Shown here: positions 1 to 64,000 of the stretch, piece by piece
How positions within the stretch are numbered: position 1 is the stretch's first letter
How the letters are laid out: every line of letters starts with the position of its first letter
DNA from: a virus
Lineage: Duplodnaviria; Caudoviricetes
Length of the DNA: 64,000 bases
Direction: 5' to 3' (one strand)
Virus record (IMG/VR): IMGVR_UViG_3300011868_000001
Coordinates: 96,001-160,000 of that record
Notes under the pieces: generated by a model
The model's input: only the letters and a program-made list of their open reading frames with translations
What the model was told of the DNA's origin: nothing
Databases searched by the model: none
Translations under genes and position numbers: made by a program

Positions 1-59
1 TTTTATAATTATCGTGCATAAGTGCCCATTGTCGGCTAAGAAAATGGGCACGGTGCAAG

Positions 60-410
60 TCACGCAGGGTTGTTCGCATTCCAATCGATGAAGTAAGCAT
101 CGAGCAATGTCTCGAACTCCTCCATTGACTTGGCTTCATTGCGAAGCTCAGCAAAGCGTTCTCTGAAAGCCGTCACGTCTGCCTCAGTGCTGGCCAGTAG
201 GCGGTCATGAATGGCATCACGTTGAACTTTGGTGAGGCGCTTGGTGGTCTGGCAAATCATGATAGGTACCTCAATGCCTTTCTCTTCACAGACACGTACC
301 AGATCGTCATGGGCCTTGCGGAAGTCTTCGACTGCCTTAAGGGTTCTTTCACGACTGGTAGAATCGGGTTCGGCTCGCTTGAGGTCCTGCAAACGAATCG
401 ATGGAATCAC
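60..410 (-). CDS. hypothetical protein
   Basis: Part of ORF 60..485. Likely GTG start at 410 with GAGG 6 nt upstream, just after the stop of the previous gene. Confidence 0.65.
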   Translation of the reverse strand: MIPSIRLQDLKRAEPDSTSRERTLKAVEDFRKAHDDLVRVCEEKGIEVPIMICQTTKRLTKVQRDAIHDRLLASTEADVTAFRERFAELRNEAKSMEEFETLLDAYFIDWNANNPA

Positions 411-411
411 G

Positions 412-618
412 TCATGCCTCCAATACTGGCTCGATGAGCGATTGATCGGAAGGCTTGCGACGCTCATGGGTGATCGCCATGGCAATAATGAATTGCGCTA
501 CCCCAAGACCTACAGCCCAATGGACTGAGATCAATGCCCCGATAGCTGCAAAGATCACCACTGCCAGCGCCACCAACACAGTACGAAACAGGATGAATTC
601 CCTAGCTTCCTGCGACAT
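412..618 (-). CDS. small membrane protein (two hydrophobic helices)
   Basis: 68 aa with two hydrophobic runs (TVLVALAVVIFAAIGALI, WAVGLGVAQFIIAMAI); packed tightly between neighbours. Confidence 0.75.
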   Translation of the reverse strand: MSQEAREFILFRTVLVALAVVIFAAIGALISVHWAVGLGVAQFIIAMAITHERRKPSDQSLIEPVLEA

Positions 619-621
619 GGA

Positions 622-1047
622 TCAGCGCACCATTTCCAGACGTTCGGCCAACAGATCACTCAGTGAGCGCATGAGTGATTCTTGCTCACGCAGCTTGAGG
701 ATGTGTGGACTGACGAGTTCGACCGAATCGAGGTAGGCGATGAGCTTGGACAGGCGATCATCCAGCTGAGCCTTTTCAGCGACCAGACGCTGGACCCAAT
801 CTGGGCAATCGGACACATCACCCATGGGCAGGTAGGCGCCTTCAAATACAGCACTGGGCGACCAGCTGATGTAACCATCGTGCTTGGGGTGGTTTGGCTG
901 CCCCCCATCGGTGTACTCAATCAGATAGCCGGTATCTTCCGGATTTTCGTCAGCCGGAATATCCCACCCGCGGTAGACATTGTAGTCACCGCGGGTCATG
1001 GGCGTTGCCTTGATGATCTTGGTACCGACATAGTGCTGCATTGACAT
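622..1047 (-). CDS. conserved phage hypothetical protein (YVGTK...GY.SWSP family) with C-terminal coiled coil
   Basis: Motifs YVGTKIIKATPMTRG, GYLIEY and GYISWSP typical of a widespread phage family; AGGAAG RBS upstream. Confidence 0.8.
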   Translation of the reverse strand: MSMQHYVGTKIIKATPMTRGDYNVYRGWDIPADENPEDTGYLIEYTDGGQPNHPKHDGYISWSPSAVFEGAYLPMGDVSDCPDWVQRLVAEKAQLDDRLSKLIAYLDSVELVSPHILKLREQESLMRSLSDLLAERLEMVR

Positions 1048-1064
1048 CTTCCTTGTTGGCTAGT

Positions 1065-1785
1065 TATAGGCGGGGAGTTCTCGGTAGCCTGTCTTAAGTG
1101 CCGACGGGGAAGGCACGACAGGAACGGGTGTAGATGGGCCCTCTACCGGACCTCCCCTGTTCTGGACGTTGTGGACGGGAACCGAAACCCGTTCCTCCTC
1201 AGCAGTGCTTTCACCGCTATGCGGGCGGCTAACTCAGATGCATTGTCCAAGTAACCTTGCTGAGGCGTTCGTATGTAAACTACCACAACGAACTGGGTTG
1301 GGGAATTGCCCAGTAACGCTCACGTCACCCTAGACGACTACTTGACTGTCGGGGCGTGGATACCAGGTACAATTCCCCAAACTGGGAGGAAGGGCCGGGA
1401 CTTAGGCAGTGATACCTGGGGGAGGGTTCCTTGCCGGGCTGCTGAAGGCCCTGCAACTCACTACCCTCACCCCGGCCCTTCCAAACAGGACGGGAGAGTC
1501 GTCCGACTGGTCAAGGGGACCAATCCAGCACCAGTCATCCGATCGCCGTGACGAAATCGGTGGACGGCTCTCCCTAACTGAGACAAGTAGTCGGAGTCGA
1601 ACCGACTGGATACAGGGTATCCACAGCTACCACCCTTCCTGACCCGATGCCGACAATATGGCTCCAGGAAGCTAAGGCCGAATCTCACGGCGAGCACGGT
1701 TAAGCTGTACTTGAATTTAAACCGACTGTCGGGACGGCATCCACCTTTACCGCATGCAAGACCTGCACACGACCAACAGTCGAAA
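1065..1785 (-). ncRNA. array of structured non-coding RNA modules, or one large ornate RNA
   Basis: No credible CDS. Consecutive closing stems: 1298-1308/1370-1380 (11 bp perfect), 1388-1399/1471-1482 (12 bp perfect), 1492-1504/1562-1574, 1635-1641/1665-1671, 1723-1732/1773-1782. T-arm GTCGG-TTCGACT-CCGAC at about 1589-1607. Most G-U pairs favour the minus strand. Confidence 0.6.
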
Positions 1786-1786
1786 A

Positions 1787-1862
1787 GGGTCTCAGTGACC
1801 AGGACTCGAACCTGGGACTTGGCCTACGGCCTTTAGTTCTAACCGACTGAACTACCACTGAG
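1787..1862 (-). tRNA. tRNA-like RNA with shortened anticodon arm (pseudo-tRNA or tRNA mimic)
   Basis: Minus strand: acceptor CTCAGTGG/TCACTGAG, D-arm GTTC-AGTCGGTTA-GAAC, T-arm CCAGG-TTCGAGT-CCTGG. The central arm is only GGCC-GTA-GGCC, 3 nt shorter than canonical. The 3' end reads ACCC, not NCCA. Confidence 0.75.
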
Positions 1863-1905
1863 CACGAAATGCTTCGAGAGCGTCCAATGATCGGACGCTC
1901 TGTCG

Positions 1906-1936
1906 CATAGATTACATCCCGCTGTACTTTTTTACG
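1906..1936 (-). promoter_or_regulatory. putative phage promoter for the ncRNA region
   Basis: Minus strand GTAAAAAAAGTAC followed downstream by TATG. Similar GTAAAAA-led motifs occur at about 25038-25050, 34498-34510, 34600-34611, 43218-43229 and 60366-60385. Confidence 0.45.
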
Positions 1937-1938
1937 AT

Positions 1939-2397
1939 TTACTTGTCTTCACCGTCTTCGATATAGCGTTCATAGTACTCGACCAGCTTGCGGTAGGTGT
2001 AACGATCAGTCACGCCTTGCTTGATACACGCCAGAGATGAGTCACGACGAACGCCCTGCTCGAAGAGTAGGCTCTCCAAGGTATCGACAACGGTGTATGA
2101 GCGAATCCGTCCTTCACCACAGTTGACGTAGATAAGCCCCTTGTCCTTGTGCTCGTTGACAAAGTCAAAGATCTTCTTGGCCAGTTCAGGCCGCATGCAG
2201 TGGTCGCGCTCATCCTCGCTCATGTGGTCGCCAGGGAAGAAGTCAATGCGCAGCAGTGGGCGATTGTCTTTGTTCGGGATGGCGGCACCGGGACTGTACT
2301 TATCGCTGATGCTGATCAAAGGCGCATCGATCGGAATCTGACCGACTTTCTTCTTACTGATGTTGGTAAGGCGTAGGGTGGTGTTGGGCGTTATCAT
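1939..2397 (-). CDS. protein tyrosine / dual-specificity phosphatase-like protein
   Basis: CX5R loop YVNCGEGRIRS. ATG at 2397 overlaps the upstream stop (ATGA). Confidence 0.75.
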   Translation of the reverse strand: MITPNTTLRLTNISKKKVGQIPIDAPLISISDKYSPGAAIPNKDNRPLLRIDFFPGDHMSEDERDHCMRPELAKKIFDFVNEHKDKGLIYVNCGEGRIRSYTVVDTLESLLFEQGVRRDSSLACIKQGVTDRYTYRKLVEYYERYIEDGEDK

Positions 2398-2555
2398 GCC
2401 GAGGCCTTCTTGGTGAGTTGGTTGTTGGTGCGCTGCTGACGAATCTTGGCGCATTTGACATGGTTATAACGCTTATCGCAACGACGGTGACCACAGACAT
2501 CGCACAGTGCGGTCATAGGGGCGCCGAAACCATTGCTGTTAAATCCACGGGCCAT
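2394..2555 (-). CDS. small Cys/His protein (putative zinc finger), 53 aa, absent from ORF track
   Basis: Hand translation MARGFNSNGFGAPMTALCDVCGHRRCDKRYNHVKCAKIRQQRTNNQLTKKASA. GGAG RBS upstream and ATGA coupling to the phosphatase gene. Confidence 0.7.
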   Translation of the reverse strand: MARGFNSNGFGAPMTALCDVCGHRRCDKRYNHVKCAKIRQQRTNNQLTKKASA

Positions 2556-2570
2556 GCTGGACAGTTCTCC

Positions 2571-3023
2571 TTACTGGGTGGGTGCGCCTGTGGCGCAAAT
2601 GTAGTTGGCTTCAACAAAAGGTAACATCGACAAGTAGACGTACCTGATGTCGTCTTCAAAACTCAGACCGCCGTTACCGCAGCCCATGGGCGGGATGGCG
2701 ATGGTCTTGAATTTATCCGGGTGTCGATTGACCAGGTTTACCAGCTTGTTGAAGTTATGGATCACCAAGTCACGCGGTGACGGGTTGCGCCAGTTCAATT
2801 TGGTGGGCACTAAGAGGTACTTTACCCCTTCGTGCTGATACAGAATGAACTGGGTCGGATCAAGGATGGGGTACATCTTCTTGTAATGTTTGTACAAACC
2901 AGGGATGGTGTCTCGAGCCGTTTTAGCAATCCCGGCGCCCATGGCACCCACCAAATTGATGGTTATGATTACCGTGTCCGCCTCGACACTGAACAAGTCC
3001 TGCTGAACAATCTCCAGGGCCAT
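2571..3023 (-). CDS. macro domain protein (ADP-ribose binding/hydrolase, DarG/TARG1-like)
   Basis: Motifs DLF, INLVGAMGAGIA, PTK and PPMGCGNGGL. Start MALEIV at 3023 with AAGGA RBS. Confidence 0.85.
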   Translation of the reverse strand: MALEIVQQDLFSVEADTVIITINLVGAMGAGIAKTARDTIPGLYKHYKKMYPILDPTQFILYQHEGVKYLLVPTKLNWRNPSPRDLVIHNFNKLVNLVNRHPDKFKTIAIPPMGCGNGGLSFEDDIRYVYLSMLPFVEANYICATGAPTQ

Positions 3024-3058
3024 ACTGGGTATCCTTACACGGATTGCTAAGACATGTA

Positions 3059-3087
3059 GATAATGTACTGTTTCCGGCAAATCGAAT
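3059..3087 (-). promoter_or_regulatory. putative early promoter (TCGAW-N13-TACAT motif)
   Basis: Minus strand ATTCGAT-N13-TACATTAT upstream of the macro gene; one of nine copies. Confidence 0.6.
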
Positions 3088-3089
3088 AG

Positions 3090-3122
3090 AGAGGAGGGGC
3101 GAACCCCTCCTCTTTACTTTTT
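3090..3122. terminator. hairpin terminator
   Basis: AGAGGAGGGG-CGAA-CCCCTCCTCT followed by a T-rich run. Confidence 0.65.
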
Positions 3123-3548
3123 CATACCTGCACCTTCCATCAGTGACGCGACTGAGGCATCCTCTTTCGAGGAAACGACATCAGAACGCTTCAAGATGGC
3201 TTCTGCTCGGTCACGAGGCAGCTTCAGAAACTCCTGAAAACTGATCCCGGTGTACTTCAACACATTGGCGGCCAAGTACCGCTCAAGGTAGACATCGAAC
3301 GGATCAACGTTTGCCAGGTCCTCTGCGTTATGCATGGCAACCAAGGCGTAGTTGGAATGACCCTGACCACTGCTTTGATAAACACCGAAGTACTCATCAT
3401 AACACTCAGTGGCTACGATCTGGGCAGCGATGCTGTCTAGGGTCTTTTCAGACGTCGACAGCACTGTATCCAGAACGGTGGGTTCATCGATCCGTTCGAG
3501 CTTGTCCATGCCAAATTGACGATCACCGATGTGATGGCCGATCGGCAA
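3114..3548 (-). CDS. hypothetical protein, possible baseplate/tail assembly chaperone
   Basis: Start uncertain (TTG 3548 or ATG 3509). GISFQEFLKLP resembles tail-chaperone motifs; follows the hub-like gene. Confidence 0.55.
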   Translation of the reverse strand: MPIGHHIGDRQFGMDKLERIDEPTVLDTVLSTSEKTLDSIAAQIVATECYDEYFGVYQSSGQGHSNYALVAMHNAEDLANVDPFDVYLERYLAANVLKYTGISFQEFLKLPRDRAEAILKRSDVVSSKEDASVASLMEGAGMKK

Positions 3549-3550
3549 TA

Positions 3551-5155
3551 TTACATCGCCACGCCTTCTACTTGGCTGATCTTCAGCGCGGCTAGGGTGA
3601 AAAAAACGTAGCCGATATCGATTGGGATCAGATGCGGATGGCTGGTGTCGCTGGACTCGCCTTGACAGCTCGGGCACTTGATCTTCGGCAGTGCGACGTA
3701 AGACACCGTCGACTTCTTGATCCAGTCAATGATTTCCCGATTGATCTTCTCGCTCATCTGCGGGTCTTCACTGAGCATCTCAAGGATGCGGTCCTTTTCC
3801 TCGTACCCATCATAGGTAACAGGGATGCTGTCCGGATCAACGGCGTGTTCAAACGCTGCGACCCAATGGCTGTACTGACGCAGGTTGGTCAGAGCACCCG
3901 AACGCATGATGTGTCGAACCCGATCCATCTCGTTCAGACGCGCACCAAACGCCTCGTTGGTGGCCTTGGCGATACCGTCCACCCAGATATGACCAGCGTC
4001 GATCTGCTCGGCCAGCGAGGGTACGCGCAATACCGCAGTCAGCCCCTTGCCAAGCGGCAGGCGCTTCTCGAAGAAGGTGAACTCCTTCTGGTACTCTTCC
4101 AGCCAGGCGCGGTCACGCTTGGTGGTACGCGAGGCCATCATGCGGGCTTGTTTCTCATTGATCTTCTCACGATCAACAAAGCCCATGCGTGCGAAGTTCA
4201 AGAGCAGTTCGTCGACATGACTGCACTTCTCCGGATTGGCCACGCACGGCTGACGCAGCGGATAACCATCCGGATACATGGCGCAGATCAGACCCCAGAG
4301 CACTTGCTGGTAATCGCGCGAACGAATTACCTTGAGCATCTCCTCGACAGTGTCGCCGGTTTCGAACGTGTAGTTCACCGAAACCATGTGCTCAAGCGCA
4401 AAGCGCATGTAGGTCTCGACCGTGTACACTTCGATGCTGGAGAAGACCATGCCGTTGGTCGAACGACCGAGGTTCATCTTCTCCAAACGGGTCTTCTGCT
4501 CGAAGTCCAGCAGTGCCTGTACCGTCGGTGCCCGGAAGGTGATCCACAGGCCCGTGTTCCACAGCGGAACCTGTACCATAGAACCTTGGCCGAACGAGGC
4601 ACGGATGGCCAGGACCGGGTCCTTGATGTTCTGGGTCTTGACCTTGCCCACGCCGAGCTTGGTCTCGTTGTGCAGTACGTACTGACCCCAGTTACCGGAC
4701 TTGTCGATGTTGTCGAAATACAGGTCCTGATAGATACCGGACATGGTACGGGCAAGGTTTACCAAGCGCCGCTCTTCGCGCGTCAGTTTCTCGGCCCGCT
4801 CGTCTGTCAGATCATGCAGATCACGGGATTCGAGCAACTTGGACAGTTCTTCAACACCAACCTTAAGGGCTACCAAATACGGCAGGGCAGGGTCGGTCTT
4901 CTGGCGCTTCAGGATCGGGTTGTCAGCGTTGACATGTTCATTGGGGGCGAATGCCTCATCCCACATGTCCGATGCTTCTTCCTCAGACTCCGGCTCAGCA
5001 GGCAGTTCAGCCTCACTGTTCAGTTGTTCAGCTGCCTGAAGGGTGGCCGCCTCGAAAGAAGCAGCTTGGTCGACATCTGGCACCAGCGTCGAGGAGATGT
5101 CCTCATCGATAGTGTCCATGCCCTCGTCGTGAGTATTGTTCAGTTCGTCCGTCAT
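3551..5155 (-). CDS. putative baseplate hub assembly protein (T4 gp26-like)
   Basis: 534 aa with acidic N-terminus, CVANPEKC, and C-terminal KCPSC...PIDIGYVFF resembling gp26-type proteins. Function inferred. Confidence 0.55.
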   Translation of the reverse strand: MTDELNNTHDEGMDTIDEDISSTLVPDVDQAASFEAATLQAAEQLNSEAELPAEPESEEEASDMWDEAFAPNEHVNADNPILKRQKTDPALPYLVALKVGVEELSKLLESRDLHDLTDERAEKLTREERRLVNLARTMSGIYQDLYFDNIDKSGNWGQYVLHNETKLGVGKVKTQNIKDPVLAIRASFGQGSMVQVPLWNTGLWITFRAPTVQALLDFEQKTRLEKMNLGRSTNGMVFSSIEVYTVETYMRFALEHMVSVNYTFETGDTVEEMLKVIRSRDYQQVLWGLICAMYPDGYPLRQPCVANPEKCSHVDELLLNFARMGFVDREKINEKQARMMASRTTKRDRAWLEEYQKEFTFFEKRLPLGKGLTAVLRVPSLAEQIDAGHIWVDGIAKATNEAFGARLNEMDRVRHIMRSGALTNLRQYSHWVAAFEHAVDPDSIPVTYDGYEEKDRILEMLSEDPQMSEKINREIIDWIKKSTVSYVALPKIKCPSCQGESSDTSHPHLIPIDIGYVFFTLAALKISQVEGVAM

Positions 5156-5164
5156 GACTCAACC

Positions 5165-5560
5165 TTAAATGGAAGCGGTTTGTTCGAGACTGGCCGATTC
5201 GGCAGCCAGCAATTCGACCAGTTCACCGACCAGTGGGCTCAGAGCAGCCGTGGCGTCGTCGATGAAGGTCACGTAGTCACCACCAGCCCGGAGGATTTCG
5301 GGATGATGAGGATGGGCGAGCACTGCGCTGGAAATGGTGCGCTTGTGGCGTGCTCCGATGGTGTTCAGGCGTTCCTGGAATTCAGTCAGGTCACGCTTGA
5401 TGAAACTGGCGAGTTGGGCGCAGCGAGCGGCCTTGGTATCGTCGCTCCAACGGTGAGCGGCGGCATCGCGAGTGGCTTTGGCAAAACGATAAAGAAGATT
5501 GCGAGACTCTTGCTGGAGCGTCTCAAGACTCTGACGAGGAGTCATGCGTGAAGTGGTCAT
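5165..5560 (-). CDS. hypothetical helical protein
   Basis: ORF directly upstream of 3551..5155; start 5560 or 5545. Confidence 0.65.
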   Translation of the reverse strand: MTTSRMTPRQSLETLQQESRNLLYRFAKATRDAAAHRWSDDTKAARCAQLASFIKRDLTEFQERLNTIGARHKRTISSAVLAHPHHPEILRAGGDYVTFIDDATAALSPLVGELVELLAAESASLEQTASI

Positions 5561-5656
5561 AACTACAAACCCTAGTGAAATGGAAAACGGACTGGCCAAT
5601 TATTTGTACTTTACTCATATTAGGTCGGGTAAACTTTTTTTATTAAGGATGGTGCC

Positions 5657-6490
5657 ATGTTTGAAGAACTCTCCGATATCCTGAAGGGTCGAGTCGACCC
5701 GGCCGTGTGGGTCGGTATCAATGCCATCACCTCAGCACTGGAGAAACACAGTGCGACTGTCTGGCAAGAGCGCATCATCACCTTGCGGATGGATGCAAAC
5801 AACCGCGAGATGGGGGCGGTGGTCGAAGAAGCGTTGCACATTATCTACGATCAAGTGCGCGCACTCTTGCAACAGATGCAGATCACGCTGGAACTCGATA
5901 CGCTGTCGATGGACCGCCTGGCGATGATTCTCGAGGCACTGGTATTTACCCCCAACGACTTGGACAGTGAGGCGCTGGCGGCGCTGGAAGCGGGCGAAGA
6001 TACTGTCGAAGCCTTCTGCGATGTGCTGGGTATCTACCTTAACCTCGTGCCCGAGGAACTGATGGAGTACGTCATCGATGTCTCCAATCAGGCCATCCTG
6101 GCGATCCAGGAGAAGCTTGGGCAGAACCTAAGCTATCGGGAAGAAACCGGCGAAGGCGTGGCCGAAACGGTCCGACTCCTCAATCGTCATCAGCTCTTGG
6201 TTGGCGACACACTGACAGTTGGCATGGAGTCCCTGAATCAAGGTACGGCGCCCGGCGCGGACATGACCTCGATGGTCCTGGCTAACCGCGGACGTTTGGT
6301 CGATCTGGCGCCTGATGCGCTGGCCGATGAACTGCTGTCGTTGGCGATCCTGTCCAAAACACCATACGATGCCCTGGAAGACGAAGTCATGCACTTTGTC
6401 GAAGGCATCCTCAATGACCCATTCACGATCCAGCGAGCCTTCAAGCGTATTCGTTCGCGCCTGGGTGAGTTGCCGGAGCACACGCCATGA
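5657..6490 (+). CDS. hypothetical protein (phiKZ gp79-like position)
   Basis: 277 aa, AAGGA RBS, ATGA overlap with the RNAP subunit gene. Confidence 0.75.
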   Translation: MFEELSDILKGRVDPAVWVGINAITSALEKHSATVWQERIITLRMDANNREMGAVVEEALHIIYDQVRALLQQMQITLELDTLSMDRLAMILEALVFTPNDLDSEALAALEAGEDTVEAFCDVLGIYLNLVPEELMEYVIDVSNQAILAIQEKLGQNLSYREETGEGVAETVRLLNRHQLLVGDTLTVGMESLNQGTAPGADMTSMVLANRGRLVDLAPDALADELLSLAILSKTPYDALEDEVMHFVEGILNDPFTIQRAFKRIRSRLGELPEHTP

Positions 6491-7806
6491 AAAAGCAAGA
6501 CTTTTACATTCAAGCCCTGCTCGGTGGGGCGTTCCGCCGTAAGGACTGGGTCATCAGTGCCTTCTCGGTGACGCGACCACAAGTCGATGAAGAGCACTCG
6601 CTGACCGCGTATCAGTTATACACCATCTGTTACAACCGTGATTCGACAGAAGTCTATGTTCCCACCTTAGGCGGAGATGAGTGGGTCACCATTGAAGACA
6701 GCCCGCCGATGCAGCAGTTGTTCTTCCCCGGTGATCCGTTGACGGTGACGCCGGAGATGATCCCCAATTGCAAAGAGCCGGTTGAATCGACCTATGGCGA
6801 CCTGCTGTTTAACTGGATTGCGTTGGTGGAACCGTTTGGCGAACGGATTGACTATCAGGTCGGTCCCGTCAACATCCGTAAGATCGAGCGCATCATTGCG
6901 ACAAAGCTGGTTGATGATCCGGAAATCTCCGGCCGTGAACTGGCGCCTGATGAAATCCCGATCAAGATGTACATGCGCTACGGGCGCTGCATGGGAGCGT
7001 TGGCGGGATTCACCCAGGTCTTCGTTCCTACACTGAGTCCTAAGGCGCTGACTACCGATCCTCGAGTGCGCACTGTACGTGATGAACTGCTCGAGAAGAA
7101 CAAAGAACGCTTACATGACCCAGTGGTCGTGGCCGGCATCCAGAACGAGTTGATTGCCATCGACAAAGAATGGATCAAAGACGATCCGTCTGAAGGCTTT
7201 CTGATCTCGAACAAGACCTTCGGCACGGCACGTAAGCGGATGTTCCTGATTCATGGTCCAGAAGCAGGCTTTAATGAAGGCGGTAACGCAGAGCTTGTAG
7301 TCAACAGCCTCAATGAAGGTTGGGACACAGACAAGCTGGTGGCGATGTTCAACTCCACTCGAGCCGGTTCGTTCTACCGTGGTGCATTGACGGCCTTGGG
7401 TGGTGAGGCGGTGAAGTTCTTCATGCGCGTCTTCCAGAACACCGCCGTTGGGGAAGAGGATTGCGGATCAACCCTGGGCATCGAACGGATCGTTGAACCG
7501 GGGCAATCGGATTACTACGTCGGACTGTGGGAAATCAAGTCGGACAAGACCAGTCAAGTGATCACCCCTGAGCGAGCCAAGGCACTGGAAGGCAAGAAGT
7601 TCATGAGCCGGTCTCCGCTGTTCTGCAAGACAGGAGCAACCGATTTCTGTGAACGTTGCGTCGGACAAGCACTGGCTGCTATCCCATACGCCCTGGGTGC
7701 TGAGAACGTCTCGGTCGCCTCGAAGTTCATGGACATCATGATGGCCTCGGCACACGCCAAGGAACTCAAGACGGCCAAACTCAATATCCATGAAGCCTTT
7801 ACCTAA
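6487..7806 (+). CDS. virion RNA polymerase beta-prime subunit fragment (phiKZ gp80-like)
   Basis: Beta-prime Zn-site pattern DCGS...RSPLFC...FCERCVG and bridge-helix-like SRAGSFYRGALTALGG; position after the helicase block. Confidence 0.8.
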   Translation: MKKQDFYIQALLGGAFRRKDWVISAFSVTRPQVDEEHSLTAYQLYTICYNRDSTEVYVPTLGGDEWVTIEDSPPMQQLFFPGDPLTVTPEMIPNCKEPVESTYGDLLFNWIALVEPFGERIDYQVGPVNIRKIERIIATKLVDDPEISGRELAPDEIPIKMYMRYGRCMGALAGFTQVFVPTLSPKALTTDPRVRTVRDELLEKNKERLHDPVVVAGIQNELIAIDKEWIKDDPSEGFLISNKTFGTARKRMFLIHGPEAGFNEGGNAELVVNSLNEGWDTDKLVAMFNSTRAGSFYRGALTALGGEAVKFFMRVFQNTAVGEEDCGSTLGIERIVEPGQSDYYVGLWEIKSDKTSQVITPERAKALEGKKFMSRSPLFCKTGATDFCERCVGQALAAIPYALGAENVSVASKFMDIMMASAHAKELKTAKLNIHEAFT

Positions 7807-7817
7807 AGGGTAACCTC

Positions 7818-10736
7818 ATGAGCAATAAATACAACGGTAAGTACCCGGCTGCCTGGTCGGAAGGGGATATCGCCTTCTATGAACAGGTGGGTCGGGAACC
7901 TGATAAGACCAGCAATGGCCTGTGGGTCTCGGACAAGACCCGTGAAGCCAAAGCCTTGGTTGACTGGACGCTGGCTGAACTGTACGCCTTGGCCAATAAC
8001 GAACTGCTCAGCGAGTATTCCTCCGGCAGTGAAGAGTTCTACAAGGTCGTGCGAGCCAAGGCGCTGCTTGAGCACAAAGACGCCCTGAACTGGGGCGAGG
8101 AAGACCTGTACGAATGGCTGTTGTTCGAACGCACTCCGGCCAAGAGTCCGAATGGCTACTACATCAATGACCCAGAGCGTTGGGTCAAGGATGCGGCCCT
8201 CTGGAACGACAGTGAGCTGGTCGATCTGGGCATGGGTTACTTCGGTGAGCCGAGCAAGCGTGAGCTGTATATTCTTGATGAAGCCTGCGGGCGGTTTGAT
8301 CTGCCGCTTGGCATCACCTGGGAAGACTACTGCACCTACATCAAGACGTCCGTCAAGCCCGAACTGACCAGCACTGGGGTGTTGATCAATGATCGTCATC
8401 GGGCAACCAAGTCCATTGATGATTGGTCGGAGGCTGAGCTTAAAGCGTATGCGTTAGGTGAGATCGAAACTGACTCTACCGATAAAGCCTTGTTGGCCAA
8501 GGCCCTGGAAACCTTCGGTGGGGAATGGTACTGGGATCGCCTGTCACTGATGGTCTGGGTGGGCGATGGGGAAATCCCTGAGTTTGTCCATGCGTATGAC
8601 GAATACACCGATGACCAGCTCAAGTGCTTGATTCGTGAGACTCAAGATGCCGAAGCCATCGATGTCCTCGAAGCGCGCCACATCCGTGAACTGGCAGATT
8701 GGTGGACGACTGAACAGCGCCTGACTTATCTGCTCGACGGTATTGAACCTGTAGCGCCGGTTGTTGAAGAGGTCGTCGAAGATGAACCCGAAACTGAACC
8801 TGAGCCTGAAGAACCCGAAGACGTTCCCGAGGAGTCGCTGGCCGAAGCCGAACCAGAAGTGGCCGACGTCATTGAAGAAGCCCTCCCCGAAACTGAACCT
8901 GAGCCGAGCGTTGAAGTCAGGACACTTGAGTGGACGGACTTGGTGGCAGAAGGCACTGAACTCTTTGATGCAATGGCGGTAACCACCTCCGAAGCCATCA
9001 TAGCCGATGAGGAGCGCCGCCAGTATCTCACGGCGTCCAAGTGGAGCTTGGCAGAACTGGTCGGCTGGGCCCGTGATCTCATCCCGTCTGGCATGAACAC
9101 CACCGCCAGCACGCTTGTAAGCGCCTTACGACGTCACTGTGATGCCTTTACGGCTAACTGGACCGATGATGCTGTCAAACAGTTTATCGGCTTCAAAACG
9201 CTTCCTGAAGGCCTTGGGAAAGGAATGCTGGTGCATGATGCAGTGCGGAATCGTACTCATCCCGGTGATTGGTCTGACGCTGAGCTGCGGGCCTATTTCC
9301 GAAACGAAATCCAATCCACACGAGAGCGCAAGGAAATCTGGCTGAGTGCCTGGGTGCGATTCAATGTCCCCAGTCATTTCACCGATGAGCAAGCGCTAGA
9401 CTACATCACCACAGGTGTAAAGCCTGTTGAAGAGGTTGCACCTATCGTGGCTGGCACACCCATCAGCATTGCACAGTTGGATGCATGGCTGGCCGGGACC
9501 TTGAAAGTTGAGGATGCGGCAGTTGAAGAGACCCTCTTCGCAACCGCCCGGCAGCATTACAAGATCGATGTACGCTGGACCGACTCGCAGATACTGACAT
9601 GGTTCCGCAATGGTACCGAACCCAGGACCGTTGAAGGCGGGATTCAGATTGAAGACCGCATGCGTGACTCTTCCAGCCCGGCTAACTGGAATTGGAAGGA
9701 ATTGCGGGCGTTGGCACTGGGTTTGATCGAGGCTGACTTTGATCTGCGGGATCAACCGAGCATGGAACGTATCCGGCGGCTGATCGATGTTCAGTTCGGC
9801 GTGCGCCCGGCTCATTGGTCGGATGATGAAGTGCTGGACTATCTGCGTGACCAGACTGTGCCCAAGGCGTTGGAAAACGGCGTGTACATCAATGATCCCA
9901 CCCGTGCCCGTAAGCAAGCTGTCGAGTGGCGTGATGCCGAACTCAAGGCATGGCTGAAGGGTGAGATCGTCGCTACAGAGAAAGCCACCGAGCCCGACCT
10001 GTGGGAAGAGGTATACGTACGCTTTAAGGTTCCGGTCTTCTGGTATCAGGAAGACGCCAGATCGTATGTACTGGACCGTGCCATGGTGCCTTCCACCTTG
10101 TCAGGTATCTGGGTCCGTGACCGTAACCGCGATGCGCGCAAAGCCTCCCATTGGACGCGGCGTGAAATCAAAGCCTGGTGTCGGGGTCAAATCCTGCCAG
10201 GTATCAACGCTCCAGCGGATGATCTACTCAAGCGAGCAGTGACCCTGTTCGGACTGTCCCACTATCTCGATGCCGATACGGTCAAGAAACGTATCAGCGA
10301 AATCACTGAGGAATCGATGACCATGACTGTCAAGTTTGTTGACGAAGACCTGAAGAGCTACGAAGCAGGTCGTAAAGAGGCTGGGGACAACGGCACCAAG
10401 GCCGCTCCCTACCAATCGCTGTTGGAGCGTTGCATCAACCGTGTACTGCGGCTGGATGGCGAAGACTTCGTGCAAGGCTGGACGGAACTGCTGAACTTCT
10501 TCCATAAGAACAGCAAGGACATCTGCTCGCCGAAGAAAATCTACGTCGGTGTGGGCCAGATGGCCATTACCCCTAAGGGTCTGCGCACCTTCCAGAACAT
10601 GACCTCCATCCTGTCGACCACCTGCGACCCGAGCACCCGTGATCGTTCGGTCAAGCAGATCGACTGGACCGCGGCTTTGAAAGATGTGGCCAACGAGAAA
10701 GCACGACAAAATGTGCTTTCATATTACGGACAGTGA
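7818..10736 (+). CDS. large Trp-rich repeat protein with acidic linker and distinct C-terminal domain
   Basis: 972 aa with recurring W...P....G..I.D..R......W...EL.A...G.I units and an E/P-rich linker near residues 310-365. Confidence 0.8.
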   Translation: MSNKYNGKYPAAWSEGDIAFYEQVGREPDKTSNGLWVSDKTREAKALVDWTLAELYALANNELLSEYSSGSEEFYKVVRAKALLEHKDALNWGEEDLYEWLLFERTPAKSPNGYYINDPERWVKDAALWNDSELVDLGMGYFGEPSKRELYILDEACGRFDLPLGITWEDYCTYIKTSVKPELTSTGVLINDRHRATKSIDDWSEAELKAYALGEIETDSTDKALLAKALETFGGEWYWDRLSLMVWVGDGEIPEFVHAYDEYTDDQLKCLIRETQDAEAIDVLEARHIRELADWWTTEQRLTYLLDGIEPVAPVVEEVVEDEPETEPEPEEPEDVPEESLAEAEPEVADVIEEALPETEPEPSVEVRTLEWTDLVAEGTELFDAMAVTTSEAIIADEERRQYLTASKWSLAELVGWARDLIPSGMNTTASTLVSALRRHCDAFTANWTDDAVKQFIGFKTLPEGLGKGMLVHDAVRNRTHPGDWSDAELRAYFRNEIQSTRERKEIWLSAWVRFNVPSHFTDEQALDYITTGVKPVEEVAPIVAGTPISIAQLDAWLAGTLKVEDAAVEETLFATARQHYKIDVRWTDSQILTWFRNGTEPRTVEGGIQIEDRMRDSSSPANWNWKELRALALGLIEADFDLRDQPSMERIRRLIDVQFGVRPAHWSDDEVLDYLRDQTVPKALENGVYINDPTRARKQAVEWRDAELKAWLKGEIVATEKATEPDLWEEVYVRFKVPVFWYQEDARSYVLDRAMVPSTLSGIWVRDRNRDARKASHWTRREIKAWCRGQILPGINAPADDLLKRAVTLFGLSHYLDADTVKKRISEITEESMTMTVKFVDEDLKSYEAGRKEAGDNGTKAAPYQSLLERCINRVLRLDGEDFVQGWTELLNFFHKNSKDICSPKKIYVGVGQMAITPKGLRTFQNMTSILSTTCDPSTRDRSVKQIDWTAALKDVANEKARQNVLSYYGQ

Positions 10737-10753
10737 GAAAAGAAAAAAAGAAA

Positions 10754-10792
10754 GATACATAGAGAGGAGCCATCGGGCTCCTCTCTATGTCT
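10754..10792. terminator. bidirectional hairpin between convergent genes
   Basis: ACATAGAGAGGAGC-CATCGG-GCTCCTCTCTATGT, preceded by an A-run. Confidence 0.7.
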
Positions 10793-10794
10793 GC

Positions 10795-11250
10795 TTAACG
10801 CACCTTGGCTAGGATAGCGTTCACCACACTCGGGCGGCTGTGTGCATCGCTCCGCTGAGCCACCGCGTCCAACGCCAGTGCTACGAACCGTTCTTCTTTC
10901 GTAGCGATCTCGATGAACGCATCTTCAGTCAGACGGTTTTCATCGAGCAACAGCTTCAGTTCCTTCCTGAAGATGAGGTTGGCATTGCCAGAACCGCTGG
11001 TGTAACAGAAGTCATAGACGATTCCCGTTACGATATTAGCCACCAATGCAACGATCGGGTCTTTCAAATCCCGATCAAGAATTGTCGCTACGGGCTTCAT
11101 GGCGACCACTATAATGGCGCACTTACGGCTGATAACGCCACCGTAAATTTTGTTGGCCATAGCGACGGCGTTATCCAGACTGGTGATCTCCACCTGGAAG
11201 CGACGTGCCCAGACAGCGACGTTCTGGTGCATTTCAGTTTTATAGGACAT
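10795..11250 (-). CDS. hypothetical protein
   Basis: Start MSYKTE at 11250 with AAGGAG RBS and promoter motif upstream. Confidence 0.75.
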   Translation of the reverse strand: MSYKTEMHQNVAVWARRFQVEITSLDNAVAMANKIYGGVISRKCAIIVVAMKPVATILDRDLKDPIVALVANIVTGIVYDFCYTSGSGNANLIFRKELKLLLDENRLTEDAFIEIATKEERFVALALDAVAQRSDAHSRPSVVNAILAKVR

Positions 11251-11285
11251 GGCGATCTCCTTTAGATCGTGGGTATGGTCACCCC

Positions 11286-11319
11286 TACTATGTATCGTTG
11301 AAAAACTTTCGAATCGAAT
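11286..11319 (-). promoter_or_regulatory. putative early promoter
   Basis: Minus strand ATTCGATTCGAA-N13-TACATAGT; nearly identical to 48447-48480. Confidence 0.7.
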
Positions 11320-11366
11320 ACACGAGGGGCCTGTACAAATAGGTGAGGTTGGTTTTTGGTGACACG

Positions 11367-11681
11367 TTACTCGGTACGCAACGACCACGTCCAGCGGAGA
11401 TCGTTTTCGTGATTAAGGCACTTGGGATGACCCAGCCACTTATCGAGCTCGGCTTGTTCGAGCACGTAGGCTTCTTCACGGGTCTGAGTGACGACGTATT
11501 CAAACACCATATTAGGATCGTCTGAATACAACTCCGAGAGCCGTGTGTTGAGGTGGGTGCGTAGGGTGAGGGAGGACATCAGGCCAATTTCTCGTCGATA
11601 GAGGTTATTGGTACTGCCGATGTAGAAGGTCCCGGAACTGATGTGGTTGAGGATATAACATCCAGGCTGTCGTGGTATCAT
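11367..11681 (-). CDS. minimal GIY-YIG endonuclease (catalytic domain only)
   Basis: GCY...FYIGST...R...H.N...EEAY..E pattern in 104 aa; no C-terminal DNA-binding domain. Confidence 0.75.
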   Translation of the reverse strand: MIPRQPGCYILNHISSGTFYIGSTNNLYRREIGLMSSLTLRTHLNTRLSELYSDDPNMVFEYVVTQTREEAYVLEQAELDKWLGHPKCLNHENDLRWTWSLRTE

Positions 11682-11726
11682 CGATGGTTCCTTTCGGAAT
11701 AAGTGAGGGGCCGTAGCCCCTCACGG

Positions 11727-14306
11727 TTAATGCAGGCTTAGTGTATACTTAGAAACCAGTTGCATGTGACTAAGTACTTTGCCCCGAAAAAATTCTTCCT
11801 TGTTGCGTCTGTATTTCATGTGTTGTTCTATCTCAAGGCAACCAAAGTAAATGAACTCCGGTGTCACATCTGGCCAGTCTTTCAGCGGTCGAGTCCGACC
11901 CAGTACCTGTTCATTGGACTGCCGTGAGTCAATGGCGGTCGTCATGAAACTGGTGCGCAGGTTGGGTTTATCCACCGCTGTACCAGCAGAACCAATGGTA
12001 GAGACAGCGATGTCTGCTTCCAGGAAGTCCTCGTAGGAGTCGTTCTCGGAGCCGACGTAACGCACGATGTTAAGTTCCGGGTACATCTTGCGCAAGCGTT
12101 CAACCATCAGGGTACACAGATCGACCCGTGCAAAGAACACCAAGGCGGTCTGGCCTTCTTCTCGCACCGAGACAAATCGATGGTAGATAGCATGATCGAC
12201 GATCTTGAGGTAGTTCTTAAGCAGGCCCTTATGTCGCATCAAGGACTCTTCGAACGTGGTGTGCGAATAGCCCTGTGCCCCCATGTACCGAATCTTTACA
12301 TCCGGGTCCATGTGGTACAGTACCGCGGTTACGGCAATGTAGACGTTATATCCGCCGCCATCGTGACGTTGCATCACGGGGTATCCGATGTCATACATCC
12401 GGTTCTTGAACGCATCCGAACTGGTCATGGTCGCCGACAGTCCCAATGACTTGGGAATGTGGGTGTACAGATCAATCCGGTAGTTGTTGTGGAACTCTTG
12501 ATGCAGTTCGTCCGTGACGCGGAACCCAGCGCCGATGGTTGGGTAGAAGTCGATCGGCTTGATCGGGTAAATCTTGGTCGAGCCGTTGGTGTCCTCGTAG
12601 TACTTGATGTAATCACGCATGGTGGCCGAGGTGATGATGATCACCTTGGCTTCGAGGGTACCTTCCAGTGCCATCTTCTGCAGCGCGATCATGTCCTTGG
12701 AACCCCGGACAATGAGGAACTCACCACGCTTGAACTTGAAGGTCTCCTCAAGGTCGGATTTCCAGCGTTCGACGTAGCCCCCTTTGAAATGGATCACAGT
12801 GCGGCGACGCAGCTTGTTCATGCAGTACTGGGCGACGAAGGTGTTGTGGGTGACGATGAAGTCTTGGACCACAAACAACTTCGACGCGTTATCGACCGCA
12901 ATGCAGGTGGCCTCCTCGATACCCACCGGTTCGATCGACTTGACTTGCAGCTTCAGCTTGTGCGAGTACTGATTCGCATCGTTCACGCGTTCAAGCTTCT
13001 TCGGCAGGCTGACAGCATCGCTGGGCTTGGGTAGGCGGATATAGACATTATACGCCAACTGGCCATCACGTTTTTCGCCGTTATGGGTGTAGACGGGGTT
13101 CTTGGTCCTGATGCGGGCCATGCCTCCTAATGACCGGACCAGGTACTGCACATCCTTGGCCAGTTGTTCGCTGACGGTGCAGTAAGAAATTGTGCCATGA
13201 CCATTGACATAACCGTCTGTGTCAACCAGGCCTTTGAGCAGTTCCTTACGTTGCTCGATGGAGGCTTCCAGGTACATGGATGGGATGAACTTATCTTGAG
13301 CAAGGCACCCCATCAGACCGAGTTCTCTTAACGACTCACGGATGACATTGTACCTGGCACTCCCAATGACGATTCCATAGGTGATCCCGTGGCGCTTAGT
13401 TACCTGCTGACCAAATCTCATCGATCTTGTCATCCTGTCTACGATGTAATCATCCGGGGTGGAGAATGAGACATCGCCCCCGGAAACACAACCATCGCCA
13501 ATGAGGACTCCTAGAACCCATGGATCAATAGGCAATACCTGAGGTGGGATATCTTCAGGCTTGAGCAGAGGGACGTAGACGCGGGGATTGGGCATCTCAA
13601 TTAGACGTTTCAATTCCAACGTATCTCGCACCTGCCAACGCTGGTGTTCTACGGTGTTGACATAGTAAGACTGCCATAGATGCTCTCCGCATACTTCGAC
13701 ATGTCGACCATCGTAGAAGGTGACTCTGTAGAGTTGTTTCTTCCCTTGGGGGTAAACTCCAATCACCCTAGTGGGTTTTCCATCGTCGCCGATGACATAA
13801 TCGCCGACTTTAACCAACCCCATCCTCTTCCATCCGCCCGGTATCCTGATGGGGGTGTTGTCTGACGTGGCTTTACCACCCCCGGTCTGGAGAGTCACCA
13901 TCTTGATGATCGGGTCCCATTTAGGGTCCTGATCGTCTAAGACGTATTCGATAATACCGACTTGTTTCTCCCGTGGCGGGAACATCTTGCGGACTTCGAA
14001 GTTGACCTCAGGCAGGTCGGTCAGTTTTACGACATGGTGAACAATAGGGACTAGGTGTTCAGCATAGCCGAAGTTCTTAAACAGGTGGTTCTTCAGCGAA
14101 TTCAGTTGATTGCGATGAAAACTGAATTCGCGGCGATTCCTGGTAGCGGCAGCAAAGGTTCTGACTTTCTTAGGGACGAACTTCTTGCCTTTCTTTTCAT
14201 AGCCGATTTCGATGAGCGGCTTGCAGAACGAAAACATCGCCTGTAAGTCGCGCTCGGTGATCACGTCGGATACTTTGATCGCGTGACTATAGACATCAAT
14301 TTTCAT
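11727..14306 (-). CDS. SF2 (DEAD-like) helicase containing an intein (phiKZ gp75-like)
   Basis: Walker A LQTGGGK|T, DELH, LSAT and QVLGRTR motifs. Confidence 0.9.
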   Translation of the reverse strand: MKIDVYSHAIKVSDVITERDLQAMFSFCKPLIEIGYEKKGKKFVPKKVRTFAAATRNRREFSFHRNQLNSLKNHLFKNFGYAEHLVPIVHHVVKLTDLPEVNFEVRKMFPPREKQVGIIEYVLDDQDPKWDPIIKMVTLQTGGGKATSDNTPIRIPGGWKRMGLVKVGDYVIGDDGKPTRVIGVYPQGKKQLYRVTFYDGRHVEVCGEHLWQSYYVNTVEHQRWQVRDTLELKRLIEMPNPRVYVPLLKPEDIPPQVLPIDPWVLGVLIGDGCVSGGDVSFSTPDDYIVDRMTRSMRFGQQVTKRHGITYGIVIGSARYNVIRESLRELGLMGCLAQDKFIPSMYLEASIEQRKELLKGLVDTDGYVNGHGTISYCTVSEQLAKDVQYLVRSLGGMARIRTKNPVYTHNGEKRDGQLAYNVYIRLPKPSDAVSLPKKLERVNDANQYSHKLKLQVKSIEPVGIEEATCIAVDNASKLFVVQDFIVTHNTFVAQYCMNKLRRRTVIHFKGGYVERWKSDLEETFKFKRGEFLIVRGSKDMIALQKMALEGTLEAKVIIITSATMRDYIKYYEDTNGSTKIYPIKPIDFYPTIGAGFRVTDELHQEFHNNYRIDLYTHIPKSLGLSATMTSSDAFKNRMYDIGYPVMQRHDGGGYNVYIAVTAVLYHMDPDVKIRYMGAQGYSHTTFEESLMRHKGLLKNYLKIVDHAIYHRFVSVREEGQTALVFFARVDLCTLMVERLRKMYPELNIVRYVGSENDSYEDFLEADIAVSTIGSAGTAVDKPNLRTSFMTTAIDSRQSNEQVLGRTRPLKDWPDVTPEFIYFGCLEIEQHMKYRRNKEEFFRGKVLSHMQLVSKYTLSLH
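12843..13871 (-). mobile_element. class 3 intein (343 aa) with LAGLIDADG homing endonuclease
   Basis: Starts ATSDNT right after GGGK and ends FIVTHN before T+1. Block B CGEHLW, block F ATCIAV, endonuclease motifs LGVLIGDG and LKGLVDTDG. Confidence 0.9.
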
Positions 14307-14453
14307 TGGAATACCCTGCGTCGCGCATAAGCTGTTTTACATAAGAAAGCCCAATAAAATGATAAAAAACTAAATCCAAGGAAGTCCATGGACGTCCGTA
14401 GACGTCCATCCTTCTAACAAAATAAGAAGGGAGGGCCGAAGCCCTCCCTATGG

Positions 14454-16520
14454 TTAAATGACTTCCGGGTAGACGAACGGATCGAGCAATCCAGCAGGTC
14501 GCTTGGTGATCAAGTAGCTGTCGGGGTCTTCGATCATGTCCGGCTGACGCTCGTACGCCAGTTGCACGCCGGCAGAACGGTACTGCATGAGTGTGCGGTG
14601 TTCTTCGAACTTCGACGGACGATCGAATGCCGGGAGACCGTAATCATCCGGGTCATCGGCAGGGCGCATCAGACTCAGCAGGATGCCTTCCAAGTGCGCT
14701 ACGTTGACACGCAGCTTGGAGTTGACCAGGTCACTGAAGTCCAGCAGGGCTGCCACTGGATCGTCGTAGCTGGTCAGCATCTTGCCGGAGAACCCATTGC
14801 GCTCGGACTTCTTCGCCGGCGAACGAATGAACGCCTCGACTGCTGCCATGAAATCCAGGGTGGACGCATGGCGCCGTGGCAAGGAGAACGCTGGCTGAGC
14901 AAAGTCCCAGTGCGACAGGTCGATGCAGAAGTTACCGAACTCATCAACAGTGTAGCCGTGTTCTTGGATGTAGTACAACATCACCCGAGACAACGACGCC
15001 AGTCGTGCGCCCTGACTGACAGGGATGAACACCGAGGTGGTCTCATCGCGCAGGTTGGTGACGCGTACCTGCACTTCGCGGAACGACGTGAATCGATGGA
15101 TGTTCAGTCGCTCGATTACGGTTTCCTTGTTGATACTGACCAGACCGGCCCCATTTTCCATGTTCTTGTCAGGCGAGGCTGCCAGGACCAGGACGGGGTT
15201 CATCTTCTTCAGACGCGGGTTGAACTTGAGCAGTGAGCTGTCCTTAGCCGAAGACGGCATGGCTTCACCCAACAACTCTTCGGTCTTCTCGTTCTCTGCT
15301 TCATCCGGGTCAGCGGCGCAGATGTCGATGTACGGCAAGTACTCCTCTGGAATGATGATCTCTTCGACCACCGAGCTACCGTCGAGGTGCTTGACCGACA
15401 GTGTCCGCTGAGAACCCTCGCGGCACAGTTCCGTGGCACAGACGTGGCCCAGTGAGGTATCGCGTGGGATGGACCATGCCAGCTCACCAAAGCAGACGTG
15501 ACAGATGGCTCCCTCACCGCGATGGCGACAGAACATCCCGGAGCGCATGCGGATGGTCTTACCTACCAGATGACGGTCTTCCGCCCGGACAGGCCGGAGC
15601 TTGTTGTTGTCATCCAGGTAGATCTTACCTTCCAGATGCGGCAGAATAACCGAGTCCACCGGAATCTCGGCGTAACGGTCAGAGCCACAGTCTTCCCAGA
15701 TGAGCTTGTCCACCACCGTGGTTGAGAGCTGCATCTTGCGGTTGAAGTACTCAACGATACGCAGCGGCTTCTTGGTGAACATCAGTGCTTTCTTAGCCGA
15801 GCACGACTCGATCATGATGTCGTGTAGCTGAGTCAGGCCCTCGAAGTAACCGGTGGTGATTGGCTTGCGGAAGATCACCTGGTCGATGTCGGTCAGGTAA
15901 CCACGGCAGATCAGAATCTGGAGGAACTGGGCGATCTTGATCTGCTTGCTGCGCAGGCCCCGGACAATCGGGTTGTGCAGGATAGCCGGGTCCTTCATGA
16001 GGATTTCAGTAGCCCGGTCATACGCGGTGGTGATGCTGAGCTGATTCGGCCGGACTGCCAGACGCACTTCCGCCAGTGGCGGGTAGTCGTACAGTTCGAG
16101 CAGATGGAAGGCGTTGATGGACACCTGCCATTCTTCGAGCTTGATGCTCAGCTGGTTGTAGATTTCATTGCCGATGTCCTTGACAATGCGCCAGGCGTCT
16201 TCGCGGTCGTAGCAGGAATCGTGGTTGGCATGCTCGACACCTGGGGTGAAGTAGGTGTAGTGCAAGTCACGCATGATGTTAGACAGCGTTTTGGGAATGG
16301 TCTCGGCACTGGGGAACACGTTGCCGATATGGTGCGAGATGTTCAATGGCGTGCGGGGAAACTTGCGGTGCAGTTCCCAACAGAACCAGCTGAGGGCGGT
16401 CCGACGGGTGGTGGTGGTCAACACCCCATCGTCAAACTCGATCTCAAGCTTCTCATCCGGCAGGGGCCAGACTGCCATGAGATCTTGGTTCATGAAATTA
16501 CGAGCATTGATACGGCGCAT
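14454..16520 (-). CDS. non-virion RNA polymerase beta-prime C-terminal subunit (phiKZ gp74-like)
   Basis: EYFNRKMQL, DCGS, RSGMFC...ICHVCFG and SQRTLSVKH (trigger-loop-like); GGAG RBS before MRRIN. Confidence 0.85.
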   Translation of the reverse strand: MRRINARNFMNQDLMAVWPLPDEKLEIEFDDGVLTTTTRRTALSWFCWELHRKFPRTPLNISHHIGNVFPSAETIPKTLSNIMRDLHYTYFTPGVEHANHDSCYDREDAWRIVKDIGNEIYNQLSIKLEEWQVSINAFHLLELYDYPPLAEVRLAVRPNQLSITTAYDRATEILMKDPAILHNPIVRGLRSKQIKIAQFLQILICRGYLTDIDQVIFRKPITTGYFEGLTQLHDIMIESCSAKKALMFTKKPLRIVEYFNRKMQLSTTVVDKLIWEDCGSDRYAEIPVDSVILPHLEGKIYLDDNNKLRPVRAEDRHLVGKTIRMRSGMFCRHRGEGAICHVCFGELAWSIPRDTSLGHVCATELCREGSQRTLSVKHLDGSSVVEEIIIPEEYLPYIDICAADPDEAENEKTEELLGEAMPSSAKDSSLLKFNPRLKKMNPVLVLAASPDKNMENGAGLVSINKETVIERLNIHRFTSFREVQVRVTNLRDETTSVFIPVSQGARLASLSRVMLYYIQEHGYTVDEFGNFCIDLSHWDFAQPAFSLPRRHASTLDFMAAVEAFIRSPAKKSERNGFSGKMLTSYDDPVAALLDFSDLVNSKLRVNVAHLEGILLSLMRPADDPDDYGLPAFDRPSKFEEHRTLMQYRSAGVQLAYERQPDMIEDPDSYLITKRPAGLLDPFVYPEVI

Positions 16521-16566
16521 CGCTATCTCCGGTGAATGCGGGTGGTAAACCACCCGCTACAGGTTG

Positions 16567-18792
16567 CTATTCGTTGGTGAGTTCCTTACCCGAACACTGG
16601 AACATGTGGCGCATGTACGCCAATGGCCGGTGTCCGCCGACGGGTACCATCTTGCGGTCCAATACTTCTGGAATGTTCGTCGGAGTCGGATGGGTCAACA
16701 GACGCCGCAGCACGAACTTGTGTGCAATCGGGTTGTTACTGGCATCCTTCTGGTCAGCAATGGCTTCACCGCCGCATGTGGCAGCTTCGGCGCGGTATTC
16801 GGATTCACCGACACGGATCGAGGACTGACGACCGGGTGAGTCGTACTTGTCGTTGTTCGACAGGCGTGCCGTGGTACCGAACACGTTACACTTGGCAGAC
16901 GAGGCGGCCATCCAGGAATCTTCGGCTGTCTTCTCCAGGTTGATGTACCAGGAGGGTGCGATCAGCTTGGGTTCACGGGAGACCTTCATCTTGCCGTCAC
17001 GACCCCGGAAACGTACCGGAGTAATGAATGGCGGCCAGCGCTTCTGGATTTCACGGATCACGTCCGGCATGGAGACCGGGTTGTCCGTCGGCATGTACAG
17101 ATACAGTCCGTATAGATGATCCAGCAATACCGATGCCACATGCGTGTGCATGAAGTCCGGGTTCTTTTCACGGAACTTAGGGTCACTCAAGTCTTCGTGC
17201 TGGAATGGCACCACGACCTTGTAAAACTCCATCAGTTCGTTGAACGCTGCCTCCACCAGGTCATTGTTTTCCGGCGTGTAAACGACATCATTGACCTCAT
17301 CCTCGGTCAGCTGGATGTTGCGATCAAAGCCGAAGCTTTCTTGAATCCGCTTACCTAGGTCACGGCCAGCTGCTGAAATGATCATCTCGATCGGAGACGC
17401 CGGGGTTTCCCGGTTCCAGCGAGAGTTCGGGTCCACCACTACGTCAGCGCGGATTCCGTTCTCGTCGACTGGCATGTCTTCGTCGTCGACCACCTCAACC
17501 ACTACCGACTTGTTACCGTTGATGTCGGTGATCTTATAGCCTTTGTTGGGGACTGAGGTGTACTTGAATGTGATCTCCACACGCCAAGCATCCATCTTGA
17601 CCCCACGGTAGACTTTGTCGACCTTACCGCCACCGTCTTCACGCAGCTTGGCATTGAACCCACGGTCCGGTTTGATGTAGTCCGGGCCCACGCGACCGAT
17701 GGCCTCCTTGACGAGTTGGCTAAACTCAGGTTCAAGGCGTAGCGACATGTTGCGCATGGCTGCCTGCTTACGCAGGTTGACCCAGACGTCAACGATCCGG
17801 CGGTACCACTCGGTGTCGGCGTTATAGTACTTCAGCAGTTGCTCTTCCATGCCGACCGGCAGTGGCGGGATATTGATCGAGGTGTTGCGCTCAACCTTGA
17901 TGTCCACAACCACGGCGTCCAAGTGCTGCACGAAACGCTTACGGTCGAAGATGTAGTCGGTCTCAAGCAGAGCCTCAGTCGTCATGTTCGACACCGCACT
18001 GATCGGGTCGTAACGGCGCAGTGCCACCAGCAGGCCAGTGGAGTCTACCTTGTCGCCAAGGTCTGGGAAGATTTTGTACTGCCCAGGTACCCGTGACTGG
18101 TTGATAGGGTAGTACTCCCGACCGAATTCGAACACGCGTGTCTCAAATCCTGTGGGAGCCAGTGCATCCAGATAGCCGCGACGAACCTTGACGCCGTCCT
18201 CAGTCCCGGCGACATCGGAATCCATCAGCAGGTTGGTTTCCCGACCGTACATGTAGTTGCCATGTTCATCGATCAGGGGTGAACGAGCCAGCTTAGTGCC
18301 CTTGCGAAAGCGCTCTCCTTTACGCAGGCGCTCCATGGTATCTGGATCGCGCTTGAACTCGGTACCGAAGTGCTGGTGCGTGACCTGGTAATCGGTCAAC
18401 ATCAACACACCGATTTCACCGGTGTTGTAATTTTCGTAGATCACCGCCGTCTGCGGCGAGTGTTTGATGCGGTTAGCGCCTGCAGTATGGGCAAAGCGCG
18501 GAATGACCTCCAGTACCTGAACATCGTCTGGAAACTCGATAGAAAAGGTCGCCTCCCCAAACGGCCGTTCCATGCCTGACATGATGCGCTTGCGCATCGG
18601 TTCCTTGATGACTACCATCTGGGCGAGGTTGCCGGTGAACATTGCAGCCCGTGATGCCGAAATGTGTCGGATGAACGGATTGAGTCCGTACAAGGACATC
18701 AGTTCGGGTCGCAGCTCGACAGGATTAGTAAGAGCCGGGCTCTTGTAGCGCTGTTCTAATTGTTCTGCGACAGATAGGTTAGTGTTAAGCAT
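16567..18792 (-). CDS. non-virion RNA polymerase beta C-terminal subunit (phiKZ gp71-73-like), uninterrupted
   Basis: SASRAAM, TEDG, KITDINGNKSVV, ADVVVDP and IRVGESE match beta-subunit motifs. Confidence 0.88.
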   Translation of the reverse strand: MLNTNLSVAEQLEQRYKSPALTNPVELRPELMSLYGLNPFIRHISASRAAMFTGNLAQMVVIKEPMRKRIMSGMERPFGEATFSIEFPDDVQVLEVIPRFAHTAGANRIKHSPQTAVIYENYNTGEIGVLMLTDYQVTHQHFGTEFKRDPDTMERLRKGERFRKGTKLARSPLIDEHGNYMYGRETNLLMDSDVAGTEDGVKVRRGYLDALAPTGFETRVFEFGREYYPINQSRVPGQYKIFPDLGDKVDSTGLLVALRRYDPISAVSNMTTEALLETDYIFDRKRFVQHLDAVVVDIKVERNTSINIPPLPVGMEEQLLKYYNADTEWYRRIVDVWVNLRKQAAMRNMSLRLEPEFSQLVKEAIGRVGPDYIKPDRGFNAKLREDGGGKVDKVYRGVKMDAWRVEITFKYTSVPNKGYKITDINGNKSVVVEVVDDEDMPVDENGIRADVVVDPNSRWNRETPASPIEMIISAAGRDLGKRIQESFGFDRNIQLTEDEVNDVVYTPENNDLVEAAFNELMEFYKVVVPFQHEDLSDPKFREKNPDFMHTHVASVLLDHLYGLYLYMPTDNPVSMPDVIREIQKRWPPFITPVRFRGRDGKMKVSREPKLIAPSWYINLEKTAEDSWMAASSAKCNVFGTTARLSNNDKYDSPGRQSSIRVGESEYRAEAATCGGEAIADQKDASNNPIAHKFVLRRLLTHPTPTNIPEVLDRKMVPVGGHRPLAYMRHMFQCSGKELTNE

Positions 18793-18840
18793 CGGTTACT
18801 CCCATTACCTTTTACAGGTCAGCTACTGCTTACCATTGTA

Positions 18841-18867
18841 ATAATGTATCTCTGAAGAAAATTCAAA
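18841..18867 (-). promoter_or_regulatory. putative early promoter
   Basis: Minus strand TTGAA-N13-TACATTAT upstream of the nvRNAP beta gene. Confidence 0.6.
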
Positions 18868-18880
18868 CCAGGAGCCTGAC

Positions 18881-19219
18881 ATGAGTGTCACGTTAAACAA
18901 TCTGATGGTCAACAGCGGTGATACCATGTACCACAGCGCTGATTTCCTCAATTTCGTCCACACCCACAAAGCTTATTTGAAAGCCAATTCAGTGGCGACG
19001 CCACTCGATCCAGGCATTGTCCACAAGTTCGAATATAACTTCGTCTCCCTCCTTGTAGAGTTGGCGTATCCGATGGAAGATTTGATACTACTGATGGTGG
19101 TAAACGACATCGTCTGCCCTACGCAAATGACTCAAGATTTCAAAGAAATCCTTATACCCGATCCCAGCACCGTGAGTCAGTTAAAAGCGTTGTACCGTCA
19201 AACGCCAGGACGCATTTGA
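18881..19219 (+). CDS. small protein, possible LysM-like baseplate wedge protein (T4 gp53-like)
   Basis: AGGAG RBS. ILLMVVNDIVCP...ILIPD resembles gp53/LysM-type motifs. Confidence 0.55.
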   Translation: MSVTLNNLMVNSGDTMYHSADFLNFVHTHKAYLKANSVATPLDPGIVHKFEYNFVSLLVELAYPMEDLILLMVVNDIVCPTQMTQDFKEILIPDPSTVSQLKALYRQTPGRI

Positions 19220-19230
19220 GGACAAAGAAA

Positions 19231-19265
19231 GAGGAGAGGGGTCATCCCCTCTCCTCTATGCCGGC
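19231..19265. terminator. bidirectional hairpin with TATGCCG flank
   Basis: GAGGAGAGGG-GTCAT-CCCCTCTCCTC-TATGCCGG between convergent genes. Confidence 0.65.
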
Positions 19266-20582
19266 TCAGAACCCCAAACGGCCGCTGCCATTCCCGAAAG
19301 AACGGCGACCGAATGAACGTTCGTCGCGGCGGTTGAAGCCGAAATCACGATCGCGGTCACGCCCACCGCCCTCGTAACGACGCTCGCTGCCGCGGCCGAA
19401 GCTGCGTTCACGAGAAGAGTCACGATCACGGGAGAAGGAGAACGATTGACGGTCCTCGCTACGGCGGCCGAAGCTGTGGCGACGATCATCGTCATCACGG
19501 CGACCACCATGGAGGAACTCATCCAGCGACTTACCGCGTTTCTGAGGTTCGGCACGGCGCTCGGCAGTGCGGCGCGGTGCTTCACGTTCTTCTTCCCACG
19601 GCAGGTCGACTACTTCGTCTTCCTTCTCGCGACTGGCGCGGTCACGGTTGGCCGGCGCGATGCGACTGGCGACTTTCTCGGCGATTTCTTCCTTGCTCTT
19701 GGGCTCGGAGACAATGATGGCGCCTTCGTTACCTTCCTGAGGAGGTACCAGACGACGCATCTCTGCCAGACCGTCCATACCCTCATGCCAGGTCAGGTCG
19801 ATGGTCAGGCTTTCAACGATCTCTTTGCCGAGCAGTTTCTTGTGCTGCTTGATCACCTCGTTAAGGTGCGTGGCCATGTTGAAATAGCCAGTCATCAGCG
19901 CATGGAAGTAAGGCGCCACCATGTTCTTGCTGCCGTAGTCGTAGGAGGCACGAGTTTCCTCATCGCCCAGCACGATTTCGAACAGCGCACGCAGGGTGTT
20001 GCGGGCCTTCTTGGACGGGTACTTCACCCCGAGCAGATCAGGTTCATCGGTCAGCAGAGCATCGAGGACCGGGAACTTGAACTTGACCGAACGCAGGACG
20101 CCATCGGCCTTCTGGCCCTTACGCAGGCTGATCGACACCAGACGCTTTTCCGGCTCCGGACCGACCCGCAGGACGACCTTCTGGAGAAACTCGTAGGTGC
20201 GCTCATCCATCTCGCTCAGCTGCTTGAGGTACTTGCCCGAAGCAGGATCAAGGCGCTTGTGCTCGCTCGGCGTGGCCGCCACCCGACCCAGCTCAGTGAT
20301 CAGCGTGACGCTGGTCAGGGTGAGCTTGTACATGATCGAATCACGCAGCGACTTGATCATGTCGGATTCCGCGCGGGTGATGTTCTCCGACAGCGGATGG
20401 TAAATGATGGTGCCTTCGCCATTGCTGCGCAGGTGCTCGGACGTTGGCAGCACCACGCGCTTGCCGTTGATGGTAAACGGACTGGTGCCTTCGCCGATAA
20501 CGCGGCTCAAGTGACCCTTGCCGGTTTCATCGATGATACCGATCGAGTTCAGAACTCGGGTGTTAAACTCATGAAGGTCCAT
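19266..20582 (-). CDS. conserved core protein (phiKZ gp70-like position) with R/S/D/G-rich disordered tail
   Basis: 438 aa, AAGGAG RBS, repeated SFG units in the tail; lies between the PicA-like and beta genes. Confidence 0.75.
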   Translation of the reverse strand: MDLHEFNTRVLNSIGIIDETGKGHLSRVIGEGTSPFTINGKRVVLPTSEHLRSNGEGTIIYHPLSENITRAESDMIKSLRDSIMYKLTLTSVTLITELGRVAATPSEHKRLDPASGKYLKQLSEMDERTYEFLQKVVLRVGPEPEKRLVSISLRKGQKADGVLRSVKFKFPVLDALLTDEPDLLGVKYPSKKARNTLRALFEIVLGDEETRASYDYGSKNMVAPYFHALMTGYFNMATHLNEVIKQHKKLLGKEIVESLTIDLTWHEGMDGLAEMRRLVPPQEGNEGAIIVSEPKSKEEIAEKVASRIAPANRDRASREKEDEVVDLPWEEEREAPRRTAERRAEPQKRGKSLDEFLHGGRRDDDDRRHSFGRRSEDRQSFSFSRDRDSSRERSFGRGSERRYEGGGRDRDRDFGFNRRDERSFGRRSFGNGSGRLGF

Positions 20583-20591
20583 GGATACTCC

Positions 20592-22076
20592 TTAGAAGCG
20601 GTAGCCGCTAGAATCGGTGATGATGTTGCTGACGCCACTGTCGCGTTCGTTACTGCCAAGCGAATCGACGATACCCACCAGCGTCTCGCCCATCCGTTCG
20701 ATGCACTTGCGGTCATCGACAACCACAGGTGCTACCAGCGAGTCACAGAACACAGGGAACGCGAACTCGGCTGGGTCTTCGCCCTCAAGCTGGATGTTGA
20801 TCACGACGTCACTTGCCAGGCTGGCGTTAACGCGCAAATCGAACATGCAGTTCTCCCACGGCAGCATGTCGACAAACAGTTCGGTGATAAGGCGCTGTTC
20901 GAACGCCATCAGGGCTTGTTGGTTGATGGTCTTACCCAGAATCGGCAGGCATTCTGGAATCATGATTACCGGCTCGCCCATGTGAGCGTAGTTGTTGGCT
21001 TCGAACTGAACGTGGGCCAGGTGATGGAACGCCATGTACGTTGGCAGAGCACGCGCCACCTGAATCGCCGCCAGGGTGGTGTTATCCCGGCCGCCCCAAT
21101 CCGTAGAGTCTCGCGAGAAGTCACGAGCAGTCTCAGGACGTTCGAAGAACACCTTGACATCGTCCCAGGGGAAGTCCGGATTCATCGCGACGAGTTCGCC
21201 GTAGGTGATGAACCCTTGTTCAAGGATGTTGGTGTCACGGGCCAAGTCGGCAAACGGTGCCAGGCTGGTGAAGGAACGCTCACGTACCTGACTGCGGGCA
21301 TCGCGCATGATCTGGCTAGTATCACGCTCCAGACCGTTGCCGTCGCCGAACACCTCACCTTCGTTGGCGGTGGTCAGTGCTTTGAGCGAACGATGGAAGT
21401 AACGCGTCGAGGAGTCGTTCCAACGATTAGACATACGCAGGCCCGGCTGGGTGAAGCTATTGCGCATGTCCATGAACTGACCCGATTCAGCACGACGGCT
21501 GAAGGCGGTAGACAGTACATCCTTAGGGCTGGACTGGAACACGTCCTCCGGACGCATGGTCATGGTGCCTGGTGACAGGCGATCCCGACTGAAGTCCGGC
21601 ATGGTCTGCGGTGCGATCAGGTGATTGGAACCGGCAATCTGAGTACGCCAGGACGCGCCTGTGGGCGAATCCATGTAGCTCTGATTGATCTCGGTGACCG
21701 AGTTGAAGTACATGGCCATGTCTTCGGCCATCTTAACGCCACGCAGGCTGTTGGTCGCACCTACAAAGTCGGTATGACCGGTGATCTCAAGCATGGAGCG
21801 CGCGGTCTTCGAGTCACGGACCATAACGGTCATGATGAACATGAAGCGCTTCTCACCCCAACCGTTGGCGATGCGCGCAGCAGTGTGGGCGTTGGCCTGA
21901 GGGCGGATGATCCGACCGGCAACACGGCTCAAAGCGGCTGGAGACAAGTCCGTACCGCCACGGGTGTCGTGGTCGAGTTGGGTGATGAGTTCACTGGTCG
22001 CATCCGAGGCCCAGGGGCGAAGCTGAAGGTCGCGATAGCCCGAACGCTCACGAAAAACGATATCAACTAACTGCAT
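20592..22076 (-). CDS. picA: putative nuclear import factor PicA/Imp1 (phiKZ gp69-like)
   Basis: About 494 aa directly downstream of the gp68-like gene; GGAG RBS before MQLVDI. Assignment rests on synteny and size. Confidence 0.6.
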   Translation of the reverse strand: MQLVDIVFRERSGYRDLQLRPWASDATSELITQLDHDTRGGTDLSPAALSRVAGRIIRPQANAHTAARIANGWGEKRFMFIMTVMVRDSKTARSMLEITGHTDFVGATNSLRGVKMAEDMAMYFNSVTEINQSYMDSPTGASWRTQIAGSNHLIAPQTMPDFSRDRLSPGTMTMRPEDVFQSSPKDVLSTAFSRRAESGQFMDMRNSFTQPGLRMSNRWNDSSTRYFHRSLKALTTANEGEVFGDGNGLERDTSQIMRDARSQVRERSFTSLAPFADLARDTNILEQGFITYGELVAMNPDFPWDDVKVFFERPETARDFSRDSTDWGGRDNTTLAAIQVARALPTYMAFHHLAHVQFEANNYAHMGEPVIMIPECLPILGKTINQQALMAFEQRLITELFVDMLPWENCMFDLRVNASLASDVVINIQLEGEDPAEFAFPVFCDSLVAPVVVDDRKCIERMGETLVGIVDSLGSNERDSGVSNIITDSSGYRF

Positions 22077-23631
22077 GTTGGTGGCTCCCGATGATGTTGT
22101 TGACACGAATGATCATGTCGGCAAGTTGTCGTTTGATGTCCCCTGAAATGTACATGTGCCCGGTTTGAGCAAGCATGGGGATCTTCTCGATGATGTCACG
22201 TGGTGCATGAGGTTTCCAAGCACGGCCGCTCATTTGCTCAACGACCTGGTCAATGGCGATCACCGCCACATTGCTGCGCTTACCAGGGTCTTGGCGCTTG
22301 GTTTCCTGACGGTAATATGGGTACTGTCGATCCAGAATCTCCGCTTGTTGTTTGGTGATTTTGTTACGGGTCTCGCTCGGCATGAATGCCGCGTCGCCAT
22401 CTTCGTGGAAGTATTCTTCAGCCGAGACCAGAATGGCCAGCTCGTAATACCCCCAGTGTGCCAGAATCGCTTGCGCCATGCCCATCAACCGGAAATGCGT
22501 AAGCTTAAGCAGCAGGTCACGCGCCTCAGGTGAGATGGAACGAATCACCCAGAACACCATGGCTTTCTGGAAGGGCTCGATCGGGCGGATGTCGGCTCGA
22601 GAACAGATCGAGATGCACTGCTGAACTCGACCGAGGTCAAGATCGGGTGCGATCCGGTTGATGATGATGTCAGCCTTCTCGGTGAAGACCTCGATCATCT
22701 GCCGGTCGCCTTCGGTGATCTCTTGTGTCTGACTGTAGTCATCCAGCACCGAGGAGTTATCCTCGTCGTTCTTGTCCAGCGTACGGTGGCGCTTGGGCTG
22801 GACCAGTCCGGTCACACTCTGAAAACGACCGTCCATCCGCAAATGAGTGCCGGTGACGTAGTTAAACAGAATGCGTGCCAGGCTGTCACGCTCGATCGAT
22901 GTCGACAGAGGGCCGATGGAAATCTTGCGCACCAGGGCCATGGCCATCAGATGCCGCGGCACTTCCTCGCTGGAAAGACCGGCCATGACCATGGTCATGC
23001 TGATGTCCTTATCCACGCTGGCTTCGATGTACTCGACCATGCGGATATAAGGCGGCCACTTGTCGAGCCCGGCCAGTTCAATCAGCTTGACTGCCTCGGA
23101 CTCCTTGTAGCCGTTGCCGTTGATGCTCGATACGTTCTGGATGTACATCCCCCAGATCGGTACCATGAAACGCAGCCCGAGAGCCATCGCCACCATATCC
23201 AAGTAATCGGACCGGATGTAGGTACGGCTACGGTAATTGCGCCCGCGTTCGTTGAACTCCTCGAACTTCTCGCTGACATCACTGGGGATGGTGAGGCCGG
23301 CTCGGTCAACGAAGCTACGCAGGGCATCGTACGTGATCAGGGTATACAGCTTCTTGACCACCGCCTCGATACGTTCACGCACCATGAACGAGGAACGGAT
23401 TTCTTCGGAAGAAAGGTATTCGTCGACCTTGACGTACAGGGCCCACAGTTGGTCCTGGACATCTTCAGGCAGGGTAGCGATAAACTCATTGGTCTCCTTG
23501 AATAGCACTTCACGATTGAGGATGGCCGCCGAATGATAGCTGCCGGCCGACAACACCATTTCATGACCCTTGTGATCGAGCCGGATGGTGTTAATCCCCT
23601 TCGGGGACAGCTCTTGGACGTGTATCCGCAT
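22063..23631 (-). CDS. non-virion RNA polymerase promoter-specificity subunit (phiKZ gp68-like)
   Basis: About 522 aa helical protein in the chmC-gp68-picA-gp70-beta-beta-prime-helicase block; early promoter motif upstream. Confidence 0.65.
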   Translation of the reverse strand: MRIHVQELSPKGINTIRLDHKGHEMVLSAGSYHSAAILNREVLFKETNEFIATLPEDVQDQLWALYVKVDEYLSSEEIRSSFMVRERIEAVVKKLYTLITYDALRSFVDRAGLTIPSDVSEKFEEFNERGRNYRSRTYIRSDYLDMVAMALGLRFMVPIWGMYIQNVSSINGNGYKESEAVKLIELAGLDKWPPYIRMVEYIEASVDKDISMTMVMAGLSSEEVPRHLMAMALVRKISIGPLSTSIERDSLARILFNYVTGTHLRMDGRFQSVTGLVQPKRHRTLDKNDEDNSSVLDDYSQTQEITEGDRQMIEVFTEKADIIINRIAPDLDLGRVQQCISICSRADIRPIEPFQKAMVFWVIRSISPEARDLLLKLTHFRLMGMAQAILAHWGYYELAILVSAEEYFHEDGDAAFMPSETRNKITKQQAEILDRQYPYYRQETKRQDPGKRSNVAVIAIDQVVEQMSGRAWKPHAPRDIIEKIPMLAQTGHMYISGDIKRQLADMIIRVNNIIGSHQHAVS

Positions 23632-23667
23632 TGTTTTGACAACCTCAGTGGTTACTGGATTCAAAAA

Positions 23668-23696
23668 GATAATGTATTGCTGTAGAACGGTTCAAT
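23668..23696 (-). promoter_or_regulatory. putative early promoter
   Basis: Minus strand TTGAA-N14-TACATTAT. Confidence 0.5.
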
Positions 23697-23725
23697 AAAA
23701 CGATTTTCCCTGGCTAAGGGTATAG

Positions 23726-23756
23726 TCGACACTGGACCGAATCGGTCCAGTGTCGA
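23726..23756. terminator. hairpin
   Basis: TCGACACTGGACCGA-A-TCGGTCCAGTGTCGA perfect inverted repeat downstream of the HNH gene. Confidence 0.6.
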
Positions 23757-23765
23757 GGTGCTCAG

Positions 23766-24209
23766 TTAAGCAAGAACTGTAGTAAAGATAAACTCGCTGT
23801 CTTCCATCTGTTTTTTCTTGCCTTTGATATACGGGTTATTTTCTCCCGTACGGCTCCGACAATAGTCAAGAAATTTAGGGTAATTAAGGTTTTCCTTTTG
23901 AGTACCCCATCTCAGATTTTCTGACGAGTTATTGCGCGAATTCTCGTCCTCGTGTAGAGCAAGCTGGCCGGGGGCCGGCGGACCATTAAAAGCTTCGCAC
24001 ACCAAACGTGCCACCTTGAGTGTCTTCTTTCCACGGCGAGGGTATACATACCTCTCCCCATCCCATTGTCCCTTAGTTGGGACACCGCCATACTGGCGGG
24101 TCCCTCCATAGGGCATCTGGGATTCGTACGGAAGTGTCATAATTCGTCCGTGGGAAGACACTAACAGATCTGGATTAGACGGCGAGCGTCGCCAGACCTC
24201 ATCCATCAT
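23766..24209 (-). CDS. free-standing NUMOD4-HNH homing endonuclease
   Basis: EVWR...VSSHGRI, RLVCEAF and H.DENSRNN...NLRWGTQKEN. Confidence 0.85.
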   Translation of the reverse strand: MMDEVWRRSPSNPDLLVSSHGRIMTLPYESQMPYGGTRQYGGVPTKGQWDGERYVYPRRGKKTLKVARLVCEAFNGPPAPGQLALHEDENSRNNSSENLRWGTQKENLNYPKFLDYCRSRTGENNPYIKGKKKQMEDSEFIFTTVLA

Positions 24210-24988
24210 AAAGGCACATCGTCGTCGAAGGAGAAATCGTTTCCACCGGAAGGAGCTGCCGAGGACGTCTGTCCACCGTTGCCACCGCCATTGTTGTTCC
24301 AGCTGCCCCCGCCTTGGCGGTTGCCACCACTGTTGTTGTTCCAGCTGCCACCGCCTTGACCGCCACGGTTGCCGCCGTTGTTGTTCCAGTTACCGCCGCC
24401 CTGACCACCTTGACGGTTACGATCCATCCAGGCCGGACGGACGTAGTTGTCGGCGATGACTTGGTTGACATAGGTACGGACTGTATCGACCCAACCCAGG
24501 CAGTACAGACGAGAAGCAACCGAGACTGGCATCGGGCCATTGGCGTCACGGAAGTTGTGGTAGGTCTCGTCGAGGAACGGGAACTCGATCAGGGGACGGT
24601 TCTTGCCCGCACTGATGCAGATGGAGATGACGCCTTCGGCATTCTTCTCGATCTTGATGGTGCTCATGATCGACGGGTTCGGGTCGCGCTTCTTATCGAT
24701 GAAACGGTGACCTTTGTTGTCCATCATGATGCTGGTCGGTTCTTTGTGGTTGGCCACAGCTTCGACCGCCCGCAGGAACGCATGGAAGGTGCGGTTGTTA
24801 AACGCCGCTTCGATCTTGCCATGGTTACGGTCGTTCGGGACGCGGGTCTTGACCACCAGACGGGGGTTGTTCTCGTAGTAGGCAGGGCGGAGCGTGGGAT
24901 CGCCTTCCATGCCGTCCTGGCGCTTGGCTTTCAGCGCCAGCGAGGGTTCATCCAGGATCGTCTCGGGACGCTGATTGGTTTCGCTCAT
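24206..24988 (-). CDS. chmC: ChmC-like nucleic-acid-binding protein (phiKZ gp67-like) with G/N-rich tail
   Basis: 260 aa upstream of the gp68-like gene; GGNWNNNGG-type repeats; acidic end FSFDDDVPL. Confidence 0.65.
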   Translation of the reverse strand: MSETNQRPETILDEPSLALKAKRQDGMEGDPTLRPAYYENNPRLVVKTRVPNDRNHGKIEAAFNNRTFHAFLRAVEAVANHKEPTSIMMDNKGHRFIDKKRDPNPSIMSTIKIEKNAEGVISICISAGKNRPLIEFPFLDETYHNFRDANGPMPVSVASRLYCLGWVDTVRTYVNQVIADNYVRPAWMDRNRQGGQGGGNWNNNGGNRGGQGGGSWNNNSGGNRQGGGSWNNNGGGNGGQTSSAAPSGGNDFSFDDDVPL

Positions 24989-25062
24989 TTTGGTCTCTCC
25001 AAGTACACGGCTTTACTCAAATAGATACAGGCCGCAGTTTATTTTTTACCCACCGAAATGCC

Positions 25063-25932
25063 TCATGCCTTCGAATAGAGGTTCATCACCAGTTTTTCAA
25101 GCTCCGGCTCATACGCCTTCTTGAGCGAACTGAGGATGTAGTCCTTCGTTGTCATGGACGTCCAGCGATTCTTTTGGGCGATGTCGAGCATCGTCCGACG
25201 ATACTTGATCGGGAAGGCAGTAAACAAGTTACTGTTATCGCCGAAGAACTGGATGGTCATCCGGTCAAAGGGGATGTTGCTCAGTTCTTTGCCGTTTGAC
25301 AGTTTAGTGTGCCAAAGTGCAGGAGGCTTGGTTGCACCCGTGTGCGACTCCAGCAACGTCAGCGAATTGAACCTATAACGTTGAAGCAAATCCACGGCAT
25401 AGCTGGTCATCATCAGGACGCGACGATTGTCATTTTCCAAATCGATGTCCGTTTCCATGATCTTGATCGATGGGTTGCGGCTGAGCTGCTCCATCAATTC
25501 AATGATAGCGTTCTCTTCACGCAAGGCTGCCAGCTTCTGCTTTTCAGTGTTGGCCGCTTTCAAAATGGCGTAAGGAAAACGTTTAGGAATGCCGCGGTAG
25601 TTACACAGATAAATCTGTGTCTTAACCCGCCCACTGCTGACACGTGCGACCGATTGCTCGATGATTGTCATCTCATTGATAAGGGCGTACGCCAGGTCTT
25701 CTGGGAAGACGTCGTTCAAACGCTCTGAGTCAATGGCACCGATCAAGTTGCGGATCAGGGTGCGCAGATTGACGTACAATACGTCAATCTGATTGATGAT
25801 CGGGTTATGGTTGGGGTTGTCCTCGAGGATGCCGAAGGCACCCTCAAGCGCCAAGCTACTGCCTATGGAGATAGGTATCTGACCCACCTCCCGGCTGGAG
25901 ATGGTTTCCATGGCCCGTGCATCAAATGCCAT
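25063..25932 (-). CDS. conserved core hypothetical protein (phiKZ gp66-like position)
   Basis: 289 aa with GGAGG RBS, between the SbcD-like gene and chmC. Confidence 0.75.
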   Translation of the reverse strand: MAFDARAMETISSREVGQIPISIGSSLALEGAFGILEDNPNHNPIINQIDVLYVNLRTLIRNLIGAIDSERLNDVFPEDLAYALINEMTIIEQSVARVSSGRVKTQIYLCNYRGIPKRFPYAILKAANTEKQKLAALREENAIIELMEQLSRNPSIKIMETDIDLENDNRRVLMMTSYAVDLLQRYRFNSLTLLESHTGATKPPALWHTKLSNGKELSNIPFDRMTIQFFGDNSNLFTAFPIKYRRTMLDIAQKNRWTSMTTKDYILSSLKKAYEPELEKLVMNLYSKA

Positions 25933-25941
25933 GTGGCCTCC

Positions 25942-27111
25942 TTATTGCTCTGCGTAGGTCCCAAGCACGGTCATGACCATCTGGGCTTCCTGACTGGACT
26001 CATCGGGGATAAACCGTTTGAGGCGTTCCGAAACCAGATGTCCGATATTGGTGGGAGTGATGCTGATGGGTTTGACCTTAGGCAGTTCGACATGCGCCAA
26101 GTCGATCTTCTCCTGGGGTTTAAGGTCATCCATCTGGGTGGTGATACGAAACTGCGGGAACCGCTTGCGCAGGTCCTTGAGTCCGTGTTGGACAGGGGTG
26201 CCACGGGCAATCATCAGGCGGAAGCACGAATCATCCGGTTCGTTTTCATACGACTCCAGAATTTCCAAGACCTGATCGGTGTCCATCTCACGGCAATCGA
26301 GGGTCTTATACAGCCGCGCGCCGTTGTTTTCCACAAACCAGTGGTAGTTCTTACCCTGGCTGGAAATGCAAGCCCGGTAATGGCCCTTAGCAGCCTCCTC
26401 ACCGTGACTTAGCCGGTCAAAGGACCCTTGTGCCAGGATAACCGACGAATACCGCGGTAGCGAGCGCTCCGTGCGTATGTGCACGTGCCCGATACCGATG
26501 AAGTGCCGAACGATGGACAGGTAGGCTTCGTGGTTATGGTTCTTCGCCGACTCAATGGGCAGCTGGTAATCAAACGAGCCGTGCATGCAGGCGACATCGA
26601 CCTTATCGAGGCCGTGAATGGACAGCAGTTCTTGAACCTGCTGCCAGGTCACGCCGGCATCGGCATTCCATTCATCCGGGACGTACAGCACACTCAGGCC
26701 ACCCAATTCCTCGATCACCTCGATACTTAAGGTATCGACATATTTAAGGTTAGCTGGCGTGCTGAGGGTTCTGTTGACGTTAACGAATTGCTTGGACTGA
26801 CGCCAGTCGTGGCTGGGGGTGCCTTCCAGCACCCGGACCACGATGTTACGCTTGGCGCAGATCAGGAGGATATCGGCGATCCACTCTTGGATGGCGTCCA
26901 CTTCATCTTGTGGCAGGCTCATCAACCGATCGAACACATCCCCTGCAAAGAACAGGATATCCAGCTTACCCGTCTCCTCCGTGTCAGGGAATGCCTGCCG
27001 GAGGTTCTTGATGATGTGGTAGGTGTTGGTCCGCGGATGGGCCAGGTGAATATCCGAGATGAACGCCATGAACAGATCAGAGCGGTTCGAAGTCGTCGTC
27101 GTCAAATTCAT
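25942..27111 (-). CDS. SbcD/Mre11-like metallophosphoesterase nuclease
   Basis: SDIH, GDVFD, GTPSHD, MHG and GHVH motifs. Confidence 0.85.
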   Translation of the reverse strand: MNLTTTTSNRSDLFMAFISDIHLAHPRTNTYHIIKNLRQAFPDTEETGKLDILFFAGDVFDRLMSLPQDEVDAIQEWIADILLICAKRNIVVRVLEGTPSHDWRQSKQFVNVNRTLSTPANLKYVDTLSIEVIEELGGLSVLYVPDEWNADAGVTWQQVQELLSIHGLDKVDVACMHGSFDYQLPIESAKNHNHEAYLSIVRHFIGIGHVHIRTERSLPRYSSVILAQGSFDRLSHGEEAAKGHYRACISSQGKNYHWFVENNGARLYKTLDCREMDTDQVLEILESYENEPDDSCFRLMIARGTPVQHGLKDLRKRFPQFRITTQMDDLKPQEKIDLAHVELPKVKPISITPTNIGHLVSERLKRFIPDESSQEAQMVMTVLGTYAEQ

Positions 27112-27676
27112 TAATCGGTTTCCGAACAGGGGTATCGACGCCCCCTTCTTCAACCGGGGTGCCGCTGAGTTCCGACTCTACCAACTTGGCTTTATCGCCA
27201 AAGAGCAGCGTCAATGGGATGTTGTAACGCTTGTAAATCATCGCCCACATCTTACCGTAGACGGTAGAGATGGCATCGGCAGGCGTATGATTGAGGGCCA
27301 CCAGACGACTGACGTAGTTGTCGATGACAGCGCCCGGATGTGCCGTGGTGATCTCCGATTCGAAATTAGCGGCCAGTTCAGCCACGTCCGTCTCAGGACC
27401 AGCATGCAGGGTGCGGATGGCCATGGGCGTCGGAGCCAGCAGCGGTGGGACGACAAAGAGGACCTTGTTCGGGTCATTGTCTGCCACTACATCGATCATG
27501 CGATTGGGGTGGCCGGCTGCCGCCACGAAAATCTCGACCGGACGGTTGGTGTCGCCATTCGGTGAAGGGAGCAGATGAGGCAGAAGTCGACGAACAAAGT
27601 CACTTTCGCGCAGTTTGGCGTTAGCGTCTTTACTCATGGCTTCGAGATTGGCAAAGTCATGCTCATTCAACTGCAT
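27077..27676 (-). CDS. hypothetical protein
   Basis: 199 aa, GGAG RBS, acidic end overlapping the SbcD-like start. Confidence 0.75.
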   Translation of the reverse strand: MQLNEHDFANLEAMSKDANAKLRESDFVRRLLPHLLPSPNGDTNRPVEIFVAAAGHPNRMIDVVADNDPNKVLFVVPPLLAPTPMAIRTLHAGPETDVAELAANFESEITTAHPGAVIDNYVSRLVALNHTPADAISTVYGKMWAMIYKRYNIPLTLLFGDKAKLVESELSGTPVEEGGVDTPVRKPINEFDDDDFEPL

Positions 27677-27730
27677 AACGGATTCTCCATAAAGAGGGCG
27701 GTAAGACCGCCCTCTATGCCCAATGGTCGA

Positions 27731-28306
27731 TTACTCGTCAGCCGGCTCTTCGTTGGCGCCAGTGGCGGCCGTTACGGCCATGGCCTGCTTCGAAGCTTCC
27801 TTACGGAATTCTTCCAGGCTGATGGAATCGATGACGTAGTACGGACGACCGATTTCACCGCCGTAGGAGATGACCAGGTCACCCATGGCGTGCTGGACCT
27901 TGCTGTCCCTCAGGCCTTCGGACACTGCATCACCGGAGAGCCACTCTTGAGTGGCGGTGTGCTGTTCTTCGACCAGCGGACCGTCTTCGGTCAGGGTCAC
28001 ACGGATGGAGCCAGGCACGTAGCCTTCGACGACGACCATTTCCGGTGCACGCTGCTTGGACTGCTTGGCCTTGAAGGCAATGGCGTTAGCCGCGGCGATG
28101 AACACGCGCTGAGCGACGCTGTCGATCATGACGTCATCGTTGAACAGGCGCTGGATATGATCGGCAGTCAGTTCGACCAGGGTGCGATTGATCGCCAGCA
28201 TGGCGTCGTTAGCCTGGATCAGACTTTCCTGAAGCTGAGCGACTTGGGTTTCCAGTTGGGCGATGCGCTCTTCCTGGGATTGTTCACGTGCTTCATCGGT
28301 GGTCAT
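27731..28306 (-). CDS. hypothetical protein with N-terminal coiled coil
   Basis: 191 aa, AAGGAG RBS, strongly biased codons. Confidence 0.8.
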   Translation of the reverse strand: MTTDEAREQSQEERIAQLETQVAQLQESLIQANDAMLAINRTLVELTADHIQRLFNDDVMIDSVAQRVFIAAANAIAFKAKQSKQRAPEMVVVEGYVPGSIRVTLTEDGPLVEEQHTATQEWLSGDAVSEGLRDSKVQHAMGDLVISYGGEIGRPYYVIDSISLEEFRKEASKQAMAVTAATGANEEPADE

Positions 28307-28316
28307 ATATCACTCC

Positions 28317-28739
28317 TTAGTTATTAAAGCCAGCCGCAATGAACGGCTTGCCATCGTTTTGCAGATCAATGATACTGCGAATCTTCGAATTGGCTGAACT
28401 TACGACGTGTTTCAAATCAATGGACTTGTCCCCGTCTCGTAAGATAGCACTGATTTGTAAATCAATACCAGAAGGCGTGCTGAGGGCCGAAACATCCAGC
28501 TCTGCCGAGTCAAACTGGCGATCAAGGTAGTTCTGTAGACGCAGTCTGACTTCGTTTTCCAGCTCCAGACGGTTGTTGCCGAACTGACTGACGATACTGG
28601 ACAAACTGGTGACCTGACCCCGGTAAAGGTCTGTCTGAGAGCGCTGGGTGATGTAGAAATTACTCATCACCTCATCGGCTTTGATGGTCAAATCGGTAGC
28701 AAACCCGGCAGCGCCGAGCACAGGGATTACGCGGGCCAT
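28317..28739 (-). CDS. conserved hypothetical protein, possibly gp25-like baseplate wedge fold
   Basis: Start MARVIP with GGAG RBS; helix then beta-strand pattern. Function speculative. Confidence 0.55.
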   Translation of the reverse strand: MARVIPVLGAAGFATDLTIKADEVMSNFYITQRSQTDLYRGQVTSLSSIVSQFGNNRLELENEVRLRLQNYLDRQFDSAELDVSALSTPSGIDLQISAILRDGDKSIDLKHVVSSANSKIRSIIDLQNDGKPFIAAGFNN

Positions 28740-28822
28740 AATAACTCCGGACAAAAGAAAAAAGTCCACCGTAAGGAGGAAGGTGGCACACATACCCATT
28801 AGGACAGTGTGCCACTATTCAC

Positions 28823-29446
28823 TTACAGAGAGCCGTTATTTTCGTCGGAGGGGTCATCCAATCCTTCATCCAAGAAGCTATTGAAGTTGGCCCACATCGA
28901 GTCACGGATGGTGGTCTGCTGGTCGAAGCGCAGTTCCGTACGACCGTCTTCATCGATCAGGTGCAGGTACTGCACAAAGTGCGAGTGCCCTTGCTCATCG
29001 AATTGGAGCAGACCGTGCATCACTTGCTGGTAATCCGGATCGTCATCACCGTAGCGACCGGGGTTGCGGTTGATGTAGCTGTCACGCCAGCCATGCATCA
29101 TGTCCTTCTCGAACAGACGCTTGGCGCGCGGGTTGGCCATCAGCCAGCGTTGCTGGACCGGGCCGGCTTGCTGGAACTGACCGATCCGGGACATTGGCTG
29201 GATGTCGTCCTTATCGAACAGGTGCGTGACCTTACGTTTGAGTGCAGCGATCTTACGTTCAATCCCATCGAAGTCGAAAGAATTGAACCGTTCTACAGCA
29301 CGCTGGTAAAGGTCAGAACCTACCAGTCCGAATGATCGGGCGGTGTTCTCCAGACGATCCCGGATAGCTGCACGGTCCTCCGACCGTGGTAGTCCGTAGT
29401 GCATCGCCCCGAACTCACGGTCATCCGCGTAAATAGCTATCGCCAT
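28823..29446 (-). CDS. conserved core hypothetical protein
   Basis: 207 aa, AAGGAG RBS, immediately after RNAP exon 2. Confidence 0.75.
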   Translation of the reverse strand: MAIAIYADDREFGAMHYGLPRSEDRAAIRDRLENTARSFGLVGSDLYQRAVERFNSFDFDGIERKIAALKRKVTHLFDKDDIQPMSRIGQFQQAGPVQQRWLMANPRAKRLFEKDMMHGWRDSYINRNPGRYGDDDPDYQQVMHGLLQFDEQGHSHFVQYLHLIDEDGRTELRFDQQTTIRDSMWANFNSFLDEGLDDPSDENNGSL

Positions 29447-29458
29447 GCTTTACTCCTT

Positions 29459-29653
29459 TTATTTCGAGACTTGGTCACCCTCGATGATCCAGTTGGTCAG
29501 GGTGGCAATCAACGGGGCCGGCAGCGTCGTGTTGCGCGACACTGTGAACGGCTTGTTGAGGTCCATGACACCGGTTACTGGGTCCAGACGACTCATGACC
29601 TTAGCGTTCTTGTGGTCGAGTGGGAGCTCGCCCCAGAGCGCATCACCGTCGTA
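29459..29653 (-). CDS. nvRNAP beta-prime N-terminal subunit, exon 2 (absent from ORF track)
   Basis: Hand translation YDGDALWGELPLDHKN...WIIEGDQVSK* (64 aa); completes NAD|YDGD. Confidence 0.88.
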   Translation of the reverse strand, partial: YDGDALWGELPLDHKNAKVMSRLDPVTGVMDLNKPFTVSRNTTLPAPLIATLTNWIIEGDQVSK

Positions 29654-31057
29654 CCTATTGTCCAGCTCCTTCGCGACAGGAGCCCGGTGCGCTATGGCAC
29701 CCGCACACGGCTTTCCCGTATGAGCAGACTATATCTTCACCTTCAGCATGACCTGGTCAGGTGTTCCCCATTTCCCTGCCGCTGGCAGGTACGAGCCGCT
29801 ACGCTCTAGTCGTTGAACCTTTCCCATATCCGAAGGACGTAGGGACTTGGCTGCTAAAGGGACTCTTAGAGTCCACGGTTGCCCATTGTATCATCCGTCT
29901 CGTTTTCAGACCGTGGCTTTGTCTTTCGACTCGCAGTGGTGAGACAGCTTTAGGGGTTTCCAGCAGTTAGAGGAAAATCACTGCACTGTTTAGAATGCAG
30001 GGGACTGTTTACAAATAGCTCAGATGAAAATCTCTCCAGCAGCCCATGTTCGAGTTCATGGATTTCTGGATAACCGATTTACCCACCCCTACCGAGTGAG
30101 CAAATGCCTGTACTGACTCCCATTCAGTTGTTAAACCGCTCAGTTTGTCAAGTACTTTAACTTTCCGAGGCAGGCGTTTGAAATTAGGCCTGATCACAGA
30201 TTTGCGATGACTGGGTATGACTACGTGACCACTCACATCGCTTTCGTACTCTTCAAGATAACAAACCTCCAACCCGTTAATCCTGGCGGTGCCGGCCAAG
30301 ATAGAGTACAGTTTAGATTTCGTCACCCCGAAGGCACGGGAAACGTCAGCAATGCTGGAGAATAAAAACTTCTTATCATCCTTCACCACTACAACATCTC
30401 TTGACTGTCCATTTGCCTTCTTGCCAATGTCCAGCTCTGTCAAACCTCTCCACGATGATGTCTCGTAAATCAGTTCGAACCTAGATTTCCACGGCACCAG
30501 CGAATCGCTACTCAAGTAACGGTGTATGTCTGCGCCGTTGACTTTGAAGTAGCGAGCTGCTTCTTGCAGACTGTAAAAGTACTGGACTTCTCCGGTCTTC
30601 AGGTCCTTAGCGAGCAGCGGACGATTATCTACCCTCAATCCTTCCCGATATGCGTGAAACGCGTTATCAGAAGAACTCGTCCATTCAAGGTTACATGGGT
30701 CGTTATTAAGTTTGTCGCCATCGATATGATTGACAACGCATTCGTCGAAAGGACCAGGACATTGGTTGAATGTCATGGCAATTAGACGGTGTAAAGTCTG
30801 GGTTCCATGCCCCCACACGTTTATCTGATAGTACGGCCAGTAGTGCTCCCGCAGAAAGGGGATGAAACATACCAGATTTCTCTGATCTATTACATGGCCA
30901 GACTTACTGATAACCAGTGTCTCGAAAAGGGGGCAGTGGTAGAATCCTTTAAACATCTCGGATTCAACAAGCTGTTCATCTGGTTTGAGCATTTCATCAC
31001 CCATTCGGTTACTGCTACACCTAGGTAATGTAGGGCTCAGGCTATTTGCAATAATTT
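29654..31057 (-). mobile_element. group I intron (IA2-like) carrying an HNH gene
   Basis: 5' exon ends in U and intron ends in G. P AACTGCTGGAAA (29957-29968), Q TTTAGCAGCCAAG (29846-29858), R GTTCAACGACTAGA (29805-29818), S AAGATATAGTCT (29726-29737); extra hairpins between R and S. Confidence 0.9.
30009..31004 (-). CDS. intron-encoded HNH homing endonuclease with NUMOD1-like repeats
   Basis: LHRLIAMTF, VNHIDGDKLNN...NLEW...N..H, followed by repeated F.S..EAA-type helix-turn-helix units; visibly AT-richer than its neighbours. Confidence 0.9.
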   Translation of the reverse strand: MGDEMLKPDEQLVESEMFKGFYHCPLFETLVISKSGHVIDQRNLVCFIPFLREHYWPYYQINVWGHGTQTLHRLIAMTFNQCPGPFDECVVNHIDGDKLNNDPCNLEWTSSSDNAFHAYREGLRVDNRPLLAKDLKTGEVQYFYSLQEAARYFKVNGADIHRYLSSDSLVPWKSRFELIYETSSWRGLTELDIGKKANGQSRDVVVVKDDKKFLFSSIADVSRAFGVTKSKLYSILAGTARINGLEVCYLEEYESDVSGHVVIPSHRKSVIRPNFKRLPRKVKVLDKLSGLTTEWESVQAFAHSVGVGKSVIQKSMNSNMGCWRDFHLSYL

Positions 31058-32329
31058 ATCCGCGTTCTTGTCGATCAAGTTGAGCGGGGACAGCGAGATG
31101 GTGTTGTCAGTCGGGTCGGTCTTGATTTCATCGATCTGGTTAAACCCGATCGAGCCACGGGTCAGGGTCGGGTTACGACCGAATGTCGTGGGAATGGTGC
31201 CGTTCGGGGCTTCGGCTAAAAGCTCCTTGAACAGCTCATCGAGTAGCGGGTGGTAACGCAGGGTGTTCTCGTAGATCAGCGTCTGGATCTCATTGGGCGA
31301 ATACCCTTTGGCCAGCAGCTTATTCTGCAAGTGCACCTTAAACAGCAGGGTGCTCATCGACCACGGCACCTGCAACGCATCCTGACGGTGCGGCTTTTGC
31401 CGGGAGGTGATAACAGCACGGAAGCCAAAGTGCGGGCGGGTACCGTAGATCAGCTTACGGGCGATACCGGGCTTCTTGAAGATGACTTCAGATTCGAAGG
31501 TCCGATAGTACTCGTTAAATTGCTGATGCGCACTGACGACACGCGCTTCTTTGACAGCTTGGGTGAGCTTGGGCTGGTTCTCAGCCGTCTCACGGTTATC
31601 AATGCCGATGAGGATGTGGGCTGCGTTGACAGCCGCGACCATCTTCGGGTCAGCAGTGATGCGGTTGTTGGCACTTTCACGGATGAACCCAAGCCGCGTC
31701 GGGAAGGGCAGGTATTCCGAGAAGGTCCGATCGAAGTTTTCTTGCAGGAAGCGCATGATCTTCCGGCGCCGACGGGCAGATGCCGAAGGACCGATCAAGC
31801 CTGCCTTGAACAAGGCCACCAGAATAGGTTCGTAGTTCTCGATGAAATGGTTGTATCCACGCGGGATGTCCAGTCGCTCGAGCTTACGTATCTTGTCTGC
31901 CGCCAATGGCGAGGGGGCAGTATAACGCGGGTTACACAGGTACTCCAGGATATTGAAGTTCGAGTGGGTCAGGTTCTTTGACAGAATCCGCCACACGGTC
32001 AGGTTGATGAAGGCCTTGATCCCAGTTGGGACACGGAGCCACAGGTTGGACTCCAGGGGCTTTTCGGTGATCGGTACCACCTGTGAGAGACAGATCGGAC
32101 AGCGGACGTTGTAGTTGTCCATGCTGGTGATGTGCCCACAGTCACAGGAAGCGGTGTTGTTCAGCGAATCGCCATCAAGACTGGTATAGATGAGGTTGTT
32201 GAGCTTAAGGCGATCTGCCTCAAGGTCGATGTTGAAGTCATTCATCAGGATCGCAGGATGCGACAGATGACGGAACAGGGTGTCGTAGTGGACTACGCGG
32301 AGATAGACGCCATTACGTTCTTTCATCAA
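31058..32329 (-). CDS. nvRNAP beta-prime N-terminal subunit, exon 1 (phiKZ gp55-like)
   Basis: CDCG...CPIC Zn ribbon, GTRPHFGFRAVI, FGRNPTL; ends KNAD at the splice site. Confidence 0.88.
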
Positions 32330-32421
32330 CTTTGGCCCTTAAGTGTAGTGGCGATGAAAAATAAAAGACATAGCTCGGGGGAGCACTAGGCTCCCCCTTG
32401 CTACGTTAAGGCCGACGCCGA

Positions 32422-34353
32422 TTAGAAGCTATTGCCGAAGCCAAAGCCGTTACCGACGTTGCTGCGCAGGCTGCGCTGACCATCACCTACCACACGGCGG
32501 GACAGCATGCCGTGAGTCAGGTCACCACCGGCGAAGTCGCGGATGCGGGTGTTACCGCGGATGCGACGGTTGCCGAAGCTGTAGTGTGCCTGACGCTGAT
32601 CGATGTTGATCTTGCAGTCAGCGACTGCCAGAGCCAGAGCCTCGATGAACTTCGGATTGAAGTACGCGAGGTCGACGTAACGGGCGAACTTCACGTTGGA
32701 AGCACCCAGGGCGCTGGTCAGCTGAGTGAACTGCTCGGATACGCGGACTTCCACATCGAGGTCGGTGCGGTCGATCACGTCCTGGTAGTTCAGCGCCGAG
32801 ACGCCTTCGTCGTTCGGGTTCTGGGCCAGCCAGCGGAGCAGGTCCCACTCGCGCAGGTCGCGCTCCTGACCCTTCTCGTCGATCCAGGTACCGGTCAGGT
32901 AACGGGCACCGGACATTTCCAGCGGCTGCTCAACGCCCAGCTCGCGTGCGCGACGGGAGAAGTTGCCGGCAGTCAGGCGGTCAGCGTAGTCGTACAGACG
33001 GCGGATGGCGTCTGCGGTGACCGAGCTGTCGTTGGCTGCGTCAGCCAGCAGGCTGGTGATCCAGCTGTTGTCGCCACCTTCTTCCAGTTCGATTGCCCAT
33101 GCCAGGCGCTCGTCGACCAGGGAGAAGAAGTACTGACCCCACTTCTGCACGTCCAGGGAGGCACGCGCATCGAACACGACCGGCTCACGGTCAGCATCCG
33201 GGCCGAGGATGTTCAGCAGACCGGTGTCGCGGGTGTCGATCTCACCGCGGGCAACTTCGCCCGGCAGGAAGGTCTGAGCCCAGGCCTGATCCTTGGAGAT
33301 AACCGACGCACCAGCCAGCGCGAGCAGCAGCAGTTCCGGCGTGATGCCGTTGGTGCCGGTGTCCATGCGGTTGATGACGAAGGTCGGGGTGAAGTACGGC
33401 TGATCACGACGCTGGTTGCGTGCCCAACGATCTTCCTGCGCCGGCGGAGTGTACATCAGGTTGACGTAACCGCCCAGGTTGGCCAGCGGGACGCTGACGT
33501 TCTGATCGTTCTTGCGGATCACACCGGCAACGCTGACAGCGATGTCGCTGCGGCGCGGCAGGCCGTCGGCGGACACGGATTCGCGACCGGACAGGTCAAC
33601 GTTGATTTCCAGAGTCGACTGCTTGGTCAGCCACTCGAGGCTGAAGTACAGGTTCGGCTGGAACAGGTCGTTGAACAGAGCAGTCAGAGCGGCCTGCGCG
33701 TAGAACACGACCATGCGTGCTTCGGTGCTTTCCGGCTCGTTGAAGTCGACCTTACGATCGACCACACGCCAGCCTGCGCGGATGATTTCCACGGTGCGGC
33801 GAGTGTTCTGCTCGAAGTTCTTCTTGGCGATGTCGTCGACCAGAGCCAGGTAGCTCTCGGTGATGTAGTCGCTGGCAACGACCGGCAGCTGGTAGCTGCG
33901 GTGGGCGATGTCGACGTTGCGAACGGTCGCTTCGTCGGTCAGGGTGCCTTCCAGAGCCAGAGCGTGGACCAGCACCTTGGTGGTGCCGTTGTCTTCGACC
34001 GGGTAGGCCAGGATGACGGAGGAAACCGACACGTTGTGCTCGGAAGCTTCCAGACCCAGTACCTGAACTTTGCTCAGGTCAATGGCACCAGCACCGGCAA
34101 CCTGACGCTCCGGGGAGAACCAGAACTTGAAGCCCTTGACTGCGCTGACCAGAGCTTCGCCGCTGGTGCGACGGCTCATCGGGGCGCCGAGCAGGCGGTT
34201 CAGGTCGAGCAGGCCAGCTTGCATTTGCGAAGTGGACTGCGCACGGTCTTGACGGTCAGCACGAGCAGCCGGGTTGCTGTTCTCACGCGGGTGGTTCGGC
34301 TGGTCGCCAGTGATGCCATCTTGCTGATTGTTTTGGCTGTCATGAACTGCCAT
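32422..34353 (-). CDS. chmA: chimallin, major phage nuclear shell protein (phiKZ gp54-like)
   Basis: 643 aa directly upstream of the gp55-like gene; strong AAGGAG RBS, extreme codon bias, extended termini, early promoter motif. Confidence 0.82.
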   Translation of the reverse strand: MAVHDSQNNQQDGITGDQPNHPRENSNPAARADRQDRAQSTSQMQAGLLDLNRLLGAPMSRRTSGEALVSAVKGFKFWFSPERQVAGAGAIDLSKVQVLGLEASEHNVSVSSVILAYPVEDNGTTKVLVHALALEGTLTDEATVRNVDIAHRSYQLPVVASDYITESYLALVDDIAKKNFEQNTRRTVEIIRAGWRVVDRKVDFNEPESTEARMVVFYAQAALTALFNDLFQPNLYFSLEWLTKQSTLEINVDLSGRESVSADGLPRRSDIAVSVAGVIRKNDQNVSVPLANLGGYVNLMYTPPAQEDRWARNQRRDQPYFTPTFVINRMDTGTNGITPELLLLALAGASVISKDQAWAQTFLPGEVARGEIDTRDTGLLNILGPDADREPVVFDARASLDVQKWGQYFFSLVDERLAWAIELEEGGDNSWITSLLADAANDSSVTADAIRRLYDYADRLTAGNFSRRARELGVEQPLEMSGARYLTGTWIDEKGQERDLREWDLLRWLAQNPNDEGVSALNYQDVIDRTDLDVEVRVSEQFTQLTSALGASNVKFARYVDLAYFNPKFIEALALAVADCKINIDQRQAHYSFGNRRIRGNTRIRDFAGGDLTHGMLSRRVVGDGQRSLRSNVGNGFGFGNSF

Positions 34354-34427
34354 GATTTACTCCTTGGGTTTTGATGTGTTACTAGGGCCTAGTGAACATC
34401 TTGAAGGCTTGCTTCGATATTCACGTT

Positions 34428-34456
34428 GATAATGTAGAACCGTGATAATTTCGAAT
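34428..34456 (-). promoter_or_regulatory. putative early promoter of chmA
   Basis: Minus strand ATTCGAA-N13-TACATTAT. Confidence 0.7.
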
Positions 34457-34683
34457 GGAATTCTTATTCCTAGCCTCATTATCATTCGGCACTGGGGTTT
34501 ATTTTTACGGTGTGCACCAAGCAAAGGAAATACCCTCCCGTATCGACAAGGTCAAAACCTTGCCCGGAGCACATCTCCTATACCATATGGATAAACCAGT
34601 TCTTTTTTACTATTTTCATCTCCCACTGGTTGAATAAAGGTTGGCTAATCCTTTGAGACTTTAACTGTCATTGGACCGATCCC

Positions 34684-35790
34684 ATGTACACACTCTTTAA
34701 TACCGAGGCACGACTGCGGCAAACCAACGTCGTCTCCTTTGGGCTGGATTACGTCAAGCGTGAACTGCTTGGGGTCCAAGTCGAGCGTTATAAGCAGTAC
34801 CGGGCAATGAGCCCAGGCTTTATCCGAAGCGATCACCTGATCAACAAGATTCTCAACATGATCGACATTCCCTTTAATGGGGATTTGCCTGACTACTACC
34901 TCCGTGTCGGCAGTATTGTTGATCGACTTGCCGGTCAGATGGGGCTGGTGACCGCCGCCCACCATGGGCGGGTAAGAAACCACAGTCACTTCTACGGCAA
35001 GGGCGTCAATGAGATCATCATTGCCGTGGCTGACGATAACTTAACCCCTGGCGAGATTTGGTTCAACTGGCAACGCATGAGTGCCGTGCGGTTGTTGGCT
35101 CATCCGATCAGTGGCTGTGGTATCATCGAGCTGGATGGATCGAACGATTTCAAGGACATGCCCAATGGCGCAACCGCTGTAATTGAAATCAACATCCCAC
35201 TGCTGGCCTGTCAGTACCAGCTGTGGCGAATGGCAACCAACGCCCTTGCACCCGAAGGTAAAGTGTTTCCAGTGGCGCACTTTATCAGTCAGGTCGTCAT
35301 CCCCAACCTGCTACCCAGTCATTTAGATGTGGCAGTGCTCAACACCCTGCACAGTCTGACCGGTGCTACCGACTATGTGCGGGTGGTCAGCGACATGCCG
35401 TTCTATACCACGGATTTGTATCCTCGGTTGGAGAAGGGTCTACAGGAAGTGCTGGCGCGCATTACCGGGGCGACGTACACCTACAAGGACATCTTGTCGA
35501 TGGTGCCGGTATACGGGAACAACAACCTGTTGCAAACGGTCAAGATGCCGGACATCGCGTTCACCAACCAAGCGATCTGGGCGCTGACCATTGCCAGGCT
35601 TCCGGTCATCGCCCTGCTGCTTAAGCTGGATCAGCTGAGTCGCAACGTCAAGAACGATTCTGAAAAGAACCGTATCCGGCGCAGTCTGCGTGAGGCAGAA
35701 AGTGGCAAGTACCTGGTCAACCAGATTCCACCGATGGTGGCCGCCTGGATTGCACAGTACATCGAGCAAAACATCACGCCGTACCTTTAA
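34684..35790 (+). CDS. conserved core hypothetical protein (between chmA and DNA polymerase)
   Basis: 368 aa, divergent from chmA, ends at hairpin 35791-35829. Confidence 0.8.
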   Translation: MYTLFNTEARLRQTNVVSFGLDYVKRELLGVQVERYKQYRAMSPGFIRSDHLINKILNMIDIPFNGDLPDYYLRVGSIVDRLAGQMGLVTAAHHGRVRNHSHFYGKGVNEIIIAVADDNLTPGEIWFNWQRMSAVRLLAHPISGCGIIELDGSNDFKDMPNGATAVIEINIPLLACQYQLWRMATNALAPEGKVFPVAHFISQVVIPNLLPSHLDVAVLNTLHSLTGATDYVRVVSDMPFYTTDLYPRLEKGLQEVLARITGATYTYKDILSMVPVYGNNNLLQTVKMPDIAFTNQAIWALTIARLPVIALLLKLDQLSRNVKNDSEKNRIRRSLREAESGKYLVNQIPPMVAAWIAQYIEQNITPYL

Positions 35791-35829
35791 ACATAGCGAG
35801 GAGCCCTAGGGCTCCTCGCTTATGCTGTC

Positions 35830-36096
35830 TCACTTGCTGGCTATATCACGGTTGATCAGTTCTGCAATAGCATTAGCGGTCTCAGGATCGAGGTCCTTGA
35901 GTTGTTCAGCCAATGTCATATACAGAATCCAGCGCTCCGGCCCAAGGCCTTCCAGTAGTTCCGCCACCAGCTTTCGGGTCAGTTCAGCTTTCGCACTGAA
36001 AACCGATGTCCGCATGAGCGTGAGCATTTCTGCATCAGTCGCCGCGCGGACTACAGTAACGCCATTGTTATCGACCCTTACTTGCGGGCGGATCAT
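35830..36096 (-). CDS. hypothetical protein
   Basis: 88 aa with GGAG RBS. Confidence 0.65.
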   Translation of the reverse strand: MIRPQVRVDNNGVTVVRAATDAEMLTLMRTSVFSAKAELTRKLVAELLEGLGPERWILYMTLAEQLKDLDPETANAIAELINRDIASK

Positions 36097-36101
36097 GCTA
36101 A

Positions 36102-36485
36102 CTACTCCAGAATGACTTCAGGACAAAGATTCTTGACCATCAAAGGATCGATTTGCGGGTCGGCAGATTTAAAGTAAGTACGGGTGGCTTCAAGCAAAGC
36201 CACCAACCCAGGATCAGTGGTTTCCTCGGCCACCCGCCTGAGCAGTTCGTCGAAGTCGATAAGGTTACCTTTCTCGACGTCGACACGTACCACCTGCGCG
36301 CCGCGGGTCGCAATTCCTACATAGGGCTTAATCATCATCGAGCTGGTGGTTATCATCGGCAACATTCCCTGAAGGGAGGAGGTAATACCATCCATCCCAG
36401 TCAGGGTGTGCACGCCGACAGGTTTCTTGACTGGAAATGCTAGGATTTTACAACCGTCATTACCAGTCATATCCGGCGTCTTCAT
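36102..36485 (-). CDS. hypothetical protein
   Basis: Overlaps the polymerase 3' end; start uncertain. Confidence 0.6.
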   Translation of the reverse strand: MKTPDMTGNDGCKILAFPVKKPVGVHTLTGMDGITSSLQGMLPMITTSSMMIKPYVGIATRGAQVVRVDVEKGNLIDFDELLRRVAEETTDPGLVALLEATRTYFKSADPQIDPLMVKNLCPEVILE

Positions 36486-38748
36486 CTTCATCCTCCTCGA
36501 AGAGATCTTCCTCGTCATCGCTTTCAATGGCGCTGTTAGCATCCGTGGCGGCTGGCTGCAGGTTCACCTCGCCCGACGGCGTATAGATGTCACTGATCAA
36601 ACGGACGTACTTGCTATCGACTTGGAAGATACCCAGTGATTCCAGGATCATGTAAAAGGACTCCAAGATCTCATAGGTCAGTCGACGGATGTCGATCATC
36701 ACCATGACTTCTTCGGGCATCCCAATACCTGACAGGATCGACAGAGGCAGCATGAGGGTCTTGATCTGATCGCGACCTGTGTTGACGCAATACTGGCGCA
36801 GGCGCTCAGCAAACTCAGGGTCGATCGCATCAATCTTGTTCAGCCAATCCTGCATGTCGGTCTTGTTGTTGATCGCCAGAGGCACCTTAATGACCGTGTA
36901 GGGCGGGTGCTCTACGTTGCCGTACTTAGGGGCAAAGACCTCTTGCCACATCAGGTAATGCCGGTAGTTGGTCTTCTCCTGGTGGGGGTTGGCCTTGTTC
37001 ATGTTGGCGTACGATTCCTGAATCTGGGCCGACTTCAGGTAGGTATGCTCGCCCTTCTTGATCGAGTTGTAAATCTCCTGCTCGTGCTGCCAGACCTTGA
37101 TATACAGCTCCTCCAAGGTGAACTGGCGGTTCTCGTCGGCACGGTGCATGACCTCCTTCATCAACTCCTTAGCAGCATTAATGACAGTCGGCGGCACTGT
37201 AGAGGAGCGCAGGGCCACGCCCTTAATCTCCATCTTGTACTTGTCGAACACCAAGCCCTCACGACAGGACATGAACGCGTAGTAGTGCTTAGCGCGGCTG
37301 GTCAGTGTGAATACCGGGAAGGCGTATTCGTTCTTCATTGTCAGGCGGTGCAGTTCCTCGGTCACCACGCCCATGTTGGCAGACAGCTTGGCCAAGACAT
37401 GGATGATGCACTGGCACGCGATGTAGGTTGTGGTGTACCAGATACCGTCGCCTTCCTTGGTGCGCTGTGGGTTATTGGTGTACCAGGTCACCCAGTCCTG
37501 CGTGGTGAAAATCGTCGAGTCGGTGTCGGAAGCCAACACGGTACGGCGCAAGATACCCTTGATGTTCGCCATAGTGGGGCACAGCTGTACAGGAGTCAGG
37601 AACACCCGGATGAAGGTGAAGTACTTCTGCAGCACTCGCTGGACATTGAGCGCCGTACGTGCCACCGCCAGCAGCGCCATCTCATCGCCCTTTTCCTTGA
37701 GTGAGTCAAAGCTCTCACCACGGGTCAAGTCGGCATTGAGGTAGGTGGCCAGTACCTTGGTATCGTCGTCGATTGATTTACCTTTGAGCAAGGTGAACGG
37801 ATCATCGATGGGCGTCAAGTCCTGAGACATGTCGTACTTGATGATCGCGTCCATGAAGCCCCGGACAAATGCATCGTTGTATTTGGCGATGTGGTACAGA
37901 TCACCGGTGTACACAACGATGGCACGCTCCAGCGGACTCAAGCGCTCGATGAACGCCATGATCTGGGCGAACTTGCTTTCTTTACGCCAGTACAGATCGG
38001 TGCTGCGACGGATGCACTCGGCCGTCTGTTCAACCGTTGGGTAAGCCAGACCACACTCATCCATGGCCCGTTGGAACTCGTCGTGCGGCTGACTGGTGAT
38101 CAGCGCCAACATGTTACTCAGTGCAATGGTCGGGGTCCAGTAATGGCGCGAACCGGCAAGCAGGCGCTCGTTATTGGCATTGCCATAACCGGTGGCACTG
38201 CGGCACATCGAGGTCAGGCTGGAGTGACCGGACTTAACGAACAGGATGTTGCCCGAAAAGCCATGCATCCCCGACAGGGAGTTGATTGCAATCTTCTTGG
38301 CGTTCTGTTCGGCGTCCTTGATCTTCTCCAGGACTTCGTCCTTGGCCACCTGTGCGGCGAACATTTCGTTCTTGGCTTTCTTACGCCCAGCAATGCCCGA
38401 TTCAACGAACTTGGCAGAGGGTGACTTCAGGACGTGAGGATTCTCGTAGCAGACCATTGAGGGCGAGAGAATCCGGTTGGTGTCGGTGACGGTCTTGACA
38501 TAATTGAGCAGGGTCATCTCATCCCGGACACGGTTGCCAGGGCTTTCCTGCTTGAGGATCAGCATGTTCGGGTCGCGCAGAGGGAATTTACCGCCACGGG
38601 AGAGGGTCTTCTTCAGAAACTGAAGGCAGCGTTCAGGCGATTCACCTGTCATGCGCTGGAGGAATAGGCTGTTCTGGTCGAAATAGCCTTTCATCAAATT
38701 AAGGTCCCGACGGTACTCTTCCTTAGGTAGAACGAATGGGTTTTCCAT
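36460..38748 (-). CDS. family B DNA polymerase, catalytic subunit (phiKZ gp50-like)
   Basis: KIAINSLSG (KxxxNSxxG), SDTDS, KHY and KGV motifs. Confidence 0.88.
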   Translation of the reverse strand: MENPFVLPKEEYRRDLNLMKGYFDQNSLFLQRMTGESPERCLQFLKKTLSRGGKFPLRDPNMLILKQESPGNRVRDEMTLLNYVKTVTDTNRILSPSMVCYENPHVLKSPSAKFVESGIAGRKKAKNEMFAAQVAKDEVLEKIKDAEQNAKKIAINSLSGMHGFSGNILFVKSGHSSLTSMCRSATGYGNANNERLLAGSRHYWTPTIALSNMLALITSQPHDEFQRAMDECGLAYPTVEQTAECIRRSTDLYWRKESKFAQIMAFIERLSPLERAIVVYTGDLYHIAKYNDAFVRGFMDAIIKYDMSQDLTPIDDPFTLLKGKSIDDDTKVLATYLNADLTRGESFDSLKEKGDEMALLAVARTALNVQRVLQKYFTFIRVFLTPVQLCPTMANIKGILRRTVLASDTDSTIFTTQDWVTWYTNNPQRTKEGDGIWYTTTYIACQCIIHVLAKLSANMGVVTEELHRLTMKNEYAFPVFTLTSRAKHYYAFMSCREGLVFDKYKMEIKGVALRSSTVPPTVINAAKELMKEVMHRADENRQFTLEELYIKVWQHEQEIYNSIKKGEHTYLKSAQIQESYANMNKANPHQEKTNYRHYLMWQEVFAPKYGNVEHPPYTVIKVPLAINNKTDMQDWLNKIDAIDPEFAERLRQYCVNTGRDQIKTLMLPLSILSGIGMPEEVMVMIDIRRLTYEILESFYMILESLGIFQVDSKYVRLISDIYTPSGEVNLQPAATDANSAIESDDEEDLFEEDEDEDAGYDW

Positions 38749-38829
38749 GTCTTAAGGCCCTTAAATTACAGCAAAAAGAAAAAAGGTCAGAGTAGCTCAT
38801 AATAGAGCTACTCTTCGTTTTTATTGACG

Positions 38830-39330
38830 TCAGGCGTAGAACGTGATCGAGAACACTTGGGTGTCATCTTCACGGTACGGTTGGAAATCACTCAAGGAAA
38901 ACCAGCAATCGTCACTGTCCTGGTTACGCTTTAGAATCTCCAACATCTGATTATAGCCATTGGGACGATGGGTGGAGTTGATAAAGTTAGTCAACTCCTC
39001 CAACACATCCGCAGCTACGGTCTCGCCGAACATTTCATGAGTCTCATCGATCATGTGCTCGGTCAACGCCATGTCATTGAGTGCTTCGTGTAGCAAGACA
39101 TCAACGATGTAATGCGGTGAGCACAGCACTTTCATGGCGTCAAAGTCATCTTCAGGCAAACGGTGTTTGTCCACGATCCGCTGGAGGGCGTCAACGAACG
39201 TTCCGTAAGCCTCGAACCACTTCTCGTCAAAAGTGAACAGGAAGTGCTGGTCCTTTTCTTCATCACGGGTCAGGCGATAAGTCCAAGGGGCACGCTGATT
39301 AATACTCGATCGAAAAGTCCTGGATGCCAT
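38830..39330 (-). CDS. hypothetical protein
   Basis: 166 aa, AAGGAG upstream, last gene of the small-gene cluster. Confidence 0.7.
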   Translation of the reverse strand: MASRTFRSSINQRAPWTYRLTRDEEKDQHFLFTFDEKWFEAYGTFVDALQRIVDKHRLPEDDFDAMKVLCSPHYIVDVLLHEALNDMALTEHMIDETHEMFGETVAADVLEELTNFINSTHRPNGYNQMLEILKRNQDSDDCWFSLSDFQPYREDDTQVFSITFYA

Positions 39331-39688
39331 TTTGAAGGAGTGCCTGTTTGACCAGATTCTCGGTGGAATCGGTAATGTTGTTTATGGTGATCACCAACTT
39401 ACGGTCGGTGAGCACTTCGATGGACTCGTGATTGATCCACGGTACGCCGAGGACTTCCACATCGCCGTTGCTGTAGCGCAGCTTAACGTAGCTGTACGCC
39501 CCGGCAGATTGCGGCAGGTCACTGATGTGGCTCTTGACCTGGGCGTGTTTGGCACGCACGTCGGCCAGCAGCATGGCGGTGTCGAGATCAAGCACCGCTA
39601 CCACAGTGACAGCTTGGCGCGCTGCACCAAGAACAGCGGGCGCGTTGGTGCTGAATTTGACTGTGGAGCCGATATAGTTGGTGATCAT
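39299..39688 (-). CDS. conserved hypothetical protein, beta-rich (possible SH3-like fold)
   Basis: 129 aa containing YSYVKLR...VLGVPWI. Confidence 0.7.
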   Translation of the reverse strand: MITNYIGSTVKFSTNAPAVLGAARQAVTVVAVLDLDTAMLLADVRAKHAQVKSHISDLPQSAGAYSYVKLRYSNGDVEVLGVPWINHESIEVLTDRKLVITINNITDSTENLVKQALLQNGIQDFSIEY

Positions 39689-39990
39689 TAGCCTGGGCCT
39701 TCCTCAAAGGTTAAGATGTACGTCCCGTCAGTATCTACCACATCGATGTCGATCCAAATGCGATCTGAAAGACTGCTTAGAAAGCGGTCACGGCGCAGCC
39801 GGGTCAACCAGGTCGGATCATGCATGAATTCCTCCGTGAGCACATGGAAGAAGGCACGCATGATCAGCGCTCGAAAGCACTGGCGGACAGTTTCAGGAAG
39901 CTCCCCATAACACGGGGTATCCGGATCGAGAGCGTAAGATACTTCAGGAAGCAGTTCTGCAATTGTGTCCGAAGTATTGATAAGGATCAT
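39688..39990 (-). CDS. hypothetical protein
   Basis: 100 aa with stop/start overlap. Confidence 0.7.
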   Translation of the reverse strand: MILINTSDTIAELLPEVSYALDPDTPCYGELPETVRQCFRALIMRAFFHVLTEEFMHDPTWLTRLRRDRFLSSLSDRIWIDIDVVDTDGTYILTFEEGPG

Positions 39991-39999
39991 GTCAATCCC

Positions 40000-40341
40000 T
40001 TAATGAGTAATGGTCACGACCAACACTCGTTCATCTTCAATGTAAGCGGCGTGTATCACCCGCCGCCTGTCCAAACCAGGGGTTGCCCGATCCAACGCGA
40101 AGTAGAGATTGATCATAGCATTTCGCAATGCGATAAAATCATCACCGGAATCTTCGAGGTGGGGTGGGAACAACTGTCCTGCAAAGTCATCAACAAACAA
40201 CTCGCCACGACGGCACCAATCGCAGTACAGGGCATAGATCTCGTCTATGTCGTATTGGTGATCCATCACTTGGGAGAGATCGCTTAGAAACGCCCGGTGG
40301 ATCGGTTCACCATCGAGCAAAATAGTCTTATTACCAGCCAT
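40000..40341 (-). CDS. hypothetical protein
   Basis: 113 aa overlapping the previous gene. Confidence 0.7.
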   Translation of the reverse strand: MAGNKTILLDGEPIHRAFLSDLSQVMDHQYDIDEIYALYCDWCRRGELFVDDFAGQLFPPHLEDSGDDFIALRNAMINLYFALDRATPGLDRRRVIHAAYIEDERVLVVTITH

Positions 40342-40735
40342 CGGATATTCTCACTATGACACTGTCATCAGCCGGATCATAGCTGAGCAGTTCAGTGAGA
40401 AGGGAGTCTACATCACGGTATCTACTCAGTTGTCCGGCAAGGTCTTTGAAAAGAGCGGTCGCAAGATCATAGGCTTCATCTACCTCGACCATCAAGCGGA
40501 CCATTGAAGCATGACCATATCTGTGCCTGTCCATCCAATAACTGAGCACTTCACCATACTCTGCTGCAAGGTTGTTTTTAATCACCCCGCGTAGTGCACA
40601 CGGAACAACCGCGATCAGCAGATCAGGTTTTACACTTGAGAGCCATCCCTTTTCGGCGCGGAGCATGAGCGTCAGGGGTAGTTGTGGTGGCTCCCATGGC
40701 CAGCGGGACGATTTCGACGCAGGCAATATTTGCAT
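40331..40735 (-). CDS. hypothetical protein
   Basis: ORF in the cluster; true start probably downstream of 40735. Confidence 0.6.
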   Translation of the reverse strand: MQILPASKSSRWPWEPPQLPLTLMLRAEKGWLSSVKPDLLIAVVPCALRGVIKNNLAAEYGEVLSYWMDRHRYGHASMVRLMVEVDEAYDLATALFKDLAGQLSRYRDVDSLLTELLSYDPADDSVIVRISDGW

Positions 40736-41057
40736 CCTCGTTTACCTCCAGCAACCGCACAGACTCACTTTGTTCAACCAAGCGGCCTGTCTGGGCTATC
40801 AGACTTTCGGTAAGGTCCCACAGGATCTTACGGATAAATAGACTTTCGACATCGCTCAACCGACCGTCTGTCAAGATAGACTGAGGGAATCGGTCTTCCC
40901 GCTGTGCGGTCAATGCGTCAGAAAGGTGGGCGAACAACTGATCGAGGCTCATGCCTGTGGCTTGCATCACATTATAGAGATTCTGCAAGAACTCGCCATT
41001 GGTTTCCAAACTGATGATCGCGCGAATCTCGCGAGGCGGCAATGAAGAGGTCTTCAT
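40623..41057 (-). CDS. hypothetical protein
   Basis: Likely start MKTSSL within ORF 40623..41147. Confidence 0.55.
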   Translation of the reverse strand: MKTSSLPPREIRAIISLETNGEFLQNLYNVMQATGMSLDQLFAHLSDALTAQREDRFPQSILTDGRLSDVESLFIRKILWDLTESLIAQTGRLVEQSESVRLLEVNEDANIACVEIVPLAMGATTTTPDAHAPRRKGMALKCKT

Positions 41058-41403
41058 CTGATTCACGGTATCGGACAGCGATAAGCTGGTACGCACGCTT
41101 GGGGGTTTGGGGCGGTAGGTAACGCGTCGCCTCATAATCGGTTTCATAGTAACGCCTCAGATTAGTGATGATCTCGAAAAACGATGATTGGATATCGTCG
41201 AGCCACCAACGTAGCTGATCTTCAATATCGGGGTTGTTCTCTATGATATCGTCCATGTAATAACTGTCATCGAAGACAAAATACGCGATGGCAGCATAGA
41301 GCAAAGCAGAGGCGCCAATACATTCGGCCAGAGATTCACCGAACATATTGAACGCCTGCTTAAACGGTAAAGTCAAAGCGATTGAGTTGATTCCAGTCGA
41401 CAA
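40972..41403 (-). CDS. hypothetical protein
   Basis: 143 aa with GGAGG upstream. Confidence 0.65.
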   Translation of the reverse strand: MSTGINSIALTLPFKQAFNMFGESLAECIGASALLYAAIAYFVFDDSYYMDDIIENNPDIEDQLRWWLDDIQSSFFEIITNLRRYYETDYEATRYLPPQTPKRAYQLIAVRYRESDEDLFIAASRDSRDHQFGNQWRVLAESL

Positions 41404-41845
41404 CTTTTCTCACCTCCAATACCATCAATCCATCGCAGTACTCCACCGCCTTACAGGCCATGTTAAAGCTCTTCAATACACTGCTGAAGACCGATCTGAG
41501 TTCGCGAGAGATTTGGTTAATGTCGGACATGTGTCGAAGGCGGCGATCCGGTGGAGTGCGATCCATCCAACTACGGCCGGCCTGTGTGGTTAGCAGTTCC
41601 ATTGACGAAAGTCCACAATTGACCATGTCAATCATGGGTACCATGATCCCGATCTGACCGAGCCTACGATAGTGCCGTTTAAACGTCCCGTGATCCATGG
41701 GCGACTCGACCATCACGTACTTGACCATACCGGGACCGGTATTAATCGTGCAGCGTGAAATCTTGTACGGCTCATAGGCCTGAGGATAGCTCTTCGAAGG
41801 CTCGGCGTAAACGTTCGGGATAGTAATCACCTTGCGTCCGCGCAT
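41360..41845 (-). CDS. hypothetical protein
   Basis: 161 aa overlapping both neighbours. Confidence 0.6.
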   Translation of the reverse strand: MRGRKVITIPNVYAEPSKSYPQAYEPYKISRCTINTGPGMVKYVMVESPMDHGTFKRHYRRLGQIGIMVPMIDMVNCGLSSMELLTTQAGRSWMDRTPPDRRLRHMSDINQISRELRSVFSSVLKSFNMACKAVEYCDGLMVLEVRKVVDWNQLNRFDFTV

Positions 41846-42209
41846 GTTGATACTCTTCCTTAATCCTGCTGACCGGGTCGGGCAATCGACGCAAACTGAC
41901 GTCGACTACAATCGTCTCATTACCCGCATCGTACATCAGCGTCGCTATCTCAGCCGGTGAACGGGTAAACGAGTCGACCAACCCTAGAAAGGAGGCGACA
42001 ATGTGGTCGATAGGTGAGTAATCGTTAAGCCTGCCGCCAAACAATTCAATCACCACGCCAATGAGGTCGTCGCCTTCCGACTGGTTATATTCCTGAACCA
42101 ATGCGTGCACGGTTTCGGGAATTTCACGCGGGAAATCCAAAGCGTTGTGAGCCTCCAGCAACGCTTCGATAGTACGTTCAAGTTCAGCGGTCGATACCAG
42201 ATATTGCAT
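41772..42209 (-). CDS. hypothetical protein
   Basis: 145 aa with GGAGG RBS. Confidence 0.75.
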   Translation of the reverse strand: MQYLVSTAELERTIEALLEAHNALDFPREIPETVHALVQEYNQSEGDDLIGVVIELFGGRLNDYSPIDHIVASFLGLVDSFTRSPAEIATLMYDAGNETIVVDVSLRRLPDPVSRIKEEYQHARTQGDYYPERLRRAFEELSSGL

Positions 42210-42223
42210 CCAGTCCTCCTGCG

Positions 42224-42841
42224 CTATACCCGCATAATGGCATTTAAGAAGATTCGCTTAACCGATTCGCGCACCTCGGTATTGGACAGGTTCTCAAATG
42301 CCGTGTTGATAAGATGCTGGGCGTAGCAATCGAATTGCTCAAGTTCTGTCAGGTCGCTGACGTTATTCGACACCTTAGGTGGCTTGAAGCTGTTGAGCTG
42401 TGCTGTCAGGTCACGGCAGCGTTCAGCCAACAGATCGCCTTCGATATGGATCAGAAGGTCTTCGGAGTTGGCGGGTGTGGCAAAACTGATCGAGCGGTTG
42501 TCCAGGTGTTTGGCGATGGCCTCGACCATTGGGTCAATATACAGCACCAGGGTCAGGTAGAAATCATCGACTTCCACCGTCAGCTCATCGAGCTGGGGCA
42601 CCGACATGTTATCGACCGGATACCCCAGATGGGTAATCAGGACTACCAGAGGATCGGCTTTCTTACGCACATGGCGCATGGACGACAGGATGTACGCTTT
42701 AGCAAACTCAGCCGTAGCATGGGTCAGTTGCTTCATGCGCATCGGCCCTTCATCGGCCACCACATGTCCACGCGGCCATTGGGCCAGGCATCCGTCCAAA
42801 CAAGCGATCAGGTCGGATAGTGGTACTCGGATTAACTGCAC
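42224..42841 (-). CDS. hypothetical protein
   Basis: 205 aa, GTG start, AGGAG RBS. Confidence 0.72.
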   Translation of the reverse strand: MQLIRVPLSDLIACLDGCLAQWPRGHVVADEGPMRMKQLTHATAEFAKAYILSSMRHVRKKADPLVVLITHLGYPVDNMSVPQLDELTVEVDDFYLTLVLYIDPMVEAIAKHLDNRSISFATPANSEDLLIHIEGDLLAERCRDLTAQLNSFKPPKVSNNVSDLTELEQFDCYAQHLINTAFENLSNTEVRESVKRIFLNAIMRV

Positions 42842-43188
42842 GTGCTCACTCCTATAAGTGACGGAATCTTGATGATGATAAGAACGTCTTTCGTCATCTC
42901 GATTGTCAGCACGTATCCCCTTAAATGTGAAAGGATGTGCTCATCTAGTTGGCAAAGAAAATTCAACTCATACCGCTTCTGCAATCGCTGGATTAACGCG
43001 TATTGCTTTTCCAGCGACGGGCAGTGAGGTGCTCTCGAGACCAGTGTGAGGTTAGCCTCATCGACCAGTTGCGATTCGATCACGTACTGCCATGCTAGAG
43101 GCGATAATTCGTTATCCCTATCCAGGGTATCGGTAAGAGAAGAAACGTCGAATATGAAGCCTACAGGGCCGTTAAAATCGATATTCAT
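42832..43188 (-). CDS. hypothetical protein
   Basis: 118 aa with GGAG RBS; first gene of the cluster. Confidence 0.7.
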   Translation of the reverse strand: MNIDFNGPVGFIFDVSSLTDTLDRDNELSPLAWQYVIESQLVDEANLTLVSRAPHCPSLEKQYALIQRLQKRYELNFLCQLDEHILSHLRGYVLTIEMTKDVLIIIKIPSLIGVSTCS

Positions 43189-43290
43189 GGCTCCCCCTAC
43201 AGGATAGGGGTTAAGTGTTTCTTTTTACCTACTGATTAGCCTAAAAAATAAAGCCAGGAGACGGGAAATCCCGTCTCCTTATTTTGCCAG

Positions 43291-43498
43291 TTAACTGAAC
43301 GATGGATACCCATCATCACCTGCCGGGTTGACCTTATTCAGGGCCGGGCCGTGTTTATCGTAACTATAAGCCTCTTCTAAAAACTCGCCATGCCAGTGAC
43401 CATGGATACAGCGATGGCACTTATAGCCAGCACTGGTTTGAGGTGTGCTGTGAATCGAGTCAACCGATCCGCACATCTCACATTCGAAGACGTTCATC
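43291..43498 (-). CDS. small zinc-ribbon protein
   Basis: MNVFECEMCG...YKCHRC with AGGAG RBS; early promoter motif at 43538-43564. Confidence 0.7.
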
Positions 43499-43567
43499 GA
43501 TACTTCTCCTTGACTTGGGTGGTTGCTAGTCACATTGGTAATGTGTGACTAGCATTATTTGGAAGTG

Positions 43568-44173
43568 TTAGGCGGCAACCGTGGATAGTTTACGACCCTT
43601 ACGGAACATGGCCTTCATTGGTCTCTTGTCCTCGCCAAGAAGGGAAACCAACTCGATCTCGATGCCACCCCAGGCCTCATAGAAGGCCTCTTCAGAGACA
43701 CCCTCGACACTGACCCACGGGATGACTTTGACCGTCCGCTCGTTATCGAGGATATGCAGCTCACCCCGATTACGGTTACGGATGAGGATTGCCTCTTGAA
43801 AGTCAGGTACCGAGAAGGCGCCAATCGGCTCCATGGGCATAGCACCATAAGCCATCAGTTTATATTTCAGCGAGACCAGTTCGTTGTCAAGCATGTAACC
43901 CCTGCGGAAAATTTTGTCTGCCTTTCTGGAGGACTGGACGCGGTTTTCATCACCAATCTGGGCGCGCCGGCGAGTACCCAGAATACCAGGTATCACAACC
44001 TCGTCGACTCCTGCGTTGAGGTAATCAATACCGGCTTTCTTCGCAAAACGCAGTAGCTTGTCGCGGAATGCCATCTTGGCAGGGGTGCCCCAGACAAACC
44101 AGCGGCTATTCTGGTAGTTGACATTGGCGTGCAGCTGACGGCGGTAGTTCTCAATGTTCTTGGCGTAACTCAT
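43568..44173 (-). CDS. hypothetical protein
   Basis: 201 aa with GAGG RBS. Confidence 0.75.
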   Translation of the reverse strand: MSYAKNIENYRRQLHANVNYQNSRWFVWGTPAKMAFRDKLLRFAKKAGIDYLNAGVDEVVIPGILGTRRRAQIGDENRVQSSRKADKIFRRGYMLDNELVSLKYKLMAYGAMPMEPIGAFSVPDFQEAILIRNRNRGELHILDNERTVKVIPWVSVEGVSEEAFYEAWGGIEIELVSLLGEDKRPMKAMFRKGRKLSTVAA

Positions 44174-44184
44174 GTTATTGTTCC

Positions 44185-44475
44185 TCAGGTAAACCGATTG
44201 ATGAACGATTCGTAATCTGGAGCAGTGCGAGTCATCTCCGTTACGAATCGCTTGAGCATGTGATTGTGCAGCAGTACAAGCTCGTATGTGCCTGCGGGAT
44301 GGTGCACGAGAGCAGCGGCTTTGAGGCGGTCGTCGTAATGCTGTTGGAAGACATTATAGAGCGGCCGGACATTCGGAATGGATGAATCCCGAAGGTAGGC
44401 GGATACCGGGTAGAAATCGGTATCCGCATCGCCCTCGTTAACCGCTGCCACCAGGATGTTGGATCTGGTTGACAT
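44185..44475 (-). CDS. hypothetical protein
   Basis: 96 aa with GAGG RBS. Confidence 0.7.
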   Translation of the reverse strand: MSTRSNILVAAVNEGDADTDFYPVSAYLRDSSIPNVRPLYNVFQQHYDDRLKAAALVHHPAGTYELVLLHNHMLKRFVTEMTRTAPDYESFINRFT

Positions 44476-44484
44476 AGGGAGTCC

Positions 44485-45189
44485 TCAGATCAGGAGGTTG
44501 GTTTGCAGGCCGCCGTCCTCGGTCTTGTCGAAAGCACGCAGTTGCTCGGCGAGCTTCTCTGCTTCTGCCAGTGTCCGGGTTTCGCGGAATTCGCACTGAA
44601 GGAAACGCCAGCCCTTGTACTCTTGCTGGAACTCGGTATTTTCATGCTTACCGTATTCCAGGTTGAGGTTATTGAGCTGGGTGTCGTAATCGGCATCTTC
44701 AGAGGCGAAGATCAGCGACAAACCCGAATCCGGCTCGACCATACGGACTACGCCGATGCGCGGTGGCGCGACTTCAAAGTCAGGGCTGGTCACTTCAAGC
44801 CACCAATCCGGCACTGGTTGATCGTCGGTGAATTCATAGCGAGTCAGGTTCTCATCCATGATGATTACATCGACTGCTTCCGGCCAGAAGGTCAACAGTT
44901 CATCATTGGACTCGACGTACGCGACCACCTGCGCATACTCGCTGGTGAGTTCCATCATCCAGTACGGGTGGAAGAAAGGCCACGCGATGGGGCGGACATC
45001 CTGAATGTACTCGGGGTCGTTGAGGTAACGCTCAGGAACTGGCAGTTTGAAAGCGACCAGCATGAGACGCATGCCGGCAGGCACATCGACGTAGTGGGTC
45101 TGGCCCGTCTTCTGTTGTGGGGCCATGACATAAAGCGGATTACCGTCAACATCACGGACGATATCTTGGGGAGTGGTACGACGGCTCAT
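44485..45189 (-). CDS. hypothetical protein with C-terminal degenerate GIY-YIG-like domain
   Basis: N-terminal RPIAWP..HPYW...VAYV...FWPEA domain; C-terminal part aligns by eye with 11367..11681. Confidence 0.7.
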   Translation of the reverse strand: MSRRTTPQDIVRDVDGNPLYVMAPQQKTGQTHYVDVPAGMRLMLVAFKLPVPERYLNDPEYIQDVRPIAWPFFHPYWMMELTSEYAQVVAYVESNDELLTFWPEAVDVIIMDENLTRYEFTDDQPVPDWWLEVTSPDFEVAPPRIGVVRMVEPDSGLSLIFASEDADYDTQLNNLNLEYGKHENTEFQQEYKGWRFLQCEFRETRTLAEAEKLAEQLRAFDKTEDGGLQTNLLI

Positions 45190-45279
45190 GGATGAAACTC
45201 CTTTTGATGAAATACAGGGATGGGTTACAGTAGTGACTCGGCATAAGGACAGCGGGATTGCTCCCGCTGTCAGTATGGT

Positions 45280-46269
45280 TTACAGAATCAGACCGGTGTC
45301 CGATACCTCGTCTTCGTCCGCTGCGAAAGTCACCGCTTGCTGACGGGTCTTGCGCTGCATTTCCATTTCCTTCTTCAGGCCTTCCAGCTCAGTGCGGATA
45401 TCGCCGAACGAGTGGTTCTCGATACCGAAGAACAGACTGGTGCCGGCCTGGGCTACCGACGGCATGAAACCATCACAGCTGTAGGGTGCGAATACGCCGG
45501 GCTGCGGATCGTCCTGGTCGCGCTTGAGGTAGGCGACCGAGATCGGGTCCTTCATCTTGGACTCGAAGCCCTTGATGGTGTCGTACACATGGATGCGCGC
45601 CAGCTGTGCCGGGACATCAGTGGACTGGTTGAAGAAGATGAAGCTCTTGATGTCGGCAGTGTCCAGGCCGTGGTTACGGCGCGAGCACAGCATCGCCAAG
45701 GAGGCGATCATCAGGTGAGCTTCTTTATCGACGGCCGAGCGCGGGACATCCGGACGGTTCATGCCGAACTGGATGACCACCGGCTTGTTGACGGCGCGAC
45801 TGATCGCATCGAGAGTCTTCATGGTGCCGATGGTGTTTTCCGCAGTCTTGATCGATTCATAAGAACCGGTGACCACGCCGACTGCCACATGACCGTCTTC
45901 GAGCAGCTGCTTGAGGATCAGCGGACCTGCTACCGAACCGGTGCCACCGGAGGCGGTGAAGATGACGATGTTCAGATCAGCTGGCTTGAACTTGCGCAGG
46001 ATGTCCGGGACCGCTTTGGCAATGGTCTTGTCATTGCTGTTGCGGATTTTGCCGGAACCGTCGAGGTCGTTGAACAGCCAGGTCTTTTCGATGAGGCGAT
46101 CATCGAGGTTCGAATCGGAGGTGTCGACACAGGCCAGTTCGAAGTTGGCGATATCGGCACTGTGGCCTTCGTGGAAGCTGAGGTACTCTTTACCGATGTT
46201 GATCCCTCCACCCCCGCACGCAAAAATTCTGATAGTGCCTACGGGACGAGTACTGAGACCGTTATTCAT
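45280..46269 (-). CDS. phuZ: tubulin-like spindle protein PhuZ
   Basis: CGGGGINIG, DTS, GSGK, SGGTGS tubulin signature, GLDTAD and acidic C-terminus DEDEVSDTGLIL. Confidence 0.93.
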   Translation of the reverse strand: MNNGLSTRPVGTIRIFACGGGGINIGKEYLSFHEGHSADIANFELACVDTSDSNLDDRLIEKTWLFNDLDGSGKIRNSNDKTIAKAVPDILRKFKPADLNIVIFTASGGTGSVAGPLILKQLLEDGHVAVGVVTGSYESIKTAENTIGTMKTLDAISRAVNKPVVIQFGMNRPDVPRSAVDKEAHLMIASLAMLCSRRNHGLDTADIKSFIFFNQSTDVPAQLARIHVYDTIKGFESKMKDPISVAYLKRDQDDPQPGVFAPYSCDGFMPSVAQAGTSLFFGIENHSFGDIRTELEGLKKEMEMQRKTRQQAVTFAADEDEVSDTGLIL

Positions 46270-46331
46270 GGGAGATATTCCTTCTTTAGGTTGCTTGGGT
46301 TGTGTTGGCTTAGAACGGGCATTTACATCTG

Positions 46332-46360
46332 GATAATGTATCATCTCAAGAATTTCGATT
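46332..46360 (-). promoter_or_regulatory. putative early promoter of phuZ
   Basis: Minus strand AATCGAA-N13-TACATTAT. Confidence 0.7.
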
Positions 46361-46431
46361 ATTTTCCATTAGGGGCGGGCAGCGATGTCACGCCCATCAT
46401 GTGTACCTTCGTCTTTATCGAGGCATTTACA

Positions 46432-47256
46432 ATGGATCTTATCACAGTCGCCCTTGATAGGGTGAAGTTCGAAATCCCACCGGAGGTGTTGCGCTATACC
46501 TTCTCGCCAACCCGCTACGATCCTTCTAAGCAAGGGCTGGTGCGTGATTACAGCACGGGGGTCAGTAACGATACCGTCATTCGTCGGCAGGTCATTGAAG
46601 CCCGCGTGTTGGTGGACATCAACCTCTGTTCAGGGGTTGAGGTGTTCATTCCGCTGAACAACGTAGAATCAGAGCGTATCGACAACTGGACCTACGTCTA
46701 CCGTATCCCGAAAGAACTGACCCAAGGCCGCAGCATCACTGAAGTCTATGGTCTGAGTTACGGGCAGGGCCATACCTTAGGCGATGTTGGCGTGATCTCC
46801 GAAGACCGCTCCATGGCGCTCGAAGCGGCAGCCGGGCTGATGCAGTCGAATGTGGCATGGACTCAAGTCCAGACCTCCTACTGCACCCTGGTGGCAGACA
46901 ACACTGTCATGGTCACCAACATGAACCGCGTACCAGGCATTGCCTTCCTACGCTGCTTGGTCAGCCATGAGCCTAACCTGAGTAACATCCCGCTGGCCTA
47001 CGCCGACAAGTTCAGTGAACTGGTGATTCTGGCTACCAAGGCGCACATCTACACCCGGACGATCATCCAGCTGGATGAGGGTGCTATCCGTGGTGGTGCT
47101 TCTCTGGGTAGGATTCGTGAAGTGGTTGACTCGTACGCCGACGCCAACCAGATGTACCGTGAGTTCTTGCGGGATCAATGGCGTAAGGCAGGAATCATGG
47201 CAAACCGTGATCAGCATCGTCGCCTTATGCGCTATACTGTTGGGTCGAGACGGTGA
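46432..47256 (+). CDS. putative virion neck/adaptor protein (T4 gp13-like)
   Basis: True start MDLITV at 46432 with GAGG RBS; the upstream part of ORF 45337 is a phuZ shadow. C-terminal LATKAHIY...GAIRGGASLG resembles neck proteins. Confidence 0.6.
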   Translation: MDLITVALDRVKFEIPPEVLRYTFSPTRYDPSKQGLVRDYSTGVSNDTVIRRQVIEARVLVDINLCSGVEVFIPLNNVESERIDNWTYVYRIPKELTQGRSITEVYGLSYGQGHTLGDVGVISEDRSMALEAAAGLMQSNVAWTQVQTSYCTLVADNTVMVTNMNRVPGIAFLRCLVSHEPNLSNIPLAYADKFSELVILATKAHIYTRTIIQLDEGAIRGGASLGRIREVVDSYADANQMYREFLRDQWRKAGIMANRDQHRRLMRYTVGSRR

Positions 47257-47316
47257 AAAATAACAAAAAATAAAGGGATTCGAGAGGAGCCGGCCGGCTC
47301 CTCTCTATGCCGGCAG

Positions 47317-47655
47317 TCATACCACGTCGCATTCTGTCTCCTTACCTACCACAAAGAGTCCAGCCGAGATCACCGGCAGTAGCAGACCCGCTGCCAGTAA
47401 CCAGAAATGCCCAGCATAGGCCAGCAACCCATACAGCAGTGTTATCAGTAACCAGTTGATCAGGGCCACGACATTGAAGCGAAACAGCGTATGGCGAACC
47501 GACCAACGGATCAAGCCAGCAAAGTCCTTAACGCGCATCCCGTAAAGCTTGCGCATCAGAAAATACCAACCAGTCAATAGGATCGTACCGTAGACAGCCA
47601 ATGCCACTGCCATCAAGTCAGCCCAAAAAATGAGGTCTTCCATTTTACGAATCAT
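47317..47655 (-). CDS. membrane protein (three hydrophobic segments)
   Basis: Hydrophobic ORF of about 110 aa. Confidence 0.65.
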   Translation of the reverse strand: MIRKMEDLIFWADLMAVALAVYGTILLTGWYFLMRKLYGMRVKDFAGLIRWSVRHTLFRFNVVALINWLLITLLYGLLAYAGHFWLLAAGLLLPVISAGLFVVGKETECDVV

Positions 47656-47668
47656 TCCATTGAGTAAA

Positions 47669-47692
47669 GGCAGGGGTCAATTGACCCCTGCC
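47669..47692. terminator. hairpin terminator
   Basis: Palindrome GGCAGGGGTCAATTGACCCCTGCC. Confidence 0.6.
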
Positions 47693-47703
47693 GATGAGGG
47701 CCG

Positions 47704-47835
47704 TTATTCAACCGTTTTCTTGGTGATCTTCAGGCTGAACTCACCGTCTTTGCTCGACTTCTCGACAGTGTAGTTCTTCTTGAAGTAGTCGGTCAAAGCA
47801 CAACCGACTACGACACCGAGGAATACTCGCAGCAT
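47704..47835 (-). CDS. small membrane peptide, 43 aa, absent from ORF track
   Basis: MLRVFLGVVVGCALTDYFKKNYTVEKSSKDGEFSLKITKKTVE; AGGAG RBS. Confidence 0.75.
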   Translation of the reverse strand: MLRVFLGVVVGCALTDYFKKNYTVEKSSKDGEFSLKITKKTVE

Positions 47836-47840
47836 GTTAC

Positions 47841-47960
47841 TTACTCCTGTTCAGGGGTGGGGGTGGACGAAGCCTTGTCAGCTTCGCGTTGCGCCTTCTT
47901 CTTGTCCGTGTAGACAGTCAGGGCGATACCGATTACAACACCAATGAGAAAACGACCCAT
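47841..47960 (-). CDS. small membrane peptide, 39 aa, absent from ORF track
   Basis: MGRFLIGVVIGIALTVYTDKKKAQREADKASSTPTPEQE; AGGAG RBS. Confidence 0.75.
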   Translation of the reverse strand: MGRFLIGVVIGIALTVYTDKKKAQREADKASSTPTPEQE

Positions 47961-47998
47961 GGTTGAAACTCCTAGGTTATATTGCAGAGAGGTGGATA

Positions 47999-48391
47999 TC
48001 AGGCAGCTTGCTTAGCCTGCAGGTATCCGATGTTTACGGTTTCGAAGATGAACGCCAACAGGGCAGTTTCCTCTGGGCTGACCTGTTTGAGGGCCTCTTC
48101 CGTTTCCAGGTAGATTGCCCGGTACTCGGCATCGTCTTCGATCTGCGGATAGATGACGCCGTCACGCAGGACACTTCCTGCCAACATGGCTTCATCGTTA
48201 TCGCGCAGGGTTTTGACCACTTCGGCCAGGACATCCAGATCCAGCAGATCGTCGTTACGATACTGCTTAGTCAGGGTAGTCATCTCTTGGGTGCGGTCCA
48301 GTACCATCTGGGAGATGGTGTAACGCTGGGTGAAGTCAACAACGCTTTGGATCAGAGCGGCTTCGATGGTGGCGATAGTGGATACGGTCAT
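47999..48391 (-). CDS. hypothetical protein (putative early gene)
   Basis: 130 aa, AGGAG RBS, promoter motif upstream. Confidence 0.75.
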   Translation of the reverse strand: MTVSTIATIEAALIQSVVDFTQRYTISQMVLDRTQEMTTLTKQYRNDDLLDLDVLAEVVKTLRDNDEAMLAGSVLRDGVIYPQIEDDAEYRAIYLETEEALKQVSPEETALLAFIFETVNIGYLQAKQAA

Positions 48392-48446
48392 GGTAGTTCT
48401 CCTAAGAACGGGGTATGGTAGAAAGATTATTCTTCCTACTCACTGG

Positions 48447-48480
48447 TACTATGTATCGTTGAAAATATTTCGAATCGAAT
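48447..48480 (-). promoter_or_regulatory. putative early promoter
   Basis: Minus strand ATTCGATTCGAA-N13-TACATAGT. Confidence 0.7.
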
Positions 48481-48527
48481 TGACAGACAGCATAAGGGGA
48501 GGGCAGTTGCCCTCCCCATGTATTTAC

Positions 48528-48929
48528 TCAACGATACTCGTGATCGCCTTCGTCCAACCTGGCCAAGTGCTCTTCCAGCGAGACGATACCTTCATCCGTC
48601 TGGACCTTGACCTTACCTTCCTCAACGACCAACACCGGAATCTCTTCCGAAGCATCCTCAGGTCGGCCCTTGTAGTAATACAGGCTCTGTGGGATACGGC
48701 CGGTTACGATATCGCGCTCAGGAATCAGGCCATTGTTTCCAGCATCTTGCTCCTGTGAGACCACGGCTGTATGCCCCGGCATGAACAGGACATTACGTCC
48801 CGATTCAATAAACTGACCTGCGGCCTGCATGACGTTCTCATCCCAGTCGTTGACTACCAAGCCAACCACAGGTGCCTTAGGTTCTCCGACAGGGGAGAGG
48901 ATATCTTCCAACGATGCAAAAAGGTTCAT
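48528..48929 (-). CDS. hypothetical protein
   Basis: 133 aa with GAGG RBS. Confidence 0.7.
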   Translation of the reverse strand: MNLFASLEDILSPVGEPKAPVVGLVVNDWDENVMQAAGQFIESGRNVLFMPGHTAVVSQEQDAGNNGLIPERDIVTGRIPQSLYYYKGRPEDASEEIPVLVVEEGKVKVQTDEGIVSLEEHLARLDEGDHEYR

Positions 48930-49089
48930 GGTTTACTTCCTCGTAACCAAATGACAATAGGGCACATGGTGGATGTACTATAGGATTCCTGTCCGACAGC
49001 ATAATAGCCAGCACTAGGCTGGTCTTTTAAAGTTTTTTCTTACAGGATTGTTGTTATGGTGTGATACGTTTATCTGACCCCTTATATTT

Positions 49090-49302
49090 AGTGAGGCTAC
49101 GCCTCACAGAGAAGCTCGTGTTGTGCGTCTCTCCTCCGGTCGTTCCTCCCTCCAGATAGCCACCCAAACACGGCAAGTCTATCCCTTCCTATCCTTTCTT
49201 CCCTCACTCCCCCAGATTAATTCCTCACTTCGTTCGTCATTAATCTTGCCCCCTCGCTCCCTTCTTTCCTTTCCTTCCCAGAGCGGTGACAAGACTCGCA
49301 TA
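49090..49302 (-). ncRNA. candidate purine/GGA-rich small RNA or other non-coding element
   Basis: Polypyrimidine plus strand with internal inverted repeat AGATTAAT/ATTAATCT; flanked by hairpins and a TATG promoter-like site. Confidence 0.3.
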
Positions 49303-49373
49303 CTATACAGAGAACGGTTACAAAAAAATAAAGACAGGCTACCAGCCCCGAAGGGCGGTAGCCATTTATGCCG

Positions 49374-49808
49374 TCAGTTCATGCTGCCCAAGCGCCAATC
49401 CATCTTGTGGATCAGACGATGAACTTCTTCACCGTAATGGATCGACAGAGGGACAACCGCACTTACGTTGGCCTGTTCAAACGACAGTTCACCATGGACA
49501 TGACCACAGGCTGCATAGACCCGATAACGGATACCAGCATCAGCCAGCGCCATGTAGACATCCTCGCGCATCATCGAGATTTCATCAACGAACTGCTCGG
49601 CTGTGAGTGCGTTGAATCGTTCTTCATTGTACCCGTACAACAGACTCGATATGCTGCGGATCAAACTGCCTGCCTGACGACTTTGAGCGATGGCAATTTC
49701 TTCCGGCATGTCCTCAGGCTGTTGATACTTCGAGCACTCAGCAGCAATCGCCTTCATGGTGTTGATGCACTCGGAAGTGACTTCGATGGCGATAGGGTTA
49801 TTCATCAT
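49374..49808 (-). CDS. hypothetical protein
   Basis: 144 aa with AGGAG RBS. Confidence 0.75.
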   Translation of the reverse strand: MMNNPIAIEVTSECINTMKAIAAECSKYQQPEDMPEEIAIAQSRQAGSLIRSISSLLYGYNEERFNALTAEQFVDEISMMREDVYMALADAGIRYRVYAACGHVHGELSFEQANVSAVVPLSIHYGEEVHRLIHKMDWRLGSMN

Positions 49809-49910
49809 GGGGACTCCTAGGGCAAAAAAAAGATCCTCACCCGGTTGGCCGTTAAACGGCTAGGGGGAACCACGACCAACTAAGGGCATGGATGAGGATC
49901 TAATAATTAC

Positions 49911-50555
49911 TTAGACGGCTTTACCGCCCAGCTGAAAGGTGATGTAGAAGGTTGCTGCTTGCGGAATCAACGACTCAGGCTTGGACTCCTCATCTTTGAG
50001 TAAGCCAAAGCCTACCTCGTTGATGATGTCGAGCGTCCGCTTGTTGCGCAGATCCTTCATAGTAATGACTTCACCGAACCCTGCACGGATTTTGGTGACG
50101 TTCAGGCCGAGGGTAAGAAGCTCGCTGGCGCGGTCAAAATAGACTTCGACCCCGAACTTTTCCATGGCATCGAACTTCTGTTCCAGCGTGCCGGTTGCAT
50201 GAGCATCTGCCAGCTCGGCATAGATCAGCTCATAGGCCGGATGAACCTTGGCTTTCTCACGCCATTCGGCCTGAGTGATGCAACCATGGCTTTCATCGAC
50301 CAGGCAGTTCAGACGACTGGTCAGGGTACCTTTCAGCTCAGGTACCGGACGGATGGTGCTTTGACCGCGAATGACGCGAACCTTACTCAAGCCCAGCTGG
50401 GCATTTTCATCTTCAATCGCCATGAGGCTCTCCAAGACACTGAGGTCAATGTCGTGAGAATTGAAGTCCATGTGACTAAGGGTGCACAGTTCGCTCGGAT
50501 CGTTGAACAGGAAGTTACTGACCGGATGGTTTTCCAGGGTAGCTACATGCGACAT
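49911..50555 (-). CDS. hypothetical protein (putative early gene)
   Basis: 214 aa, AGGAG RBS, promoter motif upstream. Confidence 0.75.
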   Translation of the reverse strand: MSHVATLENHPVSNFLFNDPSELCTLSHMDFNSHDIDLSVLESLMAIEDENAQLGLSKVRVIRGQSTIRPVPELKGTLTSRLNCLVDESHGCITQAEWREKAKVHPAYELIYAELADAHATGTLEQKFDAMEKFGVEVYFDRASELLTLGLNVTKIRAGFGEVITMKDLRNKRTLDIINEVGFGLLKDEESKPESLIPQAATFYITFQLGGKAV

Positions 50556-50605
50556 TTTGACTCTCCTAAGTAAAGTCAGGTTACAGGTTGGGGTTTATTC
50601 AGCTC

Positions 50606-50638
50606 TATCATGTATCATTGTAATTATTTCGATTCGAT
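50606..50638 (-). promoter_or_regulatory. putative early promoter
   Basis: Minus strand ATCGAATCGAA-N13-TACATGAT. Confidence 0.65.
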
Positions 50639-50705
50639 AAATAACCGGGACTGTGCGTATCGCTATGATACGTACACCCCTACTGTCTCCAACAGGATAT
50701 TACTC

Positions 50706-51965
50706 ATGTCAGGCACAAACCCGACAGTGAAGTCCTTGTTCGATGCGGCTTGCAGCCATATCAACATTGACCGTAACTTCATTCGCCGCCTGCAGACCTA
50801 TCGCCAGAACTTTGCCAACAAAAACGACGATCACGTCGCATTCTTTGGCGGTCACCTGATGGGTGTGCAAGATGTACGCTTTACCAAGAGCGATCGTATC
50901 GAGTGGTTCACCTCGGTATTGGATATTGATGACGTCAGCTTGCAGAATGATCTACTGCAGCTAAAGACGCTTGTCCCCGATCCGAAGAAAGTGCGCTATG
51001 TTTCCACAGATGTCATGAACCTCTCGTGTCTGTGGCTGGTCCATGCGATTTACAATGCCAAGTTGACCGATAGCGAAAAGCACGCAGGCATGATCGATGC
51101 GCTGCTGGTACTACAATACAAGTTCATCACCTCGATCCTGTCGTACTGGTTCCCGAGCCGTGCCGATGAAGCGGTAGCAGTGGCCACCTATGCTCGTCTG
51201 CCGAAGAAGTACAAGCTCAAGGAATTGGGTAGCTGGGGCGCCTTGCTCCAATACCGTGCCGAAGCCTCTATCGACAAACGCTCGCCGCACTTTCTCAACA
51301 AGACCTTCCAGGATTTCGACGATGATTACGACATCATCTACATGGTCAACGATATCCAGGGCCGTATCAAGGGCTATTTGAGAAACATCCGCGACGAATT
51401 CGAAATCGTGCGCCGTGACCCCACTGCACTGATCAAAACCAATTCCAACACCACGGTCAATATGGACGGCGAAATCGTCGTCAAGACCCGGAAGAATCAG
51501 TACAGCACCTATCGTCGTTATCTGGATGACGTCATGGCCGACCGGAACAGTTTTATCATCAAGGAACTGACGGAGATTGTGGCCGGCTGCATGCCGAAGC
51601 TGCCTTACCGTAACATGGTCGATTGTTTGGAATACATGGCCAAACACTCATCCAAGCTCAAGGGTGATCCCAACGTCGTCAAGTTGGCAGACCTGACCCT
51701 TGAACACCTGTTTGACTTTATCGCCTCGAACCGCAACGCCATCAATGTCAAAGACTTGCCGACCCTGCTGACCAAGTTGCGCAATCTGTACACGGCCTCA
51801 CGGGCCAACAATGACTTGCTGCTGCAAATGCGCGACGTGGGTGAAGAAGTAGTCCGTAAAGCGGTAAAGACCAAGAACGCAGCGCTGGTCGCGTCTATCC
51901 GTACTGGTGCTATTCTGTATTTAGTGCTAAGAACAGTCACCATGAACCATTACAGGAAAGATTAA
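50706..51965 (+). CDS. conserved phiKZ-like protein, probably virion-associated
   Basis: 419 aa from MSGTNP with AGGA RBS; function not recognisable from motifs. Confidence 0.65.
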   Translation: MSGTNPTVKSLFDAACSHINIDRNFIRRLQTYRQNFANKNDDHVAFFGGHLMGVQDVRFTKSDRIEWFTSVLDIDDVSLQNDLLQLKTLVPDPKKVRYVSTDVMNLSCLWLVHAIYNAKLTDSEKHAGMIDALLVLQYKFITSILSYWFPSRADEAVAVATYARLPKKYKLKELGSWGALLQYRAEASIDKRSPHFLNKTFQDFDDDYDIIYMVNDIQGRIKGYLRNIRDEFEIVRRDPTALIKTNSNTTVNMDGEIVVKTRKNQYSTYRRYLDDVMADRNSFIIKELTEIVAGCMPKLPYRNMVDCLEYMAKHSSKLKGDPNVVKLADLTLEHLFDFIASNRNAINVKDLPTLLTKLRNLYTASRANNDLLLQMRDVGEEVVRKAVKTKNAALVASIRTGAILYLVLRTVTMNHYRKD

Positions 51966-52775
51966 ATGCCCCGTCCACAAAAAGCATATAGCCTCGATGA
52001 TCCAGCGATCGTCGAGGTTCGGGACATCTACACCCCTTATCGCCTCACCAATGCTCGTTGGAATGAGGTGGCCATCAAAGGGTGGTACCGCCCGACTACC
52101 CTGATGACCCACGAATACCGCCGGATGATACCACCCTACGCCCCTCATGAGCTTGGCTGGTTAACCTTGTCCGGTCAGCAATTGGGTTCGGAGATGATCC
52201 GGTTCCTTGATCTTGAACTGACAGCCTACAGGACCTTTAAGGCAGCCGCCTTCGACTGTGCACATCGACAACTGGATTGGGCTTTGGCGTTTGCCTCCCT
52301 GCCTAGCGATGAGCAGGATGCCGCCTTGTCGAACCGTCCTGTAAGCGCTGCAGAGCTTCTAGGTGAGCAGGCATTCAAACTCCTGGGGTTGGTCAGTCCC
52401 ATGAGCTTTGTAAGCCCACAGAGCCGCCATGGGGCCTTCTACCCGGTGATCAAGATGCCGGTGAACCCAGCCCCTGAAACATCGACCAAGCCGTTCCTGA
52501 TCGATTGCCATAAAGCCCAGGCACTCATCGAACGTGCCGATGCGTTTGACCGGTTTGCCGATCAGGTCGAGCAGGAGTTCTACAAGACGGAAGAGAAGCT
52601 TAAGCGTCTGACCTCAGCACGCAAGCTCAACCTCAAGCCCTTCTTACACAAAACAAAGTACTTCGACCCTGAACTGATCTCGGATGCCAACATCGCCTTG
52701 GCAGGTGGTCTGTTCTATCGCTCAAGGGCTTTGGCTGACTTCCTGCGTAAGATGGTCTACACCAACGTCATGTGA
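51966..52775 (+). CDS. hypothetical protein
   Basis: 269 aa abutting the previous stop. Confidence 0.75.
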   Translation: MPRPQKAYSLDDPAIVEVRDIYTPYRLTNARWNEVAIKGWYRPTTLMTHEYRRMIPPYAPHELGWLTLSGQQLGSEMIRFLDLELTAYRTFKAAAFDCAHRQLDWALAFASLPSDEQDAALSNRPVSAAELLGEQAFKLLGLVSPMSFVSPQSRHGAFYPVIKMPVNPAPETSTKPFLIDCHKAQALIERADAFDRFADQVEQEFYKTEEKLKRLTSARKLNLKPFLHKTKYFDPELISDANIALAGGLFYRSRALADFLRKMVYTNVM

Positions 52776-52777
52776 TG

Positions 52778-52817
52778 CAGCATAGAGGGAGGGCCGAAGC
52801 CCTCCCTCTATGCCGTC
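52778..52817. terminator. bidirectional hairpin with TATGCCG flank
   Basis: GCATAGAGGGAGGGC-CGAA-GCCCTCCCTCTATGC between convergent genes. Confidence 0.7.
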
Positions 52818-55040
52818 TTACCGCACCACCAGTTCACCACGATTACTTGAGTAGGTTCTGCGCTGGCGCTGCACCATCCCAAAGTTAATCGGGCGATCCA
52901 GTTCCAACTCCCTCCCTGGCCCAAGGTTACGACCAATGATTGCGCGCCGTTCCCGGTTGCTTTCTTTGATCTGGTCGATCGAGCCTGTCGCATCCATGTC
53001 AAACTCTTCACTGAGTTGTGACATCAGTACGTCCAGCTTATGCTGCAACTTGATGCGCTCGTAGGTATTGCGTTCCTGCCCTAACTGCTCCGACAGCTTG
53101 CCGATTTCATCCCGAATCCGCTGCTGTTGATCGTAACGACGCTGCTCGTCCCACGAGAGCTTGTGCTCGGCCTCGTACACCCGGCGTTTGACTTCACTCA
53201 GCGTGATACCGTAATGCTCAAGGTTCTTGCCGTACGTCAGGAACCAGTGACACAACAGCCAGCTGATGACATGGTCGTCATGACCTGAGGCATCGTGGTC
53301 AATTCGATTGTTGCGCTCAACTAGACGCGACAGCTCACTCTGAAGCTTGGAATCCCTGACCAGACTGCCTGACTTCTTGGCGGCCTCCTGTAGCACAGGA
53401 CCGTAGATGATCTGGCGCAGATCGCTGTTGGTTGGGAACCCGAAGAACTTCCGATACGACCGGTAGTTATCCCGATCACCGATGTACTCCTGGAACCGCT
53501 TGCGGTCCTGGGGCGATTCATCCTTGGCATCGACCAGCGTCGAGTAGATGCGCCGCGCCGGATCGATCTTGTACGTCGGTAGCGTCAGCAACATGGTATC
53601 CAGAATACCGATCCAGGTGGACTTCGATTCTGGTACCAGCGTCAGTTTAGGGAAACGTACCATGATCTTGACCAGCCACATGGCAAACACTGTCAGGTTC
53701 GAATCGTTCACAGTCCAGGCACCGACCACCTCAAGGGTACTGGTGTCGACGATCACTCCGGTGATGTTGTCTCGACCCACCGCGTTTGAGGTATCCATAC
53801 CCATGATCACTTCACGGTTAGGCAGTCCGGCCCTGACCTCAGCTTCTGAGACATACCAGCGAATCGAGTAATGATCCTGCTTATCGATTTCCAAATAAGC
53901 CGGTTTGACCACACTGGCATGGATCTTTCGCAGTGTGTCCTTAGACAATGGGTTACGGGCGTTACCCGAGGTCCATTCGTTCATGTAGTCGCGACGGACT
54001 TCATCACCGGTCTGACGCGATTCGGCGATCTTGGTCCGCAACCATGCATCGGTCTTACCCAACTGTTTATGGTTGAACGTACCGTTGATCAGAATCGCTT
54101 CTTTGTTACGACACTGTTTCCGCACCACGTCGTACAACTCTACTTGATCTTGACAGTCATAGAACTTATCGTTCCACTCCGCTCCACCTGTCATGAGGTC
54201 GTAGGCATACGCGCCTTCTGGCGTGTCCAATTCTCCAGCGGTTGTGGTGAAGATGTTACCGTAAGGCAGACCGTTACGCGCAGCTTCTTCACGGGCCGCA
54301 CCACCACCTGCGAGCATAACACCGAGGGAGATGTGCACGTTCTTCAAGAAGGCAATTTCGTCCGTGTGGCTGTGTGGGGTGGTCAGACCACGACCCAGAT
54401 TACGGGCGGCTTCTTCGTCCTTCTGCGGGATGTACACCACCATCCGGTTACCTTGGGAGTAGTTGGTGAACTCCTTCTGGTTGTCGGTGTCTTTCTTGGT
54501 GATGTTGACAAGGTACTTAGGCAGCAACCCCCGCAGCTTCTTCAAACGGGCGATGTGTTCTTTAAACAAGTCGCCTTTGGTAAACAGGTTAGACCGCGAG
54601 TTACGGGCGCCAAAGACCTGATACCACACCGAAATACCGTCGGAGTTCAGCGACTTACCGGTCTGACGAATCTGCACCAGAAAATAATCGATGTGGTTCA
54701 AGAAACTCCACCACAGCGAGATGTTACCCCGGTTCGCCTGTAGCTGCATGGGTGTATCACCGGCAGCCGGAGGTACACGCATGACTTCACGAATAAAGTA
54801 CCACGGGTTAAACGTGCACTCGATCTTGATCTTAAGTTTAAGTTCGTCCGAGAGCATGGGGTCAAATGGATCGACACCCTGCAAGTCCGGCTGCATCAGC
54901 GCCAGTGGGAACAGATGGTTCTGCACCCCCATGTGTTTTAGCAAGGCGGAAAATTCCAAGAACGAGGTGTTCTTAGTTTTGGTATCCCAGATAGCAGTTG
55001 GGTAGTTATCCCAGTCCTTCTGGAAGAGAATTGTTTGCAT
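52818..55040 (-). CDS. terL: terminase large subunit (phiKZ gp25-like)
   Basis: RQTGKS Walker A, HTDE Walker B, TTTAG, nuclease motifs GMDTS and HDDHVISW. Confidence 0.9.
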   Translation of the reverse strand: MQTILFQKDWDNYPTAIWDTKTKNTSFLEFSALLKHMGVQNHLFPLALMQPDLQGVDPFDPMLSDELKLKIKIECTFNPWYFIREVMRVPPAAGDTPMQLQANRGNISLWWSFLNHIDYFLVQIRQTGKSLNSDGISVWYQVFGARNSRSNLFTKGDLFKEHIARLKKLRGLLPKYLVNITKKDTDNQKEFTNYSQGNRMVVYIPQKDEEAARNLGRGLTTPHSHTDEIAFLKNVHISLGVMLAGGGAAREEAARNGLPYGNIFTTTAGELDTPEGAYAYDLMTGGAEWNDKFYDCQDQVELYDVVRKQCRNKEAILINGTFNHKQLGKTDAWLRTKIAESRQTGDEVRRDYMNEWTSGNARNPLSKDTLRKIHASVVKPAYLEIDKQDHYSIRWYVSEAEVRAGLPNREVIMGMDTSNAVGRDNITGVIVDTSTLEVVGAWTVNDSNLTVFAMWLVKIMVRFPKLTLVPESKSTWIGILDTMLLTLPTYKIDPARRIYSTLVDAKDESPQDRKRFQEYIGDRDNYRSYRKFFGFPTNSDLRQIIYGPVLQEAAKKSGSLVRDSKLQSELSRLVERNNRIDHDASGHDDHVISWLLCHWFLTYGKNLEHYGITLSEVKRRVYEAEHKLSWDEQRRYDQQQRIRDEIGKLSEQLGQERNTYERIKLQHKLDVLMSQLSEEFDMDATGSIDQIKESNRERRAIIGRNLGPGRELELDRPINFGMVQRQRRTYSSNRGELVVR

Positions 55041-55099
55041 GACGCCTCCAAATACCCAGGCCTGCCGAGGATTACCCTCGACAGACCCAAGTACATGAA

Positions 55100-56776
55100 T
55101 CAGTTACTCTGCTCGACAGCCAGACCGGTCACACCCAGCTGAAGCTGAGCGTTTGCGGTTTCACGAATCCACCGGATGTAGATGGTTTCACCCACGTTAA
55201 CATCATTGAAGATCGGGAATTCTTGTTTCCACTGAGACAGCGCGAAGGGGTATTCACGAGTCTTGGTGTGGATGATGAAGTGAGTCGGCTCAGGAGCCCG
55301 GACTTCACTGGTGTCATCGAACAGATGGTTGAGAGGGTAGTACAGTTTGTTGAGCCAGTCGCCTACATCAGCTGCCCCTACATCCAGCTTCAGGCCAGAC
55401 AGGTTGGTGTTGATGAAACGGTTCTTGGCCACCACGCCTGCACCAAAGAATTTAGCTTGTGCCGGGTCACACTTGACCTGCCACTTATCGCCATTCTCGT
55501 TACCGGCTTTGTTCAGGGCGATTTCAACCGCCTGAGTGAAACGGTGTGCACTGAAGATTGGGTCGACGTTGCTCAGCAACACGCCAAACTTCAGACGCTG
55601 ACGGGATATGAAGTCCAATCCGTCAAAGGCCACTTCATTGTCTGGAATCTCCACCACCGAGCGAGGCACTCGATAATAGACATCCCGATCGATGTTGAAG
55701 AGCCAGAAATCCAGGTCGTAGCGACCCGCTGGAGAGTTCCAGGTCGGGAAGGCGTACAGACGCACACTATAAGCATGGTCTGCCGCGACGGCCTTGATGG
55801 TAAAGGCTTCGGTGATATAACCGTTTTCGGTGATACCATGCTCAAGCGAATACTCATCTTCACTCAGTCGGTAGCTCAGGGTGAGCTTGTGGGGATGTGA
55901 CTGAATGGTCGGCGAATACCAGCGCAGGCCGTGCAGGCTCATCTTGCCGGTACCGTCCATGACGATGGGCACTTCCATTTCTTCACCGGTGTTATAGCGC
56001 ACGACCCCGATCAGGGTGATGGTACGCACATCGATGTTGATTGGCACGACCAGCTGACTCGGATCGGCATCCGATACATACGGGCTCTTGATCCCGATGC
56101 TGCGGATCTGCTTGCGACCGGCGGCAGTGCGACGCACCAGCGAGGTGTTTTCCACCAGCATGGTCGAGTGACTGAGCTTGTGACCAACGGCATTATACAG
56201 CACAACCGTGACCACCTCACCATTGTTCAACCGGCGATTGGTATTGCCTGCTTTAGGCGCCCAGATCGCGAAGTTGTTGATGTTGTCGTTGCCGACATGC
56301 TCAAGCGGAATGTTCTCGCCAATGAACTCGCCCGACGGACTGTAATACGCGCTGACCACGATACCGTTGTCAGTGATGTCCGTACCCAAGAACACCTTGT
56401 AGTGATCGGCATCGGAACGATACAGGTGCAGGCGGCCGTCAATCTGCATCGAGAACGGCATTTGCCGAGTGTCGATATACACCCGCCAGCTTTCGCTCTG
56501 CATGCCACTGCCTACACCAAGCAGCTGGTCGATGACGACATTGTTTTGCGTCACGGCCGGTAGCGTCCAAGGAATGTACTTAGACAGTCCTGTGGTGATG
56601 TCGATGGTGGTCACCAGATACCAACCTGAGGTCAGGTCGAGGATCAGGTCATTGACGTTCGGGCAATGCAGACCAGTGCCTGGCTTGCCGGTGAAGATCT
56701 GGTTCATGAACCAGATGCGTTGTTCGCGATCCAGATCGACAATGCCAATCTGGGGGATATCGGAAACTGTACTCAT
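55100..56776 (-). CDS. virion structural protein (phiKZ gp26-like position)
   Basis: 558 aa, beta-rich; synteny between terminase and sheath. Confidence 0.65.
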   Translation of the reverse strand: MSTVSDIPQIGIVDLDREQRIWFMNQIFTGKPGTGLHCPNVNDLILDLTSGWYLVTTIDITTGLSKYIPWTLPAVTQNNVVIDQLLGVGSGMQSESWRVYIDTRQMPFSMQIDGRLHLYRSDADHYKVFLGTDITDNGIVVSAYYSPSGEFIGENIPLEHVGNDNINNFAIWAPKAGNTNRRLNNGEVVTVVLYNAVGHKLSHSTMLVENTSLVRRTAAGRKQIRSIGIKSPYVSDADPSQLVVPINIDVRTITLIGVVRYNTGEEMEVPIVMDGTGKMSLHGLRWYSPTIQSHPHKLTLSYRLSEDEYSLEHGITENGYITEAFTIKAVAADHAYSVRLYAFPTWNSPAGRYDLDFWLFNIDRDVYYRVPRSVVEIPDNEVAFDGLDFISRQRLKFGVLLSNVDPIFSAHRFTQAVEIALNKAGNENGDKWQVKCDPAQAKFFGAGVVAKNRFINTNLSGLKLDVGAADVGDWLNKLYYPLNHLFDDTSEVRAPEPTHFIIHTKTREYPFALSQWKQEFPIFNDVNVGETIYIRWIRETANAQLQLGVTGLAVEQSN

Positions 56777-56819
56777 TTATTCAATCACGGGGGTGGTTAC
56801 CCCCGTGCTCCTGAGGCAA

Positions 56820-59387
56820 TTAAATGGGCAGGTGGTCGATGACGATGGAATGGGTGATATCGATCTTGTCGTTGAGCATGACTCGAATGACACGCGCGAT
56901 AAAGTTGTACTGGTAAATGGTCAGTGCATACGGGATGTTGCGCTCATGAGCATCAATCAGTACGTACCGCTCATCCAGCCCCATCATGGTAGGCTCGTAT
57001 TTGAGCAGCCACAGGTAAGGTTCGCACCATTTGCGCACGTCGACATCGCTGTAGTATTCCTGCAGCGGTGTTTGATCGAAATAGCCGTTGATGAGATCGT
57101 GCATGATCTTGCCAACAAACGGACTATACAAGGCATGGCGCCTTGGGATCAGGTTGACCTCTTGAGCCGGAATCTCTCCCAGTCGGTCAGTCATGTAATC
57201 TTCGATCTGTAAGTCTGTCGCCTCGGCCTTATTGCGCAGGCTGTAGGCATCTTCATGCGTGACGCCCCGCAAGGGAATCAGCGGCTCAGTGACTTGATAG
57301 GGTGCACCATTGCGCACGTTCGACAGCAGAACATCAGGACGGTCTTCCGCCCAATTGAGTTCGCTGCGACAGAACACACGACCGTCGGCAATCACTCGGA
57401 TGACTTTATCATCACGCAGATTCCAGCGGTTGTTGCGACTGAGCAGCCCATTTTCTACAAACCCGTATTCGGCTTCCTTGACACGGGACATATCTGGGTT
57501 GCAGAAACCCGTCGCCCGAATGGTGACGATGTTGTTGGTCCCTGCCTGATTGCGCCACTGCTTATTGATGATGCAAATCTCTTTACCGACCTGTACCCAA
57601 TCGAGTTTCTCAATCAGCGGACGTCCATTTAGCCAGATTTCCAACAGGCCGCTCGGAATCTCAACCAGACCGTTGTACAACACACCGTCGATCCGCAGTT
57701 CCTTGACGTTCAGGCTAAAACGCAGCAGCTTATCGTCGTAGTCCAGTTCCAGGTTATAGGTCAGGAACGTATCGTCGAGCTTGATGGCGGTGTAGTAGTT
57801 GATCGGGTTGACCTTCCACATGACCATGCCATCGACCACGTCGTAGTAACTGGCATCGCCTGTCACATCACGCCAATCGCCCGTGGGTTTACCGGCTTGG
57901 ATCGGAGAGACGTAGCACCGGTAGTTGAGCTTTGCCGGCGGGGCATAGTTGCGCGCATACACCGTGGACTGTACCTCCGACCCACGTCCAACGATACCTT
58001 CGATGTACCGGCAGCTTGCATGACGAGGGATGTACCACTGGGAGTTGACGTTAAGGTACCATCCAAGCAACACCCCTTGAGCATTGTATTCGTAGATGGT
58101 CGATTCCCCGCGCAGACCAAACGGCAGCGAAACCCATTCCTTGCTCTGCTCCACTTTCTGAGGCGTGTCAGCCAAGATACGCGTGATTGCGTTATAGCCA
58201 TAGGCTGACTCGACCATCTGCCGAGTGATGGTTCCTGCTTTGGCTCGCATCAAAGCGGTGTAAGCCGATTTCTCCAGCTCCTCAATCCGCCAGACATCTA
58301 CCACCGCCTCAGAACCCATGATGGCTGCGTAGAAGTTGTCCCTGCCGAGTTTATACAGCTCTTTAAGGTGATGTGCCTCATCGGTCAGGTCTTTATCCAT
58401 CCCCGAGCGGCGCTGCACCAGCTGTACGGTCAGTTGGTTATTGGTCGCCCAGCCTGGATTCAGGGAACAGAAGCGATCAATGAACGCCACTGGAACCGAA
58501 TAGTCCTGATGCGTCACCATGCGAAGCGAGTCTTCCTGGTTCTTATGGAAGTACACCCCCTTCTGAATAAATGGCGTGCGCTTGTACATCAGAAAGAGGT
58601 CTTGATCATCGCGGTAGCGGATCAGGTTATCACTGGCCCGCGGTGGGTGAAGAAGATACTTCTGCTTCTGATCCAGCTCGGAAAGAAAGACAGGCAGGTC
58701 TTTGACCTCAAACTCTACCACCCGTTCAACCGAACTGTCACGCACCATCTCCACCCTATCGTTTCGAACGACAGTAGCCGTGGTGATGTCGTTGACCCGC
58801 CAGCCATTCACGTAGCAGAACACATAACCCGAGCGCTCCTGCATCTGCCGCAGCTTGAACGTCAGGGCGTTGATCTGCGATGTATTTGCCGGAACACTGT
58901 AGTTGTACTCGATGCCTTCGTGAACATCATGCTGCTCTTCGCGGTTGAAGAACTCATTGCTGTAGAAGCGGAAGTACAGGTCTTCCTCACCAAACCCTCC
59001 AATAGAAGGCAGGTGCTCAACCGCCACCACGATGTTGCCATCCTCGGTCATGAGGAAGTATGCCAGTTGCCGGGGAACCATCAGGCCGCGTTCACTGTAG
59101 ATGTCGATCAGCATGCTGGTGTCGACCATCTGACTGCTGGCGCTGGTCCAGACATTCTTCTTCAGCTCAAGGCCCAGGTTGCTCTGGGCGATGTTGCCAA
59201 ACTGGAACACGTGATAGCGAACACCTGCGGTTGGCAGGTTGTACGTATTCCACAGAACAGGGATACTTCCACGAGCCCCGACTTTAGGGCTGATGCGTGC
59301 AGGTCGCAGGATGTGCTGCCGGTCTTGCTCTGGCGCACACCAGACATGCTGGTACGCATGGTTGATCAAAAAATCATCGGAGGTCAT
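56820..59387 (-). CDS. virion structural protein (phiKZ gp27-like position)
   Basis: 855 aa; synteny. Confidence 0.65.
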   Translation of the reverse strand: MTSDDFLINHAYQHVWCAPEQDRQHILRPARISPKVGARGSIPVLWNTYNLPTAGVRYHVFQFGNIAQSNLGLELKKNVWTSASSQMVDTSMLIDIYSERGLMVPRQLAYFLMTEDGNIVVAVEHLPSIGGFGEEDLYFRFYSNEFFNREEQHDVHEGIEYNYSVPANTSQINALTFKLRQMQERSGYVFCYVNGWRVNDITTATVVRNDRVEMVRDSSVERVVEFEVKDLPVFLSELDQKQKYLLHPPRASDNLIRYRDDQDLFLMYKRTPFIQKGVYFHKNQEDSLRMVTHQDYSVPVAFIDRFCSLNPGWATNNQLTVQLVQRRSGMDKDLTDEAHHLKELYKLGRDNFYAAIMGSEAVVDVWRIEELEKSAYTALMRAKAGTITRQMVESAYGYNAITRILADTPQKVEQSKEWVSLPFGLRGESTIYEYNAQGVLLGWYLNVNSQWYIPRHASCRYIEGIVGRGSEVQSTVYARNYAPPAKLNYRCYVSPIQAGKPTGDWRDVTGDASYYDVVDGMVMWKVNPINYYTAIKLDDTFLTYNLELDYDDKLLRFSLNVKELRIDGVLYNGLVEIPSGLLEIWLNGRPLIEKLDWVQVGKEICIINKQWRNQAGTNNIVTIRATGFCNPDMSRVKEAEYGFVENGLLSRNNRWNLRDDKVIRVIADGRVFCRSELNWAEDRPDVLLSNVRNGAPYQVTEPLIPLRGVTHEDAYSLRNKAEATDLQIEDYMTDRLGEIPAQEVNLIPRRHALYSPFVGKIMHDLINGYFDQTPLQEYYSDVDVRKWCEPYLWLLKYEPTMMGLDERYVLIDAHERNIPYALTIYQYNFIARVIRVMLNDKIDITHSIVIDHLPI

Positions 59388-59402
59388 GAAATCACCTATT
59401 GA

Positions 59403-60338
59403 TTAACGGGTTTTGCCTTTAGCCATGCCCGCCAGTACTTCCATCGAGCGGATGAATTCATCCCCCGTCCGACCTACGCTCAGGCGTTCAACCAACTTAC
59501 CCAGATGGGTCTTGCGCCACACCTTGGCGTTACAGGCTGCTTCCACCAGGGCCAGGAATGCCGGCGGATATTCGAGGGCTACGGCCGAGATTTCCTGCGC
59601 ACCATAGCCGAACCAAGAACGGCCCAAGGCCATGACCAGGAAGCCGACATTGATCTGACTGACGCGGGTGTTGTGCGCAAAGTAGGTCTGCACACCCTTG
59701 ACGTAGTCGTCGAGCAGGTTCATGTACGGCAACTGGCCAACGATCCCTTCAATAAGCTGAAGGGGATGACGCGTCCAACGCTGAATCAGTTTCATCAGCT
59801 TGGCTTTGCCTTGTTCGCTCAGGCATTCTTCGGCAGTGAAGAACTGTTGCGCGTAGTAGAGTCCAGTAATGATCTGAAGCTCTCTTGCCACTTCAAGGTC
59901 AAGACCCAGCTTGGAGGCGATCGAATGACTGACCCAGGAGATGTAAACCTGCGCAGCCAGATCACCAACACGCAAGAAGTCCTCACGCATTTGGGGGTGT
60001 TTAACCCAAAGTGCAGTCAGGTCGCCGATCCGACAGAAGAAGTCAGATTGCATCTGGTTGACGACGACGAAACCTGCATCATTGCGGTTATCACGGCGCA
60101 TGAAAGACCGGCCGTCCATGAACACAGCACCCCAGTCACTCAGACGGCGATCGGCGTATTCAACATGGGTGATAGGCATCACGAAGGCAGGTACTTTCTC
60201 GGCGGTCGGAGTGACCATCATCACCGATTCACTTTCTGCAATCAGTCCACCCAGAGCTTTGGCGATCGCCAGTTCACTGACGATTTGAGCGATCGGATGG
60301 CGACGCAGCACTGTGGATTTCCAAGGACTGTCAATCAT
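59403..60338 (-). CDS. virion-associated protein (phiKZ gp28-like position)
   Basis: 311 aa, divergent from the sheath gene; synteny. Confidence 0.6.
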   Translation of the reverse strand: MIDSPWKSTVLRRHPIAQIVSELAIAKALGGLIAESESVMMVTPTAEKVPAFVMPITHVEYADRRLSDWGAVFMDGRSFMRRDNRNDAGFVVVNQMQSDFFCRIGDLTALWVKHPQMREDFLRVGDLAAQVYISWVSHSIASKLGLDLEVARELQIITGLYYAQQFFTAEECLSEQGKAKLMKLIQRWTRHPLQLIEGIVGQLPYMNLLDDYVKGVQTYFAHNTRVSQINVGFLVMALGRSWFGYGAQEISAVALEYPPAFLALVEAACNAKVWRKTHLGKLVERLSVGRTGDEFIRSMEVLAGMAKGKTR

Positions 60339-60501
60339 TTTTTGTAACCTCTGTCAGTGCACCTAGTAAAAAAATACAAAATAGTATGTGGTGGTGGTAT
60401 CGATCACATCGAGTACCGAATCCTACGTAAATGTAGGCAAGGGCCATACCATTCGTAACTTCACGCGCGAAGTTGATTTATTTCCCATGGGAGACATTAT
60501 A

Positions 60502-62556
60502 ATGTCGTCTGTATCGATGGCTTCGTCTTTGCCGAGAACAGAAGTTCTTGGTTTCAAAGATGTGAGCGGCCAGGGCCAACCGCTGGAGATCGTCAATCTG
60601 CCGATTTTCCTGCCGTTCGCTCCTCTGTTCACCTCTTGGGGTCCTTCGGACACCGCCAACCTGGTAAGCGGCGATGGCTTCAGCACCATTTACGGTGCCG
60701 AGACTTTCAAAGCCGGCTCGAAGTTCCTGAGCCACCAAGCTGCCATGCTTCAGAAAGTTCTTCAGACCGGTGCCATGGGCCTGGTCCGTCGTATGAAGCC
60801 TGCCGGCGCCAAGACCGCCACCCTGCGCATCTGGGCAGACGTTGTGGCTGACAAGATTGACCAGTACGAGCGTAACGTCGACGGTAGCTACAAGCGCACC
60901 AATGGCGAACTCGTCCCGACTGGCGAACAAGTCGATGGTTACCGTGTACGGTTCCATATCGACGAGCCGGGTGAAAACGGCCTGCGTCAAGGCAGCCCGA
61001 CCACCGGCACCCTGGTTTCGGCAGATGGCCGACCTTCGACCATGTATCCGCTGATCGACCTGGAAGCCCGTTTCTTCGGCGAGAAAGGCTCGAACTTCGG
61101 TATCCGTCTGGTTGCCCCGAGCACCAACTCCAGCACCCCGGCCAACGCCGAGCTGGTCGAAAGCCAAGGCGCTTTCCTGTACCGCCTGTCTATTCTGGAG
61201 CGTGCCAACCAGAACAGCACCGGTCAGCCGCTGATGACCATGAACGGCGAACCGTTCGTGGAGTTCAGCCTCAAGAATGGTGTGGTCGATGCAAAGACCA
61301 ACATCAACTACTCGTACGACAAGCGCATCCTCAAGGCGTTCGAGGACAACGATCCGGAAGTGTTCTCCGGTTACGGTCCGCTCAAGACGTTCCACGTCTA
61401 CAGCAAGAACCTCGACGAAATCCTGAAGAAGCTGCTCGTGACTGAAGCCGACTACGGCCTGATCAGCACCGACGTAACTCCGGAACAGTCGATCAACCTG
61501 TTCGGTGGTGCCGACATCAACGGTGTTCCGTACTACTCGATCAAGGTAGAAGGTCCGGCTGCTGGTGGCGTACTGTTCGGCGACTCGGCCACCCATTGGC
61601 TGCTCGGCGGTGCTGACGGCGACGTCACCCCGCAAACGTACGACCAAGCAGTGCGTGATGAGCTGAACGTATTTGGCGAAGGCGAAATCCCTTACGCTGA
61701 TCGCGCCAGCTACCCGATGTCTGCGTTCATCGATACCGGCTTCAGCATGGAAACCAAGCTGCTGATGGCCAACATCATGAGCGTTCGTCCGGATGCCTGG
61801 GTCCTGGCTTCCACTCAAGACGTCCTGGAGCCGCTGAACACCCCAGAAGAAGATTCGAGCATCGGCGCATCGCTGCGCAACGCTCTGGCCCTGGTGCCGG
61901 AATCTGAATTCTACAACACTGGCGCGTGCCGTGCCGTGGTGATGAAGCATGCCGGTGAATACCTCGACTCCGAGTACTCCGGTATCCTGCCGTTCACCGT
62001 GGACTTCGCCGTTAAGGTGGCTGCCTACATGGGTGGCGAGAAGATGCGTTCGGGCTATGCTCCGGACAACGGTTCCTACCGTGTGGTGTCGCGTTTCATC
62101 AACCACAACGCCAAGTTCCGTCACGTCAAGCCGCGCAACACCGACTGGCAGGCGGGCATCAGCTCGGCCGAGCCGTTCGACCATCGCGGTTCGGTGTTCT
62201 TCCCCGGCATCCAAACCGTCTACCACGACAACACGTCGGTTCTCAACTCGTTCTTCCCGATGGCGATCTGCTGCCACCTCAACCGCCTCGGCGAGTTGGC
62301 CTGGCGCATGTTCACCGGCGACAGCCGTCTGACGGCTGGCGAATACGCCGTGAACGTCGACCGCTTCCTGGAAGCGCAGGTCAAGGATCGTTACGACGGT
62401 CGTGCTGACATCACCCCGAGTTCCTACTATACCCCGGCTGACACCCAGCGCGGCTATAGCTGGCACACGGACATCGAAGGCTTGTTCGACGGCATGAAGA
62501 CAGTTGGCGTGCTGACTGTTGTGGCTGGTCGTCGTCCTGGTCAGGAGACTGAATAA
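60502..62556 (+). CDS. contractile tail sheath protein (phiKZ gp29-like)
   Basis: About 684 aa from ATG 60502 with GGAG RBS; LLGGADG, FIDTGF and QTVY..NTSVL; high codon bias; followed by a tube-sized gene. Confidence 0.85.
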   Translation: MSSVSMASSLPRTEVLGFKDVSGQGQPLEIVNLPIFLPFAPLFTSWGPSDTANLVSGDGFSTIYGAETFKAGSKFLSHQAAMLQKVLQTGAMGLVRRMKPAGAKTATLRIWADVVADKIDQYERNVDGSYKRTNGELVPTGEQVDGYRVRFHIDEPGENGLRQGSPTTGTLVSADGRPSTMYPLIDLEARFFGEKGSNFGIRLVAPSTNSSTPANAELVESQGAFLYRLSILERANQNSTGQPLMTMNGEPFVEFSLKNGVVDAKTNINYSYDKRILKAFEDNDPEVFSGYGPLKTFHVYSKNLDEILKKLLVTEADYGLISTDVTPEQSINLFGGADINGVPYYSIKVEGPAAGGVLFGDSATHWLLGGADGDVTPQTYDQAVRDELNVFGEGEIPYADRASYPMSAFIDTGFSMETKLLMANIMSVRPDAWVLASTQDVLEPLNTPEEDSSIGASLRNALALVPESEFYNTGACRAVVMKHAGEYLDSEYSGILPFTVDFAVKVAAYMGGEKMRSGYAPDNGSYRVVSRFINHNAKFRHVKPRNTDWQAGISSAEPFDHRGSVFFPGIQTVYHDNTSVLNSFFPMAICCHLNRLGELAWRMFTGDSRLTAGEYAVNVDRFLEAQVKDRYDGRADITPSSYYTPADTQRGYSWHTDIEGLFDGMKTVGVLTVVAGRRPGQETE

Positions 62557-63422
62557 TGGGCGTCCGTCATCGCGACACTCTCCTGGGCAATGGCCTGGGA
62601 TACGGTGAGTTCAACAACTCGCCGATGGTAAACCTGGCGATTGGTGGGCAGAACGCCTACCAGTCCGACCTGCGTTACTTCCATGCCAACACCGACTACG
62701 TCCGTCGCAACCTGGTCATCAAGGTGTTGCAAGCTCCTCGTGGGTTCCAGCTGCTGGACAACCCGGACAGCTACTACAAGGCCCTCAAAGCCATTGTGGA
62801 AATGCATGCTCAGACCTGGGACGGTTTCAACCGTACCCTGCAGGTCAACAGCGTCGAAGCTCCAGTCTCCGGTGCGGGTGAAGTGCAGCACACCCCGAGC
62901 AACGTGACGCGCACGCGTTCCGATCCTTCGATGACCATCCGTGAAAAGTACGGCCGTCCAGTCCAGCGTTTCCTGGAAGCCTGGATCACCGAACTGATCA
63001 TGGACCCGGATTCGAAGGTACCGGGTATCGCCACGCGCATCAACGCGCCGACCGACCTGCTGCCGGACATGTACTCCATGTCCATCATCGCCTTCGAGCC
63101 GGACCCGACCTTCACCAAGGTCAACTCGGCGTGGCTGATGACCAACATGTACCCGACCACTGCCGGTGACTTCACTGGTCGTCGGGACAAGACTGCAGAC
63201 GGCGAAGAGCTGGTGCTGTCGGTACCGTGGACTGGCCTGCAGCAAGTAGGCATTGCGGTTGATCGTTTCGCTCAGCAACTGCTGGACGCCATGCCGAAGA
63301 CGGGCACCAGCCCGAACCTGAAGCCGGCGTTCATGTCGGGCGTTGAAGAAGACGTCAAGAAGCATGCCGTTGGTTTCACCGAGCAGGTCGCGGAGTTCAA
63401 CCGCACTTTCATCAAGCTCTAA
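62556..63422 (+). CDS. tail tube protein (phiKZ gp30-like)
   Basis: 288 aa coupled to the sheath gene (TAATG); EKYGRP...W...LIMDP and WLMTNMYP tube-like motifs. Confidence 0.8.
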   Translation: MGVRHRDTLLGNGLGYGEFNNSPMVNLAIGGQNAYQSDLRYFHANTDYVRRNLVIKVLQAPRGFQLLDNPDSYYKALKAIVEMHAQTWDGFNRTLQVNSVEAPVSGAGEVQHTPSNVTRTRSDPSMTIREKYGRPVQRFLEAWITELIMDPDSKVPGIATRINAPTDLLPDMYSMSIIAFEPDPTFTKVNSAWLMTNMYPTTAGDFTGRRDKTADGEELVLSVPWTGLQQVGIAVDRFAQQLLDAMPKTGTSPNLKPAFMSGVEEDVKKHAVGFTEQVAEFNRTFIKL

Positions 63423-63449
63423 GCCTGACGAAAGAAAAAAAAGAACAGC

Positions 63450-63486
63450 TAGGAGGGAGCCCAATGGGCTCCCTCCTATGCCGTCT
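63450..63486. terminator. bidirectional hairpin with TATGCCG flank
   Basis: TAGGAGGGAGCCC-AAT-GGGCTCCCTCCTA-TGCCGTC. Confidence 0.7.
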
Positions 63487-63487
63487 G

Positions 63488-64000
63488 TCAGTATTTCAGG
63501 ACGATAGGACGCAACGCATCGCCTGGGACACGAATGTCTCCAAGCTCTTCGATCTTATCATCACGGTGATCGAAGACTGTATAACGTGCTGAAGTCAGGC
63601 GACTTTCACGCTCACGCCGACAAGAATCTGCCAGACGAACGATGAACACACCGTCATAATCATCATAATCACTGATGACGTACGTGCCTCCCATCCCTTC
63701 TACTTTGACGAATTGATTCATCTGCGGAATCCACTCGCGGTTTAACACCGTCGGTTCTGGTTTACGTTCCTCCTCACTGATGCGTTGTGTTTCCCGTACA
63801 CCCGCTCCAAAAGGTCGGTGAGCATTACGTCCACCTCGGAATCGCGCGCCAAGATCTGCGATTCCAGCTTTCTTGCCGAACACGTCCTTGGTAGGATTGT
63901 CGTCGTTCTCTGTTTGGGGTTTCATCTGAATGTTCAGCTTGATCAGCTCGCTGGTAATCCCCTCTTTGTTGATCTGTTCAAACGAGTCATTGTTCAGTAC
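63488..64000 (-). CDS. hypothetical protein, 5' end outside the window
   Basis: The frame of ORF 63488..63925 stays open to 64000 (VLNNDSFEQINKEGITSELIKLNIQ-MKP). Confidence 0.65.
   Translation of the reverse strand, partial: VLNNDSFEQINKEGITSELIKLNIQMKPQTENDDNPTKDVFGKKAGIADLGARFRGGRNAHRPFGAGVRETQRISEEERKPEPTVLNREWIPQMNQFVKVEGMGGTYVISDYDDYDGVFIVRLADSCRRERESRLTSARYTVFDHRDDKIEELGDIRVPGDALRPIVLKY

Follow-up and report, generated by a model that had tools for sequence, protein, structure and literature searches.

A candidate array of structured small RNAs, three of them derived from tRNAs, among the anti-defence genes of a nucleus-forming jumbo phage

In a 64,000-nt stretch of phage DNA (positions 96,001 to 160,000 of IMG/VR record IMGVR_UViG_3300011868_000001; hereafter the window), we identified what sequence comparison strongly supports as a conserved locus for non-coding RNA in a nucleus-forming jumbo phage, on the minus strand at 1072-1903. 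Relatives from about nine lineages, among them the phage pPa_SNUABM_DT01 (DT01), keep the shapes of its modules by way of many compensatory changes. Three of the modules (M1, M3 and M7) derive from tRNAs and, having no usable anticodon loop, cannot decode. We lean towards reading the locus as an array resembling a tRNA operon, in which a 5' hairpin and eight independent domains of 60-130 nt would be released as small RNAs, possibly for counter-defence. The initial annotation of this DNA had offered a structured non-coding RNA, either polycistronic or of the GOLLD/ROOL type. The structured RNA and its polycistronic version are supported by covariation and by the gain and loss of single modules, while the GOLLD/ROOL version found neither an Rfam match at E<=10 nor an integrated fold. 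The further claim of an undescribed system was too strong, as phage T4 rnaC and rnaD are RNAs of the same kind.

A structured non-coding locus on the minus strand

The stretch at 1065-1900 had been described as a gene-free folded array, and a comparison with shuffled sequence had been proposed. The ORF list holds no ORF of more than 81 aa in this interval, and the folding energy of the 881-nt stretch is -362.5 kcal/mol against -313.8 +/- 7.8 for its shuffles (z of -6.25 on the minus strand and -4.88 on the plus strand). Each of the single units also folds better than its own shuffles, with z from -1.8 to -5.6, so that the description holds on both counts. The open frames in the stretch are short and the frame changes from lineage to lineage. 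Across the relatives no conserved reading frame was found, similarity being spread over all six frames, and the indels among them are not multiples of three. Consistent with the bias of G-U pairs reported earlier for the minus strand, the minus-strand pairs comprise 105 G-U cells versus 21 A-C cells in the relatives' alignments, an excess that shows selection on one RNA strand and not on DNA hairpins. The sole direct repeat in the stretch is a 9-19-nt CAGUCGGUU word, in agreement with the view that this is not a repeat or CRISPR array, and no other repeats or iterons were found in it.

The layout of the locus is given in Table 1. Each module closes on itself with a stem of 6-17 bp. The units first drawn at 1298-1380, 1388-1482, 1492-1574, 1723-1782, 1791-1862 and 1878-1900 correspond to M6, M5, M4, M2, M1 and M0, whereas those at 1585-1636 and 1635-1671 are both parts of the single 130-nt module M3 (1584-1713), and those at 1104-1160 and 1163-1249 are parts of M8 (1072-1157) and M7 (1167-1290).

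Table 1. Coordinates of the RNA locus, its modules, the promoter-like motif and the adjoining genes in the window
Feature	Coordinates	Strand	Description
Non-coding structured-RNA locus	1072-1903	minus	5' hairpin M0 and eight self-closing modules, M1-M8 (putative)
M0	1875-1903	minus	11-bp hairpin at the transcript's predicted 5' end; z -5.64
M1	1791-1862	minus	tRNA-derived cloverleaf; acceptor, D and T arms intact, anticodon arm collapsed; tail ACCC
M2	1722-1783	minus	three-way junction, closing stem of 10-11 bp; tail GUUUAAAUUC; z -3.26
M3	1584-1713	minus	130-nt four-way junction, 6-bp closing stem, large branched arm; tail UCUCA-GUU
M4	1492-1574	minus	13-bp closing stem, two hairpins; tail GUCCU-GUU; z -4.34
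M5	1388-1482	minus	12-15-bp closing stem, second helix, CAGCA-loop hairpin; tail UCCCA-GUU; z -4.91
M6	1298-1380	minus	long hairpin-like module, 11-17-bp closing stem; tail (A)ACCCA-GUU; z -3.05
M7	1163-1290	minus	cloverleaf-shaped tRNA scaffold; encoded UCCA tail at 1163-1166
M8	1072-1157	minus	three-way junction, conserved loops CCAUCUA and CUCCCCGUC; tail GCCUAU
Promoter-like motif	1906-1932	minus	AAAAAGTAC-N14-TATG; predicted start is the G at 1906
CX5R protein (cysteine phosphatase-type)	1939-2397	minus	upstream gene, 152 aa; motif CGEGRIRS in the translation
Sequestin-domain fusion	622-1047	minus	downstream gene, 141 aa; C-terminal Sequestin domain PF21825 (Pfam E 4.5e-10)

Rfam searches at E<=10 over 900-2100, and at the gathering score over the whole window and the relatives, recovered no family except tRNA, through M1; weak matches to miRNA, plastid and BLV families scored far under gathering and were set aside as chance. 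With default settings, ARAGORN called neither a tRNA nor a tmRNA anywhere in the window or genome, and relaxed settings with intron mode gave low-confidence calls only. A scan for sigma-70 promoters and intrinsic terminators returned no sites. The four public runs compared with the stretch all consist of assembled contigs. Among them, a 185-nt metatranscriptome contig (X20) lies at 1171-1355 and 151-nt records (X14) lie at 1443-1747, and as assembled contigs they cannot show transcription, ends or levels, nor do uncovered parts carry any meaning. The assembled contigs of wastewater 'RNA-Seq' runs also cover the flanking genes and probably represent DNA.

Covariation and turnover of the modules

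Judged from these alignments, the folds are kept by selection across approximately nine phage lineages. The lineages in which helices are maintained differ by 20-40% in sequence, and in a whole-stretch alignment of seven sequences 38 of the 192 predicted pairs are compensatory. Homologues and covariation, which the initial annotation had proposed as a check, speak for the individual modules as well: the compensatory pairs number 19 of 28 in M8, 19 of 32 in M5 (seven sequences, L017 and L021 included), 7 of 23 in M2 (five sequences, with 99% of cells canonical), 8 of 28 in M7 and 5 of 29 in M4, whose architecture is common to L008 and L005. The closing stem of M6 is rebuilt from different sequence in L008 and L005 (7 of 18 pairs compensatory, on a poorer alignment), and the hairpin M0 is kept in L002, L005, L008 and L015, in L005 with compensatory changes from G-C to A-U. 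For M8, where the 19 pairs are changed on both sides, none of 500 shuffles reaches that number, and pairing stands at 91.5% versus 36-47% with slid partners.

Of the modules, M8 alone occurs in all alignable lineages. Its covariance model, R1, gives one match per locus in all lineages, one in this genome, and one in the cultured Pseudomonas phage DT01 at 41.7 bits (E 2.5e-9); DT01 has one further module upstream of M8, besides a structured region linked to its tRNAs. Among divergent loci R1 recognises L024 weakly and L023 and L025 not at all; the gaps in these loci have structure yet cannot be aligned. A BLAST search with the stretch as query gave no match among 50,697 phage records, DT01 included, motif scans of IMG/VR returned nothing beyond the two contigs already known, and a metagenome scan with the M8 pattern yielded L021 again and three matches that R1 rejected. 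The other modules come and go singly: M3 is absent from L005, M1 is confined to the window and L005, and the L017 locus consists of M5 and M8 alone. The shortest loci, such as those of L017 (272 nt) and L018 (211 nt), retain M8 alone or M8 with M5. The window and L008 share 97-98% identity over M3 and 70-85% over its flanks; so high an identity of M3 from one lineage to another may stem from recombination and not from constraint.

The loop motifs of M5 and M8 are conserved as far as DT01, and M5 carries the conserved single-stranded CAAGGAACC-CUCCCCCAGG. Inspection by eye of the C-rich conserved CCUCCCC loops of M5 and M8 against ribosome-binding sites and other modules revealed no covarying pairing. 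A sponge of the CsrA/RsmA type, prompted by the conserved CAAGGAAC in M5, was rejected, since one site does not make a sponge. We found no inter-module helix with covariation support. A long-range helix proposed by RNAalifold in the full-length MAFFT alignment (columns 404-419 with 619-635) was discarded as a misalignment artefact that competes with the strongly covarying closing stem of M5.

Remodelled tRNAs, linkers and tails

The tRNA mimics described in the initial annotation are borne out in three modules. M1 matches the Rfam tRNA model RF00005 at 41.2 bits (gathering score 29) over the full model, 1-71, and its D arm is identical to that of the DT01 tRNA-Asp. In place of a 5-bp stem with a 7-nt anticodon loop, M1 has GGCC-GUA-GGCC, an arm of 15 nt instead of 18 and hence 3 nt short. 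The L005 homologue scores 42.5 bits with the Rfam tRNA model, carries GGCC-UGCG-GGCC as its anticodon arm, retains the acceptor stem through compensatory change, and is reported by ARAGORN as 'tRNA-???' with a 2-nt anticodon. M1 is missing in L008 and L015, and a 172-aa ORF stands in its place in L002 and L013. In M3, a perfect T-arm (GUCGG-UUCGACU-CCGAC) adjoins the closing stem, the T-arm/acceptor part matches the tRNA-Sec model weakly at 20 bits, and a 6-bp hairpin bears a variable triloop (CCU, AUC or AUU). The two exact T-arms noted earlier are GGTTCGAGTCC in M1 and GGTTCGACTCC in M3. M7 combines its cloverleaf and UCCA tail with an 8-bp acceptor stem (CGUUGUGG/CCACAACG), a 4-bp D-like arm and a 5-bp T-like arm, and its 8-bp 'anticodon' stem bears a branched insert of about 55 nt. 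With relaxed settings, ARAGORN reads the L015 copy as a tRNA interrupted by an intron of 52 nt, and in L005 the module is reduced to an 8-bp closing stem and CCCA. A tmRNA was ruled out, since ARAGORN found none in the window or genome and M1, M3 and M7 have no G3:U70 pair.

ARAGORN found no standard tRNA in the genome, nor does the genome contain a gene for a CCA-adding enzyme. In DT01, genuine tRNA-Asn and tRNA-Asp with encoded CCA lie 1.7 kb away, directly preceded by structured modules, one of which ends in ACCUAGUU.

The domains are spaced by linkers of 7-9 nt that begin N-C-C-(N)-A. These are mostly CCA-like and not exact CCA, with none in M2; the tails read ACCC, UCUCA, GUCCU, UCCCA, ACCCA, UCCA and GCCUA, of which only that of M7 is an exact NCCA. 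In six of the eight modules a CC occurs no more than 4 nt from the closing stem (background 0.215, P ~0.002, a post hoc statistic), and all three CAGUU words in the stretch fall in linkers, again a post hoc count. For comparison with RNase P substrates, the closing helices measure 10-17 bp in M2, M4, M5, M6 and M8, and 6-8 bp plus a T-arm in M1, M3 and M7.

A phiKZ-type promoter and anti-defence neighbours

Directly after the stop codon of the phosphatase gene, GTAAAAAAKWAC-N13/14-TATG is conserved in 10 lineages, the relatives having AAAAATTACC-N14-TATG; the copy at 1906-1932, AAAAAGTAC-N14-TATG, is the only match in the window, where 0.02 are expected. The middle-promoter motif of phiKZ is AAanTTACc centred near -24, followed by TATG with the G as +1 (PMC4666361), and the putative promoter at 1906-1932 matches this consensus. 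The promoter-like site placed at 1906-1936 by the initial annotation is real and conserved, with these slightly different bounds. Also in the window are genes for a chimallin-like shell protein and for split RNAP beta subunits.

The locus lies within a cluster of anti-defence genes, and the genes on either side of it are on the minus strand. The CX5R gene always lies directly 5' of the RNA locus in the relatives. Among its homologues P0001-P0009, one was named a predicted protein tyrosine phosphatase by JGI, and a PDB sequence search with the CX5R phosphatase returned nothing significant. The neighbourhood also holds a DarG-like macro domain gene. On the other side, M8 ends about 25-30 nt before the start codon of the Sequestin fusion in the window; the Sequestin family comprises 3'cADPR sponges against Thoeris (bioRxiv 10.1101/2025.07.12.664507). 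M8 lies near the start of the Sequestin-domain gene (within ~30 nt) in eight of nine lineages, and M8 at least could act in cis on the mRNA. The 254-kb genome, at 96% completeness, contains no gene for Ro60 (PF05731, TROVE) or RtcB (PF01139).

Discussion

If the locus is a processed array, the phage's own RNA polymerase would transcribe it from the phiKZ-type middle promoter, starting at 1906, and the transcript would probably continue into the Sequestin gene. Host tRNA-maturation enzymes would cut this transcript into stable small RNAs, with RNase P cleaving at the 5' side of each long closing helix that has a 3' NCC tail, and RNase E and 3' exonucleases acting within the linkers. The RNA of a nucleus-forming phage is synthesised within the phage nucleus, and access of host RNase P would accordingly depend on export. 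The released RNAs would presumably not act in translation; most speculatively, they might serve in counter-defence, as non-decoding tRNA-end mimics or as RNAs that bind proteins or ligands. We propose such a role because the neighbouring genes are of the anti-defence type (DarG-like macro domain, CX5R phosphatase and Sequestin), and in our analysis it appears plausible. A more specific version is rather doubtful: that the array is a counter-defence device of nucleus-forming phages, in which anticodon-less tRNA-end mimics released by the host (long helix and NCCA-like tail) soak up or misdirect defence enzymes that cut or modify tRNA, and in which the M8 junction, upstream of the Sequestin gene, binds a defence protein or an immune signal.

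Because the modules are self-closing, are present or absent independently and share no covarying inter-module helix, we favour a polycistronic array of separate RNAs over one large ornate RNA of about 800 nt, folded as a single or multimeric particle like GOLLD (RF01998) or ROOL (RF03087). The size of ~830 nt, the phage origin, the tRNA-like elements nearby and the strong overall fold do resemble those RNAs. However, no match to GOLLD, ROOL or any other large RNA appeared in Rfam at E<=10, the long-range helices from RNAalifold are invariant or in conflict with the covarying M5 closing stem, and viable relatives have modules missing, truncated or swapped, as in the M3-less L005 and the short loci of L017 and L018. 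A single large RNA is therefore unlikely. Another rather unlikely account places the function in cis, the array or at least M8 being a leader of the Sequestin-fusion mRNA, whether a 5' stabiliser, a protein operator or a ligand sensor, that tunes expression of the sponge. In its favour, M8 ends 25-35 nt before the Sequestin-domain gene not only in the window but also in L002, L005, L008, L015, L017, L018 and DT01, the terminator scan found no terminator-like site between M8 and the gene, the strongly conserved loops in a three-way junction are aptamer-like, and in the shortest loci nothing but M8, or M8 and M5, is present. In L021, however, a 17-bp terminator-like hairpin and then an unrelated 137-aa ORF separate M8 from the Sequestin-like gene; no conserved alternative pairing with the ribosome-binding site was seen by eye, no Rfam riboswitch matched, and a leader leaves seven other modules with their own closing stems, and the tRNA ancestry, unexplained.

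That the stretch is a decaying tRNA gene cluster, composed of functionless relics, is improbable. The tRNA-derived modules M1, M3 and M7 are indeed non-decoding, the genome is without a standard tRNA whereas DT01 retains tRNA-Asn and tRNA-Asp nearby, and some modules are dispensable in relatives. Yet decay would erase pairing, and here helices are upheld by many double-sided changes across lineages 20-40% apart, the M1 acceptor stem covaries after loss of the anticodon arm, and the loop motifs of M5 and M8 persist to DT01. Highly improbable, finally, is that the stretch codes for protein (small or recoded genes) or acts as DNA, as an origin or packaging site. Stop-to-stop frames reach 118-139 codons and one gene-finding program predicts a 62-aa gene in L010, but the frames are not retained between lineages, with similarity in all six frames and indels not in threes; the excess of G-U over A-C and the lack of repeats or iterons argue against a DNA element.

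The nearest known counterparts of the locus are rnaC and rnaD of phage T4, which are likewise phage-encoded, non-coding, head-to-tail units and show no detectable sequence relation to it. In the T4 annotation, rnaC (species 1, 139 nt) and rnaD (species 2, 119 nt) stand head to tail at the end of the tRNA cluster with spacers of 1-6 nt. The fold of rnaC consists of a closing stem, a large arm, a hairpin and a perfect T-arm (CCGGG-UUCGAAU-CCCGG), the same design as M3, and in both the perfect T-arm immediately precedes the closing stem's 3' strand. In contrast to the T4 RNAs, which belong to a tRNA transcription unit, the present locus has eight units in a genome without a genuine tRNA, lies behind a phiKZ-type promoter among anti-defence genes of a nucleus-forming jumbo phage, and consists mostly of three-way junctions that, unlike rnaC, have no T-arm. 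Ever since rnaC and rnaD, stable RNAs other than tRNAs have been on record in phage tRNA clusters and, to our knowledge, have never been explained.

A parallel for the proposed processing comes from the TMERs of murid gammaherpesvirus 68, clustered viral tRNA-like, non-decoding RNAs whose tRNA shape recruits host processing enzymes and releases linked small RNAs. The present locus is similarly a virus-encoded cluster of non-decoding tRNA-like RNAs; the TMERs differ in belonging to a eukaryotic virus, in their use of RNA polymerase III and in their linked pre-miRNA hairpins, with no relation in sequence or host, and processing at the present locus is a prediction. In bacteria, a minimal RNase P substrate is a long terminal helix (~12 bp) followed by 3' N-C-C(A), and non-tRNA substrates include the C4 RNA of phages P1/P7, the CI RNA of P4 and the 4.5S RNA precursor, while t-elements punctuate RNA ends in plant mitochondria. 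The closing stems of 6-17 bp (most at least 10 bp), with CC within 4 nt in six of eight tails, may correspond to such substrates, although the tails are mostly CCCA, CCUA or CCU and not CCA, and cleavage here is predicted. Like the locus, GOLLD and ROOL come from phages, fall in the same size class and are associated with tRNA-like sequence; they differ in that their covariance models do not match it, no long-range architecture is supported and its modules vary singly. The YrlA-type Y RNAs of bacteria and phages, bound by Ro60, have in common with it non-decoding tRNA mimicry through a T-arm and acceptor-like stems; here they part, as the locus has no Rfam match to them and the genome has no Ro60/TROVE or RtcB gene.

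Overall, the locus is a rich and well-conserved case of the non-tRNA stable-RNA kind found in phages, with eight covarying modules and three remodelled tRNAs, and it lies between known or likely anti-defence genes in a phage that makes its RNA inside a protein nucleus. Since M8 is present in DT01, a cultured phage of Pseudomonas aeruginosa, expression, processing and deletion phenotypes are directly testable. If these RNAs do act in counter-defence, they would introduce an RNA class into a field in which protein inhibitors predominate.

A structured RNA array between the phosphatase-like and Sequestin-fusion genes

The array occupies ~890 nt between two minus-strand genes, encoding a CX5R phosphatase-like protein upstream (1939-2397) and a Sequestin-domain fusion downstream (622-1047), and every ORF in this interval is of 81 aa or less. 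Its minus strand folds at -362.5 kcal/mol, compared with -313.8 +/- 7.8 for dinucleotide shuffles (z -6.25), and its plus strand reaches z -4.88 against such shuffles. What the initial annotation observed, a structured-RNA array in a gene-dense window, is thus confirmed by the folding and the lack of an ORF above 81 aa. Span-limited folding yielded a 5' hairpin (M0) and eight domains with their own closing stems (M1-M8, see table), all of which, taken singly, are more stable than their own shuffles (z -1.8 to -5.6). Six of the units originally delineated agree with these modules; the other two or three modules had been split. As first noted, the modules differ and form no repeat array: they share no sequence kinship, and the only repeat in the stretch is the short word CAGUCGGUU, whose three minus-strand copies, in the M3 T-arm (1590-1608), the M2 3' end (1710-1728) and the M1 D loop (1831-1849), are spaced 120-121 nt apart. 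This recurrence may point back to ancestral tRNA units.

Coordinates of the array modules and associated features (window coordinates unless a locus is named)
Feature	Position	Strand	Basis or remark
M1	1791-1862	-	span-limited folding
M2	1722-1783	-	span-limited folding
M3	1584-1713	-	span-limited folding
M4	1492-1574	-	span-limited folding
M5	1388-1482	-	span-limited folding
M6	1298-1380	-	span-limited folding
M7	1167-1290	-	span-limited folding
M8	1072-1157	-	span-limited folding
172-aa ORF in place of M1	L002:4754-5272; L013:853-1371		Walker A-like (GKST) and Walker B-like (ILVDD) motifs
Strongly structured unannotated 412 nt, directly upstream of tRNA-Asn and tRNA-Asp	L031:5744-6155 (DT01 record 170939-171350)
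DarG-like macro-domain protein, 169 aa	2571-3080	-	PADLOC DarG model, E 1.8e-22
Cys/His-rich ORF, 53 aa (CDVCGHRRCDKRYNHVKC), between macro and phosphatase genes	2394-2555	-
Chimallin-type nuclear shell protein	32422-34353	-	phrog_4795
Two split multisubunit RNA polymerase beta-subunit genes	14454-18792	-

Covariation in relatives supports the RNA fold

The source record (253.7 kb, 96% complete; the window is its bases 96001-160000) comes from a nucleus-forming jumbo phage of a clade related to but distinct from that of phiKZ, because it encodes the shell protein and split RNA polymerase beta subunits and has Pseudomonas aeruginosa phage pPa_SNUABM_DT01 (DT01) as nearest cultured relative. Syntenic loci were found in IMG/VR via the flanking proteins (L002, L005) and in JGI, ENA, NCBI and Logan assemblies via nine homologues of the upstream protein (L008-L025). 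In all loci the phosphatase-like gene is followed by a gap of 140-840 nt and the Sequestin-domain gene.

Compensatory changes affect 38 of 192 predicted pairs in a full-length alignment of seven sequences. A covariance model of M8 finds exactly one copy per alignable lineage, also one in this genome, and detects M8 in DT01, which was outside its training set (41.7 bits, E 2.5e-9). In the model-based alignment 19 of 28 M8 pairs show double-sided changes, a count equalled by none of 500 shuffles, and 91.5% are paired versus 36-47% with slid partners; plain MAFFT alignment gave 13 of 28 pairs changed and 82.9% paired. Structure-aware alignments gave compensatory pairs in M5 (19/32), M2 (7/23), M7 (8/28), M4 (5/29) and M6 (7/18), with 92-99% of cells (one pair position in one aligned sequence) canonical in M2 and M4-M7. 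The alignments hold 105 G-U cells and 21 A-C cells, an excess that places the RNA on the minus strand, that of the flanking genes, as the G-U bias had initially indicated. Open frames in the locus are short and their frame differs from lineage to lineage. Given the covariation, the G-U excess and these short, frame-switching ORFs, we firmly conclude that the stretch is a structured RNA.

Modules are gained and lost separately

The initial annotation had left open a polycistronic array or one ornate RNA comparable to GOLLD/ROOL. M1 is found only in the window and L005, and is missing from L008 and L015; L005 lacks M3. The 272-nt locus of L017 retains M5 and M8 alone, and the one of L018, 211 nt long, retains M8 and a stub of M5. 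Covariation supports no helix between modules. Each module comes and goes as a unit of its own, which disfavors a single ornate RNA, and we favor a processed array; the interpretation in the initial annotation is to that extent partly supported. In two relatives (L002 and L013) the 172-aa ORF, without matches in Pfam, PHROG or PADLOC, has been swapped in as cargo precisely where M1 would lie. Identity between the window and L015 is 95-100% from M2 through the Sequestin gene and 50-85% in the phosphatase gene, so the locus is mosaic, with a recombination breakpoint at 1760-1880. Contigs from one public run break at 1774-1876, around the M1 site, which suggests population heterogeneity there. 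The M3 region (1584-1760) is 93-98% identical to that of L008, with flanking genes at 70-85% and, inside M3, differences confined to the triloop; this could reflect strong constraint or recent exchange.

tRNA-like modules and candidate processing

Three modules, M1, M3 and M7, bear marks of tRNA ancestry. M1 gave the only Rfam match of the stretch (tRNA, 41.2 bits), and ARAGORN found no tRNA in the whole genome. The anticodon arm of M1 is three bases short, with a 4-bp stem and a GUA loop; the L005 copy has an identical stem and a UGCG loop, and a compensatory change preserves its acceptor stem. The M1 D arm is that of DT01 tRNA-Asp. In M3 a stem of 6 bp closes the module, and within it lie a large arm with branches, a 6-bp hairpin varying only in its triloop (CCU, AUC, AUU), and a perfect T-arm that stacks on this stem. 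M7 folds as a cloverleaf: its acceptor stem has 8 bp, two further arms resemble D and T arms, the long 'anticodon' stem bears an insert that is itself branched, and a UCCA tail is encoded. DT01 carries genuine tRNA-Asn and tRNA-Asp, CCA encoded, 1.7 kb downstream of its phosphatase gene, preceded by further structured modules, the last of them closed by a 13-bp stem and ending in ACCUAGUU; the region including both tRNAs (L031:5744-6340) folds with z -4.1.

Directly 3' of the closing stems, M2 excepted, lie the tails ACCC, UCUCA, GUCCU, UCCCA, (A)ACCCA, UCCA and GCCUA, with like tails in relatives. In post hoc tests, CC lies within 4 bases of the closing stem in six of eight modules (background 0.215), and CAGUU, which occurs three times in the stretch, is each time located in a linker. 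In the classical minimal substrate of RNase P an extended helix is followed by NCCA on its 3' side, which leads us to infer processing by tRNA-maturation enzymes. Ro60, RtcB and a CCA-adding enzyme are all absent from the genome.

Promoter-like motif and anti-defence neighborhood

A promoter-like site initially noted at 1906-1936 is conserved: GTAAAAAAKWAC-N13/14-TATG, directly 3' of the phosphatase stop codon, is common to ten lineages, and the window copy is the sole match in 64 kb. By sequence it corresponds to the phiKZ middle promoter, AAanTTACc near -24 plus TATG with G as start site (PMC4666361), which predicts a start at 1906, just before M0. A terminator scan found no terminator-like site between M8 and the Sequestin-fusion gene, and the transcript of that gene therefore probably begins with the array, as its first 850 nt; L021 differs in having a 17-bp hairpin after M8. 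Composite AAAANTAC-N12-15-TATG motifs number only 2-4 in the 254-kb genome; a second copy of this promoter-like motif, oriented alike, is found 1.9 kb further downstream at genome position 96004 (-), immediately beyond window base 1-4.

Upstream, the DarG-like gene, likely an orphan antitoxin-type counter to DarTG, precedes the 53-aa Cys-rich ORF and the CX5R gene. This small ORF is conserved in L002 and L005, and most relatives have a 51-53-aa gene call. Farther out, the long minus-strand ORFs 3114-3677 and 3551-5155 overlap by 127 nt. The Sequestin family, represented in the downstream fusion, sequesters 3'cADPR and cancels Thoeris (10.1101/2025.07.12.664507), and documented counter-defence elements include both orphan enzymes of the DarG-like type and tRNA loci of phages (PMC11825919, PMC13096335). 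With such neighbors and precedents, a counter-defence role for the array is plausible.

Parts of the stretch are present in 20 public runs from 16 studies, with habitats including wastewater, landfill, groundwater, soil and goat gut; the contigs aligned to it reveal neither transcription nor transcript ends. The array has no Rfam family. By analogy its kind would already be known from the accessory RNAs that phage tRNA clusters encode, with rnaC and rnaD of T4 as the type: the two follow tRNA-Arg head to tail, and rnaC shares the M3 design of closing stem, large arm, hairpin and T-arm. Compared with these, the present array is unusually large and tRNA-free, it belongs to a nucleus-forming phage and sits there within an anti-defence island, and the cultured relative DT01 opens it to direct testing.

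Follow-up and report, generated by a model that had tools for sequence, protein, structure and literature searches.

Non-decoding RNAs with the shape of tRNA are a kind already known. Phage T4 has two stable RNAs of unknown function, species 1 and 2 (rnaC and rnaD), which are encoded and matured with its tRNA cluster, and the tRNA genes of phages are now explained in part as countermeasures against tRNA-destroying enzymes of the host. In vertebrates, mascRNA is a tRNA-shaped RNA cut from the longer MALAT1 transcript by RNase P, RNase Z and the CCA-adding enzyme. The YrlA/Y RNAs (RF02553) mimic the T arm, D arm and acceptor of tRNA and carry tRNA modifications; they can be cleaved by RNase P, can receive CCA and occur in phages (Chen et al. 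2014, PMC4201824). Some phage tRNAs evade tRNA-targeting defences because their anticodon stem or loop is altered such that host nucleases do not cut it (PMC10264068), and for P2-OLD, which amputates the anticodon arm, a shorter anticodon stem is reported to lower cleavage (PMC12445682). A phage tRNA body conserved without its decoding arm would extend the picture of countermeasures from replacement tRNAs to pure mimics.

Here we describe a candidate for such a body in the window, by which we mean the whole 64,000-nucleotide stretch analysed, bases 96001–160000 of a 253,747-bp IMG/VR virus record with an estimated completeness of 96%. The sole cultured relative of this jumbo phage is Pseudomonas phage pPa_SNUABM_DT01 (265 kb; DT01 below). 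We give about an even chance to the reading that the element is a selected, tRNA-derived, non-decoding RNA, that is, a mimic of the tRNA body, which would be matured by host enzymes and act in trans as an accessory RNA. The case is a modest one, as the family has few members and the unit is missing from most relatives.

Like mascRNA, the element is tRNA-shaped, non-decoding and embedded in a longer noncoding RNA, from which it is predicted to be processed; it differs from mascRNA in being bacterial-viral, in lying at the 5′ end of an array and not at the 3′ end of a long RNA, and in having a fully canonical D arm and elbow. It resembles T4 species 1 and 2 in being a small structured RNA of a phage, and it differs from them in having a near-complete tRNA body with a mini-hairpin, in a phage that itself lacks any true tRNA. 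In YrlA, the RNA ends form the Ro60-binding stem at the place of the anticodon arm, whereas the ends of the phage element lie in the acceptor stem. We rejected a YrlA/Y RNA identity on this feature, on the absence of PF05731 (TROVE/Ro60) from the 254-kb genome and on the absence of an RF02553 match. The defence-evading phage tRNAs still decode and replace host tRNA that has been cut, but a non-decoding element could act only as a competitor. By the tests run, the mimic belongs to none of these classes.

Anatomy of the element and of the array behind it

The element lies in an 891-nt stretch (1048–1938) that holds no credible ORF and is flanked on both sides by minus-strand genes; an exact-protein look-up of the two window proteins flanking the array gave no record. 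In the order of the minus strand, the features are these.

1939–2454, minus strand: phosphatase-like gene (171 aa), with the annotation tyrosine phosphatase for its counterpart in DT01 and a CX5R motif in the orthologue of the related record L003
1902–1936, minus strand: promoter-like motif, CGTAAAAAAGTAC, a 14-nt spacer and TATGCGAC, directly after the phosphatase stop codon
1877–1901, minus strand: leader hairpin with a 9-bp stem and a 7-nt loop, separated by 15 nt from the tRNA-like element that follows (folds)
1861–1791, minus strand: tRNA-like RNA of 71 nt (Rfam RF00005 at 41.2 bits; cloverleaf as minimum free energy fold; covariation against the related record L002)
1722–1783, minus strand: long hairpin, the next array unit (folds; 8 of 20 pairs compensatory across six relatives)
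1584–1713, minus strand: second tRNA-related unit of 130 nt (folds, T-arm motif)
1072–1574, minus strand: rest of the array, five stem-closed domains reaching to the ribosome-binding site of the gene at 622–1047 (domain parse)
622–1047, minus strand: downstream gene (141 aa) with a crAss001_48/Sequestin-type domain

The array thus runs from the leader hairpin through the tRNA-like unit, the long hairpin and the 130-nt T-arm unit to the five stem-closed domains, which were parsed by folding with a span limit of 140 nt. The whole 891-nt region folds with z = -7.2 against shuffles, and in its distal 540 nt, 36 of 155 consensus pairs are compensatory in comparison with L002 and L003. The tip of the long hairpin is deleted in L003 and in Logan run X1. 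In the second unit, the closing stem of 6 bp stacks on a T arm of canonical form (GUCGG / UUCGACU / CCGAC); a nested domain of about 70 nt takes the place of the D arm, and there is a 6-bp hairpin whose triloop differs in L003. This unit occurs in the window, L003, L023 and L032 and is missing from L002. Two of the four canonical T-arm motifs of the 254-kb genome fall within the array. From one or two units (DT01, L025–L028), the arrays of the relatives range up to about eight. An Rfam scan of 950–2300 with E up to 10 gave, beyond RF00005, noise only (plastid and miRNA models, and tRNA-Sec, to which the second unit scores 20 bits). The mimic marks the start of a long structured-RNA array without an Rfam match, in a jumbo phage related to DT01. 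In DT01, the phosphatase gene is followed by an unannotated structured RNA homologous to the last domain of the array (L022 553–810; MW735835.1 169652–169909).

The tRNA-like element parses as follows.

1861–1855, minus strand: 5′ strand of the 7-bp acceptor stem
1854–1853, minus strand: U8 and A9
1852–1836, minus strand: D arm with a 4-bp stem and a 9-nt loop containing A14, G15, G18 G19 and A21
1835, minus strand: U26
1834–1821, minus strand: collapsed anticodon arm, unpaired AAA (1834–1832) and GGCC-GUA-GGCC (1831–1821), read directly and folded
1820–1816, minus strand: 5-nt variable loop AAGUC, with G46 and C48
1815–1799, minus strand: T arm CCAGG / UUCGAGU / CCUGG of 5 bp, closed by G53–C61
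1798–1792, minus strand: 3′ strand of the acceptor stem
1791, minus strand: discriminator G
1790–1787, minus strand: 3′ tail ACCC, followed by a U run; CCA is not encoded

A preliminary description, made from the letters alone, had placed a tRNA at 1787–1862. The element is indeed there, but on the minus strand and with bounds of 1861–1791, the former interval containing one extra 5′ base and the ACCC tail. The minus-strand parse bears out the elbow parts that it had called canonical (TA at 8–9, GG in the D-loop and a TTCGAGT T-loop), and its 4-bp anticodon stem with a GTA triloop is what we read, with the unpaired AAA in addition; the lack of an encoded CCA likewise stands, as ACCC follows the helix in the window. 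The L-shape core of decoding tRNAs is complete, comprising the 7-bp acceptor, U8, A14, G18G19, a G15–C48-type pair, G53–C61 and a T54-Psi55-C56-type loop.

The match to RF00005 runs from end to end and, at 41.2 bits (E = 2.7e-5 in the 64-kb window, 2.5e-8 in the whole genome), is beyond chance; the curated gathering threshold is 29 bits. It is the sole tRNA-like match in the 254-kb phage genome. The cloverleaf is the minimum free energy fold (z = -3.6 against shuffles). True tRNAs of related phages (the tRNA-Gly, tRNA-Asn and tRNA-Asp of L029 and the tRNA-Asn and tRNA-Asp of DT01) share the genomic neighbourhood and the promoter-like motif with the mimic, whose D arm is of the tRNA-Asp type. 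They differ from it in scoring 66–72 bits, in having anticodon arms of 5 bp and 7 nt and in encoding CCA. The window element scores about 28 bits lower, a deficit that corresponds to the cost expected from the loss of the anticodon arm alone.

With 14 nt in place of 17, the collapsed arm has a 4-bp stem and a GUA triloop; of a decoding arm it has neither the 5-bp stem nor the loop of 7 nt, and U33, the three anticodon letters and the purine of position 37 are likewise lacking. The element cannot decode. That it is nevertheless a working tRNA with an unusual anticodon arm, such as a tRNA-Ala(GGC), we regard as extremely improbable. ARAGORN does give a tRNA-Ala(GGC) at 1788–1862 when run at a 90% threshold, but at default settings it calls no tRNA at the locus or anywhere in the phage genome. 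The alanine model needs a weak 3-bp D stem in place of the perfect 4-bp stem, puts A33 and C37 around the anticodon, leaves a mismatch in the 4-bp anticodon stem, and is without G3:U70, the identity pair of alanine; moreover, L002 cannot form it, ARAGORN reporting a 2-base "anticodon" for that version. A tRNA-like domain of tmRNA was also considered and rejected: the 3:70 pair is A-U or C-G instead of G3:U70, and ARAGORN finds no tmRNA.

Conservation of the shape in a diverged version

Orthologous loci were gathered through homologues of the phosphatase gene. The related phage record L002, whose phosphatase is 84% identical, carries the tRNA-like element 80 nt after the phosphatase gene. Its version is about 10% diverged from that of the window and scores 42.5 bits, so that both lineages exceed the RF00005 threshold. 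Its anticodon arm has the same AAA and GGCC stem as the window, with a UGCG tetraloop (UNCG-type on a C-G pair) and one extra A. Because this derived arm is common to both versions, its collapse predates the split between them.

The substitutions between the two versions maintain the fold. In the acceptor stem, pair 3:70 changes from A-U in the window to C-G in L002, 7:66 from G-U to G-C and 1:72 from U-A to U-G; all four stem substitutions keep pairing, one pair (3:70) having changed on both sides. The remaining differences are at D-loop position 17, at T-loop position 59, in the mini-loop and at the discriminator; those in the loops fall at positions known to vary, and the mini-loop changes from GUA to UGCG while the stem of the mini-hairpin is untouched. 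No tertiary-core residue differs. The spacers adjoining the element are less conserved than the element itself. The covariation thus rests on two diverged sequence versions, with one double and two wobble changes. In addition, Logan contigs X1 (goat gut) and X3 (wastewater) cover the element without indels, with C17 to U as the sole listed change and at most one unlisted substitution per contig possible. The presence of the element in L002 and in these two further assemblies rules out both an assembly error and a recent deletion. An X10 contig that matches 1800–1855 with insertions in the anticodon region was set aside as an ordinary tRNA of another organism.

These comparisons bear on the possibility that the element is a decaying pseudogene, namely a former tRNA that has lost its anticodon arm and all function and is being deleted lineage by lineage. 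There are only two sequence versions, which leaves room for this explanation. However, about 10% divergence has accumulated after the collapse without a pair-breaking change and with one compensatory double change; the tertiary core is unchanged, and the stem of the mini-hairpin has been kept while its loop was rewritten. The pairing-blind changes and disrupted copies that mark tRNA pseudogenes are not seen in this small sample. By a rough hand estimate made without a tool, the probability that all four stem changes would pair under neutrality is well below 1%. We therefore consider decay unlikely. Instead, the comparison as aligned shows a tRNA body that lacks decoding capacity and appears to be under purifying selection for its shape. 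The preference of the preliminary description for selective retention of the tRNA body over random decay is accordingly upheld by an arm common to two lineages about 10% apart, by stem changes that pair and by an unchanged core. The alternative it had named, a recent deletion or an assembly error, did not hold up at the orthologous loci, where the collapse is old in L002 and X1 and X3 agree.

Two features of this comparison count against a mimic. The discriminator is G in the window and A in L002, and the register of the 3′ tail also differs between the versions, the L002 tail reading A-CCC-A before turning U-rich. The difference in the discriminator argues against a conserved charging identity.

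Contents of the slot among related phages

The place between the leader hairpin and the next array unit is filled differently among the relatives.

tRNA-like unit: the window, L002, X1 and X3 (four sources)
empty, the next hairpin following directly: L023, L024, L032–L039 and an X10 contig (11 contigs)
172-aa ORF of PHROG 2586: L003, L040, L041 and X8 (four contigs)
true tRNA-Gly(UCC) of 71 bits with CCA, followed by an ORF, tRNA-Asn and tRNA-Asp: L029 (phosphatase 51% identical)

The slot of the X10 contig has 75 other letters in place of 159. The tRNA-like unit is bounded by short TTTCG-like repeats. DT01 has tRNA-Asn and tRNA-Asp 1.7 kb downstream. Judged by these contents, the clade uses this slot for tRNAs, and the mimic is an optional occupant. 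A normal tRNA at this place in relatives, which had been raised as a point against selective retention, is thus found in one distant relative, but the tRNA-Gly(UCC) of L029 is not recognisably the same gene as the tRNA-like element.

Several of these observations would suit a pseudogene. A true tRNA sits in the slot of a distant relative, with tRNA-Asn and tRNA-Asp nearby in related phages; most close relatives appear to have lost the unit by clean deletion between the TTTCG-like repeats; and the unit sits at a recombination junction. At this junction, nucleotide identity between the window and L023 is 68.5% in the phosphatase gene and rises to 98.5% in the array and 95.5% in the downstream gene, a mosaic that indicates either recent recombination at the slot or an unusual constraint on the array. 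Most close relatives lack the unit, as would also be expected of a gene that is being lost, and this likewise counts against a mimic. It is the maintenance of pairing described above that sets these observations in another light, and we read a unit that comes and goes among close relatives, with its shape conserved wherever it is present, as an accessory trans-acting RNA.

The slot contents also bear on a second explanation, in which the element is a cis-acting module for processing or stability and the released tRNA-like piece is only a by-product. A cut by RNase P on the 5′ side of the element would set the 3′ end of the phosphatase/macro-domain mRNA, with the leader hairpin protecting that end, and the 3′ cut would free the array. 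The position suits such a module, as the element follows by 15 nt a conserved hairpin behind the upstream gene and directly precedes the next stem-closed unit. So do the short spacers after several array units, which are C-rich, then A/U and then GUU or U-rich and resemble the 3′ trailers of bacterial tRNAs; moreover, the MALAT1/mascRNA system uses tRNA-like elements in this way. The leader hairpin, however, is present both with and without the tRNA-like unit, being found in all recovered loci except the distant L025–L030 and DT01; in the alignment with L002 and L023, both strands of its stem have changed and the pairing has been preserved. Eleven related contigs keep hairpin and array without the unit and four hold the ORF instead, so that the unit is dispensable in 15 and the flanking transcripts do not need it. 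Because the empty-slot relatives retain hairpin and array, the unit is also not needed for the processing of its neighbours, and its absence from most close relatives marks it as accessory and not as an essential processing signal. In addition, RNase P would need no more than a minihelix of acceptor and T arm, but the D arm has been kept, as have G46 and C48. This retention of the full elbow and core, beyond the minihelix, favours a trans-acting mimic over a bare cut site, and a purely cis-acting module, though plausible, seems to us unlikely.

Further tRNA-like and coding sequences were noted in these loci. The PHROG 2586 ORF of L003 (4635–5153), which lies exactly at the place of the tRNA-like unit, has by eye a Walker A-like GKST and a Walker B-like VDD. 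In DT01, an unannotated degenerate tRNA-like sequence of 23 bits follows tRNA-Asp and a small ORF and ends in AACCCA (L022 2663–2737; MW735835.1 171762–171836). L030 carries at 4145–4225, directly after tRNA-Tyr, an 81-nt tRNA-like sequence (Rfam 46.6 bits) with a C-CCA end and an anticodon arm whose loop is enlarged to about 15 nt. ARAGORN makes no call for it, and it is another non-decoding look-alike in the clade.

Proposed maturation and partners of the putative mimic

On the reading as a trans-acting mimic, transcription of the minus strand would start from the promoter-like motif about 45 nt upstream, and the element would follow behind the leader hairpin as the first array unit. Host RNase P would be expected to cut its 5′ end because the stack of acceptor and T arm is kept, together with the D/T elbow and the residues of the tertiary core; the stack and the elbow are also the substrate features of mascRNA-like or t-element processing signals. 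Host 3′ trimming enzymes would stop at the C-rich ACC(C) tail, which the host CCA-adding enzyme could complete. The released RNA would be L-shaped, about 72–75 nt long and invisible to readers of the anticodon loop, but it would remain a substrate for enzymes whose recognition is confined to the half with acceptor and T arm. Some details count against this route: RNase P prefers G-C at pair 1:72, where the two versions have U-A and U-G, the base at N-1 is C, and the window copy is able to form an 8-bp acceptor. If RNase P does excise the unit, it would represent a natural, compact tRNA punctuation in a phage transcript, and it would also offer a convenient handle on how such RNA arrays mature.

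The partner would be a factor that recognises the tRNA body, most plausibly a nuclease or transferase of the host that acts on tRNA, or else an enzyme of tRNA handling. Searches of the 254-kb phage genome for a CCA-adding enzyme (PF01743), Tpt1 (PF01885), an Rnl2-type RNA ligase (PF09414) and Ro60 (PF05731) found none, and the absence of these partner genes is a further point against a mimic. By analogy, a decoy for host factors that bind the tRNA body is plausible, as it fits the accessory pattern, the neighbouring macro-domain and phosphatase genes and recent work on tRNA-targeting defences. In an extended form of this proposal, which we consider rather unlikely, the element would be one of a phage panel of non-decoding tRNA-body RNAs that serve as competitive decoys against host immunity, kept beside the macro-domain and CX5R phosphatase genes in a counter-defence islet whose units are swapped by recombination as hosts change; its targets would be nucleases and nucleotidyl- or ADP-ribosyl-transferases that recognise the acceptor or elbow, and enzymes that cut the tRNA tail.

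Further copies and a parent were sought at several distances. In the phage collection, blastn searches with the locus, for near and for distant matches, gave nothing except a coding piece of DT01. IMG/VR was scanned with GGTTAGAACTAAAGGCC, which found only the record of L002 and one chance coding match, with the array motif, which found only the known relatives, and with a gapped D-end/T-arm pattern, which again found only the record of L002. In metagenomes, the matches to the gapped pattern were all normal tRNA genes from unrelated organisms, for tRNA-Ile(UAU) and tRNA-CAU, and a scan at the protein level gave no relative. The array has no similarity at the DNA level to L005 and L006, which are distantly related through the downstream gene. 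Outside the anticodon arm, the nearest tRNAs are the tRNA-Asn of DT01 (43/56 positions) and an unrelated tRNA-CAU (44/56), and the best match in E. coli is to the D arm of tRNA-Asp (E = 6); none of these marks out a parent isoacceptor. We found nothing specific in the literature on jumbo-phage tRNA-like RNAs, on phage tRNA-mimic decoys or on T4 species 1 and 2.

The promoter-like motif is present in the window, L002, L003, L023, L032–L039, L025–L029 (in L029 ahead of the true tRNA-Gly) and DT01, and all recovered loci have CGTAAAAAAKTAC, about 13 nt and TATG after the phosphatase stop codon. A scan for sigma-70 promoters and intrinsic terminators found nothing at the locus. Four copies of its relaxed form, AAAANTAC-N8-16-TATG, are present genome-wide, against a chance expectation that we estimate at about one per genome; all four are on the minus strand, each ahead of an open frame as judged from the flanking sequence, the three others being at genome positions 19934, 96004 and 225596. 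We infer a promoter function for the conserved motif, and the combination of an A-run, NTAC, about 13 nt and TATG may define a phage-specific promoter class. The DT01 counterpart of the window gene at 6487–7806 is annotated as an RNA polymerase beta/beta′ subunit.

Upstream of the array, at 1939–3080 on the minus strand, the phosphatase-like gene is co-oriented with a gene that matches PHROG 335 ("phosphatase") and, weakly, the Macro domain (E = 0.0018). From these matches, the two genes may form a modification-eraser or counter-defence pair.
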